A stretch of 64,000 nucleotides of DNA from an uncultured Poribacteria bacterium (GCA_951813565.1 OX638351.1:1088001-1152000); one strand, 5' to 3'. Shown: positions 1 to 64,000, counted from the first letter of the stretch. A program made the numbers and translations. Notes: generated by a model from the sequence alone, not told the origin.

Positions 1-2688
1 CACCTGCCACTGTCTTCCGGTTTGTGACGTTAGGACACCTTTGTCAGTTGCGACATAGACTGTTGCATCTGCAAAGACTATCTCTTCAAAATCCTCAAAT
101 ACAAGGGGAAGGTCGGATGTAATGTCTTTCCAATTTTTTCCACCATCAAATGACTGGAATAGATGACCATCATTTTTTCCAACATAGACAGTTTGACCAG
201 AAACAGCCAAACCGATTCCTTTGTAGGAAGCAAGTTCGCCTGTATCTAATCCTGTGTCTACCCATTTTAAGTCTTTAGGATTCCATTTGACAAGATGCTC
301 ATTAAATTCCACGTAAAATGTTTCGCCGCTAACAGCCAATCCACCGATTCTTAGAACACCAAACATATCCAACATATCCAAAATCTTGAGTGCATTATCT
401 ATTGACGTTTCAGCTTTTTCAATAAGACTATCAGAGGTGTTAGTAGTTTCAACGTCTCCATTTTTTTGACCTAACTCGCTGGATAAGAGATTTGACTCAA
501 TGGCGGGTATTCCATGAATTGGAACGAAGGCGTCGCCGCTGTCAGATAAACGATAAAGACGGGTGTTACTCACTAAAACACCGAAAACCCCGTAAAGTGA
601 GTTTTCCGAAACCGTTAACATCGGTTGGAAGAATAAAGTTTCTTTCTCAGAACCGACGCGTACGTTTGACCATGTATCACCACCGTCAGTAGATTGGACA
701 ATCTCTCTATAAGTGTGCGCGTAGAGTCGGTTTTTGAACGCTACGAAGTTATCAAATTTGCTGCCTACTATTCCTTTCATAAAAGGATGCCATGATTCAC
801 CAGCATCAATAGAACGTTCAAGTCTGTAAAAACTTTCCTTATAAAACGTATCCTCATTCACTGCCACAGCAAGGGAATCAAGGATTGCATCCGAACCCAA
901 AGTTCTATCCAACTCTGTCCATGTTTCTCCTCTATCTCTGGAACGGTAGGTATTCCGTCCCATCGCTAAAACCGTCTTGCCAGCAGCCAAAATTTTGACT
1001 CCGGATGGGAAGATCTCAATAAAAGTCTTATTTCTGGGTGTTATTTTTATCCATGAATCTCCTAAATCTTCTGAGCGGAATATCTCCCAACTATTAGAAT
1101 TCTCTTTACGCATCAATTCTCTTACCAACTTTGTTTTTAATTCGGATGTAGTCAGTTCTGAATCGCCAGGTTTCATTCCGACATAGAGCGTGTTTTCAGA
1201 TACAGCCAACGATTTGATTGTTCTGAATTTCCCCACCGATAACTGTTCCCAGGTATCTGTCTTGAGACGGTAGATACCTCGGTTTGTTCCGACGAATACT
1301 GTGTTTCCGATGACAGCCGCTGCAGTGACTTCCCTATCTTTCAATTCATCGTTAAATAATGCCCAATGTTTGCCAGCATCGGTGGATCTGAAAATTTCAT
1401 CGTCCATTACAAGATAAAATGCTTCGTCAGTTGTCAAAAATTCAATAACAGATCCTGTTGGACGAGGTCCAACAGAATCCCAAGTTACGCCACCATCGTT
1501 TGAAGCAAAGGTTTGATCAGTAGAGACGATATAAAGGGTGCCCTCATGTTCTGCCATTGGCATTTCAAAGTAAGTTTCTGTTGGTACAGTGTTGTTGATT
1601 AGTACCCAACCGCTCTCATCTTCTGTCATTTTGTAGATACCTGTAGGCGACACAGCGTAGAGTGATTCTTCGGATGTTAGAAAAATTTCATGTACATTTC
1701 CACCTTGCGGACCTCTTGCCTGAGTCCACTGATGTGTTGTGGCAGAAATCTTGGATGAATCTTCTTGGTTATTTGCTGCTAAAACATCGTCAGATACTTG
1801 TTGACCCGCTCCATTGTTCTTATTTGCCAGAACAGCATTCCCTATCCGGCGCCGTGTATCAGGTTCTGGCTGGATATTGAGGATAATAGAAGTATCAACG
1901 ATTTCAATAGCAGTTTCTGATTGTGCCTCTAAACTGTAAGGTTTCTGAAAATGGTTGAGGAGTTGATTGCTGGCACCCAATAGTAAGATAAAGATAACAG
2001 CGGCTGATCCCAAAGCTGCCCACGGCACCAGAGGTCGTCCACTTGAAGCTGGTGTCGGTGTAATGTGCGTAATCTGTTCCATGATGTTTTCGGTTAAGTT
2101 GGCAGGTAATTGGATGCTGCCAAGCGTTTCCCGAATCATCGATTCTTCTTTCTGCAAACGTTTGCGTGCGCGTCGCAACCGACTCCTAATCGTATTCACG
2201 GATACACCCATAAATTTACTTATCGCTTCAGATGTCATTTCACCGAGATAGTGTAGCGTTACGACTGTGCGTTCGCTCTCCGGTAATTTTTCAAGAAGAT
2301 TTTTAACAAGTTCACGACGGTGTTCCGCTGCAGCCTTCTCACGTTCTTCGGCTACAAAACGTTCATAAGCAGTTTTCTCTAAGGTCTTTGTTTTGGTGGC
2401 TTCTAATGATTGCATAGTTGGTTTCTTCCTTCTGTGCCAGTCTGTACACAGGTTCCTGGCGATTACATAAAGCCATCCGGCAAATTGATTCGGGTTCTTT
2501 AAAGTGGCAAGTTTCTTATATGCCTGCAGGAAGGTATCTTGGGTGATTTCTTCGGCTACCTGAAAATCACCTATTTGTCGCCAAGCAAGCGCATGAACAC
2601 TCTTTTGGTATTTTTGGACTAAATCACTGAAAGCTGAATCGTCACCCGACAAGATGTTGCGAATCAGTTCAACATCGTCTTTTTCCAT
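1..2688 (-). CDS. ECF-type sigma-70 factor fused to a TM helix and an Asp-box beta-propeller (3' end runs off the window; absent from the ORF track)
   Basis: Manual translation from ATG 2688 (GGAGG RBS upstream). MEKDDVELIRNILSGDDSAFSDLVQKYQKSVHALAWRQIGDFQVAEEITQDTFLQAY is sigma region 2 and LPESERTVVTLHYLGEMTSEAISKFMGVSVNTIRSRLRRARKRL is region 4. These are followed by hydrophobic PWAALGSAAVIFILLLGA and repeated SxDxGxxW boxes (SNDGGVTW, STDAGKHW, SEDLGDSW, SRDRGETW, SIDAGESW, STDGGDTW, SFDGGKNW). The frame reads open down to base 1 (>896 aa). Confidence 0.9.
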   Translation of the reverse strand, partial: MEKDDVELIRNILSGDDSAFSDLVQKYQKSVHALAWRQIGDFQVAEEITQDTFLQAYKKLATLKNPNQFAGWLYVIARNLCTDWHRRKKPTMQSLEATKTKTLEKTAYERFVAEEREKAAAEHRRELVKNLLEKLPESERTVVTLHYLGEMTSEAISKFMGVSVNTIRSRLRRARKRLQKEESMIRETLGSIQLPANLTENIMEQITHITPTPASSGRPLVPWAALGSAAVIFILLLGASNQLLNHFQKPYSLEAQSETAIEIVDTSIILNIQPEPDTRRRIGNAVLANKNNGAGQQVSDDVLAANNQEDSSKISATTHQWTQARGPQGGNVHEIFLTSEESLYAVSPTGIYKMTEDESGWVLINNTVPTETYFEMPMAEHEGTLYIVSTDQTFASNDGGVTWDSVGPRPTGSVIEFLTTDEAFYLVMDDEIFRSTDAGKHWALFNDELKDREVTAAAVIGNTVFVGTNRGIYRLKTDTWEQLSVGKFRTIKSLAVSENTLYVGMKPGDSELTTSELKTKLVRELMRKENSNSWEIFRSEDLGDSWIKITPRNKTFIEIFPSGVKILAAGKTVLAMGRNTYRSRDRGETWTELDRTLGSDAILDSLAVAVNEDTFYKESFYRLERSIDAGESWHPFMKGIVGSKFDNFVAFKNRLYAHTYREIVQSTDGGDTWSNVRVGSEKETLFFQPMLTVSENSLYGVFGVLVSNTRLYRLSDSGDAFVPIHGIPAIESNLLSSELGQKNGDVETTNTSDSLIEKAETSIDNALKILDMLDMFGVLRIGGLAVSGETFYVEFNEHLVKWNPKDLKWVDTGLDTGELASYKGIGLAVSGQTVYVGKNDGHLFQSFDGGKNWKDITSDLPLVFEDFEEIVFADATVYVATDKGVLTSQTGRQWQV

Positions 2689-2788
2689 CGGAGTCCTCCA
2701 CAAAAGATTGGTTTGTGATTATTAGTGACGTAATTCTTTAGTAAAAAAGGTGCATAATTTGAAAAAAAAAATGTAAAATTCTGGATTT

Positions 2789-2923
2789 TATAGTAAATTA
2801 TGTAAATAAGTTCACATATATTCTGTAGGAGCGATCTCCGAATCGCGACGAAACCACTGTTAGTCGGGAATCGGAGTTCCCTCGGACAGCTCAGATGTCC
2901 AGTTAATTGTAGAATCCACTATA
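2789..2923. mobile_element. MITE-like element (imperfect TATAGT...ACTATA ends) enclosing a GTAG-type REP
   Basis: Ends tatagtaaattatgtaaataagttcacat / atgtccagttaattgtagaatccactata. Internal gtaggagcgatctccgaatcgcgac...gtcgggaatcggagttccctc. Similar end type at 26159-26455. Confidence 0.55.
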
Positions 2924-3028
2924 ATTCAAATTTATTCTGCAGTATGCCACAAAATACGAGATTATAGCGTTTCCATTCCGTTCAATCGAACTTTCTAACC
3001 AATGCTCTTAATCAACAAAAATTTACCC

Positions 3029-3057
3029 TTGACACAGGTTAAAGAAACATATATATT
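3029..3057 (+). promoter_or_regulatory. sigma70 promoter (possibly leaderless transcript)
   Basis: TTGACA-17 nt-TATATT; the ATG at 3065 is only 7 nt after the -10 box and has no SD. Confidence 0.6.
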
Positions 3058-3064
3058 AAACCAC

Positions 3065-3721
3065 ATGATGAAACTCTTATCCATAAATGTTTCAAAGCCG
3101 AAACCTATTGAATATGGTGGTAAAACTATTCAAACGGGGATTTTTAAAGAGCCGGTATCGGGTACGGTGATGCTAAGAAAAAAAAACATTGACGGTGATG
3201 GTCAAGGCGACCTAAAGGTGCATGGCGGCACCTATAAAGCGATCTACGGCTATCCGATTGAACATTATTCTCACTGGCAGCAGGAATTAAACAGAGATGA
3301 TTTGTCGCATGGGCAATTCGGTGAAAATCTGACTGTTGAAGGCATGCTGGAGGAAGAGGTCCATATCGGGGATGTCTTTCAAATAGGCACAACAGTCCAA
3401 CTACAAATTACACAACCGCGTGTCCCTTGTTTCAAATTAGCATATAAAATGGGATTACCAGAATTCCCAAAGCAATTTTTGGAGAGTCGACGCGTTGGTT
3501 TTTATTTTAGAGTGCTTGCAGAAGGTGAGATTACCGCTGGTGATGCAATTTCACGTATTGAGATCGCATCGGAACAGATGAGTGTCACAGAGATTCTTAA
3601 CCTACGTTATTTTGAGACAAATAACCACGAAAAGATGGCAAAAGCGAGGAAACTATCTGCCCTCTCACCGAGTTGGAAAAAGGACTTTATCCGTATCTTA
3701 CAAACGAAAAACCTGATTTAG
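3065..3721 (+). CDS. MOSC domain protein (YiiM-like, with 3-alpha C-terminus)
   Basis: TGIFKEPV...[48 protein letters not shown]. Start moved to ATG 3065, downstream of the promoter. Confidence 0.9.
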
Positions 3722-3725
3722 AAAA

Positions 3726-4457
3726 ATGAATATATTCAAAGCAAATACTAAAAAGGAAACAAGTGAAGCAGCGGCAAACGCTGCAAGTACAAAACTGCGA
3801 GAAGCGATTACTATCAATGGACATGCTCGTTTTATCGTTGCAACGGGGGCATCACAATTCGATTTTCTCAATACATTGACTGCTGACACTGCAATTGATT
3901 GGACGAAGACGACGATGTTTCATCTGGATGAGTACATCGGAATTTCAGATTCGCATCCCGCCAGTTTCCGCAAATATCTACAGGAGCGGTTAGTGGATAT
4001 AGTGCAACCAGCAACAGTGCATTTTCTAAACGGTGAAACAGACAATCCGCAATCTGAATGTGACAGGCTCAATGAGATTATTTCACAACACCAAATTGAT
4101 GTGGCATTTGTCGGTATCGGTGAAAATGGACATCTTGCGTTTAACGATCCACCCGCTGACTTTGAGACAGAATATCCTTATATTGTCGTTGAATTAGATG
4201 AGGCGTGTCGTCTTCAGCAGGTCGGCGAAGGATGGTTCAATGGGTTAGATGATGTGCCGACTCATGCGATCTCAATGTCTATTTGCGAAATAATGAAGGC
4301 GAAAACGATTATTTGCACAGTGCCAGATGAACGAAAAGCGGAGGCGGTGCAGAATTGCTTACAAGGTGAAATAACACCGATGCACCCCGCCTCTATTTTG
4401 CAAAAACATCCGGATTGCACAGTATATCTGGATTCAGGTTCAGCATCTCTGATTTGA
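3726..4457 (+). CDS. nagB: glucosamine-6-phosphate deaminase family protein
   Basis: [45 protein letters not shown]. Confidence 0.85.
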
Positions 4458-4496
4458 TGATGGATATTTGTTGATTTGTGGAAATGGAGAGTGTTA

Positions 4497-5555
4497 ATGA
4501 AAGATAAAGTCAAGGTTGGAATCATTGGTGTTGGCGGAACGATCAGCAGTACAACAGTGATTCTCAACGGGGAACCAAATGTCCAACTCGTCGCCTTAGC
4601 AGATATGGACGTTAATCGTAGAAAAAGAGTCTTGGGTGATATCAAAGGTGTTCGCGTTTTCGACGATTATCGGCAGATGTTTGATGCATGCGATTTAGAT
4701 GCTGTCTGCATTGGACTTCCGACATGGATGCACGCTTCTGTTTCACAGGAAGCGATAGAGCGTGGGATGCATGTGCTCTGCGAAAAACCACCGTCAAATG
4801 ATGCAGCAGAACTGATACCGGTCACACACCTTGCTGCAAGCAAGGGCTTAACCTATATGTTTGTTCGTCAATCGCGTTTTACGTCCCGGTTAATGGAAGG
4901 TCGTAGGCTTGTGCAAGCGGGGGAACTTGGTGATGTATATTATGCTGAAACTCGGTGGATACGGACACGATGGTGTTCCGCACGCGGGTGGCGGCATGAT
5001 AAAGCAAAGGGCGGAGGCGTCCTACTTGATCTCGGTATCCACGCGATTGACAATGTCTGGTTTATGATGGGTTGTCCGCGTCCGACAGAAGTTATGGCGG
5101 GGTTATACTGTACATTCTCTCACCTCGCTCCTCCTGAGCAGACCTACACTGCAGACGATGCCGCGTGTGGGTTTGTCCGATTTGGGAACGGATGTACCTT
5201 ACATTTTGCTGTTGCATTTTCACTGAATACGACGAACCGACACACGCCAGCAGCCGATAACGACCTCGTCAAAAGTGAGATTCAGGAGTTTCACCTTTAC
5301 GGTACAAAGGCAGGACTTGAAAATGGGAAATTACTAGTAGGGACTCCTGATGGTGTTAAGGTCAAACCGATGAAACCAGCACCACAAAAAGCTGATGAGA
5401 TAACACTTCAGGCGAGAGAGTTCATACGAGCAATCAGAGAAGAGGATGAGTCGCTCAATTCAGGTTCGCAAGCAGTGATGCTCATGCAGATGCTTGATGC
5501 TGCGATGAAATCCAGTGAGATTGGCAGTGCCGTTGCGATTCAGCCAATTGCATAA
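4497..5555 (+). CDS. Gfo/Idh/MocA family oxidoreductase
   Basis: KVGIIGVG, HVLCEKP, GGGVLLDLGIHAID; GGAG RBS before ATG 4497. Confidence 0.9.
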   Translation: MKDKVKVGIIGVGGTISSTTVILNGEPNVQLVALADMDVNRRKRVLGDIKGVRVFDDYRQMFDACDLDAVCIGLPTWMHASVSQEAIERGMHVLCEKPPSNDAAELIPVTHLAASKGLTYMFVRQSRFTSRLMEGRRLVQAGELGDVYYAETRWIRTRWCSARGWRHDKAKGGGVLLDLGIHAIDNVWFMMGCPRPTEVMAGLYCTFSHLAPPEQTYTADDAACGFVRFGNGCTLHFAVAFSLNTTNRHTPAADNDLVKSEIQEFHLYGTKAGLENGKLLVGTPDGVKVKPMKPAPQKADEITLQAREFIRAIREEDESLNSGSQAVMLMQMLDAAMKSSEIGSAVAIQPIA

Positions 5556-5569
5556 GTTCAAAAAGGAGA

Positions 5570-6457
5570 ATGGCAATGACTATACAGCACGATCAAAATG
5601 GACTCACAGCACAACAAAAACAACAATTTTATGACGATGGATTTTTGCATGTCCGAAATTTACTGCCTAATGAGGCACTTCAACCTTTGAGAGATGAATT
5701 AGATAAAAAGGTTGATGAGGGCACGCAGGCAGCAGTAAAAGCGGGTATCCTTGATCCATCAAATACGTATGATGATGAACCATTTGAGACGCGATTAGGT
5801 TTGGTATCCAGTGCCTGTTCCGATCCGAATTGGATTTGGCGGAACAATTTCAGCAATCAGAAAATACGTACCGCTGGCATGTTTACGCTTAGAACAGCAC
5901 CAGAATTGCTTGATGTTGTTGGTTCACTTATTAGTCAGGAAATTTTTGCCCATCCCCAGTTTAACTATCGTGCGAAACTGCCAAATCAGGATATAACTGT
6001 TATTCCGTGGCACCAAGATTTAGCGTATCTTATCCCTGAAGAAGCAGGAGAAACGTTGGTTGCGAACGTCTGGCTTCCGTTGGTTAGAGCATACAAAGAG
6101 AACGGATGTATGCAAGTTATCCGAGGTTCACATCGCTTCAATCTAATTAACCATAACTATCAAGATCCGACACCGGGTCATACAGGCGGTAAAGGTATTA
6201 GTGAAGCGGAATTACCACCCGGCGACATCGTTACTGCTGAACTTGATGTCGGTGACATTTTACTAACAAGTGAGCGGGTGGTCCACCGCGGGCTACCGAA
6301 CCGTGGGAAGACGGTCAGATGGAGTGTTGATACGCGCTATAGCCAAATTGGTTTGCCCACTGGGCGTGCAAATGTGCCAGGGTTTGTTGCTCGGAGTCAG
6401 AAAAATCCTGAGAGCGTTGCCAAATCTCATCATGACTGGAATCGGCAATTTGTATAG
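5570..6457 (+). CDS. phytanoyl-CoA dioxygenase (PhyH) family Fe/2OG dioxygenase
   Basis: LTAQQKQQFYDDGFL, PWHQDLAY, ENGCMQVIRGSH, VHRGLPNR...RWSVD. Confidence 0.9.
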   Translation: MAMTIQHDQNGLTAQQKQQFYDDGFLHVRNLLPNEALQPLRDELDKKVDEGTQAAVKAGILDPSNTYDDEPFETRLGLVSSACSDPNWIWRNNFSNQKIRTAGMFTLRTAPELLDVVGSLISQEIFAHPQFNYRAKLPNQDITVIPWHQDLAYLIPEEAGETLVANVWLPLVRAYKENGCMQVIRGSHRFNLINHNYQDPTPGHTGGKGISEAELPPGDIVTAELDVGDILLTSERVVHRGLPNRGKTVRWSVDTRYSQIGLPTGRANVPGFVARSQKNPESVAKSHHDWNRQFV

Positions 6458-6516
6458 GTCTGCTCGCAACAGAATAGCTGCACAAAATAATATTAGAGCG
6501 TATCTCATAAATCATT

Positions 6517-6631
6517 TGTAGAGCGAGGTCCCGGGAATGCCTTATGGCATTCCCCGGGACCCCGCCCTACAGTAGGAAACGCCGCATAATCATTGCAAAT
6601 TGAACCTATGTAACCAAATATTTACACACCT
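6517..6631. repeat. GTAG-REP with nested GAATGCC/GGCATTC palindrome, plus a ~60-nt flank shared (inverted) with 17212-17276
   Basis: gtagagcgaggtcc[cgggaatgccttatggcattcccc]gggaccccgccctac. The reverse complement of 6568-6631 is nearly identical to gggtgtgtaaatatttggttacataggttcaatttgcaatgattacgcggcg at 17212. Confidence 0.8.
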
Positions 6632-6717
6632 TTTCTCAAAAAAAAACACTTGACACATTTTTACTTCTATGATATGTTTAAAATTGCTAACATACTATAT
6701 TATAGGAGGCATTTTGA

Positions 6718-7467
6718 ATGTATCGTATTATATTTTTACTTCTCATTACCGGATTGCTGGTGATACCTTTCCACGCTGAAGCATTTAACTTAAAGGATAA
6801 GGAACTGCTACTTTACTTTTCCTTTGATGACAAAGGAGATGTAGTAGAGGATTTATCGCCACATGGAAACGATGGCGAAATCGTCGGAGGCGCCGAATTT
6901 GTTGATGGTAAAGTGGGACAGGCTTTAAAGTTCAGCCAAAATGCAGAGGTTAAGGCACCCCATATTCCACTGAACGACAAGAGTTTTACGGTGACATTAT
7001 GGGCAAAGCCTGCATTGTCTGGTGGTGACCAACAGTGTGTCTTTTCACAGACACAAGTCAATGCTGGCAACACAAGTCTACACTACCGTATTTACAACAA
7101 TGGCACTGTCCGCATGGGATTTTATGGCAATGACCTTGACGCTGCCGCTGCAGTTAAAGCAGACGAGTGGGCACATATCTGTTTCTGGTTAGATGCAGAT
7201 GAGAAAACCCGAAGGATCTATATTAACGGCGAGCAGAAGGCAGAAGATAAGGACAAATCTCTCTACAAGGGGACGGCTGGAGATACTATGGTAGGATCAT
7301 GGGGGGCAACCGGTCAAAAGTTCAACGGTCTCATTGACGAAGTTATGGTATGGGAACGTGCTTTGACAGAAGCCGAAATTGAGCAGAGCATGGAACCTGG
7401 TGCAGCTGCTGTTGATCCCAACGATAAACTCGCAACCACATGGGGAAATGTGAAAGCCTCTCAGTAG
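6718..7467 (+). CDS. secreted LamG-like jellyroll (concanavalin A-like) protein with C-terminal 'AVDPNDKLATTWGNVK' motif
   Basis: Signal peptide, LLLYFSFDD...DLSPHGNDG, GKVGQALKF, WAHI, FNGLIDEVMVWERALTEAEI. Confidence 0.88.
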   Translation: MYRIIFLLLITGLLVIPFHAEAFNLKDKELLLYFSFDDKGDVVEDLSPHGNDGEIVGGAEFVDGKVGQALKFSQNAEVKAPHIPLNDKSFTVTLWAKPALSGGDQQCVFSQTQVNAGNTSLHYRIYNNGTVRMGFYGNDLDAAAAVKADEWAHICFWLDADEKTRRIYINGEQKAEDKDKSLYKGTAGDTMVGSWGATGQKFNGLIDEVMVWERALTEAEIEQSMEPGAAAVDPNDKLATTWGNVKASQ

Positions 7468-7491
7468 ATTTTACTTTTTTTTGATGAAATT

Positions 7492-7522
7492 ATATAGGCG
7501 CGGTTACACACCGCGCCTATAT
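7492..7522. terminator. palindromic REP-like hairpin between convergent genes (bidirectional terminator candidate)
   Basis: atataggcgcggt-tacac-accgcgcctatat, a 13-bp perfect stem. Confidence 0.6.
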
Positions 7523-7560
7523 TGCTTTTGGTTAGAGATTCGGGAAAACTTGCTGATTTC

Positions 7561-8613
7561 CTATATCGAACCGTCTCCAAACTTCTTCTGAAACAGCGAC
7601 ACAGTATCGTGATCAGGATGATTCGGTAGTTCTGCGGGCGACTCCCAGTCTTCGGCAACATCAGTAAGTTTCACAGGTTTCCCATCGTTTTCTAAAATTG
7701 ACTTCCAACCTGCAAGGAAGACGTTGGTCTTATGCATTATCTGCCCATAAGTCTGTGACATTTCGTTGTGCAGTGCCATGTTTTGGAATGCCCAAATTGT
7801 CGGCATCCAAATTTCCGTTTTATCAAACGGATAACCGGTACCGGTATGGATTCTAAAATTCTCGCCTCCGTAAGCTTCACGCGTGTGAATCTGCACTGTC
7901 CCCCATGAACCGCTCACCTGATGGAGCGTCCCATAGAATTGATGTCCCTCACCATTAACGTGCTCAAGTGTAATGACGCCGGGAGGACTATGCCAACTAT
8001 CCGCCTGATATGCAACTGACACAACAGGATTTCCTGCCTCTACGATTGCCTTGCACACCATATAAACACCGTGAATTCCGTGTGTAGGATAGTCATCAAA
8101 CGAGTTGGTAGCCGTGTAACAGACGATTTGCTTGTCACTTGCCCATGCCTTCGCCCGTGAGATCGGATCGTTATGTTCGTGGCTTGATGGGACGAGGATT
8201 GTGGCACCGTGTTTTTCTGCCAACTCTACCATTTTCCGTGCTTTCGCCAGGGAATTGGCAAACGGACGATTGATTAGGTTCGGCAAACCCGCTTCAAGAT
8301 AGGGTTCATGCAGGATATGATTCCATGGGTGGTTATAGTATCCGCCAGAAATTATGCCATCCACTTTTCCTAACATGTCATCAAAATTCTTGACGACTTC
8401 GCAACCGTAAGATTCTGCGATTGCTTTTGCTTTCTCATATTCTATATCCCAACAGTGTGTGATGTGCATTCCAGTAAAAGGCGTATCTTTCTGACCGACG
8501 CGCGGGTTAATGTGCGGTGCCCACAACGGCATGTGCGAATAAGAATCGACATTCAAAAATCCGACGCGGAAAGGTTCATAATCGTGGCGGCGAGTGTCAC
8601 TTGATGCTTTCAT
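7561..8613 (-). CDS. putative Gfo/Idh/MocA-like oxidoreductase
   Basis: AGGAG RBS before ATG 8613. FRVGFLNVDSYSH..., YGCEVVKNFDDMLGKVDGII, PYLEAGLPNLINRPFANSLAKARKMVELAEKHG, THGIH. Confidence 0.7.
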   Translation of the reverse strand: MKASSDTRRHDYEPFRVGFLNVDSYSHMPLWAPHINPRVGQKDTPFTGMHITHCWDIEYEKAKAIAESYGCEVVKNFDDMLGKVDGIISGGYYNHPWNHILHEPYLEAGLPNLINRPFANSLAKARKMVELAEKHGATILVPSSHEHNDPISRAKAWASDKQIVCYTATNSFDDYPTHGIHGVYMVCKAIVEAGNPVVSVAYQADSWHSPPGVITLEHVNGEGHQFYGTLHQVSGSWGTVQIHTREAYGGENFRIHTGTGYPFDKTEIWMPTIWAFQNMALHNEMSQTYGQIMHKTNVFLAGWKSILENDGKPVKLTDVAEDWESPAELPNHPDHDTVSLFQKKFGDGSI

Positions 8614-8718
8614 GTCAGTCTCCTTTTCAGGTCTTCCCAAAGTTATTCTCTGCAAAATAGGTTACCAAATGCCCACAAAAATTGGGTATAATATATAGGA
8701 CTTTACCCGAAATGTCAA

Positions 8719-9606
8719 ATGTTTTACAAATCATTCCGTTTTATGAAAGGAAAACTGGTGGAAGCACCAATATATGGATTAACCGTCCGCGGTGTCACAA
8801 AACATTTTCACAAAACTAAAAAATCAGACGAAAAACTGCGTTTTTATCAAAATATTCGCCAATTATTCAAGCGCGAAAAAGAGACGATTCGTGCTGTTGA
8901 TGGAATTTCACTGGATGTTAGTATCGGTGAAATATACGGCATTTTAGGCGCGAACGGCTCAGGAAAATCAACCCTTATCCGTCTTATCTCAACGCTTCTC
9001 TTACCAGATGCGGGGAGTATTCACGTTTTTGGGGATGATGTCGTTACAAATAGTATGAAGGTAAGACGTGTGATGAACCGTGTTTCTGTTGAAGCTTCAT
9101 TTTTTAAACGGCTTTCTTCAGCAGAAAATCTTATTTACGCGGCTCGACTTTACGGTATCTCAGCGGCAGAAGCATCTAAAAGAGCACGCAATATTTTGGA
9201 AAGACTCGGTTTTGAAGCGAAGCGGATGGACGAAGAGATGGAACAACTCTCGCGCGGAATGCAACAGAAAGTCGCGATTGCGCGTGCGCTTTTAACTACG
9301 CCTATGCTTCTGCTACTTGATGAGCCGACAACAGGACTTGATCCGAAATCGAAACGGGATGTGCAAGCCTTCATTGAGGAGATTCGTGATGATCGGAATG
9401 CTGTTATTGTACTAACAACACATGATATGGCAGAAGCAGAAAGGTTGTGTGATAGGATCGCTATCATTGACAACGGTAAGTTTATCGCCGAAGGTACTGT
9501 AAAAGAGCTCATCGCTAAGGTCCCACCGAAAGACAATACACCACTGACTTTAGAAGATGTCTTCATTGCATTGACAGGAAAAAATTTAGAAGAGGGAGAA
9601 GAATAA
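8719..9606 (+). CDS. ABC transporter ATP-binding protein (DrrA/NodI-like exporter)
   Basis: Walker A GANGSGKST, LSRGMQQKV, LLLDEPTTGLD, LTTHDM. Exact start uncertain. Confidence 0.93.
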   Translation: MFYKSFRFMKGKLVEAPIYGLTVRGVTKHFHKTKKSDEKLRFYQNIRQLFKREKETIRAVDGISLDVSIGEIYGILGANGSGKSTLIRLISTLLLPDAGSIHVFGDDVVTNSMKVRRVMNRVSVEASFFKRLSSAENLIYAARLYGISAAEASKRARNILERLGFEAKRMDEEMEQLSRGMQQKVAIARALLTTPMLLLLDEPTTGLDPKSKRDVQAFIEEIRDDRNAVIVLTTHDMAEAERLCDRIAIIDNGKFIAEGTVKELIAKVPPKDNTPLTLEDVFIALTGKNLEEGEE

Positions 9607-9610
9607 ACCG

Positions 9611-10417
9611 ATGCTGAACCTCAGGCGAGAAACTATTATTTCCTACGCGTTCATTGAGCGAAATTTTAATCTGTTGAAGCGGTATCTGAATTGGGAAATC
9701 CTGTTTTTTAGCTACTCTATTGTCAACGCATTGACGATTGGGTTAATTATGGTTGGACGAGGGAGTAGTCAAGATGTGCTTTACCTCGTTATTGGCGCAT
9801 TGATATGGGGGTTTCTCTCAATTATGATGCGTGAAGTCAGCGATGCAATTACATGGGAGCGATGGGAAGGCACAATTGAATATACCTTCATGGCGCCGAT
9901 TTACCGCATCACACATCTCGTAGGTTCTTGCCTCTTTGCAATTCTGTATGGACTATTACGAACAGGCTTAGTTTTGGCGATAATGCCGCTCTTTTTTGGA
10001 GATCACATTGATTTAGGGAGCGCGAATTGGTTGACAATGGCAGTGACCGTTGCGGTCTCAAGCCTATCGTTTATCGGTATCGGTTTGATGGCTGCTATTT
10101 TTCCATTGCTTTCACCAGAAAAGGGACAAGCGGCGACAGGGATTCTTCAATCTGTGCTGCTGTTAATTTCCGGTATCTATTATGATATTAGTGTTTTACC
10201 AGAGTGGCTACAGCCGTTCTCAAAAATTTCACCAGCGACTTATACGCTCCGATCCATCCGTGCAGCAATGTTAGAAAATGCATCGGTACAAAGTCAAGCA
10301 GGGAATCTGTTGCTACTGCTCGTCATCGGAATTGTGCTTATTCCGCTTGGATTTTGGGTTTTTCATCTTGCAGAAAAATATGCAAAACGCGTGGGTAGGC
10401 TAAAACGGAGTGGATAA
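9611..10417 (+). CDS. ABC-2 type exporter permease
   Basis: About six TM segments, WERWEGTIEY, SVLPEWLQPFSKISPATY; adjacent to the ATPase. Confidence 0.9.
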   Translation: MLNLRRETIISYAFIERNFNLLKRYLNWEILFFSYSIVNALTIGLIMVGRGSSQDVLYLVIGALIWGFLSIMMREVSDAITWERWEGTIEYTFMAPIYRITHLVGSCLFAILYGLLRTGLVLAIMPLFFGDHIDLGSANWLTMAVTVAVSSLSFIGIGLMAAIFPLLSPEKGQAATGILQSVLLLISGIYYDISVLPEWLQPFSKISPATYTLRSIRAAMLENASVQSQAGNLLLLLVIGIVLIPLGFWVFHLAEKYAKRVGRLKRSG

Positions 10418-10446
10418 CGATTTGTATTACCGTGAATTATCAACAT

Positions 10447-11226
10447 TTACCATGTATCCCGCACGCTCACACCTTCATCTTCAAGGTAAGTTTTGATGCT
10501 TTCAATCGTGAACTCACCATAGTGTGTGATAGAGGCAACAATTGCCGCATCAGCATTGCTTTCGACAAAAACATCGCGTAGATGTTGTGGATTTCCCGCA
10601 CCACCAGAAGCAATAACAGGTACTGGCACAAGATCAGCGATAGCACCTGTTAACTCCAATTCATACCCCGCCTTTGTGCCATCAGCATCAATGCTATTGA
10701 CGACAATTTCACCTGCACCCAAATCCACACCGCGAATCGACCATTCCAATGCATCCCATCCAACAGGTTTCCGTCCGCCATCAATATAGATTTCATAGCC
10801 GCTGGGAATCTGTTCGCTTTTTGGAACTTTTTTTACTTGCATGCTCAACACAACACACTGACTACCGAATGCACGCGCCCCTTCAGAAATAATATCGGGG
10901 TTTCGCACTGCACCAGAATCTATACTGACCTTTTCTGCACCAGCGAGTAGGACACGCCGCATATCCTCAAGTGTGCGCAACCCGCCGCCAACAGAAAACG
11001 GGATAAAGATTTCTGCAGCAACGGCAGAGACAACATCTATCATAATATCGCGCCGTTCATTGCTTGCCGTAATGTCGTAAAAGACGAGTTCGTCGGCACC
11101 ACCTTCATAATAAAACCGCGCCATTTCAACTGGGTCGCCAACATCAACATTGCCTTTAAAAGCAATACCTTTGGTAACTTTTCCTGCGCGCACGTCTAAA
11201 CAAGGTATTATCCGTTTTGTTAACAT
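10447..11226 (-). CDS. hisF: imidazole glycerol phosphate synthase cyclase subunit
   Basis: [60 protein letters not shown] before ATG 11226. Confidence 0.96.
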
Positions 11227-11313
11227 ATTTCCCTCTTTTTCAAATTCTACTATGTGAGTAAGTCTCATGGAAAGTGTAAAGGTCTGGGAGTTAGGTATTA
11301 CCCTTAAAATAAA

Positions 11314-12408
11314 TCATGGAGACGTATACTTTTCATTTTCGGCAGATGTCTCAATACCATATATTGCTTTCATTTCTCCCCATTGCGTAGGCAATTTTCC
11401 CTGCGGAGATACAGCCAACGCACCCTCTACCCAATGCGGTCGAATGTCGTGATACCGATGACGTGTCAAGCGTCTGAGTTTACCCGTTGTAATCTCATAC
11501 CGATAGATGTCATGATACTGCTTCTCACGAGGCACTTCAAGTAACCCAGCCGAAAAGAGAAATGCCTGCCCATGATCCATCCAACACAGTCCAGAGCCAA
11601 CCCACTCTCCGCCCATCTTCTCATTCACATCAATTTCCTTTTTCGCACCGTTGGGACGCATCACCACAAACCGTTTTATCGGAAAATCTCCTTGTAGTCC
11701 GCCTATTGATTTAAGGAACAGTATTCGCTGTCCATCTGATGACCACTTAGGGTAAACTCTGAACGACAGCTGCGGCCCAGGGTCTTGATCTGGCAGAAGA
11801 GGCCGCTGGTTTGTTCCATCTGCTAACATAACCCAAATATTTTTACCAGCTATGCCGACCCCTCTCAATATGCTTTTTTCATAAAGAATTTCTTTGCCAT
11901 CCGGTGACCAATCAGGAGAGAAAGCACGGTGCGGTTCCTCCCTGCCCGTCAACTGTTTCACTGTACGATCCACTAAGTCTATAACATGGATCTCAGTATT
12001 TCCACTCCGGTTGCTTTTAAACGCCAGGTACCTTCCATCCGGTGACCAGGTCGGCGATCCATTTCTATTCCCTTGTCCATCCTGTGTGAGTTGTTGTTGG
12101 TTCGTGCCATCAGCGTTCATAATAAACAGTTGATACTTTTGTATATCTTTTTCAAGGTTTCTATCAAAAGCGATTTGGGTGCCATCTGGCGACCAACGCG
12201 GGAGATCCTCCCAAAACTGATTGTCTGTCAATCTACGAATACCGGTGCCTCCATCGTTCATCACATAAATACTGCCATTATAAATAAACACGATTTTGGC
12301 ATTCACGCCGCTTGAGGAAAACAGCACAAACAGACAGAAGCATACTATATAGACAAACATTTGCGAAAGTATATATGTTATTTTATTTTTGTTTAAAAAT
12401 CGTCCCAT
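11314..12408 (-). CDS. secreted TolB-like PD40/beta-propeller protein with C-terminal 'AVSPQGKLPTQWGEMK' motif
   Basis: Repeated PxWSPDG motifs and IYVMNxDG..xRRLT repeats; hydrophobic N-terminal signal. Confidence 0.88.
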   Translation of the reverse strand: MGRFLNKNKITYILSQMFVYIVCFCLFVLFSSSGVNAKIVFIYNGSIYVMNDGGTGIRRLTDNQFWEDLPRWSPDGTQIAFDRNLEKDIQKYQLFIMNADGTNQQQLTQDGQGNRNGSPTWSPDGRYLAFKSNRSGNTEIHVIDLVDRTVKQLTGREEPHRAFSPDWSPDGKEILYEKSILRGVGIAGKNIWVMLADGTNQRPLLPDQDPGPQLSFRVYPKWSSDGQRILFLKSIGGLQGDFPIKRFVVMRPNGAKKEIDVNEKMGGEWVGSGLCWMDHGQAFLFSAGLLEVPREKQYHDIYRYEITTGKLRRLTRHRYHDIRPHWVEGALAVSPQGKLPTQWGEMKAIYGIETSAENEKYTSP

Positions 12409-12526
12409 GTTGTAACTCCTTCATATCCTAAAGCATATTTGACGGTAAAGGCTCGCACGCATCAGCGCGCGAGCTGGTAAGAAAAACTATAATCCGCTAA
12501 ATACGTACTTTGGGCGAGAAGATCAC

Positions 12527-13066
12527 CTATTCTATACCGAGAGGTTCATCCCTGTGATAAAATCTCTCATCAATTGATGCCCTCCAACCATCACTTGCAT
12601 CCCAAATGCCATCATCATTGTGATCAACTTTCACAGTAAATCTCGATTCTGCTTGGATAGTAATTTCTTGCCAGACTATTTCTGAGAGGTCGAAATCGAA
12701 ACCACGACCTACCCCATAAGTGTCCGATCCAGCCACCCAACCTTCTTCGCCCCAAATCTGGTGCGTATTAAACGAATGTGGAAAGGTCCCGACCAGCTGG
12801 CTTTCAAAGTCGATGTAATAGCGTACAGGCACCACTCCCGGCCAATCTGGGTGGATGCCAGAATCGTTAGCAATATATACACCATGAGAACTACTAACCA
12901 CTGGAAATGCGTAAGAATATTCTACATAGACGTATCCGTATACAAACGTCAGCCAGGGATCTGTGCTCATTCCTGCATCCCTATCCCAGTAAGAATAGGC
13001 ATCTGTTGTAACAAAACATGCCAGTCCTATGAGCCCGATAAAGGCTATCATTGCTAAATTTTTCAT
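12527..13066 (-). CDS. hypothetical secreted protein
   Basis: AGGAG RBS, signal peptide MKNLAMIAFIGLIGLACFVTTDAYS, aromatic-rich beta-type body; no family recognised. Confidence 0.75.
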   Translation of the reverse strand: MKNLAMIAFIGLIGLACFVTTDAYSYWDRDAGMSTDPWLTFVYGYVYVEYSYAFPVVSSSHGVYIANDSGIHPDWPGVVPVRYYIDFESQLVGTFPHSFNTHQIWGEEGWVAGSDTYGVGRGFDFDLSEIVWQEITIQAESRFTVKVDHNDDGIWDASDGWRASIDERFYHRDEPLGIE

Positions 13067-13096
13067 AATTTCTCCTAATTTGGTTATTTATACCAA

Positions 13097-13328
13097 GGAG
13101 ACGTATCTATTTTAGCACGTCTCCGTATTTGTGTAAAAGATAATAAATCAACAACATTTTACGGGTTTCACCTATTCCATCTTTTTGCGCGTTACGTGCG
13201 GATGGAATAGGGATAACAAGCATTGCGGGTGTCCGCAATCCAACAACAAAAGCCCGCGACGCGACACTTCATAGAAACGAAGTGGACGTGCGGGCGCGAA
13301 AATATCGCAGCTGCTAACGTCTGCGATA
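13097..13328 (-). ncRNA. candidate structured 5' leader RNA (five successive hairpins)
   Basis: Stems at 13303-13310/13321-13328, 13252-13257/13290-13295 (inner cacttc/gaagtg, followed by UUUUGUUGUU on the minus strand), 13222-13228/13233-13239, 13171-13181/13201-13211 and 13097-13104/13117-13124. Confidence 0.45.
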
Positions 13329-13510
13329 CGACCTTGTAAACTGAAAAAATTAACGAATGTGAAGGGGGGAGGTAAGTAAACTAACAGTTAGAACAAAACC
13401 ACCGAAAATTGTGCAAAAACAACCCTGCTCAGATTGCAAATATCTGATGTGTCCATTTTTGTATAGTGATTTCGCTTTTAGATTTTTTATTGTTAGGCTC
13501 TCATGTGTGC

Positions 13511-13562
13511 AAAGTTAAATTCGCTTATAGTTAATTATACACGCGAATTTAACTTTTGTCAA
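13511..13562 (-). promoter_or_regulatory. consensus sigma70 promoter overlapped by a 14-bp inverted repeat (operator candidate)
   Basis: Minus strand TTGACA(13562-13557)-17-TATAAT(13539-13534). AAAGTTAAATTCGC (13511-13524) and GCGAATTTAACTTT (13543-13556) form a perfect inverted repeat. Confidence 0.8.
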
Positions 13563-13615
13563 ATTTTTTTTATCAAAAACGAAATATTTCTTTTATCCAT
13601 CTTGACTTGATACAA

Positions 13616-15262
13616 TTAATTGCGGAATCTCCGTTTGAATATGTTCAAAATATCGTCAAACTCCGCTACCTTCAACATTTTATACATGCCCGCGAGTGCC
13701 AAAACACTTAATATGATAGGTGCAAATACATTGGCAACGCGCGGTCCAATGCCCTCAGTTCCGAGCCAATCTTGTTCAATAAAGCCGTTTGTTACCCAAC
13801 ACACAACACCCATCACCGCTGAAGCAATCAAGATTTTGAATGCTAACGGAACAACTGACCGAAGTCCTAATCGTCCTACTTTGCGGCGGAGCAGCAGTAA
13901 TAAAACAGCACTATTCAATGTCACAGTTAGCACGGTTGACAACACCACTGCACGTGGGTCTAAAAATAGTTCGCGGAAAATGAACAGATAATTGAGGCAA
14001 ATGTTAAGCACAACCGCACAGATGCTGACGATGACAGGGGCGCGAATGTCTTTATATGCGTAAAAGCCATCGGTAATAATCTTTAGAGCAGAGAATCCAC
14101 ACAACCCGAATGCGTAGACGAACAGAAGCCCTCCTGTTTGGACAGTGTCCTGGTCAATAGTGACTCCCCATTCGAAAAGCAGCCGACATATAGGTTCGGC
14201 TAACATCATGAGCCCAATTGCAGCAGGAATTGTCACGGTAAGTAGAAGACGGAGTGCGTAAGAGAGCGCGTTGCGGAAATTCTGGGTATCGCCTGCAGTT
14301 GCAAATTTTGCGAGTTGTGGGAGTGCCACCGTTGAAATGGCAACGCCGAATATCCCAATAGGAAGATGCACAACGCGGTATGCTCTACTAATCCATGTCA
14401 ACCATCCGGAATCCGAAGTAATAAAGAACGTATTGGTAAATTGATTTACCTGTACTACAGCCACACCTAACACGGCAGGCCCAATCAGATGAAGAACTTG
14501 AAGCACCCTCGGATTTCGCAGACTCAAGAGCGGACGATACCGAAAGCCTATGCGATACATCGACGGCACCTGAATTAGAAATTGGGCAACCCCTCCGACA
14601 ATTACGCCGACAGCCATCCCTGTTACCGGATGAATTCCTGCTAATGGAAATAAATAGTAGCCACCTATCCCAATGATCAGTGAACTGAGATTAAAGAAAG
14701 AGGAAGCGCATGCAGGGATACCGAACTTTCCCTTGCTGTTCAATAACCCCATGGCGATTGCAGCAAGTGAAACAAATAGCAGATAAGGAAACATCAACTG
14801 GGTGAGATAAATTGCCAGTTCTATTTTGCTGGCAAATCCGTGATGGTCACCAATATCTAAATCTTTGTCAAAATTGTGTTGAGCCAACACATCAACAATG
14901 GCAGGCGCAAAAATAATACCCAATCCTGTAATCCCAATTAAGACGAGAAACGTCAAATTAAAAATGCGGTTTGCCAAATTCCATGCGGCTTCTTCTCCAT
15001 CTTCCGCTTCTGTCGCAACAAAGGTGGTGATAAACGCTTTGCTTAAAATGCCTTCGCCAAACATATCGCGTAAAAAGTTCGGAATACGGAAAGCAAGATA
15101 GAAGGCATCCGCGCTTGTCGTGGAGCGAAAATAGTAGCCAATTGCTGTTTCACGGGCAAGTCCCAGTATGCGCGATCCCATCACAGCTAAGCTGACAATT
15201 CCTGCAGCACGGGTGACGTTTTGATTCTGTTTCTCAGTAGATTGTGTTACATTTTCTTCCAT
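13616..15262 (-). CDS. murJ: lipid II flippase MurJ (MviN)
   Basis: SRILGLARE, ADAFYLAFRIPNFLRDMFGEG, LPIGIFGVAISTVALP. Confidence 0.95.
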   Translation of the reverse strand: MEENVTQSTEKQNQNVTRAAGIVSLAVMGSRILGLARETAIGYYFRSTTSADAFYLAFRIPNFLRDMFGEGILSKAFITTFVATEAEDGEEAAWNLANRIFNLTFLVLIGITGLGIIFAPAIVDVLAQHNFDKDLDIGDHHGFASKIELAIYLTQLMFPYLLFVSLAAIAMGLLNSKGKFGIPACASSFFNLSSLIIGIGGYYLFPLAGIHPVTGMAVGVIVGGVAQFLIQVPSMYRIGFRYRPLLSLRNPRVLQVLHLIGPAVLGVAVVQVNQFTNTFFITSDSGWLTWISRAYRVVHLPIGIFGVAISTVALPQLAKFATAGDTQNFRNALSYALRLLLTVTIPAAIGLMMLAEPICRLLFEWGVTIDQDTVQTGGLLFVYAFGLCGFSALKIITDGFYAYKDIRAPVIVSICAVVLNICLNYLFIFRELFLDPRAVVLSTVLTVTLNSAVLLLLLRRKVGRLGLRSVVPLAFKILIASAVMGVVCWVTNGFIEQDWLGTEGIGPRVANVFAPIILSVLALAGMYKMLKVAEFDDILNIFKRRFRN

Positions 15263-15263
15263 A

Positions 15264-15298
15264 GTTAGTTTTCAGTTATCAGTTGTCGGTCATCGGTA
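15264..15298. repeat. short heptamer tandem repeat (TTTCAGT/TATCAGT/TGTCGGT type)
   Basis: ttagt tttcagt tatcagt tgtcggt catcggt; the same unit type recurs at 58873-58930. Confidence 0.6.
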
Positions 15299-15453
15299 AC
15301 AAATCAAGATTAAAAGGTAAATAACTATTTTCAGGAGGTAAAAAACTATTTTCAGTAAGTGTTGACAGGTATCAAATTTCTCTTAATTGATTTGATGCTT
15401 GACATCTTCTCTGAATTCGTATAATTTAAAGCAAATAACAAGGAGAACTCCTA

Positions 15454-15834
15454 ATGCAGGAAAAGAGATATTTTACAGTTGAAGAAGCAAACGAATGCAT
15501 TCCAGAATTGATTACAGACATCTCGGCACTACTTGAACTGAAAGAGGAATTGGAAAAACTACACGTTGAACTTACACCGTTCTTAGAGGTCATTCCATCT
15601 AACGGAGGCAGCAAAAACGCACTTTTGCTTATGCAAACCGGTGATCAATTCAGAGAGATTGTCGAACGTATCCAACGTCGTGGCTGCCATCTCAAAGGAC
15701 TTGATCCAGCCTTAATAGATTTTCCACACATGCGCGATGGAAAGGAGGTTTATCTCTGCTGGCGGTTTGGTGAAAGGGAGATCCGCTATTGGCATGAAAT
15801 TGAGAGCGGTTTTGCGGGACGAAAGCCTTTGTAA
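15454..15834 (+). CDS. DUF2203 family protein
   Basis: RYFTVEEAN..IP, KGLDPALIDFP, VYLCWRFGEREIRYWHEIESGFAGRKPL. Confidence 0.9.
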   Translation: MQEKRYFTVEEANECIPELITDISALLELKEELEKLHVELTPFLEVIPSNGGSKNALLLMQTGDQFREIVERIQRRGCHLKGLDPALIDFPHMRDGKEVYLCWRFGEREIRYWHEIESGFAGRKPL

Positions 15835-16620
15835 TTAGGTCAAAAAATAGAAATGATTCGTTGGTCCGTGTCCTTTGCCGATATCCAACGCGTGTTGAAT
15901 GGCATTCGTAATATATGTTTTCGCATCACGGATTGCTTCAATTAATTCCTTTCCAAGTGCCAGATGTGTAGCGATTGCGGCGGAGTAGGTACATCCTGTA
16001 CCGTGCGTGTTTTTTGTCTCAATCCGATTAGCCTCAAAAAATGACCAATCGTTATTGTAATAAAGCACATCTGTCGCTTTTTCATCGTCAAGATGCCCCC
16101 CTTTGACAAGTACTGCCTGACAACCGAGGTTAGCAATAGTTTTCGCCGCTGCTTTTGCATCATCGGCAGTTCGGATTTCCTGTTCTGAAAGCAGTTCTGC
16201 CTCATAGATGTTCGGTGTTATTACCGTTGCAATCGGAATTAAAACATGTCTTAGACTGTTGATAGCTTCTGCTTTCAACAGTGAAAACTTACTTTTAGAA
16301 ATCATTACAGGGTCTACGACAATTGCCTGTGGCATGTATTCGCTTAACTTTTGTGCTACGGTTTCTACAATCGTTGACGATGAGAGCATACCTGTTTTGA
16401 CACTTGCCACTTCAAAATCTGTAAAAACAGCATCCAGCTGCGCTTCAATCAACGGAATTGGCAGGTCAAACGCGTTTGTGACAGCAACGGTATTCTGTGC
16501 GGTTACGGAGGTTATCGCGGACATTGCGAAGCCTCCATTTGCCGAGATCGCCTTAATATCCGCTTGTATCCCTGCACCCCCACCTGAATCTGAACCTGCA
16601 ATTGTTAAAATCTGTTTCAT
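15835..16620 (-). CDS. thiD: hydroxymethylpyrimidine/phosphomethylpyrimidine kinase
   Basis: [59 protein letters not shown]. Confidence 0.96.
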
Positions 16621-16747
16621 GTTCTCCCCTTTTTCTGTTTTGTGGACTCTAAACAGAATTCCCGTAATCTACTGTTCATTGATTCTCCAATAATTACAAA
16701 TTATATCATTGTTTATTGACTTTGTGCAAGTCCTCAAGTTAATTGGG

Positions 16748-17440
16748 CAGGGTTATTTAGTTTTCTATATTTCTGATGCATTTTGTTACATGCGTTAATG
16801 CTTTATAATAGTATCGTCCGTTGGGTAGAACGTAGCGAAACCCATAACTGTCAATTTAAGCTTATAATTACCAGATTGTTTCTTGTGGGAGGGCTTTCTA
16901 AGCCCGATTTTGTAAATCTCAACCTGTTAAATCCAAATCAACGCTGAATACGCCAAATCAAGAAATCAACGGTATGAATCATGGCGAATGCCGGACGGGG
17001 AATGCCAAAGGGCATTCGGACCGTTGATTTGGCGCATGCTGCGTTGATTTGGCTGAATGCCCGCCAAATGCCACAGGCGCATTTGGCGTTGATTCAGGCA
17101 TTCATAGCGTTGATTTATGAGTAGAGCGTAGCGAAACCCAACGGACAATATAAACTTTCAGTAACACGCATCAACTGACAATTCTTAAAACTAAATAGCC
17201 CTGGTTAATTGGGGTGTGTAAATATTTGGTTACATAGGTTCAATTTGCAATGATTACGCGGCGTTTTCCACTGTAGGGGTGGGTCTCTGTGCCCCGCCAC
17301 TGCGCAGGACGTGCCATGCAACGGGCAGGCACCAAATCAACGGTCCGAATGCCTTTTGGCATTCCCCGGAGACCCGCCCCTACAATGATGGTAGTAGGAC
17401 CTCTGAAAAGAAATCGGGCGGACAAAGCCCTCCTATAAGA
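16748..17440. mobile_element. composite MITE/REP cluster with nested palindromic modules
   Basis: TIR pair cagggttatttagtttt (16748) / aaaactaaatagccctg (ends 17203). Internal gtagaacgtagcgaaaccca, ccaaatcaacg/cgttgatttgg and gaatgcc/ggcattc modules. REP doublet gtaggggtgggtctc...gagacccgcccctac at 17273-17383. Long blocks are shared with 23410-23920. Confidence 0.8.
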
Positions 17441-17541
17441 GAGTTTCACGATAATTAAATGGTTCTGTCAAATTCCACTTGATATATGGCAATGTATCTG
17501 TTAAAATGACTCACAATTCTTTTGAAAACAGGGAGACCCTA

Positions 17542-18402
17542 ATGATTTTTGGACAAGGAACGCATCAGTATACGGTAAAGGAAAATTGGTGGACACTACC
17601 GGATGGCTGGGAATTTGGATGGATTCCTGCTGTCGCTGTTGATTCTCAGGACCGTGTCTATGTTTATAGTCGAAGCGAGCATCCGATGGTGGTTTTTGAT
17701 CGTGATGGTAATTTCCTAACTTCTTGGGGTGATGACATTCTCAAGGATGCACACGGAATTTTTATTGATGCTGAAGATAACATCTACTGCGTTGAACGTG
17801 AAACGCATGTTATGCACAAATTCACTACTGCTGGAGAATTACTCATGACTCTTGGCACAATGGACGAGCCGGGTGCAGAGGGCGAACCCTTCAATCTACC
17901 AACAGACTTCGCACTCGGTCCTGACGGTGAGATGTATATTAGTGATGGTTATGGTAATGCTCGTATTCACAAATATTCACCTGATGGAGAATTGATCAAA
18001 TCTTGGGGAAAACCGGGAACGGGTCCAGGCGAGTTTGATCTGCCCCACTGTGTCAGAGTTGACCCTCGCAATCGGGTGATGGTGGCAGATAGAAGCAACA
18101 ATCGGGTACAGTTTTTCACCTTGGATGGAGAATACATTGAAGAATGGGGCGATCTTCTGCAACCAGACACTATTTTTATAGACGAAGACGACTTGGTGTA
18201 TATTGCAGAACTGGATCAACGGGTAACAATCATGACATTGGATGGAGAGGTCGTATCTCAGTGGGGAAGTGAGCGCGGTAGTACCGTCCCCGGAGAATTT
18301 TTTGCTTGTCCACACGGTATTTGGGTAGATTCACAAGGCGACATTTACGTTGGAGAAGTTCAAGCGGACGCAAGGTTACAAAAATACATTAGGCAGCGGT
18401 AA
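17542..18402 (+). CDS. NHL-repeat beta-propeller protein (peptidyl-alpha-hydroxyglycine lyase-like)
   Basis: AVAVDSQDRVYV, FNLPTDFALGPDGEMYISDGYGNARIHKYS, GEFDLPHCV, ADRSNNRVQFF; GGAG RBS before ATG 17542. Confidence 0.88.
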   Translation: MIFGQGTHQYTVKENWWTLPDGWEFGWIPAVAVDSQDRVYVYSRSEHPMVVFDRDGNFLTSWGDDILKDAHGIFIDAEDNIYCVERETHVMHKFTTAGELLMTLGTMDEPGAEGEPFNLPTDFALGPDGEMYISDGYGNARIHKYSPDGELIKSWGKPGTGPGEFDLPHCVRVDPRNRVMVADRSNNRVQFFTLDGEYIEEWGDLLQPDTIFIDEDDLVYIAELDQRVTIMTLDGEVVSQWGSERGSTVPGEFFACPHGIWVDSQGDIYVGEVQADARLQKYIRQR

Positions 18403-18467
18403 GTTATTTTACTGCTATTGATACATTTTGGTTCTGTGGCGACTTAAAATAACTACTGTGAATGTAA

Positions 18468-18568
18468 GAGGCGCAATGAATTGCGCGACTACAAACGCGT
18501 TATTTGTTGATGAAAAGGATAATTCAGAAATAGTAAAAGAAACGCGATGAATTGCGCGACTACAAACG
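18468..18568. repeat. two direct copies of REP 'gcg(c)aatgaattgcgcgactac'
   Basis: gaggcgcaatgaattgcgcgactacaaacgc (18468) and cgcgatgaattgcgcgactacaaacgc (18543); a third, interrupted copy lies at ~26227/26386. Confidence 0.8.
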
Positions 18569-18597
18569 CCGTAAAGTTTTCTGAAAGGTTGATAGAA

Positions 18598-20013
18598 ATG
18601 GCGGAAAACCTCTCGTTTTTTCAAAAAGTGAACGATAATTTTGATAAAGCTGCACAGTTCACAGAATATCCGCAGGGGCTTTTGGATCAGATAAAGATTT
18701 GCAACAACTCCTGTCATTTCACCTTTCCGATTAAACGTGACGATGGTACAATTCAAACGATTCACGGATGGCGTGCTGAACATAGCCACCACAAACTTCC
18801 AACTAAGGGAGGCATCCGCTACAGTACACTCGTTAATGAAGATGAGATAATGGCACTTGCTGCGTTGATGACTTATAAATGCGCGCTGGTAGACCTGCCC
18901 TTTGGCGGCGCAAAAGGAGGTATCCAGCTTGATAGAAATAAGTATTCTGAGAGTGAATTGGAGCGGATTACCCGACGTTATACTTATGAACTGATCCAGA
19001 AGAATTATATCGGTCCTGGGGTAGATGTGCCTGCCCCGGACTTCGGGACAAGTGAAAACGAGATGGCGTGGATTCTTGATACATATCTCACAATGTCCCC
19101 AGACAAGCTTGATGCCATAGCGTGTGTGACGGGAAAACCGATTGATCAAAACGGGATACATGGACGAAAAGAGGCTACTGGGCGCGGTGTTGTGTTCGGG
19201 TTGGAAGAGGTCTGTAGCCACGAAGATGATATGAAACAAGTCGGACTTGACACCGGTCTTCGGGGAAAAACCGTTGTTCTTCAAGGCTTTGGCAAGGTCG
19301 GGTATCCTGCTGCAAAATGCTTAACTGACGCTGAGGCGATAGTTATTGGCATTGCTGAGGCAGATGGTGCTATCTATAACCCGAAAGGACTTGATATTGA
19401 AAAGGTATCCACGTTTCGTGCTGAAACCGGTTCAATTTGTCATTTTCCGGGTGCAACATTTTTTGAAAACCCGAACAAGAGTTTGGAGTTGGAATGTGAT
19501 ATTCTTATCCCAGCCGCACTTGAAAACCAGCTAACCGCAGAGAACGCGCCGCGTATCAAAGCACACATAATTGCCGAAGCAGCAAATGGTCCTACGACAA
19601 CCAAAGCCGATGAGATACTCCAAAAACGTGGCGCACTGATTATTCCTGATACTTATCTAAATGCTGGAGGTGTTACAGTCTCCTATTTTGAGTGGCTCCG
19701 CAATCTGTCACACGTTGGATTCGGTAGGCTTGCCAGACGATTTGAAGAAAGCACATACAATGCGATGTTCCGTGCTGTTGAAAAAGCAACTGGCTACCAA
19801 TTTTCGGACGATGAACGGCAAGCGGTGCACGGTGCTGACGAAACAGATTTGGTCAACTCAGGACTCCAAGATACAATGATAAAAGCGTATCAGGAGATTC
19901 GCGAAATTCGACTGAAACACGGAAAAGATATTGTAGATAGCAGGACAGCGGCGTTTATCAATGCTATCCATAAAATTGCGCAGTCCTATATGCAACTTGG
20001 CATTTTTCCATAG
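18598..20013 (+). CDS. gdhA: Glu/Leu/Phe/Val dehydrogenase (glutamate dehydrogenase)
   Basis: PTKGGIRY, PFGGAKGG, DVPAPD, VTGKP, ATGRGV, AEAANGP, NAGGVTVSYFEW. The ORF-track start lies in a REP, so ATG 18598 is preferred. Confidence 0.93.
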   Translation: MAENLSFFQKVNDNFDKAAQFTEYPQGLLDQIKICNNSCHFTFPIKRDDGTIQTIHGWRAEHSHHKLPTKGGIRYSTLVNEDEIMALAALMTYKCALVDLPFGGAKGGIQLDRNKYSESELERITRRYTYELIQKNYIGPGVDVPAPDFGTSENEMAWILDTYLTMSPDKLDAIACVTGKPIDQNGIHGRKEATGRGVVFGLEEVCSHEDDMKQVGLDTGLRGKTVVLQGFGKVGYPAAKCLTDAEAIVIGIAEADGAIYNPKGLDIEKVSTFRAETGSICHFPGATFFENPNKSLELECDILIPAALENQLTAENAPRIKAHIIAEAANGPTTTKADEILQKRGALIIPDTYLNAGGVTVSYFEWLRNLSHVGFGRLARRFEESTYNAMFRAVEKATGYQFSDDERQAVHGADETDLVNSGLQDTMIKAYQEIREIRLKHGKDIVDSRTAAFINAIHKIAQSYMQLGIFP

Positions 20014-20021
20014 TTCAATTT

Positions 20022-20048
20022 GTAGTTGCGGTTTCAAACCGTAACTAC
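20022..20048. repeat. GTAG...CTAC REP palindrome
   Basis: gtagttgcggttt-c-aaaccgtaactac. Confidence 0.7.
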
Positions 20049-20090
20049 CATGTGTGTTCACATTTACAGATTTACTATGAAGGAGAAAAG

Positions 20091-20843
20091 ATGATCTGTC
20101 TGAGCGTCAATGTAAACAAAGTCGCAACATTACGAAATTCGAGAGGAGGTGACATTCCAGATGTCCTTACTGCTGTTGACACCTGTATTGATGCGGGTGC
20201 GCAAGGCATTACGGTGCATCCACGCGAAGACCAACGTCACATCAGACCGACGGATGTATATGAAATTGCTCAACGGTTAAAAGAAATAAACTCGAAAAAA
20301 AATGATAAAATAGAATACAACATTGAAGGTGATCCACGTCCAGAACTTCTTGAAATGGTGCTGGATGTGCGACCGACACAATGCACGCTTGTTCCTGTTG
20401 TCAGTGGCGAGATCACCAGCCACACCGTTTGGGATATTCAAAAAGATGGCGATATGTTAAAACCTGTGATAACCTCTCTGAAGGACGCTGGTATCCGTGT
20501 GAGCCTTTTTAGCGGCACTGATCTTGAACAGATAGAGAGAACCGTTGACATTGGTGCAGATAGAATTGAACTCTATACTGAACCTTATGCGATGGCACAG
20601 ACAGAGTCGGAAATTGCGCGCGAATTTTCGCGCATGAAAAACGCTGCTGAGAAGGCGCTTGATGTAGGTCTTGGGACTAACGCTGGGCATGATCTTAATC
20701 TTGATAATCTTACTCTCATGCAACAATTGCCTGGGTTACTTGAAGTTTCTATTGGACACCATTTGATGGCTGATGCTCTCTATATCGGACTGGAAGCTGC
20801 AGTCAAAGCATACCGGACTGCGTTAGGACAGAAAATACAATGA
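20091..20843 (+). CDS. pdxJ: pyridoxine 5'-phosphate synthase
   Basis: LSVNVNKVATLRNSR, GITVHPREDQRHIR, IELYT, NAGHDLN, EVSIGH; AGGAG RBS. Confidence 0.96.
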   Translation: MICLSVNVNKVATLRNSRGGDIPDVLTAVDTCIDAGAQGITVHPREDQRHIRPTDVYEIAQRLKEINSKKNDKIEYNIEGDPRPELLEMVLDVRPTQCTLVPVVSGEITSHTVWDIQKDGDMLKPVITSLKDAGIRVSLFSGTDLEQIERTVDIGADRIELYTEPYAMAQTESEIAREFSRMKNAAEKALDVGLGTNAGHDLNLDNLTLMQQLPGLLEVSIGHHLMADALYIGLEAAVKAYRTALGQKIQ

Positions 20844-21475
20844 AAAAAACATGTGCAATCTTCGATCTTGATGGGACACTTATCCGTCAATCTTCAGAGA
20901 AAGTTTTTCTCAAACACTTGCTGAAACATGGCGAAATTCCGATGTCAAATCTGTTTGCATGGACATCCCATTTTTTGAAGGTCAGATCATATACTCAAGC
21001 AAAATCTAACAAGATTCATCTTTGTGGTTTAGAGCAGCGTCACCTTTGTGAACTTGCACGTAATTGTTTTGTTGATTCACTCCGTGATAGTATAGCGCCT
21101 CACATTTCAACACTAATCCAGACCCATCGAAATGAGGGGCGAACGGTAATTTTGATGTCTGGTTCGTTATCATTTTTAGTTGAACTCTTCCATCAACATT
21201 TTCAGACTGACATTATGGTCGCAGACGAATTAGAGGTGACAAACGGCAAATTTACTGGTGAGCGCGTTGGGTTACGTCCTTATGCACAGAACAAAGCTGC
21301 CCTTGCACAAGAACTCGCAACGACGCATGGGTTTGACCTAAGGGCTTCTTATGCGTACGGTAACCATCATTCAGATGTTTATAAACTGGAATTATTTGGG
21401 TATCCAGTTGCGGTAAATCCTAATCGAGAACTCCGCCGAATAGCAACAGAGCGGAATTGGCAAATAGAATTGTAG
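20840..21475 (+). CDS. HAD-IB family hydrolase (SerB-like)
   Basis: AIFDLDGTL, ILMSGS, SYAYGNHHSD, PVAVNPN. Confidence 0.9.
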   Translation: MKKTCAIFDLDGTLIRQSSEKVFLKHLLKHGEIPMSNLFAWTSHFLKVRSYTQAKSNKIHLCGLEQRHLCELARNCFVDSLRDSIAPHISTLIQTHRNEGRTVILMSGSLSFLVELFHQHFQTDIMVADELEVTNGKFTGERVGLRPYAQNKAALAQELATTHGFDLRASYAYGNHHSDVYKLELFGYPVAVNPNRELRRIATERNWQIEL

Positions 21476-21492
21476 TCATGGTAGGATAAACA

Positions 21493-22239
21493 GTGCGGCT
21501 TGAAAAATATATTTCTTCTTCAGGTATTGCCTCTCGGCGCGCAGTAAAGCGAGCCATTCGTGAGGGGCACGTCACTGTGAATGGAGCAAAAATTCTCATC
21601 CCCGGACATCCGATTGATGTGGAAAAAGACATTATTGAGTTTGAAGGGAAACAGGTTCAACCACTAACAGAACATATCTATCTGATATTGAATAAGCCTG
21701 CAGGTTATTTAACGACTCGTCGTGATGAACGTGGTCGTCCTACCGTGATGGATCTTTTAACAGACCTACCGAAATCTATTTATCCAGTGGGACGTTTGGA
21801 TTTAGAGACTGAAGGTCTTTTGTTGTTCACGAATGATGGAAAATTCGCTAATCGGTTGATGCATCCAAGTCATGAGATTGAAAAGACCTATCTTGCATGG
21901 GTAAATGGCATTCCAAGTAAACGTGCACTTGAACGCTTACGTAACGGTATTGCCATCCCCGGTGGGAAAACTGCCCCAGCGAAGATCAAACAACTAAATG
22001 TGAAAACTGTCCCTCCGTCATCTGCTAATAGCAAAACACATAAAAATGAGGTAGTTGCAAAATTTAGGGTGATAATCCACGAAGGGAAAAAACGGCAGGT
22101 ACGTCTGATGTTTAAAGCGGTGGGACATCGCGTTATCCGCTTGAAGCGGACACGTATAGGGGCGTTAGGGTTAGGCAATCTCCCGCAGGGGCAATATCGA
22201 TTTCTGACCCCTACGGAAGTTGCTAAATTGCAAGCTTAG
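21493..22239 (+). CDS. RsuA/RluB-family rRNA pseudouridine synthase with S4 domain
   Basis: MRLEKYISSSGIASRR, LNKPAGY, YPVGRLDLETEGLLLFTNDG, IHEGKKRQVRLM. Confidence 0.93.
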   Translation: MRLEKYISSSGIASRRAVKRAIREGHVTVNGAKILIPGHPIDVEKDIIEFEGKQVQPLTEHIYLILNKPAGYLTTRRDERGRPTVMDLLTDLPKSIYPVGRLDLETEGLLLFTNDGKFANRLMHPSHEIEKTYLAWVNGIPSKRALERLRNGIAIPGGKTAPAKIKQLNVKTVPPSSANSKTHKNEVVAKFRVIIHEGKKRQVRLMFKAVGHRVIRLKRTRIGALGLGNLPQGQYRFLTPTEVAKLQA

Positions 22240-23264
22240 GTGTCACTTTTATTTTCTGCTTCCGCAGCCAATTCCTTGACGCTTTTCAACCGCGTTTCAG
22301 CAGTCTGTTTCACCCGATCATCTGATGTATGACTTATCAATTTCTCAAGTACTTCAATTGATTTGTCGTACTGTTTTGCAATTGAATAGGTTACACCGAG
22401 ATAAAGTTGAGCAAGTTCATAAACCCCACTTTTTGGATAGGTGTCAATGACTGTTTTGAAATGCATCAGCGCCATTTTGGTATTTTCTGCTGCGACATCT
22501 TCAGCTTTATCTTGAATTTGATTGCCATAAGCGACTCCGAGTTGTATGTGTAAAGCAGGAAGAAGTCCCGAAGTGTTTTTAGTATCATTTTCAATGACCT
22601 TTTTGCTGAACGGGAGCGCTTTTTCTAATTGTCTCTGTCCCAAATAGGCTAAAGCGATTCCATTGTTCAACTTGACATCATCAGGTATTTTTTTGCTAAT
22701 CAAAAGCGCCTTTTCCAATTGTTCCCGTTTTATATAAAGAATAGCGATTTCACTGTTTAGGGTGGCATCATCAGGCGTTTCCTTAAGTTTTGCCAATTTT
22801 ACCTGGAATTCCATCTCTTGTTTTAGAGCTTCTTCCATCACAGGTGCAAATTTTTCAGGTGGAGCGTATCCGACTTTTTTAGTGATGACACCACCATCCG
22901 GGCCGATGAACAAAACTGTCGGATAGCCTGTAATTTCATACTTCTTGCGCGTTTCCTCGTTTATAGGCAATTCCGTGTCTTGTGGGTTTACCTTGACGGT
23001 AATGAACTTCTCAGAAAGGGCAATGACGTTTGCGTCAGTGAATGTTTCGGCATCCAGCCGATCACACCAACCTCACGAGTCTGTATAGAAGTCCATCATA
23101 ATCGGTTTGCCGGTATCAACGGCTTGTTTCGTAGCTTCCTCAATAGACATTCCCCATTGGACTTTTTCGCCTTCAGCAAAAACAGGAATCAATACTGTCA
23201 TTAGCAGAAGGACGGTGAGTCCTGCTACATAGGGAGAGTAGCGGTAAAAAACAGAATTATACAT
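22236..23264 (-). CDS. putative selenoprotein: signal peptide + thioredoxin-fold (UxxC) + TPR-like domain, 342 aa with in-frame UGA at 23075-23073
   Basis: AAAGGAG RBS and ATG 23264. Reads ...KPIMMDFYTDS-UGA-GWCDRLDAETFTDANVIALSEKFITVKVNPQDTELPINEE...ITGYPTVLF in one frame, joining ORFs 23073..23264 and 22236..22970 with no other stop. The UGA sits at the first Cys of the thioredoxin CxxC. Confidence 0.85.
23036..23072 (-). promoter_or_regulatory. candidate bacterial SECIS element
   Basis: After the UGA: GGUUGGUGUGA-UCGGC-UGGAU-GCCGA-AACAUUCAC. The apical loop begins 16 nt after the UGA and has G at loop position 2. Confidence 0.65.
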
Positions 23265-23409
23265 TAATTCTCTCCTTTAGGTAAACGATAAATTAGGTGT
23301 TTCCTATATTGTCATGTTGAGCAGATAACCCGCACAACCGTTTATCCTTTTAGTGATTGTAAAATAATACCACATTCCACGAAGTATGTCCAGTTAAAAC
23401 AGATTCTTG

Positions 23410-23920
23410 AAGGTGTGTAACCAATTCTGCATAGTTTAGTTCATGTCGGGCTTCGCTCTACCCATAGGCGTCAATTTAGCGATGAGTTTCTTGTGGGAGG
23501 GAAACCTTGAAAGCCCGATTGAACGAGATTTAAGCAGAAAATCCAAATCAACGCTGAATGCGCCAAATCAAGAAATCAACGGTATGAATCATGGCGAATG
23601 CCAAAAGCGCATTCGTCTTTAGTCATTCACCGGGTATGAATGCCTGTTGGCATTCCCCGTATGGCATGCTGCCAAATCAACGCTGAATGCGCGTGTAGGC
23701 ATTCATCCAAATCAACGCAGCATGCGCGTATGGCATGCTGCGGGGTTGAAAACCCCTCCCACAAGAGGATATATCCTTAAGTTTACACCCGTCAAATGCC
23801 AAAAGCGCATTTGACGTTGATTTGGCTGAATGCCCGCTAAATGCCACAGGCGCATTTGGCGTTGATTCAGGCGTTCATAGCGTTGATTTATGGGTTTCGC
23901 TGCGCTCTACCCGACCTACA
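23410..23920. mobile_element. composite MITE/REP cluster with nested palindromic modules
   Basis: aatccaaatcaacgctgaatgcgccaaatcaagaaatcaacggtatgaatcatggcgaatgcc (near-identical to ~16930). cgttgatttggctgaatgcccgctaaatgccacaggcgcatttggcgttgattcaggc (near-identical to ~17042). gggtttcgctgcgctctacccgacctac. Confidence 0.8.
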
Positions 23921-23968
23921 ATACTACCGCGCTATTGGCATGACAAACGTGACACTAAGAAGTTTTGT

Positions 23969-25360
23969 TTACTTGCCTACGCAGAACTGTGAAAAAATCA
24001 GATCCAGAATATCTTCAGTCGTTGTTTTACCAACGATATCGCCGAGTGCATCAAGACTAATACGTAGATCAACAGAAACGAGATCAGGTGGCATCTCATT
24101 TTCTAAACTCGTTATCACATCATCAAGTGCTTCTTGGGCACGACGTAAAGCATCTTGATGGCGAGCATTGGTAACAATCGGAGATTCACCTATAACGAAT
24201 TCAGCGCCAAGCATTTCTTCTCGAATAGCAGTTTTTAGTACATCAATACCTTTGCCTTCGGTAATTGCTGTCTGAACAACGCGCGCCTTTGGGCAACGGT
24301 CTGTTAACGCTTGTGGCTGGACGATAGTAGGGAGATCAATTTTATTTAGGATCAGAATGGCACGGTGCGAATTCGCTATCTGTAAAAGCTCAATATCTGC
24401 TTCATTTAAGGGTTCGGATGCGTCAAACATTAGGAGTAGAAATTCCGCTTTGTTGAGGACATCTCTACTCCGTTGAACACCTTGCAGTTCAACAATGTCC
24501 TCCGTTTGCCTGAGTCCAGCAGTATCAACGAGATTTACAGGGATGCCGTCAAAATTGATAGTTTCATCAATTGTGTCGCGCGTAGTGCCAGGGATATCTG
24601 TGACAATGGCACGCGCCGTGCGGACAAGGGTGTTGAATAGACTTGATTTTCCGACATTCGGTTTGCCTAAAATGGCAACATTGATACCTTCCTTGATAAG
24701 ACGTCCTTCCGAAGCAGTTTGGAGCAGACACATCAAGTCTGCTTGAACGGCACGCGCAGTTTGGAGCTGCATCTCCACCTTCATAAAATCAAGGTCTTCA
24801 TCGGGAAAATCGATAGAGGCTTCAATTTCTGCCAGCAATGCTGCAAGTCTATCGCTAAGTTGATTCACACTTTCAGACAATTTACCTTCAAGTGCCTGAA
24901 TTGCGATTTTCCGACTAAGTTCTGTTTTTGAACTGATGAGTTCTGCTACTGCTTCAGCTTGTGCAAGGTCGAGCCTGCCGTTGAGAAATGCGCGTTTCGT
25001 AAACTCTCCCGGTTCAGCGAGTCTTGCCCCTGCTTTTACGACTAAATCTAATACAGCTGTTACCGGAACAGTCCCACCGTGGCAGTTAAATTCCACGATG
25101 TCTTCGGTGGTATACGTTTTCGGGGAGCGCATAATGCCAAGCATTACTTCGTCAACGATTTCCGCATCGGAGTTTGATGTATCTATGACGTAGCCGTGTG
25201 TAAGTGTATGTGAAGGGAGTTCAGCAGGGGAGACAGCGCGTGAAGGACGAAACAATTGACTGGCGATCGGAATTGCAAGCGGTCCGCTGACACGCACTAT
25301 TCCGATACCTCCTTCGCCGCGCGGTGTTGCGATGGCGGCGATAGTATCGTCAAATTTCAT
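23969..25360 (-). CDS. mnmE: tRNA modification GTPase MnmE
   Basis: DTIAAIATPRGEGGIGIVRVSG, AEPGEFTKRAFLNG, GKPNVGKSSL, DTAGLR, FSQFCVGK. Confidence 0.97.
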   Translation of the reverse strand: MKFDDTIAAIATPRGEGGIGIVRVSGPLAIPIASQLFRPSRAVSPAELPSHTLTHGYVIDTSNSDAEIVDEVMLGIMRSPKTYTTEDIVEFNCHGGTVPVTAVLDLVVKAGARLAEPGEFTKRAFLNGRLDLAQAEAVAELISSKTELSRKIAIQALEGKLSESVNQLSDRLAALLAEIEASIDFPDEDLDFMKVEMQLQTARAVQADLMCLLQTASEGRLIKEGINVAILGKPNVGKSSLFNTLVRTARAIVTDIPGTTRDTIDETINFDGIPVNLVDTAGLRQTEDIVELQGVQRSRDVLNKAEFLLLMFDASEPLNEADIELLQIANSHRAILILNKIDLPTIVQPQALTDRCPKARVVQTAITEGKGIDVLKTAIREEMLGAEFVIGESPIVTNARHQDALRRAQEALDDVITSLENEMPPDLVSVDLRISLDALGDIVGKTTTEDILDLIFSQFCVGK

Positions 25361-25448
25361 ATCGTAACTCCCGTTCTACAAGCGCAGCACGAGATTACCG
25401 AGGGAATCGGTGATTTTGTGTTATCAAATTTGGTTGTATATTTCTGGC

Positions 25449-26075
25449 TCAATAGTTATCTTGCCGTGCAATAACAACGCGACGCATATCACCTTCTCCT
25501 TGGCTAAACGTTGAGACGGTATCGTCCGATTGTAAGGCGAGATGAATCATGCGCCGGTCCTTGGCAGACATTGGGGCAAGAACGACATCTTGACGCGTCC
25601 GTTTGACTTTTGCAGCAACTTGATGGGCAAGGTCAACGAGCGTCTGCTCTCTGCGTTCACGGTAACCTTCGGTATTAACAAATACCTTTTTTTTAGCGAG
25701 TGCATTTTTATTGACGATACAATTGAGGATCCGTTCAATAGCATCAAGAGTCTGTCCATGTTTTCCGATCAGAAGTGCTGGTGAATCAGAAACCATGTTG
25801 AGGTGCAGACTTCCTTCAATGAAGTTAGATTCAACTTCACCATCAATACCTATCCGCGTGAGCATTTCCTTCAAAACGGTTTCTGGAGCAGTAGAAATAT
25901 CTTCCTTAAGAGTGGCACGAATTTTTGCGGGTTTCGCGCCAAAACTCAAAATACCTTTAGTCGGTTCATTAATAATTATGAGGTTAATCTGTTCGCGCGT
26001 TGCTTCAAGCTGCGTGAGTGCAATTTCAATTGCCTCTTCAACAGTTTCAGCTTCAGTTTCAATATAGTTTTGCAA
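25449..26075 (-). CDS. jag: RNA-binding protein Jag/EloR/KhpB (Jag_N-KH-R3H)
   Basis: AETVEEAIEIAL, LIGKHGQTLDAI, PMSAKDRRMIHLAL; TTG start with AGGAG. Confidence 0.93.
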   Translation of the reverse strand: MQNYIETEAETVEEAIEIALTQLEATREQINLIIINEPTKGILSFGAKPAKIRATLKEDISTAPETVLKEMLTRIGIDGEVESNFIEGSLHLNMVSDSPALLIGKHGQTLDAIERILNCIVNKNALAKKKVFVNTEGYRERREQTLVDLAHQVAAKVKRTRQDVVLAPMSAKDRRMIHLALQSDDTVSTFSQGEGDMRRVVIARQDNY

Positions 26076-26158
26076 TTGGCAGTACTCCTTTTATGCTGTA
26101 GAAGATTCACGCATGTATGTAAAAAATTTGTATTATAATTTGATAGAGGCCTTCTTAT

Positions 26159-26455
26159 TATAGTGAAACCCATAATTATTTGGACATTTTGTTCTTATGC
26201 GGATTTCAAACACACCATAAATCTCCGAGGCGACAAGTCATGGCGAATACCACACGGGGAATGCCTAAAGACGCATGCGCCAAATCAACGGTCCGAATGC
26301 CTTTTGGCATTCCCCGTATGGCATTCGCCATGATTCATACCGTTGATTTGGCGTATTCGCCCAAGTGCGCTTGGCGTTGATTTGGCAATGAATTGCGCGA
26401 CTACAAACACCGCTAACCTTAAGAAAATGTCCAGGTATTTTTAGATTTTTCTATA
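26159..26455. mobile_element. MITE-like element containing a REP interrupted by nested palindromic modules
   Basis: Ends tatagtgaaacccataattatttggacatttt / aaaatgtccaggtatttttagatttttctata. Internal gaggcg...[~155 nt of gaatgcc/ggcattc and caaatcaacg/cgttgatttg modules]...gcaatgaattgcgcgactac. Confidence 0.75.
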
Positions 26456-26479
26456 AGATTTATACGATGAGGTCAAACA

Positions 26480-28333
26480 TTAATTCGATTTGCGCTTCGG
26501 TGTGGTTTCCTGTTTTTCGGATTCGCCATCATGGAAAAATCTTGTTTGTATTTGTTGTTGTGCTACAGTAAAGACGTTATTACATAACCAGTATAACACA
26601 AACCCTGATGCCCAGTTATAAAAAAGGAAGACAAAGATAAGCGGCATAAACTGCATGATTTTCGCCTGCGTATTACTGGTAGTTGGTGTAGCAGACATTC
26701 CGCCGACAAATTTTTGTTGAAGCCAAGTCGTGAGTCCATTTAGAATCGGTAAAAACCGGATAGCATCTATCTGTGTAACAATAAGCGGAATAGAAAATGG
26801 AAGTTTATACAATGTATCTGGTGCTGATAGGTCATCAATCCAAAAGAAGAAAGGCGCACCCCGAAATTCGACAGCACTCCCAAGTAGTGCAAAGAGTGCC
26901 CAAAAAATGGGGAGTTGTGGTAGCCAAGGAATACAGCCACCTAAGGGATTCACTCCGTTTTCTTTGTAAATGCGCATTGTGGCTTTATTCAGTTTTTGCG
27001 GGTCATCCCGATGTTTTTCTCGTAATTCCGTCAATTGCGGTTGCAGTTCCTGCATCTTTTTCATAGAGATATGTGCTTTGCGGGTAAGCGGGAAGGAAAT
27101 TATCTTTACTAATGCTGTCATCAGGATAATCGCTACGCCATAGTTTTGAAAGATGTTGTACAATCCGTTGACTACCCACAGCATGCCCCATGCTAAAAGA
27201 CCGAAAATTCCGAAATCTATGATTTTTGGGAGATGAATCGGTACATCTGGTGCATTCGGTGCTGTAATAGGTTTCAGTAGCGCGTTATCCTTCGGTCCAA
27301 CGTAGAGTCGAAAAACATGAGTTTGCTTTTGCTGAGACGGAAGTTTAAAACGAGGAATTGTCAAAACAGCAGTCTCAGTTGGTGCAGTAACCAAGATATT
27401 TTCCCTCTTATTTGCCTTTGCATTATCCAACGTATAGGTAGCCTTAAGTTCCGGATCTGGAATCATTATGGCACTAAAATATTGACTATTAATACCCGCC
27501 CAGAGTACTGTTTCTAACGCAAGTTCTTGTTTGAGTTCGCGTGTAGGTTTTCCGGTGCCGATATAGGTTTTTGCACCTTCAGCACTACGGCGCCCGGGTT
27601 TACCGGTTTCTTTTTCGTGTACGAGCAAGTCAGCATTAATCCCCGGCCCCCAACGCATTTCGTAGCCATTCCATTGTTCATTTCCACCGATTACTAAAGG
27701 TTCAGCAGCATCGGAAACATTTTCGAACGTTAAGGCTAAATCAACGGTATACCTGTCATTGTAAAAGGTAAACTGTTTGGCAACCTTCAATTGCTCATCA
27801 ATCGTAGTTGTGAAGGTAAGTGTTCCCTCATTTTGTGTATCTGATAGTTGAATGCCCTGTGGCTTGTCTGCCTTCCAGGTAGCGCGACGTAAATTAAGTT
27901 CATTCTGCAGATATGAATTTCCGAATTGGAGTTCAAGACAGTCAAGTGCTGTTTCAGGAATAAGGTTCAACGGCACGTCTTTAGCGATATCCGACCTGTC
28001 GGGAAATCGCAAATTGCTGTTTTCTTTTTTTTCTACCAATTCCCATTGCTTGGCTATTGCCAATTTCTCGTTAAAAGTGATGTTGTAAATAGAAGTTCTG
28101 ATATGGACCTTAGGATCGTCAGGGCTGTCTTGAACCATCATCAGTGGGTCCGAATCAACAGAATCTTCTTCTTTTACTCCAAGTTCTGATTCTTTAGATG
28201 TCTCGTCTTGCGAGGTCTGTTCAGATGTTGCGGGGTTGTTCTGTTCTGGCACGAAACGATTGCCAAATATCAGACTCCATGCAATCATTACACCGACCAT
28301 TAGAACAAGTGCGAGAATATAGCGTGCGCCCAT
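26480..28333 (-). CDS. yidC: membrane protein insertase YidC
   Basis: LYVGPK, IDFG, NYGVAII, SMKKMQELQP, GVNPLGGCIP, WIDDLSAPD, GFVLYW; large periplasmic domain. Confidence 0.96.
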   Translation of the reverse strand: MGARYILALVLMVGVMIAWSLIFGNRFVPEQNNPATSEQTSQDETSKESELGVKEEDSVDSDPLMMVQDSPDDPKVHIRTSIYNITFNEKLAIAKQWELVEKKENSNLRFPDRSDIAKDVPLNLIPETALDCLELQFGNSYLQNELNLRRATWKADKPQGIQLSDTQNEGTLTFTTTIDEQLKVAKQFTFYNDRYTVDLALTFENVSDAAEPLVIGGNEQWNGYEMRWGPGINADLLVHEKETGKPGRRSAEGAKTYIGTGKPTRELKQELALETVLWAGINSQYFSAIMIPDPELKATYTLDNAKANKRENILVTAPTETAVLTIPRFKLPSQQKQTHVFRLYVGPKDNALLKPITAPNAPDVPIHLPKIIDFGIFGLLAWGMLWVVNGLYNIFQNYGVAIILMTALVKIISFPLTRKAHISMKKMQELQPQLTELREKHRDDPQKLNKATMRIYKENGVNPLGGCIPWLPQLPIFWALFALLGSAVEFRGAPFFFWIDDLSAPDTLYKLPFSIPLIVTQIDAIRFLPILNGLTTWLQQKFVGGMSATPTTSNTQAKIMQFMPLIFVFLFYNWASGFVLYWLCNNVFTVAQQQIQTRFFHDGESEKQETTPKRKSN

Positions 28334-28424
28334 TTAAATTTTAGATGCTCCTCTTTCTATTTATAGCGCGAGGTTTTGTGACTCGCCATCCACCGTATGT
28401 CAATGGAAATTCGACGTTTATTTG

Positions 28425-28634
28425 CTACTGAAGTGGGTCAAAGCCTCCTGGATGATAAGGATGGCATTTTACCAATCGTTTTAAAGTTAACCAGCTGCCT
28501 TTGAAAGTACCATATTGCTCAAAGGCTTGCTGTGCGTAGTGTGAACAAGTTGGATGGAAACGGCACGTTGGAGGAAAAAGTGGGGAGATGAAGCGACGAT
28601 ATCCACGGATAACGTAAAGAATTAATCGGCTCAT
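28425..28634 (-). CDS. yidD: membrane protein insertion efficiency factor
   Basis: [33 protein letters not shown]. Confidence 0.96.
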
Positions 28635-28748
28635 TTTCTTTCAAATAATCGCGCATTTGCTGAAGATGTTTTTTATATCCAACGATATATTTATCGGTAT
28701 TGATTGGACTATGTCTCAATTTTACAAAATTCACTTTCCCAAGTGCTT

Positions 28749-29111
28749 CTATAAACCTGTTTTATCGGTTATCGTAATTGATGCTCTACAGAACAATTGG
28801 TGTAAACTTTCTGTAGCTTGCTGTCCTGAAAGCCTACAAGCAGCTTTTCTACCTACAACCACAATGTCGTACTGGGGCAAAAGCTCAAGTTTAAGCATGC
28901 GAAACGCTTCACGAATGAGGCGTTTGACACGGTTCCGCTGAACACTTTTACCTACTTTTTTGCTAACTGTTATTCCTAACCGAGGTTGACTGAATTGTGT
29001 ACGGAAGACGTAGATAACGAAGTAGGTATCCCAGCACTTTTTCCCTTTTTTATATGCTCTCTGAAATTCCCAAGACTTCTTCAGCCTTTCTGGATGTGGT
29101 TGATACGGCAT
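28749..29111 (-). CDS. rnpA: ribonuclease P protein component
   Basis: ERLKKSWEFQRAY, RLGITVSKKVGKSVQRNRVKRLIRE. Confidence 0.96.
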   Translation of the reverse strand: MPYQPHPERLKKSWEFQRAYKKGKKCWDTYFVIYVFRTQFSQPRLGITVSKKVGKSVQRNRVKRLIREAFRMLKLELLPQYDIVVVGRKAACRLSGQQATESLHQLFCRASITITDKTGL

Positions 29112-29221
29112 AACCTCAGGATTGATTCAGAATAGTAGCGACTTCTTCACGCAATTCTGTAAGATGCCCTTTTATTTCCGTACATAATCGGATACGCATG
29201 GGCAAACAACTGTCTTCAGTT

Positions 29222-29734
29222 TCAATTAATATAAAGATACTTTTTCCAAGACGGATGGTAACCCCGAAAATGACGGTTGAGTTGCAAATATGTCAAGATT
29301 GATGGCGTTTTTGGTATTCGTTTCAACTTGAAATGCGTATCATGAAGCATCTGGCTGCCTTTTTTGTTGTTGCAGCGTTTACATGCGGTCACAACATTTT
29401 CCCAAGTTGTCTTTCCACCTTTTGAAATTGGGATAACGTGGTCAAGCGTTAGCAAAGAAGCAGCAAACTCTCGATGGCAATACTGACATACATGTTGGTC
29501 GCGCGCAAGTACATTCTTACGGGAAAACTTGACAACACTGCGCGGAACATGCACGTATTTTACCAAACGAATAACGTGCGGCACTTTGACAATAGCCGAC
29601 GGTGACCGAATTTCCGATTCAGACACTTCCTCTGTTTGAGCAGTTCCTTTGAAAACCATCTTCAAGGCGCGTCTGAGATTGCAAACGTTGATCGCTTCAT
29701 AACTGGCATTTAGCACTAAAACAGGTACTTCCAC
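29222..29734 (-). CDS. HNH endonuclease (McrA-like)
   Basis: VLVLNASYE, FSRKNVLARDQHVCQYC, LTLDHVIPISKGG..TWENVVTACKRCNNKKG; AGGAGG RBS, GTG start. Confidence 0.92.
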   Translation of the reverse strand: MEVPVLVLNASYEAINVCNLRRALKMVFKGTAQTEEVSESEIRSPSAIVKVPHVIRLVKYVHVPRSVVKFSRKNVLARDQHVCQYCHREFAASLLTLDHVIPISKGGKTTWENVVTACKRCNNKKGSQMLHDTHFKLKRIPKTPSILTYLQLNRHFRGYHPSWKKYLYIN

Positions 29735-29825
29735 TCGCCTGTCCTCCTACAAGCAAGTATTCTGATTTTAGTCATACACTATTTTAACACATCTACGCGG
29801 CAATTGCAACTAAAATCTATTTCTT

Positions 29826-30027
29826 GGGTGTGTAAATACTTTGGCATTAACTATGTCATTTTCTTGTAGGAGGGCTTTGTCCGCCCGATAAATCCAGATC
29901 AACGCCAAATGTGCTTTTGGGCATTCAGCCAAATCAACGTCGAATACACCTATAGCATTCAGCGTTGATTCACAGTGAAGAGTCTTGAACCGAAGATCAA
30001 AATTGTAGGAAAAACTAAATAACCCTG
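29826..30027. repeat. REP/MITE composite repeat
   Basis: gggtgtgtaaata, tgtaggagggctttgtccgcccga, caaatcaacg / gcattcagcgttgatt modules, and an aaaactaaataaccctg end. Confidence 0.7.
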
Positions 30028-30092
30028 TGAGAAATACTCGTATTTGATCAAGGGAAGGGATTTTAAGGTATTTGTTCTATATTGGGATGTGT

Positions 30093-30998
30093 CTATTTGC
30101 GTCTGGAAAGATACGCCGACAACGCATGGTCAAACGGGGTAGTAGTATCCATTTGCACATAATCAATCTGGCTCGCGCCGCATCCGCGACGGTAATTCTG
30201 AATAAACTGATTCAGATTTTCAAGATATGCGGTTTTAAGTGAGTTGGCTTGTGTTGAAAGTGTCTGCCCAGTTTCCATATCTCGAAAAATTACAGAGCCG
30301 TTATATGGGAAGGTGAGTTCAGCATGATCAAGTAGGTGAAAAACGATCACCTCATGTTTCTGATGGCGGAGATGTTTCAGTGCTGATATGACGTTCGAGG
30401 GTTCATCAAGTAGGTCGGAGATAACAATAACCAATCCGCGCCTAACAATCCTTTTAGCGAGTTCGTGAAAGAGACCGCTCAACTCGGTTTCCTGCCCAGG
30501 CGTAGCATTTTCAAGCGCAGACATAATTGCACGCAGATGTGTTGCTGCGCCTCTCGGTGGAATATATTGCGTAATATCTGTATCAAAAAGAGCTAATCCA
30601 ACAGAGTCGCGTTGCTTCAGCATGAGGTAGGTAAGCGTGGCAGCAAGATAACACCCATATTCAAACTTCGTCAAAGTGTCATCTTTATGTTTGTAGTTCA
30701 TTGACGCGCTTGTATCAAGTAGAATATATGCGCGTAGGTTCGTCTCCTCTTCAAACTTCTTAACATAATACCGATCAGATTTCCCGTAGACCTTCCAGTC
30801 GATATATCGGATTTCATCGCCGGGCATATATTGCCGATGCTCAGCGAACTCTACGCTAAACCCCTGATACGGACTTTTGTGCAACCCGGTAACGAACCCT
30901 TCAACCACAAGTCGGGCGACAAGTTCCATACCTCCGATACGAGAGAGTGCTACTGGATCAAGATATTTGTGAGATGTTTGCATATTTGCTTTCACCAC
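30093..30998 (-). CDS. DUF58 domain protein (vWA-containing, MoxR-associated family)
   Basis: GLHKSPYQGFSVEFAEHRQYMPGDEIRYIDWK, EEETN, LLDTSASM, VISDLL. Start may be ATG 30983. Confidence 0.92.
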   Translation of the reverse strand: MVKANMQTSHKYLDPVALSRIGGMELVARLVVEGFVTGLHKSPYQGFSVEFAEHRQYMPGDEIRYIDWKVYGKSDRYYVKKFEEETNLRAYILLDTSASMNYKHKDDTLTKFEYGCYLAATLTYLMLKQRDSVGLALFDTDITQYIPPRGAATHLRAIMSALENATPGQETELSGLFHELAKRIVRRGLVIVISDLLDEPSNVISALKHLRHQKHEVIVFHLLDHAELTFPYNGSVIFRDMETGQTLSTQANSLKTAYLENLNQFIQNYRRGCGASQIDYVQMDTTTPFDHALSAYLSRRK

Positions 30999-31024
30999 TG
31001 TGTGAAGTGGTATAATGGTAGTAG

Positions 31025-31210
31025 TTAATTGATTTTACTTTTTTCACTAACTTGTTCAAAATGTTTTTCAATCTTGGACAAACTTTCGTCTATGTTTTTG
31101 AACGTTTGAGTTCTTTCGGTTGACTGACGTTCTACCTTACGGATTTCGGAAATGATCCCAGCACGTCCACAAAAAATAGCACCAAGCATCAAAAAAACCC
31201 AAAATTCCAT
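31025..31210 (-). CDS. small hypothetical membrane-anchored protein
   Basis: GGTG RBS, hydrophobic N-terminus followed by a coiled-coil-like tail. Confidence 0.55.
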   Translation of the reverse strand: MEFWVFLMLGAIFCGRAGIISEIRKVERQSTERTQTFKNIDESLSKIEKHFEQVSEKSKIN

Positions 31211-31220
31211 CTAATCACCT

Positions 31221-31883
31221 TCAATCATCAGGATTCTGGTTAACCTTGTTAATATCAATATATTCCAATATTATGCCATACTGAGATTTCAATTCGTCTT
31301 TACAAGCGTCATGCACTTTATCTGTAAACTTTTGCCGTTTCTGAGTGATGTCAGTGGTGTCACACTCAGCAACAACCCTTCTCAGAATACTTTCGAATTT
31401 CGACTCAAAAAACATTTGCATGGTCTCAGAGGTAATTAGTTTATCGTCAAAAGATTGCGCTGCTTTGTATATATCATCTTCATCAGGAATAATTCTAAGA
31501 TAGAAGGCAACTTCAACATCACAACGTCTGAAATCATGGGTAAGAACATCTTCTCCAATAATGTCAATTCGGATCGTATTAAGAGGAATCTCGCTAATCA
31601 TATCAATAATGGTGTTGACCCAAAGACCACCGGCAAATGCAATGTTATTTTTTGTTTTATTCGCTATAAAGAGTGCTGTATTTGGTTTAGGTATTTGGTA
31701 CCGAACTGTTACGCCTATGAAGATCACAACATTTCCCGAAAGAAATAAACCTATCACCACAGTCCAGAAGAGGATTCTATTCTCGACAAGCAGCGTGATA
31801 TCAGATAAAACTGTGTATCCAAGGTAACCAGTAACAAATGAGTAGGCAATTATCAATAAGACAACAATAGCAAATCGCATCAA
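31221..31883 (-). CDS. membrane protein with SPFH/flotillin-like domain (no coiled-coil tail)
   Basis: Two TM helices, then YQIPKPNTALF..GG..V.TIID..EIPLNTIRIDI, RCDVEVAFYLRI, AAQSF, LRRVVA, RQKFTDKV, GIILEYIDI. Confidence 0.7.
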   Translation of the reverse strand: MMRFAIVVLLIIAYSFVTGYLGYTVLSDITLLVENRILFWTVVIGLFLSGNVVIFIGVTVRYQIPKPNTALFIANKTKNNIAFAGGLWVNTIIDMISEIPLNTIRIDIIGEDVLTHDFRRCDVEVAFYLRIIPDEDDIYKAAQSFDDKLITSETMQMFFESKFESILRRVVAECDTTDITQKRQKFTDKVHDACKDELKSQYGIILEYIDINKVNQNPDD

Positions 31884-31946
31884 TTTTTCCTAAGCGTTCA
31901 AGGTACAGATGTTTGCCTGATATTCCTTCGTTATCTTTGAATTGTA

Positions 31947-32193
31947 TTAACGATCCTCATGGACAATATCATTGATGAAATCTAAGCGTTCTTCTTCGTC
32001 CATAGCATCCCAATCCAGACCCCGTGCGGTGCATACCTTTCGTGCCTTTGATTCAGCATATTTCATCCTTTCCTCACGTTCAACCGGAGTCTCCTTATGC
32101 AAGCGCGCGAACGACCGATAATTTTTCTTCGGGCGGCATTTGCTGAATTAAATCAATAATCTGTTTAGTTGTTAATTCAATAGTTAAATTCAT
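31947..32193 (-). pseudogene. frameshifted small protein, antitoxin-like
   Basis: AGGAGG RBS; MNLTIELTTKQIIDLIQQMPPEEKLSVVRALA* continues after a +1 shift near 32098 as KETPVEREERMKYAESKARKVCTARGLDWDAMDEEERLDFINDIVHEDR*. Length is 3n+1. Confidence 0.6.
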
Positions 32194-32282
32194 GCTAATC
32201 ACCTCCTAAGCCATGTTTCACAATTATAACAAAAACCCACCTCAATATCAACAGAAATCTAAGAAATGAAGAGAGAAATATC

Positions 32283-32380
32283 TTGGAAGAAAACTCATCA
32301 TGAATTTCAATATTGCAGGTAAAATGATGCAACGATCAGCAAATTATATCGTTTTATATTTTGTTGGGAAAACAGATAAA
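32283..32380 (+). pseudogene. decayed 5' remnant of a tenth VOC paralog
   Basis: Reads IMNFNIAGK, then after a 1-nt shift NDATISKLYRFIFCWEN, matching the array consensus VxxFEIAGKNxExLSxFYRSxFGWE. Confidence 0.6.
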
Positions 32381-32488
32381 ACCCGCATGGATTTTTTCTG
32401 CATACACTATTACCTTAGCCCATTTCCATGGGCATGCAATCAATCACAAAGTCATTGATGTTAAGATTGAAAATACGGAGCATATTCA

Positions 32489-32875
32489 ATGGGTAATCCT
32501 GTTACATACTTTGAAATAGCAGCTAAAAACGGTAAAGAGTTATGTGGTTTTTACAGTTCCGTATTTGGCTGGAAAATAGAACAATTACCTGGCGGCGATT
32601 ACGGCATTTACTCTTACGGTATTGACTCACAGTCAGAAGAGGGAATAGCCGGGCACATTTTTGTGTTGCCTGAGTTTTTTGACTTCACAAACCAAGTCAC
32701 TTTTTACGTTAAGGTAGACAATCTACAAACCTATCTTCAGAAGGTGGAAAGTCTTGGTGGTCATACCCTTATACCACCTCAGCAAATTCCTGGTAACAGA
32801 GGGTCATTCGCATGGTTCGTTGACCCGAGTGGTAACTGCTTAGGATTGTACAGACAACCAGAATCGAATGAGTGA
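32489..32875 (+). CDS. VOC/glyoxalase-bleomycin resistance fold protein, array copy 1
   Basis: MGNPVTYFEI..FYSSVFGW..GHI..VTFYVKVD..GG..IPP..FVDPSGN; own GGAG RBS. Confidence 0.92.
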   Translation: MGNPVTYFEIAAKNGKELCGFYSSVFGWKIEQLPGGDYGIYSYGIDSQSEEGIAGHIFVLPEFFDFTNQVTFYVKVDNLQTYLQKVESLGGHTLIPPQQIPGNRGSFAWFVDPSGNCLGLYRQPESNE

Positions 32876-32941
32876 AGCCCTCAATTTTTACGTTCAATTT
32901 GTGATTAAAGAATTTAATATGATAGGAGAAACTAAATTTAA

Positions 32942-33316
32942 ATGGGAAATCCAGTTGTGTATTTTGAAATAGCAGGTAGAAACGGCGAAAAGTTAAACGA
33001 TTTTTATTGTTCCATATTTGGTTGGAAAACGGATAAAAACCCTTATGGTGGGGCATATATGGTTGACTCGCAGCCGGATGATGCGGGCATCCCCGGACAC
33101 ATTTTTCCGGTTACAGAAGATATGGACTTTGATAAGCACGTCACCTTTTATGTTGAGGTGGACGATCTTCAAGCGTATCTTGACAAGGCAGAAAGTCTTG
33201 GAGGAAAGATCCTAATTCCACCACAAGAGATTCCTGGGAACATGGGAGCGTTTGCACTTTTCCTTGACCCAAGCGATAATTGCATTGGATTGTATCGACT
33301 CCCAGATTCAAATTAA
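32942..33316 (+). CDS. VOC family protein, array copy 2
   Basis: MGNPVVYFEIAG..FYCSIFGW..GHI..YVEVDD..FLDPSDN. Confidence 0.92.
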   Translation: MGNPVVYFEIAGRNGEKLNDFYCSIFGWKTDKNPYGGAYMVDSQPDDAGIPGHIFPVTEDMDFDKHVTFYVEVDDLQAYLDKAESLGGKILIPPQEIPGNMGAFALFLDPSDNCIGLYRLPDSN

Positions 33317-33445
33317 CCATATCCATGCTTCCTTGAGCGTGAATCGTAAGAAACTTTGAGACTTACAAAAAGAGGGTGGCGAACTAAGGTTTACCACTCT
33401 ATTTTTTTCGCAATAATACATTCAAATTATAAAGGAGTAACTTCA

Positions 33446-33808
33446 ATGGGAAATCCAGTTGTGCATTTTGAAATAGCAGGCAAAAACACTGAAAATTTAA
33501 GCAATTTTTACGGTTCGTTATTTGGTTGGGATATACAAAAGGACAATGACGGATTTTACAACATAATGCCAGTTCCAGATTTAGAACAGGGTATATGTGG
33601 GCACATATTACCCACTACTGAAGAAATGTCTGTATCTAACTTTGTCTCTGTTTATATTCAGGTAGATGATCTTGAAGCATCACTTGAACAAGTAGAAAAT
33701 CACGGTGGCAAAACCCTTGTCCCGCCGCAAACTATTCCTGGAAGCGGGAGCTCTTTTGCTATGTTCCTTGACCCAAGTGGCAACTGCATCGGTTTGTACA
33801 AAGCATAA
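33446..33808 (+). CDS. VOC family protein, array copy 3
   Basis: AAGGAG RBS then ATG 33446, MGNPVVHFEIAGK..FLDPSGN. Confidence 0.92.
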   Translation: MGNPVVHFEIAGKNTENLSNFYGSLFGWDIQKDNDGFYNIMPVPDLEQGICGHILPTTEEMSVSNFVSVYIQVDDLEASLEQVENHGGKTLVPPQTIPGSGSSFAMFLDPSGNCIGLYKA

Positions 33809-33889
33809 AATGTATAAAGTCAAGAAATGATGAACAGCGGCAATCACGCAGTTTTCATCATAAAACGATTTAAATAAGGAGAAATTCTA

Positions 33890-34246
33890 ATGGCAAATCC
33901 TGTCACGATTTTTGAAATAGCAGGTAAAATAGAAGATTCGTTATGCGATTTTTACAGCTCTTTGTTCGGTTGGGACATAAATCAGGACGAAGATTGTGGG
34001 AATACTGTAAAAACAGGATCCGATGAGGGCATTCAAGGACACATTGTCCAGACAACCGAACAGATGCCGATCACAAACCATGTTACTGTTTACATTGAAG
34101 TAGATGACATTGAAGCGTCTGCGAAGAAGGTAGAGAGTAATGGAGGAAAGGTAATTATGGGACCCATGCCTATTCCAGATGGCGAAAGTTTATTCGCAAT
34201 GTTCCTTGACCCAAGTGGTAATTGTCTCGGTCTGTTCCAGTCTTAA
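33890..34246 (+). CDS. VOC family protein, array copy 4
   Basis: MANPVTIFEIAGK..GHI..FLDPSGN. Confidence 0.92.
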   Translation: MANPVTIFEIAGKIEDSLCDFYSSLFGWDINQDEDCGNTVKTGSDEGIQGHIVQTTEQMPITNHVTVYIEVDDIEASAKKVESNGGKVIMGPMPIPDGESLFAMFLDPSGNCLGLFQS

Positions 34247-34383
34247 GCAGCAATTGGTAGATAGTCGCTTCATTATCCACAAGGTTCGTCTGAAAATGGG
34301 GTGACACCTTTTTAGTGATTGTAAAGCAAAAGTCATTTTACCATTCGTTATGATAAAGAACCAATTTTAGATGGAGAAATATC

Positions 34384-34749
34384 ATGAGTAGTCCCGTCGT
34401 GCATTTCGAAATCGCTGGAAAAGATGTCCAAAAGTTGATTGATTTCTACAGCACCGTGTTTGAGTGGAAAATTTTTCCGTTAAACGATGAGTTATACATT
34501 GCGGACCCAGCGTCATCTCAAGGGATAGAGGGACATCTATTTGAGACAACCGAAGAAATGGGTTTCATAAACCTCGTCATCATCTATGTTCAAGTCTATG
34601 ATATCTGGGGTTGTCTGGAACAGGCGGAGAGTCTTGGTGGAAAAATCCTGATACAACCACAAGAAATTCCGGGGAATGCAAGCCACTACGCGCTGTTCCG
34701 AGATCCAAGTGGAAACTCCATCGGTTTGTTGCAACGAAGATTATCATAG
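34384..34749 (+). CDS. VOC family protein, array copy 5
   Basis: MSSPVVHFEIAGKD..GHL..FRDPSGN. Confidence 0.92.
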   Translation: MSSPVVHFEIAGKDVQKLIDFYSTVFEWKIFPLNDELYIADPASSQGIEGHLFETTEEMGFINLVIIYVQVYDIWGCLEQAESLGGKILIQPQEIPGNASHYALFRDPSGNSIGLLQRRLS

Positions 34750-34788
34750 TGGAAAATCCATTCCAAACCAGTTTAAGGAGTAATCTTA

Positions 34789-35175
34789 ATGGAAAATCCA
34801 GTGACGAAATTTGAAATTGTCGGTGAGGATAGTAAAACATTAGGTGATTTTTATCGTTCCGTATTTGATTGGGAGTGGACAGAGTACGCTGAGGGATATT
34901 ACGGCTTTGAGACAGGTTCTGAATCTGATAACGGGATTGAAGGGCATATATATCCGCCAAACGATGAAATACCTTTAGTAGACAATGTTCCTTTTGCAAA
35001 CACTGTTACCATTTATGTAACAGTGGAAGATATTCATGCTACGGTTGAGAAACTTGAGAGTCTTGACGGGACGATTCTTATGCCGCCTACAGTTGTATCC
35101 GATAAAGGTGAGTTATTAGCGATGTTTCTTGACCCAATCGGTAACCGAATTGGTTTATATCAACTAAAGGAGTAA
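34789..35175 (+). CDS. VOC family protein, array copy 6
   Basis: MENPVTKFEI..GHI..FLDPIGN. Confidence 0.92.
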   Translation: MENPVTKFEIVGEDSKTLGDFYRSVFDWEWTEYAEGYYGFETGSESDNGIEGHIYPPNDEIPLVDNVPFANTVTIYVTVEDIHATVEKLESLDGTILMPPTVVSDKGELLAMFLDPIGNRIGLYQLKE

Positions 35176-35180
35176 TATCA

Positions 35181-35570
35181 ATGGGTAATCCTGTGATGTT
35201 TTTTGAAATAGCAAGCAAACAAGGTGAATTGTTGCGTGATTTTTATTGCGACCTGTTTGATTGGACTATTCTACCATTTGGTTGGAGTATACCACACTTT
35301 CCAAATGATATTTTTGCTATTGATCCGACGCCGCCTCCATTACCGGACAAAGGTATAAAAGGACATATATATCCACTATCCGATGAAATAGATTTTTCTA
35401 ATCGTGTTTCAATTTTTATACAAGTTGACGATCTGCAAGAAACACTCGAAAAGATTGAGAGTCAGGGTGGAAAAACGCTCGTGCCGCCGCAGATGCTTCC
35501 TGATAGCATGGGATCAATCGCTATGTTCCTGGATCCAAGCGGAAATGTTGTTGGTTTACATCAAATATAG
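35181..35570 (+). CDS. VOC family protein, array copy 7
   Basis: MGNPVMFFEI..GHI..FLDPSGN. Confidence 0.92.
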   Translation: MGNPVMFFEIASKQGELLRDFYCDLFDWTILPFGWSIPHFPNDIFAIDPTPPPLPDKGIKGHIYPLSDEIDFSNRVSIFIQVDDLQETLEKIESQGGKTLVPPQMLPDSMGSIAMFLDPSGNVVGLHQI

Positions 35571-35695
35571 GTGTTATTGTATCACGAAACTTGAATTAAC
35601 TTTTTAACCCTAAACAATGCAATGATATAAAACATATCAGAAGCGAATCAAATATTTTGAATCAATTTCATTTTTAATTTAAAGGAGTAATACCA

Positions 35696-36052
35696 ATGGG
35701 CAATCCAGTCATGTGGTTTGAAATAGCAGGCAAAAACGGTGCGGAATTATCTGAGTTCTACCGTTCACTTTTTGGGTGGGAAATTTCACCGGAGACCAAC
35801 GGTGTTCATCTGTGTGATCCATCTCCGGATCAGGGGATAAAAGGGCATATTTTTCAAACAACCGATGAGATGCCATATACAAACCACGTAACCGTTTATA
35901 TTTCTGTGGACGATCTTGAGGCAGCAGTTGCGAAGGTAGAGAGTAATGGCGGGAAGATTTTAATACCACCACAAGAAATTCCAGATTTCGGGGGTTCTTT
36001 TGCGATGTTTCTCGATCCAAGCGGCAATGTTATCGGTTTACACAAACAATAG
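35696..36052 (+). CDS. VOC family protein, array copy 8
   Basis: MGNPVMWFEIAGK..GHI..FLDPSGN. Confidence 0.92.
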   Translation: MGNPVMWFEIAGKNGAELSEFYRSLFGWEISPETNGVHLCDPSPDQGIKGHIFQTTDEMPYTNHVTVYISVDDLEAAVAKVESNGGKILIPPQEIPDFGGSFAMFLDPSGNVIGLHKQ

Positions 36053-36094
36053 AAAATATAAATAGTGTAAATTCCGAACTTTTAGAATAATAAG

Positions 36095-36135
36095 AACAGA
36101 GTGGTGAAAAGATTTCGCTACTCTGTTTTATTTTT
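36095..36135 (+). terminator. intrinsic terminator-like hairpin between VOC copies 8 and 9
   Basis: aacagagtggtgaaa-aga-tttcgctactctgtt followed by ttattttt, immediately before the RBS of copy 9. Confidence 0.6.
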
Positions 36136-36149
36136 AGGAGTAGATTTCA

Positions 36150-36527
36150 ATGGGTAATCCAGTTACGCATTTTGAAATAGCCGGCAAAGACAGTGAGGCG
36201 TTAGCTGAGTTTTATCGTTCCCTTTTTGATTGGGAGATTCATCGATTTGATTGGGAGATGATCCCGTTTTCCACCGGCATTTATGGAGTGATTGCGTCAC
36301 CGGCTCAAGGGTTAAAAGGACACATTTTCCCAACGACTGACGATATGGATTTCTCAAATCATGTCACGATTTATATCCTCGTCGATGATCTTCATGCGAC
36401 ACTTGAGAAAATAGAAAATCATGGCGGCAAGATTGTTATCCCGCCTCAGGAAATTCCTGATAACAGAGGAATACTTGCTATGTTTCAGGATCCGGGCGGA
36501 AACGTTATCGGAATTCATGAAGCATAA
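36150..36527 (+). CDS. VOC family protein, array copy 9
   Basis: MGNPVTHFEIAGKD..GHI..FQDPGGN. Confidence 0.92.
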   Translation: MGNPVTHFEIAGKDSEALAEFYRSLFDWEIHRFDWEMIPFSTGIYGVIASPAQGLKGHIFPTTDDMDFSNHVTIYILVDDLHATLEKIENHGGKIVIPPQEIPDNRGILAMFQDPGGNVIGIHEA

Positions 36528-36573
36528 TTATGATTAAGTGACACATTTTGTTATACAAATTTCTTGAGACTAT

Positions 36574-39500
36574 TTATGTAAGCACTGGTTTTAGCCATCG
36601 TCTTGTCGTTTCAATGTCCATTCCAGTGCGTTTAGCGTAATCCGCAACCTGATCCTCTCCTATTCTGGCAATGCTAAAATACCGCGCATCCGGGTGTGAA
36701 AAATACCACCCGCTAACAGATGCTGCAGGAAACATCGCGAGATTCTCTGTAAGAGAAATACCTGTATTTTCAGTTGCATTCAGTAGATCAAACAAAACCC
36801 GTTTCTGGTTATGATCGGGACACGCAGGGTAACCCGGGGCAGGACGAATCCCCCGATATTTTTCTGCTATCAAAGCATTGTTATCCAATGACTCATCAGT
36901 TGCGTAACTCCAAAGGACTGTGCGGACGTGCTGATGCATACACTCAGCAAAAGCTTCGGCTAACCGATCTGCTAATGCTTTTGCCATAATGCTGTTGTAG
37001 TCATCTTGATTTTGCTCAAACTCAGCACAGAGTTCAGGAACACCGATTCCAGTTGTTACAGCAAACGCGCCAATATAGTCCGGAAGAGATGTCACTTTCG
37101 GAGCAATGAAATCGCTAAGGCTTAGGTTCGGTCTGGAGAAAGGTTGCTCGGTCTGTTGACGCAAATGATGTAGCGTGCCAATAATCTCAGTTCTATCTTC
37201 GTCAGCATATATCTGCGTGTCATCACCAACACCGTTCGCAGGAAAGATTCCCACAACAGCAGATGCACAAAGTTTTTTCGCTTCAACGATTTGATTTAGA
37301 AGCGTTTTGCCATCTTCAAGAAGTTTCCGCGCTTCTGCTCCCATATCTGGTTTTTCCAGAATATTTGGATATTTTCCTGTGAGTCCCCATGTTGTAAAGA
37401 AAGGAGTCCAATCAATATAGTCAACAAGTTGTGCTAATGGATAATTGTCAAAGACCTTAATACTTGTCATCTGTGGTTTGGGAGGGAGATAATTTTTCCA
37501 GTCAGGAATAAATTTGCGTTGTTGTGCGGTAGCAAATGGCAAAAGCCTTGTCTGTTTCCTGTTTTTTGCGCGACGTTCCCGAATATCAGCATATTCTTCT
37601 CGTGTCTGATCAACCAACTTTTGTTGGTTTTCACTGCTCATCAAATTACTGACAACACTAACACTTCGAGAAGCATCCTTGACGTGAATCGTGGCACCGC
37701 TGTACGCAGGTTCAATTTGGACAGCGGTATGAATCTTTGAAGTAGTGGCACCGCCAATAAGTAGTGGGATACGGAAACCTTCACGTTCCATCTCCTCAGC
37801 GACATGAACCATTTCGTCTAACGATGGCGTAATGAGTCCGCTCAATCCAATTATATCAGCGTTCTCTTTCCGTGTTGTTTCCAAAATATCTTCCGCTGCC
37901 ACCATCACACCGAGGTCAACGATATCATAATTATTACATCCTAACACCACGCCCACGATGTTTTTGCCGATGTCATGAACATCACCTTTCACCGTAGCCA
38001 TTACAATCTTTCCTCTGGATTGAATACCGCCTTCAGTTTGTTCCATTTCAATATACGGAATGAGATGTGCAACAGCTTTTTTCATCACGCGTGCACTTTT
38101 GACGACTTGCGGTAGAAACATCTTGCCATCACCAAAAAGTTCACCTACGCGATCCATACCATCCATCAACGGACCCTCAATCACTTGTATAGGACGTTCA
38201 TGCTTTAAGCGCGCTTCTTCTGTATCTGCTTCAACGAATTCGATAATACCTTCAACGAGGGCATGACTTAGCCGTTGCTCAACGGATAATTTTCGCCATT
38301 CCTTGTTAACGCGCTTCTTTTTTCCTTTGGCTTGCAGCGTACTTGCGAGATTAACGAGTCTATCCGTAGCATCTTCTCGGCGATTAAACAGAACATCTTC
38401 TACTGCTTCTAACAATGGTTTAGGTAGATCGTCATAGACAGCAAGTTGACCTGCGTTTACAATACCCATGTCCATGCCTGCATTGATTGCATGGTAGAGA
38501 AACGCCGCGTGCATCGCTTCACGCACTGTGTCGTTGCCACGGAAGGCGAATGAGATATTGCTTACACCACCACTCACTAATGCGGATGGACAAGTCTCTT
38601 TTATCTTTTGGCACGCCTTTATAAATGCTTGCGCGTATTCATTGTGTTCTTCAATTCCTGTTGCAACAGCAAAAATGTTTGGATCAAAAATAATATCTTC
38701 TGGTGGAAAGTTTACCTTTTCTGTCAATAATTTATACGCCCTTTGACATATCTCCACTTTACGTTCAAAAGTGTCTGCTTGACCTTTTTCGTCAAAAGCC
38801 ATCACGATAACCGCCGCACCGTATTTTCTGATAAGCCGTGCCTTATCTAAAAAATCGTTCTCACCCTCTTTTAAACTAATTGAATTGACGACACCTTTCC
38901 CTTGAATGCATGCTAAACCTACCTCGATTACTTCCCATTTGCTGGAATCAAGCATAATAGGCACGCGACTAATATCTGGTTCTGCTGCGATTAGGTTTAA
39001 GAATTTGGCAATTGCGGTTTGTGCATCTAACATGCCAGCGTCCATATTGATGTCAATAAGTTGGGCGCCATTTTCTACCTGATCCCGCGCAACCTCTAAT
39101 GCAGTCTCATAATCTTCTTTTTTGATAAGCGTTGCGAAGCGCCGTGATCCTGTTACATTTGTCCGTTCACCTACGTTAACAAAGAGAGAGTCGGGTGTGA
39201 TGTTGAATGCTTCTAAGCCGCTCAATCGGCAAGCGCTTTCTTGAGGTTTGGGTTGTCTGGGAGGATATTCTGCGGCGACTTTGGTAATGGTTTCAATATG
39301 TTCAGGTTGGCTGCCACAGCATCCGCCGACGATATTGACGAATCCGTTTTGTGCGAATTCATGCATCCAATTTCCCATTTCCTCTGGTGTTTGTGTATAG
39401 TGCCCAAGTTCGTTTGGGAGTCCAGCGTTCGGATAACAGATAACAGGAATATCCGCGAGTTTTGCCATTTCTGCTAAATATGGGCGAATCTGTTGTGCGC

Positions 39501-40248
39501 CAAAACCACAGTTTAAACCTACAGCGAGTAGGTTTGCATGACGAACGGAGTTCCAGAAAGCTTCAACTGTTTGCCCAGACAGGTTGCGTCCACCGCCGCC
39601 ACTTCTGTCAGAGGAAACGATGAGAGGGATGTCAATACCTCGTGTTTCAGCAAGGGTTTGTATTGCAAAGAGCGCTGCTTTACAGTTCAGTGTGTCCATG
39701 ACAGTTTCAACGAGTAAGAGATCCGCACCGCCATCAATTAATCCCTCTGCTTGCGTGGTATAGGCAGATACAAGTTGTGCGAAAGTAATATTTCGGTATC
39801 CGGGGTCGTTCACGTTCGGAGAGATGGAGCAGCTGCGATTTGTAGGTCCCATACTTCCCGCGACAAAGCGAGGTTTGTCTGGCGATGACCATTTGTCTAC
39901 CACTTCACGAGCGATTTGGGCTGCGGCGTAGTTTACCTGATACGCTTGATCCTGAAGTTGATAGTCTGCCATTGAAACGGATGTGCTGGTAAAGGTATTT
40001 GTCTCGATGATGTCCGCGCCTGCTTGGCAGTAATTTGTGTGGATTTCACGCACAATATCGGGTTGGGTGATAGAGAGCAGGTCATTATATCCTTTGAGTT
40101 CGGAGGGGTGATTTGCAAACTGGTCGCCTCGGAAATCTTCTTCCGTGAGTCGATAGGTCTGCAAAAGTGAACCCATTGCACCGTCAAGGGCCAATATCCG
40201 TTTCTTTAGTTCATTTTTTAGATGTATTATCCGTTCAGAATCTGCCAT
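36574..40248 (-). CDS. metH: cobalamin-dependent methionine synthase
   Basis: [51 protein letters not shown]. Confidence 0.97.
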
Positions 40249-40336
40249 ATTTTTCCTTGTTTGTTAGGTAATTATGCCATATATATTATACCATGTGCAG
40301 AGCATTATGTCCATTTCATTTCAAATTTAATCAACG

Positions 40337-40834
40337 ATGGAAACGTTGAAAACACGCATTAAGGAGACAGATCTTTTGCAGAACACAAAAGAAGATTTTA
40401 CGCAGAATCAAGATACGGCGAAGATGCTTGAAGCCCACAAATATGCGATTCATTTTGATATTTTGCCCGAAATTTCCTATCTTAATCAGGAGTTACCTAT
40501 TATAATTGCAGACCTATTACAACTTTTTCACCAATTTCCCAAAGATGTATGGATTTCGCAGCAATCGGTTGACGAAGGGCTTGATTTTTGTAGAGTGGTG
40601 TTTTGGGTATTTTCGGAGTCGTCCGATGCGCTCAAGACATTTAGCATCTGGTTTCAGGCACTATTTCGTGAATCACAAGTTGCAAACGTTTTAGAATGTC
40701 TCGTCGCTTGTGCCTTAGATGAACCAGATGCTGCATCGGTAGAACTGACTGATTGGACGCGTTTACATGCTTTAGAAGCAGATGTTGAGAAAGTAATCCA
40801 GACTGAAAAAGAAAAAAATAAGATTGACATGTAA
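40337..40834 (+). CDS. hypothetical protein
   Basis: 165-aa ORF filling the gap, divergent from metH; no family recognised. Confidence 0.55.
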   Translation: METLKTRIKETDLLQNTKEDFTQNQDTAKMLEAHKYAIHFDILPEISYLNQELPIIIADLLQLFHQFPKDVWISQQSVDEGLDFCRVVFWVFSESSDALKTFSIWFQALFRESQVANVLECLVACALDEPDAASVELTDWTRLHALEADVEKVIQTEKEKNKIDM

Positions 40835-40852
40835 AATAGGCTATGCTATACT
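40824..40852 (+). promoter_or_regulatory. sigma70 promoter for the lolA-like/pgsA/thpR/recA run
   Basis: TTGACA-17-TATACT with an extended TGn. Confidence 0.65.
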
Positions 40853-40901
40853 ACTTAATCAAAATAAATTTCCCTCATTTCCGGAAAATAGGAGAATCGT
40901 C

Positions 40902-41606
40902 GTGAACCGCCTATATTGGAGTTTTGTTCTGCTATGCTTTTCACTCTGTTTTATCAACAGTGGGTATACTTATACATCTGATGAAGTTTACAAGAATTTT
41001 AAAGAGGCTTATGAAAAATCGAAAAACTTTAGTGCAGAATTTGAGGAGACCACACTATTTGGAACGAAAAAAAGGGTTACTCACGGGCGATTTACTTTTG
41101 GCAAACCAAACCTACTCCGCAAGGAATATGTTTCACGAAAAGATCCGAACCAAGTTACAAAAACCATCCTTTTAGATGGTACGTTCGTATGGTCCTATGC
41201 CCGATTGCTCAATCAAGTCAATAAGAAAAAGTTGAGTAATGACCAGCAGCGTGAACTCTTACCCGGAATGGGACCTTCTCTTGAAGGATTATCAGAAAAT
41301 TGGAATATAAATTTAGTTCCTGATGAAGCAGCGAACGCAAAGGGTGTACATCAAATTCAGTTAACCCGAAAAGACCGTTCGGTGAATAGAACTGAAGGCA
41401 ATGAAAAAGAGATACTCGAAATTTGGGTCAAAGAAGGTGAGTGGCTTCCCGTTCAATTTGGTCATGTGATTGAGTATGAAGATGGAAGTCGTCGAAACGT
41501 AATCGTGAAGTTATCTAAGATACAACGAGACAAAGAGTTACCCCCAAACGTGTTCAAGTTTGTTATTCCCAAAGATGCTGAGGTGATTGATTTTACTGAG
41601 AATTAG
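40902..41606 (+). CDS. outer-membrane lipoprotein carrier LolA-like protein
   Basis: AGGAG + GTG 40902, signal peptide, FSAEFEE, GRFTFGKPNLLRKEY, LDGTFVWSY, FKFVIPKDAEVID. Confidence 0.8.
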   Translation: MNRLYWSFVLLCFSLCFINSGYTYTSDEVYKNFKEAYEKSKNFSAEFEETTLFGTKKRVTHGRFTFGKPNLLRKEYVSRKDPNQVTKTILLDGTFVWSYARLLNQVNKKKLSNDQQRELLPGMGPSLEGLSENWNINLVPDEAANAKGVHQIQLTRKDRSVNRTEGNEKEILEIWVKEGEWLPVQFGHVIEYEDGSRRNVIVKLSKIQRDKELPPNVFKFVIPKDAEVIDFTEN

Positions 41607-41612
41607 GAATTT

Positions 41613-42200
41613 ATGAATTTTCGTCTCTATTTACGGTTGGCAAATCTCCTTACGTTTTCACGGTTGTTGCTGACACTGCCTTTCTTTCTCTTTTTTCGTG
41701 CAAAATTGATGGTACCTGCAGCAATCATTTTCGGATTGGCAGCTTTGACAGATTATTTTGATGGCAGAATTGCCCGAAAGCAAGGTATTACCAGTTTCGG
41801 TAGTTTCATGGATTCGATCGTTGACAAAATTTTGGTAGGTACTGCACTAATAAGTTTCTATCTTTTTCAGCATGAACACTTAGACAATGGGATAGGATTA
41901 ATTCCAATATGGATGGTGTTAGTTATCATAGGACGTGAAATTATTGTCACAGCGCTGCGAATCCTGTGTGTGGCGAAAAATGGTGAGGTAATATCTGCAA
42001 ATCGCTGGGGCAAATACAAGACTACTGTCCAAGTCATCGTGATATTCATAAGTTTGGTTTTACTCATCTTTTTTAAAGATTCTCAATATGTTATTCAACT
42101 CCACGGACCGATTTATTTTATGATGTACCTCCCCTTGGTGTTGACTGTTGCCTCAGGTATAGAATTTCTTTATGGCAACCGGAAAGCGTTTACTGTTTAG
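41613..42200 (+). CDS. pgsA: CDP-diacylglycerol--glycerol-3-phosphate 3-phosphatidyltransferase
   Basis: ANLLTFSRL, AALTDYFDGRIARK..TSFGSFMDSIVDK, GREIIVTALR, GKYKT. Confidence 0.9.
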   Translation: MNFRLYLRLANLLTFSRLLLTLPFFLFFRAKLMVPAAIIFGLAALTDYFDGRIARKQGITSFGSFMDSIVDKILVGTALISFYLFQHEHLDNGIGLIPIWMVLVIIGREIIVTALRILCVAKNGEVISANRWGKYKTTVQVIVIFISLVLLIFFKDSQYVIQLHGPIYFMMYLPLVLTVASGIEFLYGNRKAFTV

Positions 42201-42235
42201 AGCATGCGTGAAATTTGTGGTTTTGGGGAATAATA

Positions 42236-42829
42236 ATGAAACCTGATTCAATCCGGTGTTTTGCTGCAATTGAGATACCAGAAAGGATTCAGGCTTTATT
42301 GGCAGAAGTTCAGGATGCGTTTCGTCCGAAGATTGAAAAAGCATCGTGGACGAAGCAAGGAAATTTCCATCTGACTTTGAAGTTCCTTGGAGACGTAAAG
42401 AGTCGGACTATCAATGAGATAAGTGCAGCATTACAAAAGATAGTGGAAAGTCAAACACCATTTTCAATCGAAATTGGTGGGATAGGAGCATTTCCAAATT
42501 TAGAACGTCCTCGTGTTTTATGGGTAGGTTTAAAACAAGGAATACCACTAACAGTAAAGTTGGCTCGTGCGATAAATCATGAACTTGTTAAGTTTGGTTT
42601 TGAGAAAGATACGCGTTTTCACCCACATTTAACGCTCGCGCGACTAAGAGACCAAGTGAATTTGAATACTTTTATCAGTTTATTTAAGAAATTTGAAACC
42701 CTTGACGGGACTTTGTTGACAGTAGATAAAATTACGCTTGTCAAAAGTGAGTTGCATCCGAGTGGTGCAGTCTATACCCCGTTAAAACTCTGTGAATTGG
42801 GCAAGGAGAAAGTTGCTAATGGCAAATGA
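42236..42829 (+). CDS. thpR: RNA 2',3'-cyclic phosphodiesterase (2H family)
   Basis: [47 protein letters not shown]. Confidence 0.92.
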
Positions 42830-43961
42830 CGATCAAAAAAAACCTGAAAATGAAGGAAGTCCGGGAGAGAAAAAAGCTGCTGAAGAGAAAAAAAAGGCTG
42901 TTGATCAAGCTATTTCTCAAGTAGAACGCGCCTATGGAAAAGGTGCGATTATGCGTCTTACTGATAACGAAGTGGTACCGGTAGAAGTAATCCCAACGGG
43001 TGCACTTGCACTTGATATGGCATTAGGCGTTGGCGGTGTCCCGCGGGGCAGAATTATAGAAATTTTTGGGCATGAGGGTACAGGAAAAACAACTTTGGCA
43101 CTACACATCGTTGCTGAAGCACAAAAAATGGGTGGAATCGCAGCGTTTATTGACGTTGAGCATGCTTTGGATACAACTTACGCCCGCAATATCGGTGTTA
43201 ATCTCGAAAACGTATTAATTTCGCAACCGGATGCCGGTGAACAAGCATTAGAGATTGTGGAAACACTCATCCGAAGTGGAGCGATTGACGTTGTCATCGT
43301 CGATTCGGTGGCTGCTTTAACACCACAAGCCGAAGTTGAAGGTGAAATGGGTGATGCGCATGTCGGGTTGCTTCCACGCTTGATGTCTAAAGCGTTAAGA
43401 AAACTATCGGGTGTGACGAACAAGTCGAAAACATGTGTTATTTTTACCAACCAGATTCGCCAAAAGATCGGTATCATGTTTGGTAACCCAGATACAACAC
43501 CTGGTGGACTCGCACTGAAGTTTCATGCTTCTGTGCGTTTAGAAATCCGCCGTGCTACGCAGATCAAAGAAGGTACTGAAGTGCTTGGGAACAGAGTCCT
43601 TGTCAAGGTAGTAAAAAACAAAGTAGCACCGCCCTTCAGAGAAGCAGAATTTGATGTGACTTTTGGTAAAGGTATATCAAAAGAGGGTAACCTTTTAGAT
43701 ATCGCTATTGATGCCAAGTTGATTGATAAAAGAGGTTCATGGTTCTCATATAACAATGAACGGATAGGTCAAGGACGTAATAATGCGAAAACTTATTTAG
43801 AGCAAAATCCTGAAATTGCAGCTGAACTTGATAAAAAGATTAGAGAAAATCTTGGCTCAATTTCTCAATCTGGAATAGGTGAAATCCCGGGTGTTGATGT
43901 TATTGATGAACAGGTGGATACCGAATTTGATGATACATCTGATGACGGCGATGAAAATTAG
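42819..43961 (+). CDS. recA: recombinase RecA
   Basis: [68 protein letters not shown] before ATG 42819. Confidence 0.97.
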
Positions 43962-44165
43962 ATTTTGATTAGATGCCTCTTGTAGGAGGGGTTTGTAACC
44001 CTGATTTATAATGGGACTATATAAAAACTGAATGGTTCTTTGTTTTTTCTTGATGTAAATTTTTCAACATGCTATACTTTTATGCACTAAGGTTGGTATT
44101 GATAAGATCCAACCTTTTTTTTACCATACCATCAATCTTTTCAATGGAAAGTGAGAACATCTCGT

Positions 44166-45965
44166 ATGGCTGGCAAAAGAGAGACTTCATCTGAATTATT
44201 GAAAGGTTCTGATATTGAAGGGATCGAATCAGATAATACGGTTGACTATCCACAGCGGATTCGTGAGTTAAACTGGCAGATAGAGATGCTTGAAAACGAA
44301 GTTTCGGATCTGAGAAGACAGTTGAGCACTGCCCCAGATGAAGATGTGGACGCGCGCCTGTATGAAATGACACGTGAACTTATGCAGGCACATAGACGCA
44401 ATCGCAAACTTACAACTACGCTCCATGAAGCAAAGGAAAAACTTGAACTCCTAAAAGAAAAGGTCAAACAACTGAGCGCGCCACCGAACAATTACGGTAT
44501 TTTTCTTGGCGCGAATGATGATAACACGATTGATGTTGACATCAGTGGAAAAAAATGGCGTGTGAATCTTGATCCTGCCATCAAAGCTGATCAAATACAG
44601 ATAGGGCAAGAGGTCATTGTTAATAGTGGCTTAAATGTCGTTGCGATCAAACCGCCTGAGAAACATGGAGATGTCGTTAAGATAAAAGAATTACTTGAAT
44701 CTGATCGCGCTATTGTGAATCTTCGGACAGATGAAGAACAAGTTGTACGGGTTTCCGCCGCTTTGAAGGATGAACCTTTGAAGACAGGAGATAGCGTCTT
44801 GCTGAATCATACCAGTGGGATGCTCCTTGAAAAACTTCCAAAGCGCGAACTTGACGATTTACTGCTTGAAGAAGTCCCTGATATAAGTTATGCGGACATC
44901 GGTGGACTTGATACGCAGATAGAGTCAATTCGAGATGCCATTGAAATGCCTTACCTTTACCCTGATGAGTACCGCGAATTTGATCTGACTCCACCGAAAG
45001 GTGTGTTGCTGTATGGGCCTCCAGGATGTGGAAAAACATTGATAGCACGAGCGGTGGCGAATAACCTCGCTGAAAGTATCCGACAAAAGACCGGTAGAGA
45101 TGACGTCAGAGGCTATTTTATAAATATCAAGGGCCCCGAGCTGCTTAATAAGTATGTTGGTGAAACTGAACGAAAGATACGAGAAGTCTTCCAAAAGGCA
45201 CGTGACAAGTCTAAAGAGGGGTATCCTGTTGTTATCTTCTTTGACGAAATGGATTCTTTGTTCCGATCGCGCGGCATGGGAATTTCATCAGACATGGAGT
45301 CCACCCTTGTGCCACAGTTTCTCGCCGAAATTGACGGTGTAGAAAATTTACGCGATGTTATTGTTATCGGTGCAAGTAATCGGCAAGACCTCCTTGACCC
45401 CGCTGTTTTGAGACCGGGTAGACTTGACATAAAGATAAAGATTGATCGTCCCAACATTGATGGTGCCAAGGATATTTTTGCTATCTATTTAACACCGGAC
45501 CTTCCGTTCGCAAAAAAAGAAATAGATGAATTTGATGGTAATACCGATAGTATTTCAGAACATTTCATAGCCGCTGCTGTGGACGAGATGTACGCGACTA
45601 CAGATGAGAATAGGTTTATTGAGGTAACATATACCCGTGGCGAACGCGAAACCCTCTTTTTTAAGGATTTTGTGAGCGGTGCAATGATTAGAAATATTGT
45701 TTCCCGCGCGAAAAAGACAGCAATTAAACGCTTAATAGATTCTGAAGGGAAGGAAAAAGGAATTTCGCTTGACGATTTGAAGTCCGCTATTCGAGAAGAA
45801 TATCATGAAAACGAGGATTTACCGAATACCACGAATCCAGATGATTGGGCAAAGATTTCTGGTAGGAAGGGCGAAAAGATTGTCAACATTCGAGCACTGA
45901 TTAATGAGCCAGAGGTGCGTAGAAAGCCAGAGGTAAGAGTTAGCAAAGGTGGAACATACCTATAG
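44166..45965 (+). CDS. arc: proteasome AAA+ ATPase ARC/Mpa
   Basis: N-terminal coiled coil, LLEEVPDISYADIGGL, GVLLYGPPGCGKT, IKGPELLNKYVGETER, NEDLPNTTNPDDWAKISG, C-terminal GTYL. Start could be GTG 44151. Confidence 0.95.
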   Translation: MAGKRETSSELLKGSDIEGIESDNTVDYPQRIRELNWQIEMLENEVSDLRRQLSTAPDEDVDARLYEMTRELMQAHRRNRKLTTTLHEAKEKLELLKEKVKQLSAPPNNYGIFLGANDDNTIDVDISGKKWRVNLDPAIKADQIQIGQEVIVNSGLNVVAIKPPEKHGDVVKIKELLESDRAIVNLRTDEEQVVRVSAALKDEPLKTGDSVLLNHTSGMLLEKLPKRELDDLLLEEVPDISYADIGGLDTQIESIRDAIEMPYLYPDEYREFDLTPPKGVLLYGPPGCGKTLIARAVANNLAESIRQKTGRDDVRGYFINIKGPELLNKYVGETERKIREVFQKARDKSKEGYPVVIFFDEMDSLFRSRGMGISSDMESTLVPQFLAEIDGVENLRDVIVIGASNRQDLLDPAVLRPGRLDIKIKIDRPNIDGAKDIFAIYLTPDLPFAKKEIDEFDGNTDSISEHFIAAAVDEMYATTDENRFIEVTYTRGERETLFFKDFVSGAMIRNIVSRAKKTAIKRLIDSEGKEKGISLDDLKSAIREEYHENEDLPNTTNPDDWAKISGRKGEKIVNIRALINEPEVRRKPEVRVSKGGTYL

Positions 45966-46348
45966 TATTAGTTTATGGAAAAGTTGTGCATTGCATAGTA
46001 GTAGGCACACGCCGTGTGCCGTAATCTCATCACTTGTGTACGGCACGCGGAGCGTGCCTACTACCATGTTCCAAATCAACGCTGAATGCGCTTTTGGCAT
46101 TCAGCGGGTGTTAATATGTGATTGGATCAAGCCTCAGAGAGGCGAAAGGTGTATAGCAGCATCATATTTTACATTGCACAGAGTTTCAGAGGAGCGAAAG
46201 GTGATAAGAAGGACAGAATACCACACTAAATTGACACCCGCTGAATGCCATAAAGGCATTCATAGCGTTGATTTATGGGTAGAGCGTAGCGAAACCCAAC
46301 ATTTAGATTTAGCATGCATGTGGTCTAATATTGCTTTTATAACTGTAG
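45960..46348. mobile_element. composite MITE/REP insertion between arc and dop
   Basis: gtagtaggcacacgccgtgtgccgt...acggcacgcggagcgtgcctactac; inverted pair ggcattcagcgggtgt / acacccgctgaatgcc; gggtagagcgtagcgaaacccaac. Confidence 0.75.
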
Positions 46349-46373
46349 TATCTATTTGACTACGAAAGAGAAT

Positions 46374-47861
46374 ATGTCAGTACCAACAATTATCGGAACC
46401 GAAACTGAGTTCGGTATTTCCGTCAAAAATGCGCGAGAACAAGACCCGATAGCGGCTTCAACGTTAGTTGTAAACGCTTATAAAAGCCGTAACATCCCAA
46501 CGATTTCATGGGATTATGCGCAAGAAAGCCCATTGATGGATGCCCGCGGATTTATGGAAGAGAGTCAAAATCCATCGGTGGAAGACGAGAACAACAATGT
46601 TATTAATGATATTTTGATAAACGGTGGTAGATATTATGTTGACCACGCACACCCGGAATACTGCACACCTGAATGTTCAAATGCCCGCGACCTCGTTAAA
46701 TATGAAAAAGCAGGCGAACTCATTTTAGATTTAAGCCGACTCGCCGCAGAGCAGTTGCTGCTGGATAATCAAGAAATTATTATCTATAAAAACAATACTG
46801 ATTACAAAGGACATAGTTACGGAGCACATGAAAATTACTTGATGTCGCGTAAGGTGTCATTTTCGGATATTGTAGATGGATTAACACCTTTCCTCGTAAC
46901 ACGACAGATTATTACCGGTAGTGGTAAGGTAGGAGCAGAAAACGGGGCAGACGATACGGATTTCCAAATCTCACAACGAGCAGATTTCTTTGAAAAAGAG
47001 GTCGGTCTCAGCACAATGGTTGAACGTCCGTTGATAAACACCCGTGATGAACCACACGCAGATTCAAAACTTTATCGTAGGTTGCATGTGATTGTGGGCG
47101 ATTCGAACATGTCCGAATTTGCTATCTACCTGAAAGTCGGGATTACGGCTATCGTCTTACAATTAATTGAGAAAGGGGTTATCGGTAAGCAATTTGCTTT
47201 ACAAGAACCTGTTGCAGTGATAAAATCGGTATCGCGTGATCTATCGTGCAAAAACAAGATTGAACTTAAAGATAACCGCAAGTGGACAGCAATAGAGGTT
47301 CAACGGGCGTATCTTGAGCTTGCGCATCAACATCTTTCGGGTGAAGAACGAACGCCTATAGTTGAGGATGTTTTAGAAAAGTGGGATTTTGTTTTAAAAG
47401 GTTTAGAAGTTGATCCGATGTCTTTAGGGCAGCATTTAGATTGGATCATCAAGAAACGACTGATTGATGCTTATGTCGCACGTCACGATTTCAAATGGAC
47501 TGACCCGCGTGTTCGGATGATGGATCTTCAGTATCATGACCTGCGACCCGATAAAGGACTTTATGCACGATTGCTGAAAAATGGGCATGTTGAACGTATA
47601 TTAACGCATGAAGAAATCGTTCATGCAATTCAGCATCCTCCATTAGATACCCGCGCATATTTTCGAGGCACATGTTTACGAAAATTTCCTAATGAAATTC
47701 ATAGTGTGAGTTGGAATTCAATAATTTTTAATGGTCCAACAGGTTTTGATAAAATTATGATGGAACGTCCACACTTTGGCACACAAGAAATTGTTGGTGA
47801 ACTATTAAACACCTGTACGGTCGTTGATCTCGTGAACCAAATCCGAGCTGACTGCAAATAA
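46374..47861 (+). CDS. dop: Pup deamidase/depupylase Dop
   Basis: IIGTETEFGI, WDY..ESPLMDARGF, NGGRYYVDHAHPEYCTPE, KNNTDYKGHSYGAHENYL, INTRDEPHAD, DLQYHD, TRAYFRG. Confidence 0.95.
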   Translation: MSVPTIIGTETEFGISVKNAREQDPIAASTLVVNAYKSRNIPTISWDYAQESPLMDARGFMEESQNPSVEDENNNVINDILINGGRYYVDHAHPEYCTPECSNARDLVKYEKAGELILDLSRLAAEQLLLDNQEIIIYKNNTDYKGHSYGAHENYLMSRKVSFSDIVDGLTPFLVTRQIITGSGKVGAENGADDTDFQISQRADFFEKEVGLSTMVERPLINTRDEPHADSKLYRRLHVIVGDSNMSEFAIYLKVGITAIVLQLIEKGVIGKQFALQEPVAVIKSVSRDLSCKNKIELKDNRKWTAIEVQRAYLELAHQHLSGEERTPIVEDVLEKWDFVLKGLEVDPMSLGQHLDWIIKKRLIDAYVARHDFKWTDPRVRMMDLQYHDLRPDKGLYARLLKNGHVERILTHEEIVHAIQHPPLDTRAYFRGTCLRKFPNEIHSVSWNSIIFNGPTGFDKIMMERPHFGTQEIVGELLNTCTVVDLVNQIRADCK

Positions 47862-47946
47862 TTTAGTTGATAAGATTTTATCCCTAATGCTGAAAATGTA
47901 AGGTATACGGAATTTCCGTTGCCCGTAATTATAAAAGGAGTCCAAG

Positions 47947-48144
47947 ATGCCAAGCGAAAAACAGCAAGAATACAGAGATCATCCCGCGAATGAAACTGCG
48001 GAGATACAGCCCAATTCTGAATTCAATGAAAACGTAGATGAGTTGACTGAAGATTTAGATGCGCTCCTTGATGAAATCGACGAAATTCTGGAAGAAGACT
48101 CCGAGGAATTCGTCGAGAACTACATCCAGCGGGGAGGGCAGTAG
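47947..48144 (+). CDS. pup: prokaryotic ubiquitin-like protein Pup
   Basis: 65 aa, acidic, DALLDEIDEILEEDSEEFVENYIQRGGQ C-terminus; AAAGGAG RBS. Confidence 0.95.
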   Translation: MPSEKQQEYRDHPANETAEIQPNSEFNENVDELTEDLDALLDEIDEILEEDSEEFVENYIQRGGQ

Positions 48145-48146
48145 GA

Positions 48147-48938
48147 TTGCTCAAACTCCATGATTATGGAACTACCGATTTTTTGCAAATTCTGAAGAAC
48201 CGATACCCCGATCAGGTTGGTAACTGGAACCAACCTAACGGATTACAAGATGCGCTTCCACAAAATGTTTTGGAAGGCACTACGGTCCTCGCGCTTGTGT
48301 ATAATGACGGTGTTATTATTGCCGGTGATCGTCAAGCAACAGAAGGTTACCAAGTTGGAGAACGTCGAATTCAGAAGGTTTATAAAATTGATAGACACTC
48401 TGCAATAGCGGTTGCTGGTGTTGCGGGGCCCTGTATTGAAACAGCAAAACTTTTCCAAGTTCAAGTTGAATTTTATGAAAAGATAGAAGGGGCACCCTTA
48501 AGTTTGGATGGGCAAGCGAATTATTTGTCCAGTCTTGTCAGAGCGAATTTAAGTTTAGCGATGCAAGGGTTAATTGTTTTGCCGCTTTTTGCTGGGTATG
48601 ACTTAAAACGTGAAACAGGACGGATTTTTAAGTACGATGCGCTCGGTGGACGTTACGAGGAAGACGCCTATTATGCCATCGGTTCCGGTGGGAAGGATGC
48701 GCGTTCAACTTTAAAAAAGTTGTATCAACCGAATATGTCCAAAGAATCGGCACTCAACGCTGTTGCAGAAGCACTCTGGGATGCAGCAGATGAGGATATT
48801 GCGACTGGCGGTCCTGATTTGATTCGGAAAATCTTTCCGACCTTGACATTAATTACAGAAGCAGGTGTATCAGAGGTGCCAGACGATACCGTTGCAGCGT
48901 TGTACCGAGAGTTAGTCGCTCGCTTAGAACAGTCGTAG
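48147..48938 (+). CDS. prcB: 20S proteasome beta subunit
   Basis: Propeptide, then G|TTVLAL, AGDRQAT, GSGG, AADEDIATGGPD. Confidence 0.95.
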   Translation: MLKLHDYGTTDFLQILKNRYPDQVGNWNQPNGLQDALPQNVLEGTTVLALVYNDGVIIAGDRQATEGYQVGERRIQKVYKIDRHSAIAVAGVAGPCIETAKLFQVQVEFYEKIEGAPLSLDGQANYLSSLVRANLSLAMQGLIVLPLFAGYDLKRETGRIFKYDALGGRYEEDAYYAIGSGGKDARSTLKKLYQPNMSKESALNAVAEALWDAADEDIATGGPDLIRKIFPTLTLITEAGVSEVPDDTVAALYRELVARLEQS

Positions 48939-48980
48939 GCGGGTTTTTCTACGTACTCGGTAAATCTTGAGGAGTTGTGA

Positions 48981-49691
48981 ATGTCGACGCCTTATTATGT
49001 GTCGCCCGAACAGATTTGGGAAGATAAAAAGGATTTTGTCCGTCGCGGAATTGAGCAAGCGAAAGAGGTGGTTGCCTTAGAATATAAGGACGGACTGCTG
49101 ATGGTTGCCGAAAACCCGCGCAGAACGACCTTTAAAATTTCTGAAATTTATGACAGAATAGCACTCGCCTCAACAGGTCGTGTTGCAGAATATGAGGCGC
49201 TTCGTGTAGCAGGTATTCGTGAATCTGAAGTGAAAGGTTATACTTACTACCGTGAAGATGTCACTGGAAAATGGTTGACAAACCTATATTCACAACACAT
49301 GGGGGCGATCGCTCAGGCATGGGATGCAAAACCGTTAGAGATTGAACTACTTGTATGTGAAGTAGATGGAAATCCAGCTGTCGGTAGTCAGATTTACTAT
49401 GTAGACTTTGACGGGACCTATCACGAAGAGGAAAAATTTGCAGTTATAGGTGGCAGGGCAGAATCTATAACTAATATCCTAAAAGAAACTTACACAGAAG
49501 GTTTAGAATTAGCCGCAGCATTACAACTTGCTTCACAGACTCTTGAACGTATTGAAGCAGAAGAGTCGGAACCGTATGAGATATCGCCACAAACCATAGA
49601 AGTTGCGTGTCTTGACGTAACCGCTGGACGCCGTAAATTTCGTCGGTTTTCCATTGAAGATATAGCTGAGATTTTTAACCATGCATCGTAG
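48981..49691 (+). CDS. prcA: 20S proteasome alpha subunit
   Basis: PYYVSPEQI..DK.DF.RRGI, KISEIYDRIA, KPLEIEL, IEVACLD...RRKFRR. Confidence 0.95.
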   Translation: MSTPYYVSPEQIWEDKKDFVRRGIEQAKEVVALEYKDGLLMVAENPRRTTFKISEIYDRIALASTGRVAEYEALRVAGIRESEVKGYTYYREDVTGKWLTNLYSQHMGAIAQAWDAKPLEIELLVCEVDGNPAVGSQIYYVDFDGTYHEEEKFAVIGGRAESITNILKETYTEGLELAAALQLASQTLERIEAEESEPYEISPQTIEVACLDVTAGRRKFRRFSIEDIAEIFNHAS

Positions 49692-51042
49692 AATATACGG
49701 ATTGGAAACCGAGTACGGGATAATCTGTACCCCAGAGAAGAACAGAGGCAAAAAACTAACGGTTCAGAATGTAGTTATGTATCTGTTTCGTGAAATTATA
49801 TCTGGGCGGATGTATCCTGATGTATTTTTAGAAAACGGTGCGCGGTTTTATCAAGACATTGGGTGTCACCCTGAATATGCCACTCCAGAATGTGACGATA
49901 TTATAGAGTTGGTGGCGCATGATAAAGCAGGAGAGCGAATCGTAACACGACTTGCCACAACTGCTGAGCGCAGGATGCGCGCCGACGGTTTTCGCGGCAA
50001 GATCTCCATTTTTAAGAATAATTTAGATACGGTAGGAAATACTTATGGCTGTCATGAAAACTATCTCATGGAGCGAGAAAAGGTTAGTTTTCGGCAGTTA
50101 GCATCACAACTCATTCCTTTTTTTGTCACCCGACAAATATATTCAGGCGCAGGTAAAGTCAAGCGAAGCGATCAAGGTTTCTATGAGATTTCGCAGCGCG
50201 CCCAGCACATCCGAGAAGAAATTTCCATTGCTACAACGACCGCACGCGGTATCATAAATACGCGCGATGAACCCCACGCTGACCGAGAAAAATATAGGCG
50301 ATTGCATGTCATCGTTGGTGATTCCAATATGTCCGAATTTTCAACCTTTTTGAAAGTCGGCACAACCGGAATCGTTCTCCGCATGATTGAAGATCATTTT
50401 ATCAATGAACGTTTTGCCCTGCGTAATTCTGTGCAAGCGATACACGAAATTTCTGAAGACATTACCTGCAAACGACTTATTGAACTTGAGAACGGGAAGA
50501 GGCTTTCTGCTGTTGAACTTCAATGGCAATACTTTGAATGTGCAAAACGGTACCTTGAACAGGCTGAATCTGATCCGACCACTGACGAGGTTATGGCACG
50601 TTGGGAATATGTGATGACCTGCCTTGAAGATGATCCGATGCAACTGGAACGTGAACTTGATTGGGTCATTAAGCGGAAGTGGATTGAAACTTACGTCCAA
50701 CACCGCTCCTTAAACTGGGATTCCGCAGAAGTGAGACGTTTAGATTTAGAATACCACAACATTCGGCAAGATGCCGGGGTTTATTATAAAGCAGAAAAAC
50801 GAGGATTGACAGAAAGGATTTTAGATGATGCCCAGATTCGGCATGCGATGCATGCGCCACCTGAACGTACCCGCGCAAAGTTTCGAGGAAGATTTATCAA
50901 ACTCGTCAATAATGGAAAAGTTCTATGTGGTGTAAATTGGAGTTATATCCAACTGTATGAACCCTATCAAAAATTGTACTTGTCTACGGACCCGCTTGAA
51001 CCCGAATTTGAAGAAGCGAGTAGAATGATTTATTCAATTTAA
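49681..51042 (+). CDS. pafA: Pup--protein ligase
   Basis: RRIYGLETEYG, VFLENGARFYQDIGCHPEYATPECD, FKNN.D..GNTYGCHENYL, RGIINTRDEPHAD. Confidence 0.95.
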   Translation: MHRRIYGLETEYGIICTPEKNRGKKLTVQNVVMYLFREIISGRMYPDVFLENGARFYQDIGCHPEYATPECDDIIELVAHDKAGERIVTRLATTAERRMRADGFRGKISIFKNNLDTVGNTYGCHENYLMEREKVSFRQLASQLIPFFVTRQIYSGAGKVKRSDQGFYEISQRAQHIREEISIATTTARGIINTRDEPHADREKYRRLHVIVGDSNMSEFSTFLKVGTTGIVLRMIEDHFINERFALRNSVQAIHEISEDITCKRLIELENGKRLSAVELQWQYFECAKRYLEQAESDPTTDEVMARWEYVMTCLEDDPMQLERELDWVIKRKWIETYVQHRSLNWDSAEVRRLDLEYHNIRQDAGVYYKAEKRGLTERILDDAQIRHAMHAPPERTRAKFRGRFIKLVNNGKVLCGVNWSYIQLYEPYQKLYLSTDPLEPEFEEASRMIYSI

Positions 51043-51116
51043 TCCTAAAACATCTGAATATAAAATAACTCTGAGTTATTATGCCTTGCCTCAACACAAT
51101 CTAATTAATTCCAACC

Positions 51117-51145
51117 TTGACACGCACTTCCGGTTACGCTATAAT
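51117..51145 (+). promoter_or_regulatory. consensus sigma70 promoter
   Basis: TTGACA-17-TATAAT upstream of the Uma2 gene. Confidence 0.75.
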
Positions 51146-51174
51146 GAATTATCAGTGAATTACCGGAGGAACCT

Positions 51175-51765
51175 ATGGCAACTTCTGCAGCACAAACATA
51201 CCTCACACCCGAAGAATATATCACTTTAGAACGCAAGGCGATACCTGACGCAGAAACAGTTAGAAGTGAGTACGTTAAGGGAAAAATAATCGCAATGTCT
51301 GGAGCAAGTTTCGCAGATAATTTGATTACAGCAAACATATCTGCTGGATTGCATGCTCGCTTGAGAGACAGTGGATGTGTCGCGATCGCTAACGAAATGC
51401 GGGTAAGCACACCCAGTACTTCATCCTATTTCTACCCTGATGTTGTTGTCGTTTGTGAAGAACCACGTTTTGAAGATGATGTCTTTGATATACTCCTCAA
51501 CCCAATTATTCTCGTAGAAGTTTTGTCACCTTCAACAGAGGCTTATGATCGCGGTGAAAAATTTATCCATTACCGACAGATTGAATCTTTACAGGAATAC
51601 ATCCTTGTTGCACAAGACAAGATTTGTGTTGAGATCTTCCGTCGACAAGAGAACAATTGGATTCTCACCGATTTTCAAAACCTTGAAGAACTCCTCCCAC
51701 TTAATTCAGTCCAATCCGAACTCCCTTTACGTGAGATTTATGATCGCGTAACATTTCCTGAGTAA
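51175..51765 (+). CDS. Uma2 family (DUF820) endonuclease-like protein
   Basis: LTPEEY, SEYVKG.IIAMSGAS, YPDVVVVC, NPIILVEVLSPSTEAYDRGEKF, SLQEYILV. Confidence 0.93.
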   Translation: MATSAAQTYLTPEEYITLERKAIPDAETVRSEYVKGKIIAMSGASFADNLITANISAGLHARLRDSGCVAIANEMRVSTPSTSSYFYPDVVVVCEEPRFEDDVFDILLNPIILVEVLSPSTEAYDRGEKFIHYRQIESLQEYILVAQDKICVEIFRRQENNWILTDFQNLEELLPLNSVQSELPLREIYDRVTFPE

Positions 51766-51796
51766 AAACAGGCGGACTGTGAAAGATACCACATCT

Positions 51797-52306
51797 ATGT
51801 CAAAACAGAACTTCAACGAAAAACTGATCGCACTCCTCAAAACCAACCCAGACTTTACTGACGAATCAGACGAACTCCTCCCCGCCGCAGTCAAAGACCA
51901 TGCATGGAAACTTGACCATAACCTCATCAGATTATTGCTGTCCGACCCACAAATAAAATCTACCTTCTTTGACAAAATTGATGGACATTGGGTTTTCAAT
52001 CACAACACCTTTATTGACTATATCAGTGCCAAAAACTTCCTTGCCAATTCTTACACCCAATTCCGCAACAAAATCGGCTTGAACATCGCCGAAAATTTTT
52101 TCCTGAACTGGTATGTCAACGCAGAAACGCCCTATGAAGCAATAGAAGATTTCAAAGCCATTGATGACCTTGAAGCACAGAAACATCTATTGGTAGAACT
52201 GCTGGATAAAAATCAACTCTATGTCAACCTCTCCGAAATAGAGGATGCGGATTTTGCGGTGAGTGCGGAAGATAAGGCGTTGAATAAGATGTTTTATGGA
52301 GAATAA
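51797..52306 (+). pseudogene. type III R-M Mod subunit with the central methyltransferase domain deleted (N- and C-terminal ends fused)
   Basis: N-terminal ...KNFLANSYTQFRNKIGL joined at ~52090 to C-terminal ...LLDKNQLYVNLSEIEDADF.VS.EDK.LN..FY, both typical Mod termini. No DPPY or FxGSG motif. Confidence 0.75.
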
Positions 52307-52451
52307 AAAACCAGGGATATAGGATTGTGCAAACCGCAGCCCGACAATCACCAGGCATGGAGCCGTTTTCGTCCCTGACAATTGATAATATTACACCACA
52401 AAGATTGGTAAATATCAATAATGAATCATATCTTTTTTGGAGAATCGTATC

Positions 52452-52480
52452 TTGACATTTTGTTTCTTTTGTGATATACT
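52452..52480 (+). promoter_or_regulatory. sigma70 promoter for the XRE-ImmA/DUF4411 pair
   Basis: TTGACA-17-TATACT with TGn, in an AT-rich spacer. Confidence 0.65.
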
Positions 52481-52559
52481 TTAATTCACAACATGTATTA
52501 TGTGTTAATTTTATATTTACTATTGATTTATTATTATCAAGTTTTGCAGGGTGTATACC

Positions 52560-53732
52560 ATGGCTAAATCTGTCAAAGCACTCATCACACCAGAAGTCCT
52601 AAAGTGGGCGCGGGAAAGACGGATTAGATTAGACCTTGACTTTGCAGCAGATAAATTAAAAATAGATCCTGAACGTCTTGCTGCATGGGAAAACGGTAAC
52701 GATCAACCCACATTCGCGCAATTAAAGAAGATTGCCAAACTCTATAAAACGCATGTTTCTATTTTCTACTTGCCGAAACCACCTACCGATTTCAAACCGC
52801 TTACAGATTACCGGGTATTGCCAAAGTCTAAGGCACCAGATGAAGAACAGACGTATAGATTAAAGGCAAATATCGTTGAAGCTATTGATAGACGGCAAAC
52901 AATCATTGGTCTTTATGAAATGCTGGAGGAAGCTCCACCTAAAGTGTCTCTAAAAATTAATATTAACGAGGAATCTGGACATGCAGCGGAAAAAATTAGA
53001 CGATTTCTTGATTTCAATACACAAAAACTACCACGAACTAAAGATCGTTACAAAGTTTTGAAGTTTTGGAAAAGGACCGTTGAGGCGAAAGGCATTCTTG
53101 TCTGTCAAACTTCTGTAAACACACACCTTTCTGTTGAACTGCAAACAGCACGTGGGTTTTGCATAGCACAGAGACCTTTCCCTGTGATTGTTGTAAATCC
53201 TAAAGACAGTCCTTACGGTCGTATATTTACAATCATTCACGAATTAGTTCACATCGCTCTGGGGGTAAGTATCATTCAGAATATGAACTTTGAAGAAGTT
53301 AGTTTTCCGAATTTTGATTCTATTGAAGTCTTTTGCAATCAAGTAGCGGCAGAGGTATTAGTACCACAAAATGAATTGTTAAAAATGGTAAAGTTAAAGG
53401 TAAGTAATAAAATATTATCCGAAGCCTGTGCATATTTTCGTGTGAGTCCTGAAGTTATCATGCGGAGATTATTAACTCTCAACAAAATCTCTCAACGAGA
53501 ATATCAAACATTCAGAAATGATCAGCAGAAAAAGTATAAAGATAACATACAAGAACCTAAAGGATTTCCACATTACCATACCCGATTACTTAATACTTAC
53601 GGTGAGTTTTTTGCCCGTACCGCTTTCAAGGCATATTATGAGGATAAAATAACACTCTCGAAATTGGCCGCTGTTTTTTCTTATTGTGATACAAAACATC
53701 TTTCTAAAATTGAAAGTAGCATTTTTGCATGA
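52560..53732 (+). CDS. XRE-HTH + ImmA/IrrE (COG2856) zinc metallopeptidase
   Basis: ITPEVLKWARE, WENGNDQPTFAQLKKIA, ARGFCI, RIFTIIHELVHIALG (HExxH), IEVFCNQVAAEVLVP. Confidence 0.92.
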   Translation: MAKSVKALITPEVLKWARERRIRLDLDFAADKLKIDPERLAAWENGNDQPTFAQLKKIAKLYKTHVSIFYLPKPPTDFKPLTDYRVLPKSKAPDEEQTYRLKANIVEAIDRRQTIIGLYEMLEEAPPKVSLKININEESGHAAEKIRRFLDFNTQKLPRTKDRYKVLKFWKRTVEAKGILVCQTSVNTHLSVELQTARGFCIAQRPFPVIVVNPKDSPYGRIFTIIHELVHIALGVSIIQNMNFEEVSFPNFDSIEVFCNQVAAEVLVPQNELLKMVKLKVSNKILSEACAYFRVSPEVIMRRLLTLNKISQREYQTFRNDQQKKYKDNIQEPKGFPHYHTRLLNTYGEFFARTAFKAYYEDKITLSKLAAVFSYCDTKHLSKIESSIFA

Positions 53733-54226
53733 ATTCACTTTTTAACGAAAACCACATAATTTATAGTTTGGATACAAGTGCATTATTTGCAGCATATAAT
53801 GAACGATATCCAATCGCAAACTTTCCAGCATTGTGGTGTAAAATGGTAGAACTGATAAGAAAAGACAGGCTAAAAATGTCACAAGTTGTCTTTGATGAAG
53901 CGATGGAAGACTCAGGTATAAAACTATGGTGTAATCAGAACAACCTCAAACAATACTTTCAAGTACCAGTTGACGAATTCGTCCAGGAAAAGGTTAGTGA
54001 GATACTGACCGTATTCCCTAAACTGTTAGATGATAGAAGAGATAAATCAGGTGCTGATCCGTGGTGTATCGCGTTTGCACAAGTCACTGATAATTGTATT
54101 GTAGTAACGGAAGAAAACCCTACAGATAGTGTAAATAGACCGAAAATTCCCGATGTCTGCAAGCATTATAAGGTTGAGTGTATTAAAGTAGTGGACTTGA
54201 TAAAAAGAGAAGATTGGATTTTCTAA
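53729..54226 (+). CDS. DUF4411 family PIN-like protein (putative toxin)
   Basis: YSLDTSALF..Y..RYP...FPALW, ADPWCIAFA, VVTEE, KIPDVC; ATGA overlap with the ImmA gene. Confidence 0.9.
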   Translation: MNSLFNENHIIYSLDTSALFAAYNERYPIANFPALWCKMVELIRKDRLKMSQVVFDEAMEDSGIKLWCNQNNLKQYFQVPVDEFVQEKVSEILTVFPKLLDDRRDKSGADPWCIAFAQVTDNCIVVTEENPTDSVNRPKIPDVCKHYKVECIKVVDLIKREDWIF

Positions 54227-54253
54227 TTCCAATCTTCAGACAAAGGTATAGAA

Positions 54254-54876
54254 ATGCCTGCAAAATTTTTATACGATCTCATATTAGAGGAATTCGGAAA
54301 ACGCACAATACAAAACACCGAAATTCCAAAATACCTAACCGATAATCTTAATCCCACTTTTGAGCTCCGTGAATATCAGAAAGAAGCGTTTGCACGGTTC
54401 CTCCTCTGTTTTGAAAATAACTTCCCTGGTGAAGGTGCGCCGCTGCATTTTCTATTCAACATGGCAACCGGCAGCGGTAAGACGCTCATCATGGCAGGCT
54501 TAATCCTCTATCTTTATGAACAAGGCTACCGCAACTTCCTCTTTTTCGTCAACTCTACCAACATCATAGAAAAGACTAAGGACAACTTCCTCAACCCACG
54601 CGCCACAAAATACCTCTTTAGTGAAAACATCCATATTGACGGGAAAAAAGTCACAGTAACAGAGGTAGACAATTTTGACGGTGTCAGTGAAAACGACATC
54701 AATATCTGTTTTACAACGATTCAGCAGCTACACACGGATATGAATTCGGAAAAGGAATTGTGTTGTTAGCAGAAGATAGGAAATATCGTATCATCGGCGT
54801 ACCTTCGTTCTATAACGAGGCACAAGAAAATCAATTCAGGGATGACCTGAATAACGCATTGAATTCCTCTCTCTAA
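54254..54876 (+). pseudogene. type III R-M Res subunit with a large internal deletion and frameshift
   Basis: NLNP.FELREYQKEAF, FNMATGSGKT, GYRNFLFFVNSTNIIEKTKDNF, FTTIQQLH, ending before the DEAH motif. Out of frame it is followed by GIVLLAEDRKYRIIGVPSFYNEAQENQFRDDLNNAL*, which resembles a Res C-terminus. Confidence 0.75.
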
Positions 54877-55014
54877 CCACAACCGATTTTCTTTGACTTT
54901 TTTGGGAGAGTGCTATATAATTCCATTTATAGTAAAATCGAAAATACCTATACATTTTCTATAGAAGACAGCAATAACAACAATACGATAAGGACAAATA
55001 ACAGGAGAATTTTA

Positions 55015-57648
55015 ATGACACAACCGAAGTATGTTTACTTCTTTGGAACAGGAGAAGGAGAAGGGGATGCTACCATGCGACTCCTACTCGGTGGTAAAGG
55101 TGCAAATCTCGCTGAGATGACGAACCTCGGTGTTCCAGTACCCCCAGGCTTCACGATTTCCACTGAAGTATGCAAATTCTACTACGATAACGATAATAAG
55201 TACCCCAGCGGTCTTGACCAACAGATTACCGAGAACCTACAAAAGTTAGAAGATGCACTTGGCACAAAATTTGGAGATACCGAGGACCCGCTCCTTCTTT
55301 CTGTTCGTTCCGGTGCCGCAGTTTCAATGCCAGGTATGATGGATACCATTCTCAACCTCGGTTTAAATGATGATGCTGTTAAAGGGCTTATCGCAAAGTC
55401 GGAAAACGAACGTTTCGCTTACGATTCATATCGGCGCTTCGTCCAGATGTTCGGAAACGTTGTACTCAATGTCGATCACGATGAATTTGAGCATTTACTT
55501 GAAGAAAAGAAAAAGGCGAAAGGCGTTACATTAGATACCGAGTTAGAAGCCGACGATTTAGCTGCACTTGTCAATGAATTTAAGAACGCCGTCAAACAGC
55601 GCACAGGCAGCGATTTTCCTGATAACCCGCGTCTACAGTTAGATATGGCACGGGATGCCGTTTTTGAGTCTTCAGGCAACCCGCGCGCTATTACCTATCG
55701 CCGTCTCAACGATATTTCTGAAGAACTCGGGCGCACTGCTGTTAACGTTCAAGCAATGGTGTTCGGCAATATGGGCGGAACTTCTGGATCAGGAGTCGCC
55801 TTCACTCGCAACCCTTCGACCGGCGCGAACCAATTTTACGGTGAGTTCCTCATTAACGCGCAGGGGGAAGACGTTGTCGCTGGCATCCGTACGCCCCTTC
55901 CTGTTTCCGATTTGAGAAACATTTTGCCCGATGCATATAATGAGTTGGTTGACATAGGATTAAGACTTGAAAAGCACTACAGTGATATGCAGGACGTGGA
56001 GTTTACAATTCAGGATAGTAAACTCTATATGCTCCAAACTCGTAACGGAAAACGCACCGGTCAAGCTGCTGTCAGAATTGCCGTAGAGATGGTTGAAGAA
56101 GGCTTGATTGATAAACAAACTGCTTTGACGCGTGTTCCCGCCAATGACCTTGACCAGTTGCTGCATCCGAGTGTGGATCCGGACGCTTCTGTTGAGGTAA
56201 TAGCACAAGGTTTGCCTGCCTCCCCTGGTGCTGCTGTCGGTAAGGTTGTCTTCACGGCACTACGCGCTGAGGAACTCGCTGCCGAAGGTGAAAAAGTTAT
56301 TCTTGTCCGAACGGAAACATCACCAGAAGATATTGGCGGAATGGACGCTGCGGAAGGTATCCTCACTGCGCGTGGTGGTATGACCAGTCATGCTGCGGTT
56401 GTGGCACGCGGTATGGGAAAATGTTGTGTTGCGGGGTGTTCTAATCTGTTTATCAATGAAGAAGCACTTGAATTCATTGCCGGTGGAAAACGCTATGCTG
56501 AAGGCGATTTCATCACGCTCAACGGTTCTACAGGCGATGTACTTAGCGGACAAGTTTCGCTCATCCAGCCTGAACTTAGTGGACAATTCGGAACACTTAT
56601 GGAGTGGGCAGACGAAGTGCGCACATTGGACGTTCGTACCAATGCGGATACACCGGAAGATGCCAAAAATGCAAGAGGGTTCGGCGCTGAAGGCATCGGT
56701 CTCTGTCGGACTGAGCACATGTTCTTCGGGACAGGGATTGACGCTGTACGAGAGATGATCCTTGCAGATGAAACGTTAGAACGAAAACAGGCATTGGCGA
56801 AGCTGCTTTCGCACCAACGTACAGATTTCATCGGAATCTTTGAGGCGATGGCTGGCTATCCAGTGACTATCCGTACACTTGATCCACCTTTACATGAATT
56901 CTTGCCAAAGAACGAGTCTGAAATCCGTGATCTTGCAGAAAGAATTAACGTTGACGCTCAAAAACTCCGTGAGCGCGTCGAAGAATTACACGAATTCAAT
57001 CCAATGCTTGGACATCGCGGTTGTAGACTTGGCATCGTTTATCCAGAGATAACTGAGATGCAGGCACGTGCAATCTTTGAAGCCGCTGTGGATGTTACAA
57101 AGCGCGGTATCAAGGTTTTACCAGAAATTATGATTCCGCTCGTTGGACATATCAATGAATTCTCATTGCAGCGTAAAGTCGTTGTTGATATAGCAGAGGA
57201 AGTGTTTAAAGAGACCGGTTCTCGTGTTGAATATCTTGTTGGCACGATGATTGAGTTACCCCGCGCAGCACTTACTGCCGACAAAATCGCTGCAGAAGCC
57301 GAATTTTTCTCCTATGGGACAAATGACCTCACACAAACAACGTTTGGCATGAGTCGTGATGATGCCGTGAAATTCCTTGACGACTATGTTAAAAACGGCG
57401 TTCTTGAATACGACCCGTTCCAGGTCCTTGACCAAGAGGGTGTCGGCAGTTTATTGCAAATTGGTTGTGAAAAAGGTCGTGCTGCTCGTCCAGAATTAAA
57501 AGTTGGTATCTGTGGTGAGCACGGCGGTGAACCGAATTCCGTGAAGTTCTGCTATGGATTAGGGTTTGATTACGTTTCTTGCTCTCCGTTCCGTGTGCCG
57601 ATTGCCCGTCTTGCTGCTGCGCAGGCTGTCATTGAAGACGAAGCATAA
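55015..57648 (+). CDS. ppdK: pyruvate, phosphate dikinase
   Basis: LLGGKGANLAEM, SVRSGA, NAQGEDVVAG, GGMTSHAAVVARG, GLCRTEHMF, GICGEHGG, CSPFRVPIARLAAA; AGGAG before ATG 55015. Confidence 0.97.
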   Translation: MTQPKYVYFFGTGEGEGDATMRLLLGGKGANLAEMTNLGVPVPPGFTISTEVCKFYYDNDNKYPSGLDQQITENLQKLEDALGTKFGDTEDPLLLSVRSGAAVSMPGMMDTILNLGLNDDAVKGLIAKSENERFAYDSYRRFVQMFGNVVLNVDHDEFEHLLEEKKKAKGVTLDTELEADDLAALVNEFKNAVKQRTGSDFPDNPRLQLDMARDAVFESSGNPRAITYRRLNDISEELGRTAVNVQAMVFGNMGGTSGSGVAFTRNPSTGANQFYGEFLINAQGEDVVAGIRTPLPVSDLRNILPDAYNELVDIGLRLEKHYSDMQDVEFTIQDSKLYMLQTRNGKRTGQAAVRIAVEMVEEGLIDKQTALTRVPANDLDQLLHPSVDPDASVEVIAQGLPASPGAAVGKVVFTALRAEELAAEGEKVILVRTETSPEDIGGMDAAEGILTARGGMTSHAAVVARGMGKCCVAGCSNLFINEEALEFIAGGKRYAEGDFITLNGSTGDVLSGQVSLIQPELSGQFGTLMEWADEVRTLDVRTNADTPEDAKNARGFGAEGIGLCRTEHMFFGTGIDAVREMILADETLERKQALAKLLSHQRTDFIGIFEAMAGYPVTIRTLDPPLHEFLPKNESEIRDLAERINVDAQKLRERVEELHEFNPMLGHRGCRLGIVYPEITEMQARAIFEAAVDVTKRGIKVLPEIMIPLVGHINEFSLQRKVVVDIAEEVFKETGSRVEYLVGTMIELPRAALTADKIAAEAEFFSYGTNDLTQTTFGMSRDDAVKFLDDYVKNGVLEYDPFQVLDQEGVGSLLQIGCEKGRAARPELKVGICGEHGGEPNSVKFCYGLGFDYVSCSPFRVPIARLAAAQAVIEDEA

Positions 57649-57675
57649 GGTCAAATAAGGTGTTTTGTGATAATT

Positions 57676-57715
57676 TAGGCGTGTGTGCTTTGTAAGTGCA
57701 CACGCCTATATTATT
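57676..57715 (+). terminator. hairpin terminator after ppdK
   Basis: taggcgtgtgtgc...gtgcacacgccta, then an AT-rich tail. Confidence 0.6.
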
Positions 57716-57822
57716 AATGCAACCCAAGAATGTAAAAAGCAGTTGAATTCCATAAACATATTGTGGTAAATTGTCAATAGAATGTAGCAATCACATGATA
57801 ACCCATCATAGGAGGAGAAACA

Positions 57823-58389
57823 ATGGATGCACAAGAAGTTCATCAAATCATACCCGATAGTCTTCCTGCTGAGCTTCCCAAGATGACTTTGGAGGAATTC
57901 CTTGAAAGCGATTTAGAGGGGTATGAATACGTTAAAGGGGAATTAATCCCTATGCCACCAACGTCAGTAGAACACGGCTACATTAGTGTGAACCTAAGTT
58001 CTCTGTTACACTTGTATGTTCGTGAAAATCAACTGGGGCGTGTTCTCTCGGAGACAGGATTCCGCGTTGGAGAACGCGTTTTGATATCAGATATCGCCTT
58101 TATTTCAACAGATCGGATCCCAATTGATCCGAGTAAAGCATCTCCAGTACCACCAGACCTTGCTGTTGAAGTTATTTCTCCTACAGATTCATCCCACCGA
58201 GTTGAAGAAAAGGCGTTTATTTATCTTGAGGCGGGCACACAGTTGGTATGGGTACTCAAACCCCGATCCAACACGGTAACTGTCTATCGTTCTGAAACGG
58301 ACATCACAGTCCTTACACGTAACGACACGCTCAGCGGTGAGGAAGTTGTCAAAGGATTTTCTTGTCAGGTGGCAGAACTTTTTGAATAG
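57823..58389 (+). CDS. Uma2 family (DUF820) endonuclease-like protein
   Basis: MTLEEFL, YEYVKGELIPM, PPDLAVEVISP, YLEAGTQLVWV. Confidence 0.92.
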   Translation: MDAQEVHQIIPDSLPAELPKMTLEEFLESDLEGYEYVKGELIPMPPTSVEHGYISVNLSSLLHLYVRENQLGRVLSETGFRVGERVLISDIAFISTDRIPIDPSKASPVPPDLAVEVISPTDSSHRVEEKAFIYLEAGTQLVWVLKPRSNTVTVYRSETDITVLTRNDTLSGEEVVKGFSCQVAELFE

Positions 58390-58422
58390 AGTCTCATTAA
58401 ATTTCTTGGAAAGGATAACACA

Positions 58423-58866
58423 ATGTTAATCGCAGATGTAAATGAAATGGAAGGGCGCACATATCCTGCACGTAGATTAACCAGAAATCTTGTTGGGGGC
58501 GCATCCCCTATTCAGATAGACGAATTCTGTATGGGGTTCGTCGTTTTGGAACCTAACGGTGGACAGGTGCCGTGGCACAATCACGAACAGGAAGAGATCT
58601 ACTTTATCGTTGAAGGTGAAGGTGAGATGTGTCTCGGTGAGGAGCGGCAAACGATCTCCACAGGACAAACCGTTTTTATTCCATCATGGGTTTTCCATCA
58701 GTTGACGAATACCAGTGACACACCGATGAAGATGGTCTATTGCTATGGTCCAGCAGGAGATGTTGACCATTGGAAACAAGAACTTGCTGGCACACTTCCG
58801 AAAGCCGGTATAGATGTTCCATCACTCCCTGAAGGTGCAGCACCGCAATGCACTGACAAACCTTGA
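58423..58866 (+). CDS. cupin domain protein
   Basis: GGQVPWHNHEQEEIYFIVEGEG, FIPSWVFHQLTN. Confidence 0.9.
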   Translation: MLIADVNEMEGRTYPARRLTRNLVGGASPIQIDEFCMGFVVLEPNGGQVPWHNHEQEEIYFIVEGEGEMCLGEERQTISTGQTVFIPSWVFHQLTNTSDTPMKMVYCYGPAGDVDHWKQELAGTLPKAGIDVPSLPEGAAPQCTDKP

Positions 58867-58941
58867 GAATGGCTGTCAGCCGTCGGTTATCAGTTTTCAG
58901 TTTTACTGATAGCCAATATACTGACAACCAAAGGATAATAT

Positions 58942-60114
58942 ATGACCAATCATACCCAAAAAACACATCGTGTCGGGATAATCATGAACGGTGTCACAGG
59001 TAGGATGGGAACAAACCAACATCTCATCCGCTCGCTCTTAGCAATTGTTGAAAATGGCGGTATCCCAATCGGAGACGGCGAAGTGATTATGCCTGACCCA
59101 TATCTCGTCGGTAGAAATCCCACAAAATTAGAGAAATTGTCTGAGTCTACTGGTGTTGAAAAGTGGACTACAGACCTTGACACTGCACTCGCTGATGACG
59201 CTTATACCGTCTATTTTGACGCGCAGGTAACGTCACGCCGCGTTGATGCGGTCCAAACAGCAATCTCAGCAGGAAAACACATCTACTGTGAAAAACCAAC
59301 TGCTACCTCCACAGATGATGCCTATCGCCTCTATGAACAGGCAGCAAAGGCAGGACTTAAAAACGGTGTCGTTCAAGATAAACTCTGGCTACCCGGCATT
59401 CAGAAACTAAAAAGATTGATAGACGCTAACTTTTTCGGTAAAATCATTGCAGTGCGGGGTGAATTCGGCTATTGGGTTTTTCAAGGCGATGCTATTCCTA
59501 CCCAACGTCCCTCCTGGAACTACCGCGCCGAAGATGGCGGCGGTATAATCCTTGACATGTTTAGTCATTGGCGATATGTTTTAGATAACCTTTTCGGGGC
59601 AGTCAAGGGAGTATCTTGTATTGCAACAACGCATCTTCTACAACGATGGGATGAGGAGAACAAACCGTATCAATGTACCGCAGAAGATGCTGCGTATGCT
59701 ACCTTTGAATTAGAAGAAGGAATTGTTGCTCACTTTAACTCATCGTGGGCAGTACGTGTCAGACGCGATGATCTTCTAACAATACAAGTTGATGGATTGA
59801 ACGGTTCTGCTGTTGCAGGTCTGAGAGATTGTTGGATTCAGCCTCTCTCTGGTACCCCGCGCCCTGTTTGGAATCCTGACATTGAACAACCGATCAAATT
59901 TTTCGATGGATGGCTCAAAGTTCCAGAACAAGAGACCTACGAGAACGCTTTTAGAGCACAGTGGGAGTTGTTTCTCCGACATGTTATTAACGATGAACCG
60001 TTCCCTTGGACACTGCTTGAAGGCGCAAAGGGTGTGCAGTTAGCAGAAAAGGGAATGGAATCTTGGAAAACCCGAAAATGGATTGAATTACCAGAGTTAT
60101 CACCAATTTCGTGA
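58942..60114 (+). CDS. Gfo/Idh/MocA family oxidoreductase
   Basis: GIIMNGVTGRMG, HIYCEKP, QDKLWLPG, QRPSWNYR..DGGGIILDM. Confidence 0.92.
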   Translation: MTNHTQKTHRVGIIMNGVTGRMGTNQHLIRSLLAIVENGGIPIGDGEVIMPDPYLVGRNPTKLEKLSESTGVEKWTTDLDTALADDAYTVYFDAQVTSRRVDAVQTAISAGKHIYCEKPTATSTDDAYRLYEQAAKAGLKNGVVQDKLWLPGIQKLKRLIDANFFGKIIAVRGEFGYWVFQGDAIPTQRPSWNYRAEDGGGIILDMFSHWRYVLDNLFGAVKGVSCIATTHLLQRWDEENKPYQCTAEDAAYATFELEEGIVAHFNSSWAVRVRRDDLLTIQVDGLNGSAVAGLRDCWIQPLSGTPRPVWNPDIEQPIKFFDGWLKVPEQETYENAFRAQWELFLRHVINDEPFPWTLLEGAKGVQLAEKGMESWKTRKWIELPELSPIS

Positions 60115-60143
60115 TTTCACCTTGTATCTAAGGATATTGAAAG

Positions 60144-61601
60144 ATGGCACAACAAAACATAATCCTCCAAAAAATTGACGAATACCGCTGGCGCATTCCC
60201 AAGAGTTACATGAAAGGAATGCATGTAGACGGAATTGTTTATGCTAATGAAAAACTCTTAAACCAAGCCAAAAGTGATGAGGCTTTACAGCAGGTTGCAA
60301 ATGTTGCACATCTCCCCGGCATTGTTAAACACTCTCTTGCAATGCCCGATTTGCATTGGGGTTACGGGTTTGTTATTGGTGGTGTCGCTGCTACGGATCC
60401 GCAAGCAGATGGTGTTGTTTCTCCCGGTGGTATTGGATACGACATCAATTGTGGAGTCCGCCTCGTACGGACAAATCTTGACATCTCGCAGCTTGAGGGA
60501 AAGACAAAATCGCTTGTCGGCAAGTTGTTTGAAAACGTGCCGTGCGGTGTTGGGTCTAAAGGTAAAATTCGACTCACGGTGCAAGAAGAGCGGCAGATGT
60601 TAGAAAAAGGTGCAAGTTGGGCAATCGAGCGTGAATATGGACACCCGCAGGATCTCCAATTCACTGAAGCGACAGGCTATCTTGAACACGCCAACGCTGA
60701 TGCTGCCAGTCAACGTGCCTTAGAACGTGGGAAGAATCAACTTGGCACGCTCGGTTCGGGAAACCACTTTCTTGAGGTGCAAGCGGTTGATCGTATCTTT
60801 TACCGGGAAGCTGCTGATGCTATGGGGCTGCGTGAGGGCAATATATGCGTTATGATTCATACGGGTTCACGCGGTTTTGGTTATCAGATTTGTGATGAGC
60901 ATGTTAAAAGTTGGGTACAGGTGGCTGAGAGATATGGAATAAACTTACCTGATAGACAACTTGCTTCTGCGCCGCTAAACTCACCAGAAGGCAAAGATTA
61001 CATCACCGCAATGGCATGTAGTGCGAATTATGCGTGGAACAATCGGCAATGTATCATGCATCTCGTCCGCCAGACCTTTATGAAGTTTTTTGACACAACT
61101 GAGGACGAACTCGGATTAGAACTTGTTTATGACGTTGCACATAACATAGGTAAGTTTGAAAAACATAAAGTTGATGGTAAGGAACGCGAACTTTTCATTC
61201 ACCGCAAAGGGGCAACCCGTGCATTCCCAGCTGGACATCCAGAAATTCCACAAAAATACCAGAAAGTTGGACAACCTGTGTTGATACCTGGCGATATGGG
61301 GACTGCCTCTTATGTACTTGTTGGCAATCCGGGTGCAATGGCAGAGACATGGGGCACAACTTGTCATGGTGCGGGGAGAGTTCTGTCACGGCGGAAGGCG
61401 ATTGACTTGACAAAAGGTAGGTCTATCCAAGCGGACCTTGAAGCACGAGGCATTTTCGTTCGTGCTGAAGGTAAACGCACACTTCAGGAGGAGGTTTCGG
61501 AGGCATATAAAGATGTTGATGAAGTTGTCCGTGTTGTGGATGAAGCGGGACTTTCACGCCGTGTCGCGCGCCTCCGACCAATTGGAGTTGTGAAAGGCTA
61601 A
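60144..61601 (+). CDS. rtcB: RNA-splicing/repair ligase RtcB
   Basis: MPDLHWGYGF.IGGV, GYDINCG, GTLGSGNHFLE, HTGSRG, YDVAHN, HRKGAT, PGDMG, HGAGR, AYKDV. Confidence 0.96.
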   Translation: MAQQNIILQKIDEYRWRIPKSYMKGMHVDGIVYANEKLLNQAKSDEALQQVANVAHLPGIVKHSLAMPDLHWGYGFVIGGVAATDPQADGVVSPGGIGYDINCGVRLVRTNLDISQLEGKTKSLVGKLFENVPCGVGSKGKIRLTVQEERQMLEKGASWAIEREYGHPQDLQFTEATGYLEHANADAASQRALERGKNQLGTLGSGNHFLEVQAVDRIFYREAADAMGLREGNICVMIHTGSRGFGYQICDEHVKSWVQVAERYGINLPDRQLASAPLNSPEGKDYITAMACSANYAWNNRQCIMHLVRQTFMKFFDTTEDELGLELVYDVAHNIGKFEKHKVDGKERELFIHRKGATRAFPAGHPEIPQKYQKVGQPVLIPGDMGTASYVLVGNPGAMAETWGTTCHGAGRVLSRRKAIDLTKGRSIQADLEARGIFVRAEGKRTLQEEVSEAYKDVDEVVRVVDEAGLSRRVARLRPIGVVKG

Positions 61602-61681
61602 TTTCTACACATTCATCTGCTCCATCCATGATTGCCAAAAATTCTGAAGAGTGAGAGCGACTTCCTGTCAATACATCATTC

Positions 61682-61733
61682 CAACAATGTCTATTTTTTA
61701 ATCATCAGATTGTCCAAAAAATAGGCATTGTTG
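61682..61733. promoter_or_regulatory. 18-bp inverted repeat upstream of the sigma54 promoter (enhancer/UAS candidate)
   Basis: caacaatgtctatttttt (61682-61699) and aaaaaataggcattgttg (61716-61733), one mismatch. Confidence 0.45.
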
Positions 61734-61765
61734 CCAAACAAACAGCCAAATATAACCCTTTTCCG

Positions 61766-61782
61766 TTGGCATAGAAATTGCT
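61766..61782 (+). promoter_or_regulatory. sigma54 (-24/-12) promoter
   Basis: TTGGCAT-AGAAA-TTGCT with exact GG-N10-GC spacing (61768-69 / 61780-81). Confidence 0.75.
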
Positions 61783-61791
61783 TAACTATTA

Positions 61792-61921
61792 GGTATGCCT
61801 CCTTAGGTGAGTCGGAACTGCAATCTCTGAAAAGCGCAACCGGTAGCCGATATTGCATGCGTTAGGTTAGGATCCCTGACATTTCTCAACCGTTTTGAGA
61901 CGTAGTTTCCGACTCTTTTTA
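61792..61921 (+). ncRNA. candidate sigma54-dependent structured small RNA
   Basis: Starts about 12 nt after the -12 box, with a 5' CCUCCUU. Closing stem GAGUCGGAA/UUCCGACUC is extended by CUGC/GUAG, UCUC/GAGA and AAAA/UUUU, with two inner hairpins, and ends in a U-run. No plausible coding ORF. Confidence 0.6.
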
Positions 61922-61953
61922 TATTTTGTTAAGTAATTCTAAAAGCATTAACA

Positions 61954-63414
61954 TTACCCGACCCTAATCAATTTGCGCAATGTTTGAACTAACGTGCCTT
62001 CCGAAAGCCATTTCGCAGCCACACGCCACACACTCGTTGAATAAGTCGGATATACGTGCATCATTCCGCTCAACTTCCGCAATGGAATCCCTTGCTGCAT
62101 CGCCAAAACATACTCATGGATAACCTCACCCGCATTTGCACCGACAAGGTGTACTCCTAATATCTTCCCTTTCCACTTGCTTGCGATGACTTTGCTAAAT
62201 CCGTGTGTTTCACCTTCAGCAACTGCCCTGTCAACATCTGACTGATCCAGTGTAAAAACATCAACATCTCCATATTTCTCGCGTGCTTCTGCTTCAGTCA
62301 ATCCACATCGAGCCACCTCTGGATCACAGAACGTTGTCCAAGGCACCACAGAATAGTTTATCTTTTTGGATAAAGGTAATAAAAAATTTCGGACTAACAA
62401 TTGTGCTTGAAATGCTGCCACATGTGTAAAAAGATAGTGTCCAATTACGTCACCTGCAGCGTATATGTTTTTCACATGTGTCTGAAGTTGTCCATTAACA
62501 ATGATTCCATTTTTTTCAACTTTCACACCAATTTTGTCAAGTCCCAATCCTTCAATATTTGGCGCACGTCCTGCGGCAACCAGAATCTTATCGTAAACTT
62601 GTTCCTGATTATCACTGGTAGATGTATTTTGTAATCCCGAAAACGATACTTTTATACCATCCTTTTGTTTTTCAACCTTCGCTATGTTCGTATTAAGTCG
62701 AATATCAATGCCTTCTGAGGTAAGATAATTTAGCATCCGTTCAGAAACATCTGTATCCTCTTTTGTTAGGATACGTGCGCTTCGTTGTGCTATCGTGACT
62801 CTTGCGCCAAGTCGATGAAATGCTTGCCCTAATTCAATGCCGATCGGACCGGCACCGACAACAAGCAGCCGTTGTGGAAGTTCTTCTAATTCCCATACAT
62901 TTTCACTGTCAAGATAACCACAAGATTCCAATCCGGGTATAGGTGGCGCGAGCGGACGCGACCCTGTAGAAATCACAAACTTTTTGCTTTTGAGGGTTCG
63001 GGTTTGACCGTTTTCACTGTCTTCCACAACAAAGGTATCGCGTGATTCAAAATGTCCATTTCCAAAGATAACATCAACCCCCATCTCGCGGAACCGTTCA
63101 GGATTATCGTGTTCTTCTTCAATCACATGTTGGGTACTTCGCACGTATTCTATCACTTTTTGCCATTCAGGTTTGGTTTCAGCGGTAGTAATCCCGTATT
63201 TTTTCGCGTCTCGGATATAATTTGCAACCTTTGCAGCTTTGAGCAATGCTTTAGATGGCACGCACCCTGTCCAGAGGCAATCACCACCGATGCGATGTTT
63301 TTCCACAAGCGCAGTCTTTTTTCCAAGTTTAGCACCAGCCACAGCAAGCACAAGCCCTGCACTTCCCCCGCCGATGATAGTTAAATCATAGATGTTTGCA
63401 GTTTTTTCATTCAT
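61954..63414 (-). CDS. pyridine nucleotide-disulfide oxidoreductase (LpdA/MerA-like family)
   Basis: IIGGGSAG, GGDCLWTGCVPSK, VVGAGPIGIE, YAAGDV, HVYPT; lacks the MerA C-terminal CC. Confidence 0.9.
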   Translation of the reverse strand: MNEKTANIYDLTIIGGGSAGLVLAVAGAKLGKKTALVEKHRIGGDCLWTGCVPSKALLKAAKVANYIRDAKKYGITTAETKPEWQKVIEYVRSTQHVIEEEHDNPERFREMGVDVIFGNGHFESRDTFVVEDSENGQTRTLKSKKFVISTGSRPLAPPIPGLESCGYLDSENVWELEELPQRLLVVGAGPIGIELGQAFHRLGARVTIAQRSARILTKEDTDVSERMLNYLTSEGIDIRLNTNIAKVEKQKDGIKVSFSGLQNTSTSDNQEQVYDKILVAAGRAPNIEGLGLDKIGVKVEKNGIIVNGQLQTHVKNIYAAGDVIGHYLFTHVAAFQAQLLVRNFLLPLSKKINYSVVPWTTFCDPEVARCGLTEAEAREKYGDVDVFTLDQSDVDRAVAEGETHGFSKVIASKWKGKILGVHLVGANAGEVIHEYVLAMQQGIPLRKLSGMMHVYPTYSTSVWRVAAKWLSEGTLVQTLRKLIRVG

Positions 63415-63424
63415 GTTTTCACTT

Positions 63425-64000
63425 TTATCTGTGATGACGTAGTACTTTCCCTGGCAGTTTTCCGGTTACATTTCCATCTTTGATGACGGGAATTCCGTTG
63501 ACGAATACCCAATCCACACCGACAGGGGGTTGCACTGGATCAAACCAAGTAGAACGATCTGCGACAGTATCAGGATTAAAAATAACAATATCTGCAGCAA
63601 GTCCACGCGCAATTTTTCCACGGTCAGCAAGTCGGAATCGTTCTGCGGGAAAACCACTCATCTTATAAACAGCTTCTTTTAATGAAACTAACTGTCGTTC
63701 TCGTACAAATTTACCAAGATACTGCACGAAGCACCCGTAACTGCGTGGATGCGGATGTGGAATGTTATAAACACCATCGCTGGCAATCATCATACGCGGG
63801 TGTTGTGCGGTACGATTCAAAATCCGTTCATTTTTTTCTGGTGATGTAGCCCACGGCATTACAAAGGTTTCAATTGCTAATTCTTCTTGGATAAAATCGA
63901 ATGCGAATTCTTCGTTGGATTTGCCTTCACGTTTAGCAGCGTCTGAGAGTAGGATGCCGATATATCTTCCAGACTTGTTATAGCCTACAATTTGGTTGCC
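63425..64000 (-). CDS. N-acyl-D-amino acid deacylase / amidohydrolase (5' part outside the window)
   Basis: Frame open to base 64000; MIASDG, PHPRSYGCF, LKEAVYKMSGFPA, DRGKI..G..ADIVIFNP, VFVNG, PGKVLR. Confidence 0.88.
   Translation of the reverse strand, partial: GNQIVGYNKSGRYIGILLSDAAKREGKSNEEFAFDFIQEELAIETFVMPWATSPEKNERILNRTAQHPRMMIASDGVYNIPHPHPRSYGCFVQYLGKFVRERQLVSLKEAVYKMSGFPAERFRLADRGKIARGLAADIVIFNPDTVADRSTWFDPVQPPVGVDWVFVNGIPVIKDGNVTGKLPGKVLRHHR

Follow-up and report, generated by a model that had tools for sequence, protein, structure and literature searches.

The nine tandem genes described here form an old, stable and vertically inherited array in a Candidatus Poribacteria bacterium associated with sponges, and each of its paralogs has collinear orthologs in sister species. 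The array most likely encodes a set of related small-molecule handlers with different specificities and not a fast-evolving binder library. Our preferred explanation, to which we give an even chance, is that nine cytoplasmic VOC-fold proteins of the Rv0577/RHA04853 subfamily make up an ancient, vertically inherited set that has subfunctionalised. The array is a genuine, lineage-specific expansion of a fold already known, and it reveals no new fold, mechanism or kind of genetic system.

Genes and flanks of the array

Within the window, i.e. the whole stretch of 64,000 nt that was analysed, the array comprises nine intact VOC genes on the + strand at positions 32489-36527. The preliminary description had placed its start at 32283, which is non-coding DNA, the first gene beginning at 32489; its account of nine intact genes of 118-129 aa on one strand, each with its own RBS, was confirmed by the ORFs and by a GGAG/AGGAG motif located 6-13 nt 5' of every ATG. 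The features of the locus are as follows:

30093..30998, - strand: DUF58/VWA gene, left anchor of the locus (Pfam PF01882, 2.1e-53)
32298..32488, + strand: conserved leader 5' of the first gene, with the inverted repeat AACGAT-N15-ATCGTT
32489..32875, + strand: VOC copy 1, 128 aa; PF00903; orthologs in 7 genomes; omega 0.10-0.21; putative cavity-facing sites Y7, E9, H, F53, Q64, Y68, K70, C112, G114 and Y116
32942..33316, + strand: VOC copy 2, 124 aa; sister of copy 1; omega 0.04-0.16 where dS could be estimated
33446..33808, + strand: VOC copy 3, 120 aa from the RBS-bearing ATG; omega 0.03-0.07
33890..34246, + strand: VOC copy 4, 118 aa; orthologs in 15 genomes; omega 0.04-0.07
34384..34749, + strand: VOC copy 5, 121 aa; paralog group with orthologs also in the sister genus g13
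34789..35175, + strand: VOC copy 6, 128 aa; 6-residue insert after beta4; omega 0.11-0.27
35181..35570, + strand: VOC copy 7, 129 aa; starts 5 nt past copy 6
35696..36052, + strand: VOC copy 8, 118 aa; nearest to the consensus
36093..36129, + strand: T-run hairpin, terminator-like, in the gap between copies 8 and 9
36150..36527, + strand: VOC copy 9, 125 aa; sister of copy 8; omega 0.10-0.20
36574..40248, - strand: metH-like gene, right anchor, convergent with the array; ORF of 1224 aa, putatively named from its sequence

The genes are separated by gaps of 5-137 nt, and six of the nine gene starts share the arrangement AAGGAGTAA-N4-CA-ATG. The ORF of copy 3 extends 5' to a TTG at 33356, the RBS belonging to the ATG at 33446. 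Copies 7 and 9 each contain a 21-nt internal tandem duplication (35256-35300 and 36225-36269, respectively), and copy 7 has a Pro-rich insert as well. Terminator-like sites are no more frequent in the region than in shuffled sequences (3 versus 3.8 +/- 1.9). Searching the genome with a profile of the array yielded exactly nine matches, all of them within the array (E 4e-49 to 1e-58), which rules out chance. Genome-wide, PF00903 has 17 matches, eight of which are supplied by the array.

In g1, the genus of the present genome, blastn located the leader in 11 other genomes, each time ahead of the array's first gene and whichever paralog leads. Its 5' part (32298-32400) is a decayed VOC 5' fragment: it is 79% identical to the start of copy 4 over 28 nt, profile matches are weak and split between frames, and the alignments contain frame-breaking indels. 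No covariation was seen in the leader alignment and no match was obtained in Rfam. The DUF58/VWA and metH-like genes flank the arrays of both g1 and g13, with identities of 92-98% for the former gene and 77-94% for the latter, and an HNH endonuclease gene lies in the flank at 29222-29734. According to Pfam, the flanks consist of housekeeping genes without a pathway hint, and neither a biosynthetic cluster nor a resistance context was detected in the window. Neither a transposase nor an integrase was found in the flanks examined with Pfam, as had been noted before. A reading as an integron cassette array was rejected: the sole PF00589 match of the genome lies at 4.77 Mb of the contig and the array at 1.12 Mb, i.e. 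about 3.6 Mb apart, and a repeat search of the array found no shared intergenic inverted repeats. The collinearity of the array and its synteny across two genera also oppose such a reading.

In one sponge RNA library (X1), contigs with 88-95% similarity to the array cover portions of copies 1, 2, 4, 5, 8 and 9, and one of them spans copies 1 and 2. These are assembled contigs of related strains from one study, and such a library may contain DNA; they weakly suggest that the array is transcribed in the sponge.

Age, orthology and selection

The nine paralogs form clades with SH-aLRT values of 93-100 in a tree built from the 113 full copies of 21 genomes; the clade of copy 5 (15 rows, SH-aLRT 99) includes copies from g13. 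The order 1-9 is identical in four genomes (G000, G002, G012 and G017), and the gene subsets present elsewhere keep this order. A comparison of copy number at the DUF58-metH locus, which the preliminary description had proposed, gave 1-3 copies in g13, where 42 of 65 genomes were matched, and up to 10 matches in g1, where 35 of 39 genomes have 1-10. Birth and death of members are shown by broken copies in G006, G014, G037 and G011. Tandem duplication followed by divergence, suggested earlier as the origin of the array, is borne out by the sister paralogs 1/2 and 8/9, which adjoin each other, by the common RBS and by the lack of mobile genes nearby.

Paralogs are 40-63% identical to each other, with saturated pS values of 0.60-0.85, and each paralog is 64-97% conserved across species. 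Whole-gene dN/dS (omega) was 0.03-0.27 in 73 of 94 ortholog pairs, dS being saturated in the other 21, which speaks against purely neutral divergence. Within the 118 aligned sites, 33 are paralog-specific and four vary within orthogroups. The paralog-specific sites are enriched in residues 29-49 (13/21 versus 20/97 elsewhere, Fisher p = 3e-4), which correspond to the beta2-beta3 hairpin and the beta3-beta4 loop. Of the 13 sites on the face of strands beta1, beta4, beta5 and beta8 that would line the cavity, six are paralog-specific and four invariant; the contrast with the core face (2 of 13 paralog-specific) is not significant (p = 0.20). We infer this face from strand periodicity and from the alignment of Gly114 to the glyoxalase I residue.

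The array is not a fast-diversifying library, as all paralogs are of old origin, keep their order between species and are subject to purifying selection that extends to the loops. The earlier proposal of a diversified set of binders is supported in part, by a specificity-type divergence concentrated in the hairpin and loop.

Fold, subfamily and conserved residues

All nine copies pass the cut-off of PF00903 (Glyoxalase/Bleomycin resistance protein/Dioxygenase), with 24.6-49.0 bits versus 20.6. AF2 models of copy 8 (pLDDT 93.0, pTM 0.81) and copy 7 (pLDDT 89.7, with inserts between beta2, beta3 and beta4) have the order b1-a1-b2-b3-b4 followed by b5-a2-b6-b7-b8, i.e. paired beta-alpha-beta-beta-beta modules. 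For a structure search with the copy 8 model, the 1000 PDB chains ranked highest by Foldseek were realigned with VIA-align; Z was at least 5 in 354 of them, and each of the 50 listed entries has a VOC fold. The best match among the realigned chains was a single unswapped chain of RHA04853 from Rhodococcus sp. RHA1 (2r6u; Z 16.0, 1.7 A, 113 residues), followed by the unswapped C. acetobutylicum GlxI (Z 12.7), MRD (1kmz, 12.4), MMCE (11.3) and the enzyme AbxF (10.0). Superposition on chains of the E. coli GlxI (1f9z), which we take to be domain-swapped, was poor (TMq about 0.4). Because the model superposes on one unswapped chain, the pocket is predicted to form within each chain, and mixed pocket halves in heterodimers are unlikely. 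The 45 heterodimer pairings envisaged in the preliminary description, which need a pocket at the interface, are disfavoured by this model.

Profile matches to the PDB were strongest for Rv0577 of M. tuberculosis (3oxh, 5.6e-18) and for 2r6u (4.4e-15), and the F-E-I N-terminus and the F-Y, F-G-W and last-strand G-L motifs are common to the array and both proteins. On this profile and model evidence, the array proteins belong to the Rv0577/RHA04853-type VOC subfamily, for which we assume the label COG3324. RHA04853, itself uncharacterised, is a single-domain VOC protein of the same length class and unswapped two-module fold. It is 27-29% identical to the array proteins and shares the H-F-E-I start and the G-N-V-x-G-L motif including the last-strand Gly, but does not conserve His51 and Tyr68 of the array. 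Among proteins that have been solved or curated, Rv0577 (282 aa) and Streptomyces KbpA (231 aa) come closest in sequence and share the last-strand Gly, but are fusions of two VOC domains, whereas the array consists of nine separate single-domain genes.

The scaffold motifs and the series at residue 7 (Y,Y,H,I,H,K,F,W,H in copies 1-9) agreed with the earlier reading. In alignment A1, the residues invariant in the nine copies include P4, V5, F8, E9, I10, F21, Y22, F26, W28, G-H, D-P and N..G. The stretch between W28 and GH carries indels and sequence divergence, as claimed; what had been called a loop consists, in the models, of two elements, the beta2-beta3 hairpin and the beta3-beta4 loop. The invariant last-strand Gly, also as described, aligns with E in maize glyoxalase I (6bnn) and with Q in 6bnz, titled an E144Q mutant; the maize residue aligned to Gly114 is presumably a metal ligand. 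Thus, the canonical last-strand Glu ligand is absent, but this marks no new metal-free state, since 3oxh and 2r6u have Gly as well. By alignment, the Gly is a trait of the whole COG3324-type subfamily and not of the array alone.

Across the array, Glu9 (beta1), His51 (beta4), Tyr68 (beta5; Phe in copy 7) and Gly114 (beta8) are fixed in the central strands. Glu9 is invariant in an alignment of 88 rows (A3) and at least 90% conserved in one of 91 rows (A2), both including other phyla. Since 2r6u differs at His51 and Tyr68, the fixed centre may be limited to Poribacteria. Copies 8 and 9 add His64 and His116 on the putative cavity face, and copies 1-4 a conserved Cys112 in a putatively cavity-facing position. 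The fixed Glu9, His51 and Tyr68 and the additional histidines could serve acid-base catalysis or form a metal site of a non-canonical kind.

Function of the array proteins

In our preferred explanation, each chain would hold its own cavity, built from two beta-alpha-beta-beta-beta halves. Its centre (Glu9, His51, Tyr68 and Gly114) would be the same in all nine proteins, and the surrounding sites 7, 53, 64, 70, 112 and 116 plus the hairpin and loop would differ from paralog to paralog and be retained by the orthologs of each, such that one common chemistry would act on nine different, related small molecules. The fixed residues make a shared chemistry with differing specificity equally likely as inert binding. 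AbxF (8stb, 9jt3), the spiroketal-forming VOC enzyme of an anthrabenzoxocinone antibiotic, is 29-31% identical to the array proteins (Foldseek E about 1e-8, profile E about 1e-6) but has two domains and 213-262 aa; it shows natural-product-tailoring enzymes to be part of this branch of the fold. We lean towards a catalytic role, of the acid-base or non-canonical metal type and of the isomerase, lyase or cyclase kind known from VOC enzymes, with metabolites of the sponge holobiont as ligands. We rate such a role just short of an even chance and place stoichiometric sequestration after it, as a substantial minority possibility.

In its specific form, the latter assumes metal-free proteins like the bleomycin, mitomycin and tiancimycin binders, each for one reactive natural product, with heterodimers widening the repertoire, which we regard as possible but rather doubtful. 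Like the array proteins, the drug-sequestering VOC proteins (MRD, TnmS1 (5umq), bleomycin binders and iblB/iblC) are small, and they are metal-free in those systems; several have their pockets at the dimer interface. The Gly at the last-strand Glu position, the putative pocket walls rich in aromatics (Y/H/F/W at 7, F/Y at 53 and Y/F/H at 116), the structural match of copy 8 to MRD and the two copies in genus g5 that adjoin SnoaL-like, MBL-fold and HlyD/MacB-like efflux genes are in line with sequestration. So are the COG3324-class integron cassettes iblB/iblC, with ORFs of 384-390 bp, near the array genes in size; they are reported in a preprint to raise bleomycin MICs, which counts for binding over catalysis (10.64898/2026.03.15.711940). 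Sequence similarity is marginal, with E about 0.005 between copy 9 and the TnmS-type binders 5uhj and 5umq, and Ble-like_N (PF22677) stays below its cut-off of 24.5 bits in copies 4 and 8 (17.3 and 21.9 bits) and unmatched in the other seven. Moreover, an invariant Glu-His-Tyr centre is unexpected in pure binders of unrelated ligands, a biosynthetic cluster or resistance context is absent from the window, and the unswapped fold argues against the heterodimers. The known drug-sequestering proteins are each encoded by one gene, located next to a biosynthetic cluster or carried by a mobile element, in contrast to nine chromosomal paralogs.

We consider it improbable that the array encodes protein-binding regulators like KbpA, presumably the AfsK kinase-binding protein, with nine paralogs for nine partner proteins. 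The NCBIfam model KbpA (NF053614) is the only one matched by seven of the nine copies, and the PDB title of 3oxh, 'kinase inhibitor homolog Rv0577', echoes the kinase-binding role that we assume for KbpA and Rv0577; the matches, however, reach 16.6-41.2 bits versus a cut-off of 250 and span one half of the 231-position model, the relatives have two domains and 231-282 aa, and the paralog-specific sites lie on inner strand positions and the hairpin instead of on one outer surface. Least probable of all are isozymes of an ordinary metal-dependent type (glyoxalase I, dioxygenase or epimerase) whose copy number rose for dosage, or else redundant genes under neutral drift. The PF00903 fold and the structural matches to GlxI and MMCE would suit isozymes, but TIGR00068 scores 17.2 and 18.4 bits versus 120 in two copies and has no match in the other seven, TIGR03081 scores 17.4 versus 114.95, the last-strand Glu is absent, and nine further PF00903 genes, some better scoring, lie outside the array. 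Divergent paralogs combined with conserved orthologs and low omega fit neither dosage amplification nor drift.

A bolder version of the preferred explanation, which we regard as speculative and unlikely as a whole, sees in the array an inherited battery with which a sponge symbiont handles chemicals: the nine pockets, all with one Glu-His-Tyr centre, would each be tuned to a different metabolite of the sponge holobiont, Cys112 of copies 1-4 would capture electrophiles, 0 to about 10 members per species would be gained and lost with host chemistry, and the set would be switched via the conserved leader with its inverted repeat. If this were true, the paralog-specific residues would be a readable ligand-class code for a large uncharacterised VOC subfamily. 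The Rv0577/RHA04853-type branch is large and almost uncharacterised, and nine paralogs with a fixed centre and delimited distinguishing sites, each of them conserved in many species, are a ready panel for what this branch binds or converts. For the uncultivated sponge symbiont, the array may be a means of coping with a chemically rich host.

Gene content of the array and its surroundings

The locus lies between a DUF58 gene and a metH-like gene, and comprises the following elements (window positions):

30093-30998, - strand: DUF58 gene, left anchor of the locus
31947-32202, - strand: two small ORFs that overlap (51 and 35 aa)
32298-32488: conserved leader of about 190 nt ahead of the first array gene
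32489-36527, + strand: nine tandem VOC-fold ORFs (copies 1-9)
34703-34800: 18-nt motif, three times at 40-nt spacing, from the end of copy 5 through the spacer into the start of copy 6
35256-35300 and 36225-36269: 21-nt tandem duplications in copies 7 and 9
36093-36129: hairpin of 17 pairs plus a T-run, in the gap from copy 8 to copy 9
36574-40248, - strand: metH-like gene, right anchor of the locus

The nine ORFs encode proteins of 118-129 aa, all of which exceed the curated Pfam cut-off for PF00903 (20.6 bits) with scores of 24.6-49.0 bits, and GGAG or AGGAG is found upstream of each ATG, in agreement with the nine intact VOC genes with ribosome-binding sites reported on this strand in the preliminary description. 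The array start at 32283 given there had to be corrected, as this position is non-coding and the first ORF begins at 32489. In six of the nine copies, the start context AAGGAGTAA-N4-CA-ATG is identical, indicating that the ribosome-binding site was part of the duplicated unit. The intergenic gaps within the array measure 5-137 nt. An alignment of the nine proteins reproduced the motifs P-V-x-x-F-E-I, F-Y-x-x-x-F-x-W, G-H and D-P-x-G-N, the residue-7 series (Y, Y, H, I, H, K, F, W and H in copies 1-9) and the divergence in length and sequence between Trp and G-H, all of which had been listed before; an invariant Gly follows three residues past the Asn of the D-P-x-G-N-type motif. A search of the array's own genome (5.43 Mb, one contig) with the array profile gave exactly nine matches, all within the array, and PF00903 has 17 matches in the genome, eight of them contributed by the array. 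The repeats at the junction of copies 5 and 6 are a small tandem duplication, and the hairpin preceding copy 9 could separate this gene transcriptionally.

The leader recurs in 11 further genomes of the array's own genus (g1), where it lies 5' of the first gene no matter which paralog this is. It holds the inverted repeat AACGAT-N15-ATCGTT. Its first part (32298-32400) yields split-frame VOC matches, shares 79% identity with the beginning of copy 4 in a 28-nt stretch, and resembles a decayed remnant of another VOC copy's 5' end. None of the 17 predicted pairs of the leader showed compensatory changes and Rfam gave no match for it; it may serve as operator or promoter. An Rfam hit to RT-9 on the minus strand of copy 3 (31.3 bits vs a threshold of 46.1) was sub-threshold and was taken as chance. 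Scans of the region found 14 candidate promoters and three candidate terminators, no excess over the 14.5 ± 3.8 and 3.8 ± 1.9, respectively, of shuffled sequences. Contigs from a sponge RNA library, 88-95% alike, cover parts of copies 1, 2, 4, 5, 8 and 9, one of them (559 nt) spanning copy 1 into copy 2; being assembled from related strains in a single study with possible DNA carry-over, they are a weak hint that the array genes are transcribed. Parts of metH are without cover in this library, and two other runs (X8 and X9) were uninformative. The two small ORFs on the minus strand, where depth in the same library is highest, are conserved beside DUF58 in g1 and its sister genus g13, are preceded by a sigma-70-like promoter (11/12, with TG extension) and have a weak DUF7167 match only.

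Orthology, selection and history of the locus

Homologs carrying a name are annotated as 'VOC family protein [Candidatus Poribacteria bacterium]'. From 21 genomes, 113 full-length and 11 partial copies were extracted, and in the resulting tree each paralog of the window falls into a clade of its own with orthologs of other species (SH-aLRT 93-100). The order 1-9 is the same in four genomes (G000, G002, G012 and G017) and is kept in smaller arrays, namely 4-5-6-7-8 (G009), 5-7-8 (G007) and 2-4-5-6-7 (G004 and G022). Since synonymous sites are saturated among the paralogs (pS 0.60-0.85), dN/dS, including per-site values, is not measurable across them, and was taken within orthogroups by pairing each window gene with its orthologs. 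Among 94 such pairs, dS could be estimated in 73, all of them with omega at 0.03-0.27. For the loop alone (about 20 codons), omega was mostly below 0.5; it exceeded this value in seven pairs and reached a maximum of 1.09 in one, with very few sites behind this value. Classification of the 118 sites, based on 103 of the 113 rows (the other ten are less than 64% identical to any window paralog), gave 33 paralog-specific and 26 invariant sites and only four that vary within orthogroups. Taken together with the conserved orthologs and gene order, these values show that the array is a stable set of nine different genes, each individually maintained, and not a library undergoing rapid diversification. 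Members of the array are occasionally lost, as seen from broken copies in four genomes (G006, G014, G037 and G011).

The flanks consist of housekeeping genes, with YidC, RNase P protein, an HNH endonuclease, DUF58 and an SPFH protein on the left side, and metH, a LolA-like protein, CDP-alcohol phosphatidyltransferase, LigT, RecA and a proteasome-type ATPase on the right side. The same layout of DUF58, array and metH was found again in six g1 genomes checked. Of ten g13 loci fetched, each with just 1-3 copies, nine have the copies flanked by both DUF58 and metH, and the tenth, at a contig edge, by metH only. In a survey of 176 genomes of the phylum (E <= 1e-10), matches were obtained in 35 of 39 g1 genomes (1-10 each), 42 of 65 g13 genomes (1-3 each) and all ten genomes of the related genus g5 (2-4 each); the other genera have nearly throughout zero or one match. 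In a tree rooted on distant homologs, in which columns are few and many deep forks unresolved, paralog 5 has g13 orthologs (SH-aLRT 99) and g13 holds two more groups, so that at least three paralogs are older than the split of the two genera and the remainder arose in g1.

Three array-less g1 genomes (G001, G003 and G020) have kept DUF58 and lack metH within about 9 kb. In G003, the DUF58 gene has a DDE transposase and short duplicated pieces of DUF58 in its neighbourhood (locus L034, 4783-6015 and 10485-10765), which suggests that the locus was removed by rearrangement. An integron origin was rejected, as the sole tyrosine recombinase is about 3.6 Mb away and the intergenic regions share no inverted repeats. 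A contig from a DNA run joins 32186 to 36604, skipping 4417 bases, i.e. the whole array plus leader, with a shorter side of 21 letters; this is a weak sign, perhaps of a co-occurring strain with a different array or none. In a g5 genome (G031, locus L025, 2177-10260), two VOC copies are flanked on one side by BacA and a SnoaL-like protein, and on the other by an MBL-fold protein together with HlyD/MacB-like efflux genes, a faint hint at small-molecule handling.

Fold, polar centre and paralog-specific sites

The profile of the nine copies matched eight distinct sequences in the PDB.

Profile matches of the nine copies in the PDB
Rv0577 (3oxh): 5.6e-18
RHA04853 (2r6u), uncharacterised: 4.4e-15
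Maize glyoxalase I, three entries: about 4e-10
Three chains named 'Glyoxalase', among them 8stb and 9jt3, titled AbxF: about 1e-6

AlphaFold2 models of copies 8 (pLDDT 93.0, pTM 0.81) and 7 (pLDDT 89.7) both show two beta-alpha-beta-beta-beta modules. The model of copy 8 superimposes on one 2r6u chain with Z 16.0 (1.7 Å, 113 residues), and on further unswapped chains with Z 12.7 (C. acetobutylicum glyoxalase I), 12.4 (MRD, 1kmz), 11.3 (methylmalonyl-CoA epimerase) and 10.0 (AbxF); towards 1f9z, the E. coli GlxI, whose chains are domain-swapped, TMq is only about 0.4. On the strength of the good fit to unswapped chains and the poor fit to 1f9z, the cavity is most likely built inside a single chain. 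The duplications in copies 7 and 9 repeat the F-x-W segment of beta2 and gave rise to inserts in these proteins, which in the copy 7 model form lower-confidence loops between beta2, beta3 and beta4; copy 8, of the same clade, is without the duplication.

The Gly in the last strand, to which the preliminary description had drawn attention as replacing a metal-binding Glu, indeed aligns to the Glu of maize glyoxalase I (6bnn) and to the Gln of an entry titled E144Q mutant. The identical G-L motif is present in Rv0577 and 2r6u, however, so that the Gly marks the subfamily at large, not this array in particular. Glu9, His51 and Tyr68 are fixed in the strands of the nine copies, except that Tyr68 is Phe in copy 7, and extra histidines occur at position 7 (copies 3, 5 and 9) and at positions 64 and 116 (copies 8 and 9). 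Because of these additional polar residues, the proteins cannot be called metal-free. The conservation of Glu9 extends far outside Poribacteria.

Paralog-specific sites are enriched at residues 29-49, from beta2 through the hairpin and beta3 into the beta3-beta4 loop (13/21 vs 20/97 elsewhere; Fisher p = 3e-4). The putative cavity face of the four central strands was assigned from secondary structure and sequence, namely by periodicity, with the invariant hydrophobic residues F8, I10, I52, V65, I113 and L115 packing on the opposite face, and by the alignment of Gly114 with the glyoxalase residue. On this putative face, six of 13 sites (7, 53, 64, 70, 112 and 116) are paralog-specific and four (5, 9, 51 and 114) invariant; the comparison with the opposite face (2/13 paralog-specific) goes in the expected direction without being significant (p = 0.20).

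Catalysis or sequestration

In all, the polar centre is fixed, the walls and lid loops are specific to the paralogs, and each gene is under strong purifying selection. Such a pattern is usual for a single chemistry that handles different substrates or ligands. We lean tentatively, at a little short of an even chance, towards proteins that act by catalysis, since the centre is an invariant polar one, Glu9 is conserved so widely and the nearest relative of known activity, AbxF, is an enzyme according to its PDB titles. Plain glyoxalase isozymes are less likely, as matches to the curated NCBIfam models were all below threshold, with 17-18 bits for Glyoxalase I against a cut-off of 120, and the last-strand Glu is replaced. 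A role in protein binding like that of KbpA is likewise less likely: seven of the nine copies match the KbpA model, with scores of 16.6-41.2 bits where the cut-off is 250.

Sequestration of small molecules comes next in likelihood, at about one chance in three. In its favour are the loss of the Glu ligand, the presumably aromatic pocket walls, the likeness to MRD and TnmS (TnmS1, 5umq), and two COG3324-class integron cassettes described in a 2026 preprint as raising bleomycin MICs (10.64898/2026.03.15.711940). The additional reading that the paralogs pair as heterodimers is disfavoured by the unswapped fold of the models.

The proteins clearly belong to a known superfamily and to a known, little-studied branch of it. 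Our literature searches found no link between Poribacteria and glyoxalase or VOC arrays and nothing relevant on VOC tandem arrays, anthrabenzoxocinone or the AbxF spiroketal, and, judging by title and abstract, the papers retrieved on sponge symbionts, bleomycin resistance and glyoxalase appear to have no bearing on the array. What is new is a nine-member, subfunctionalised and lineage-specific array, not a new kind of system, and this array would serve well as an experimental panel.
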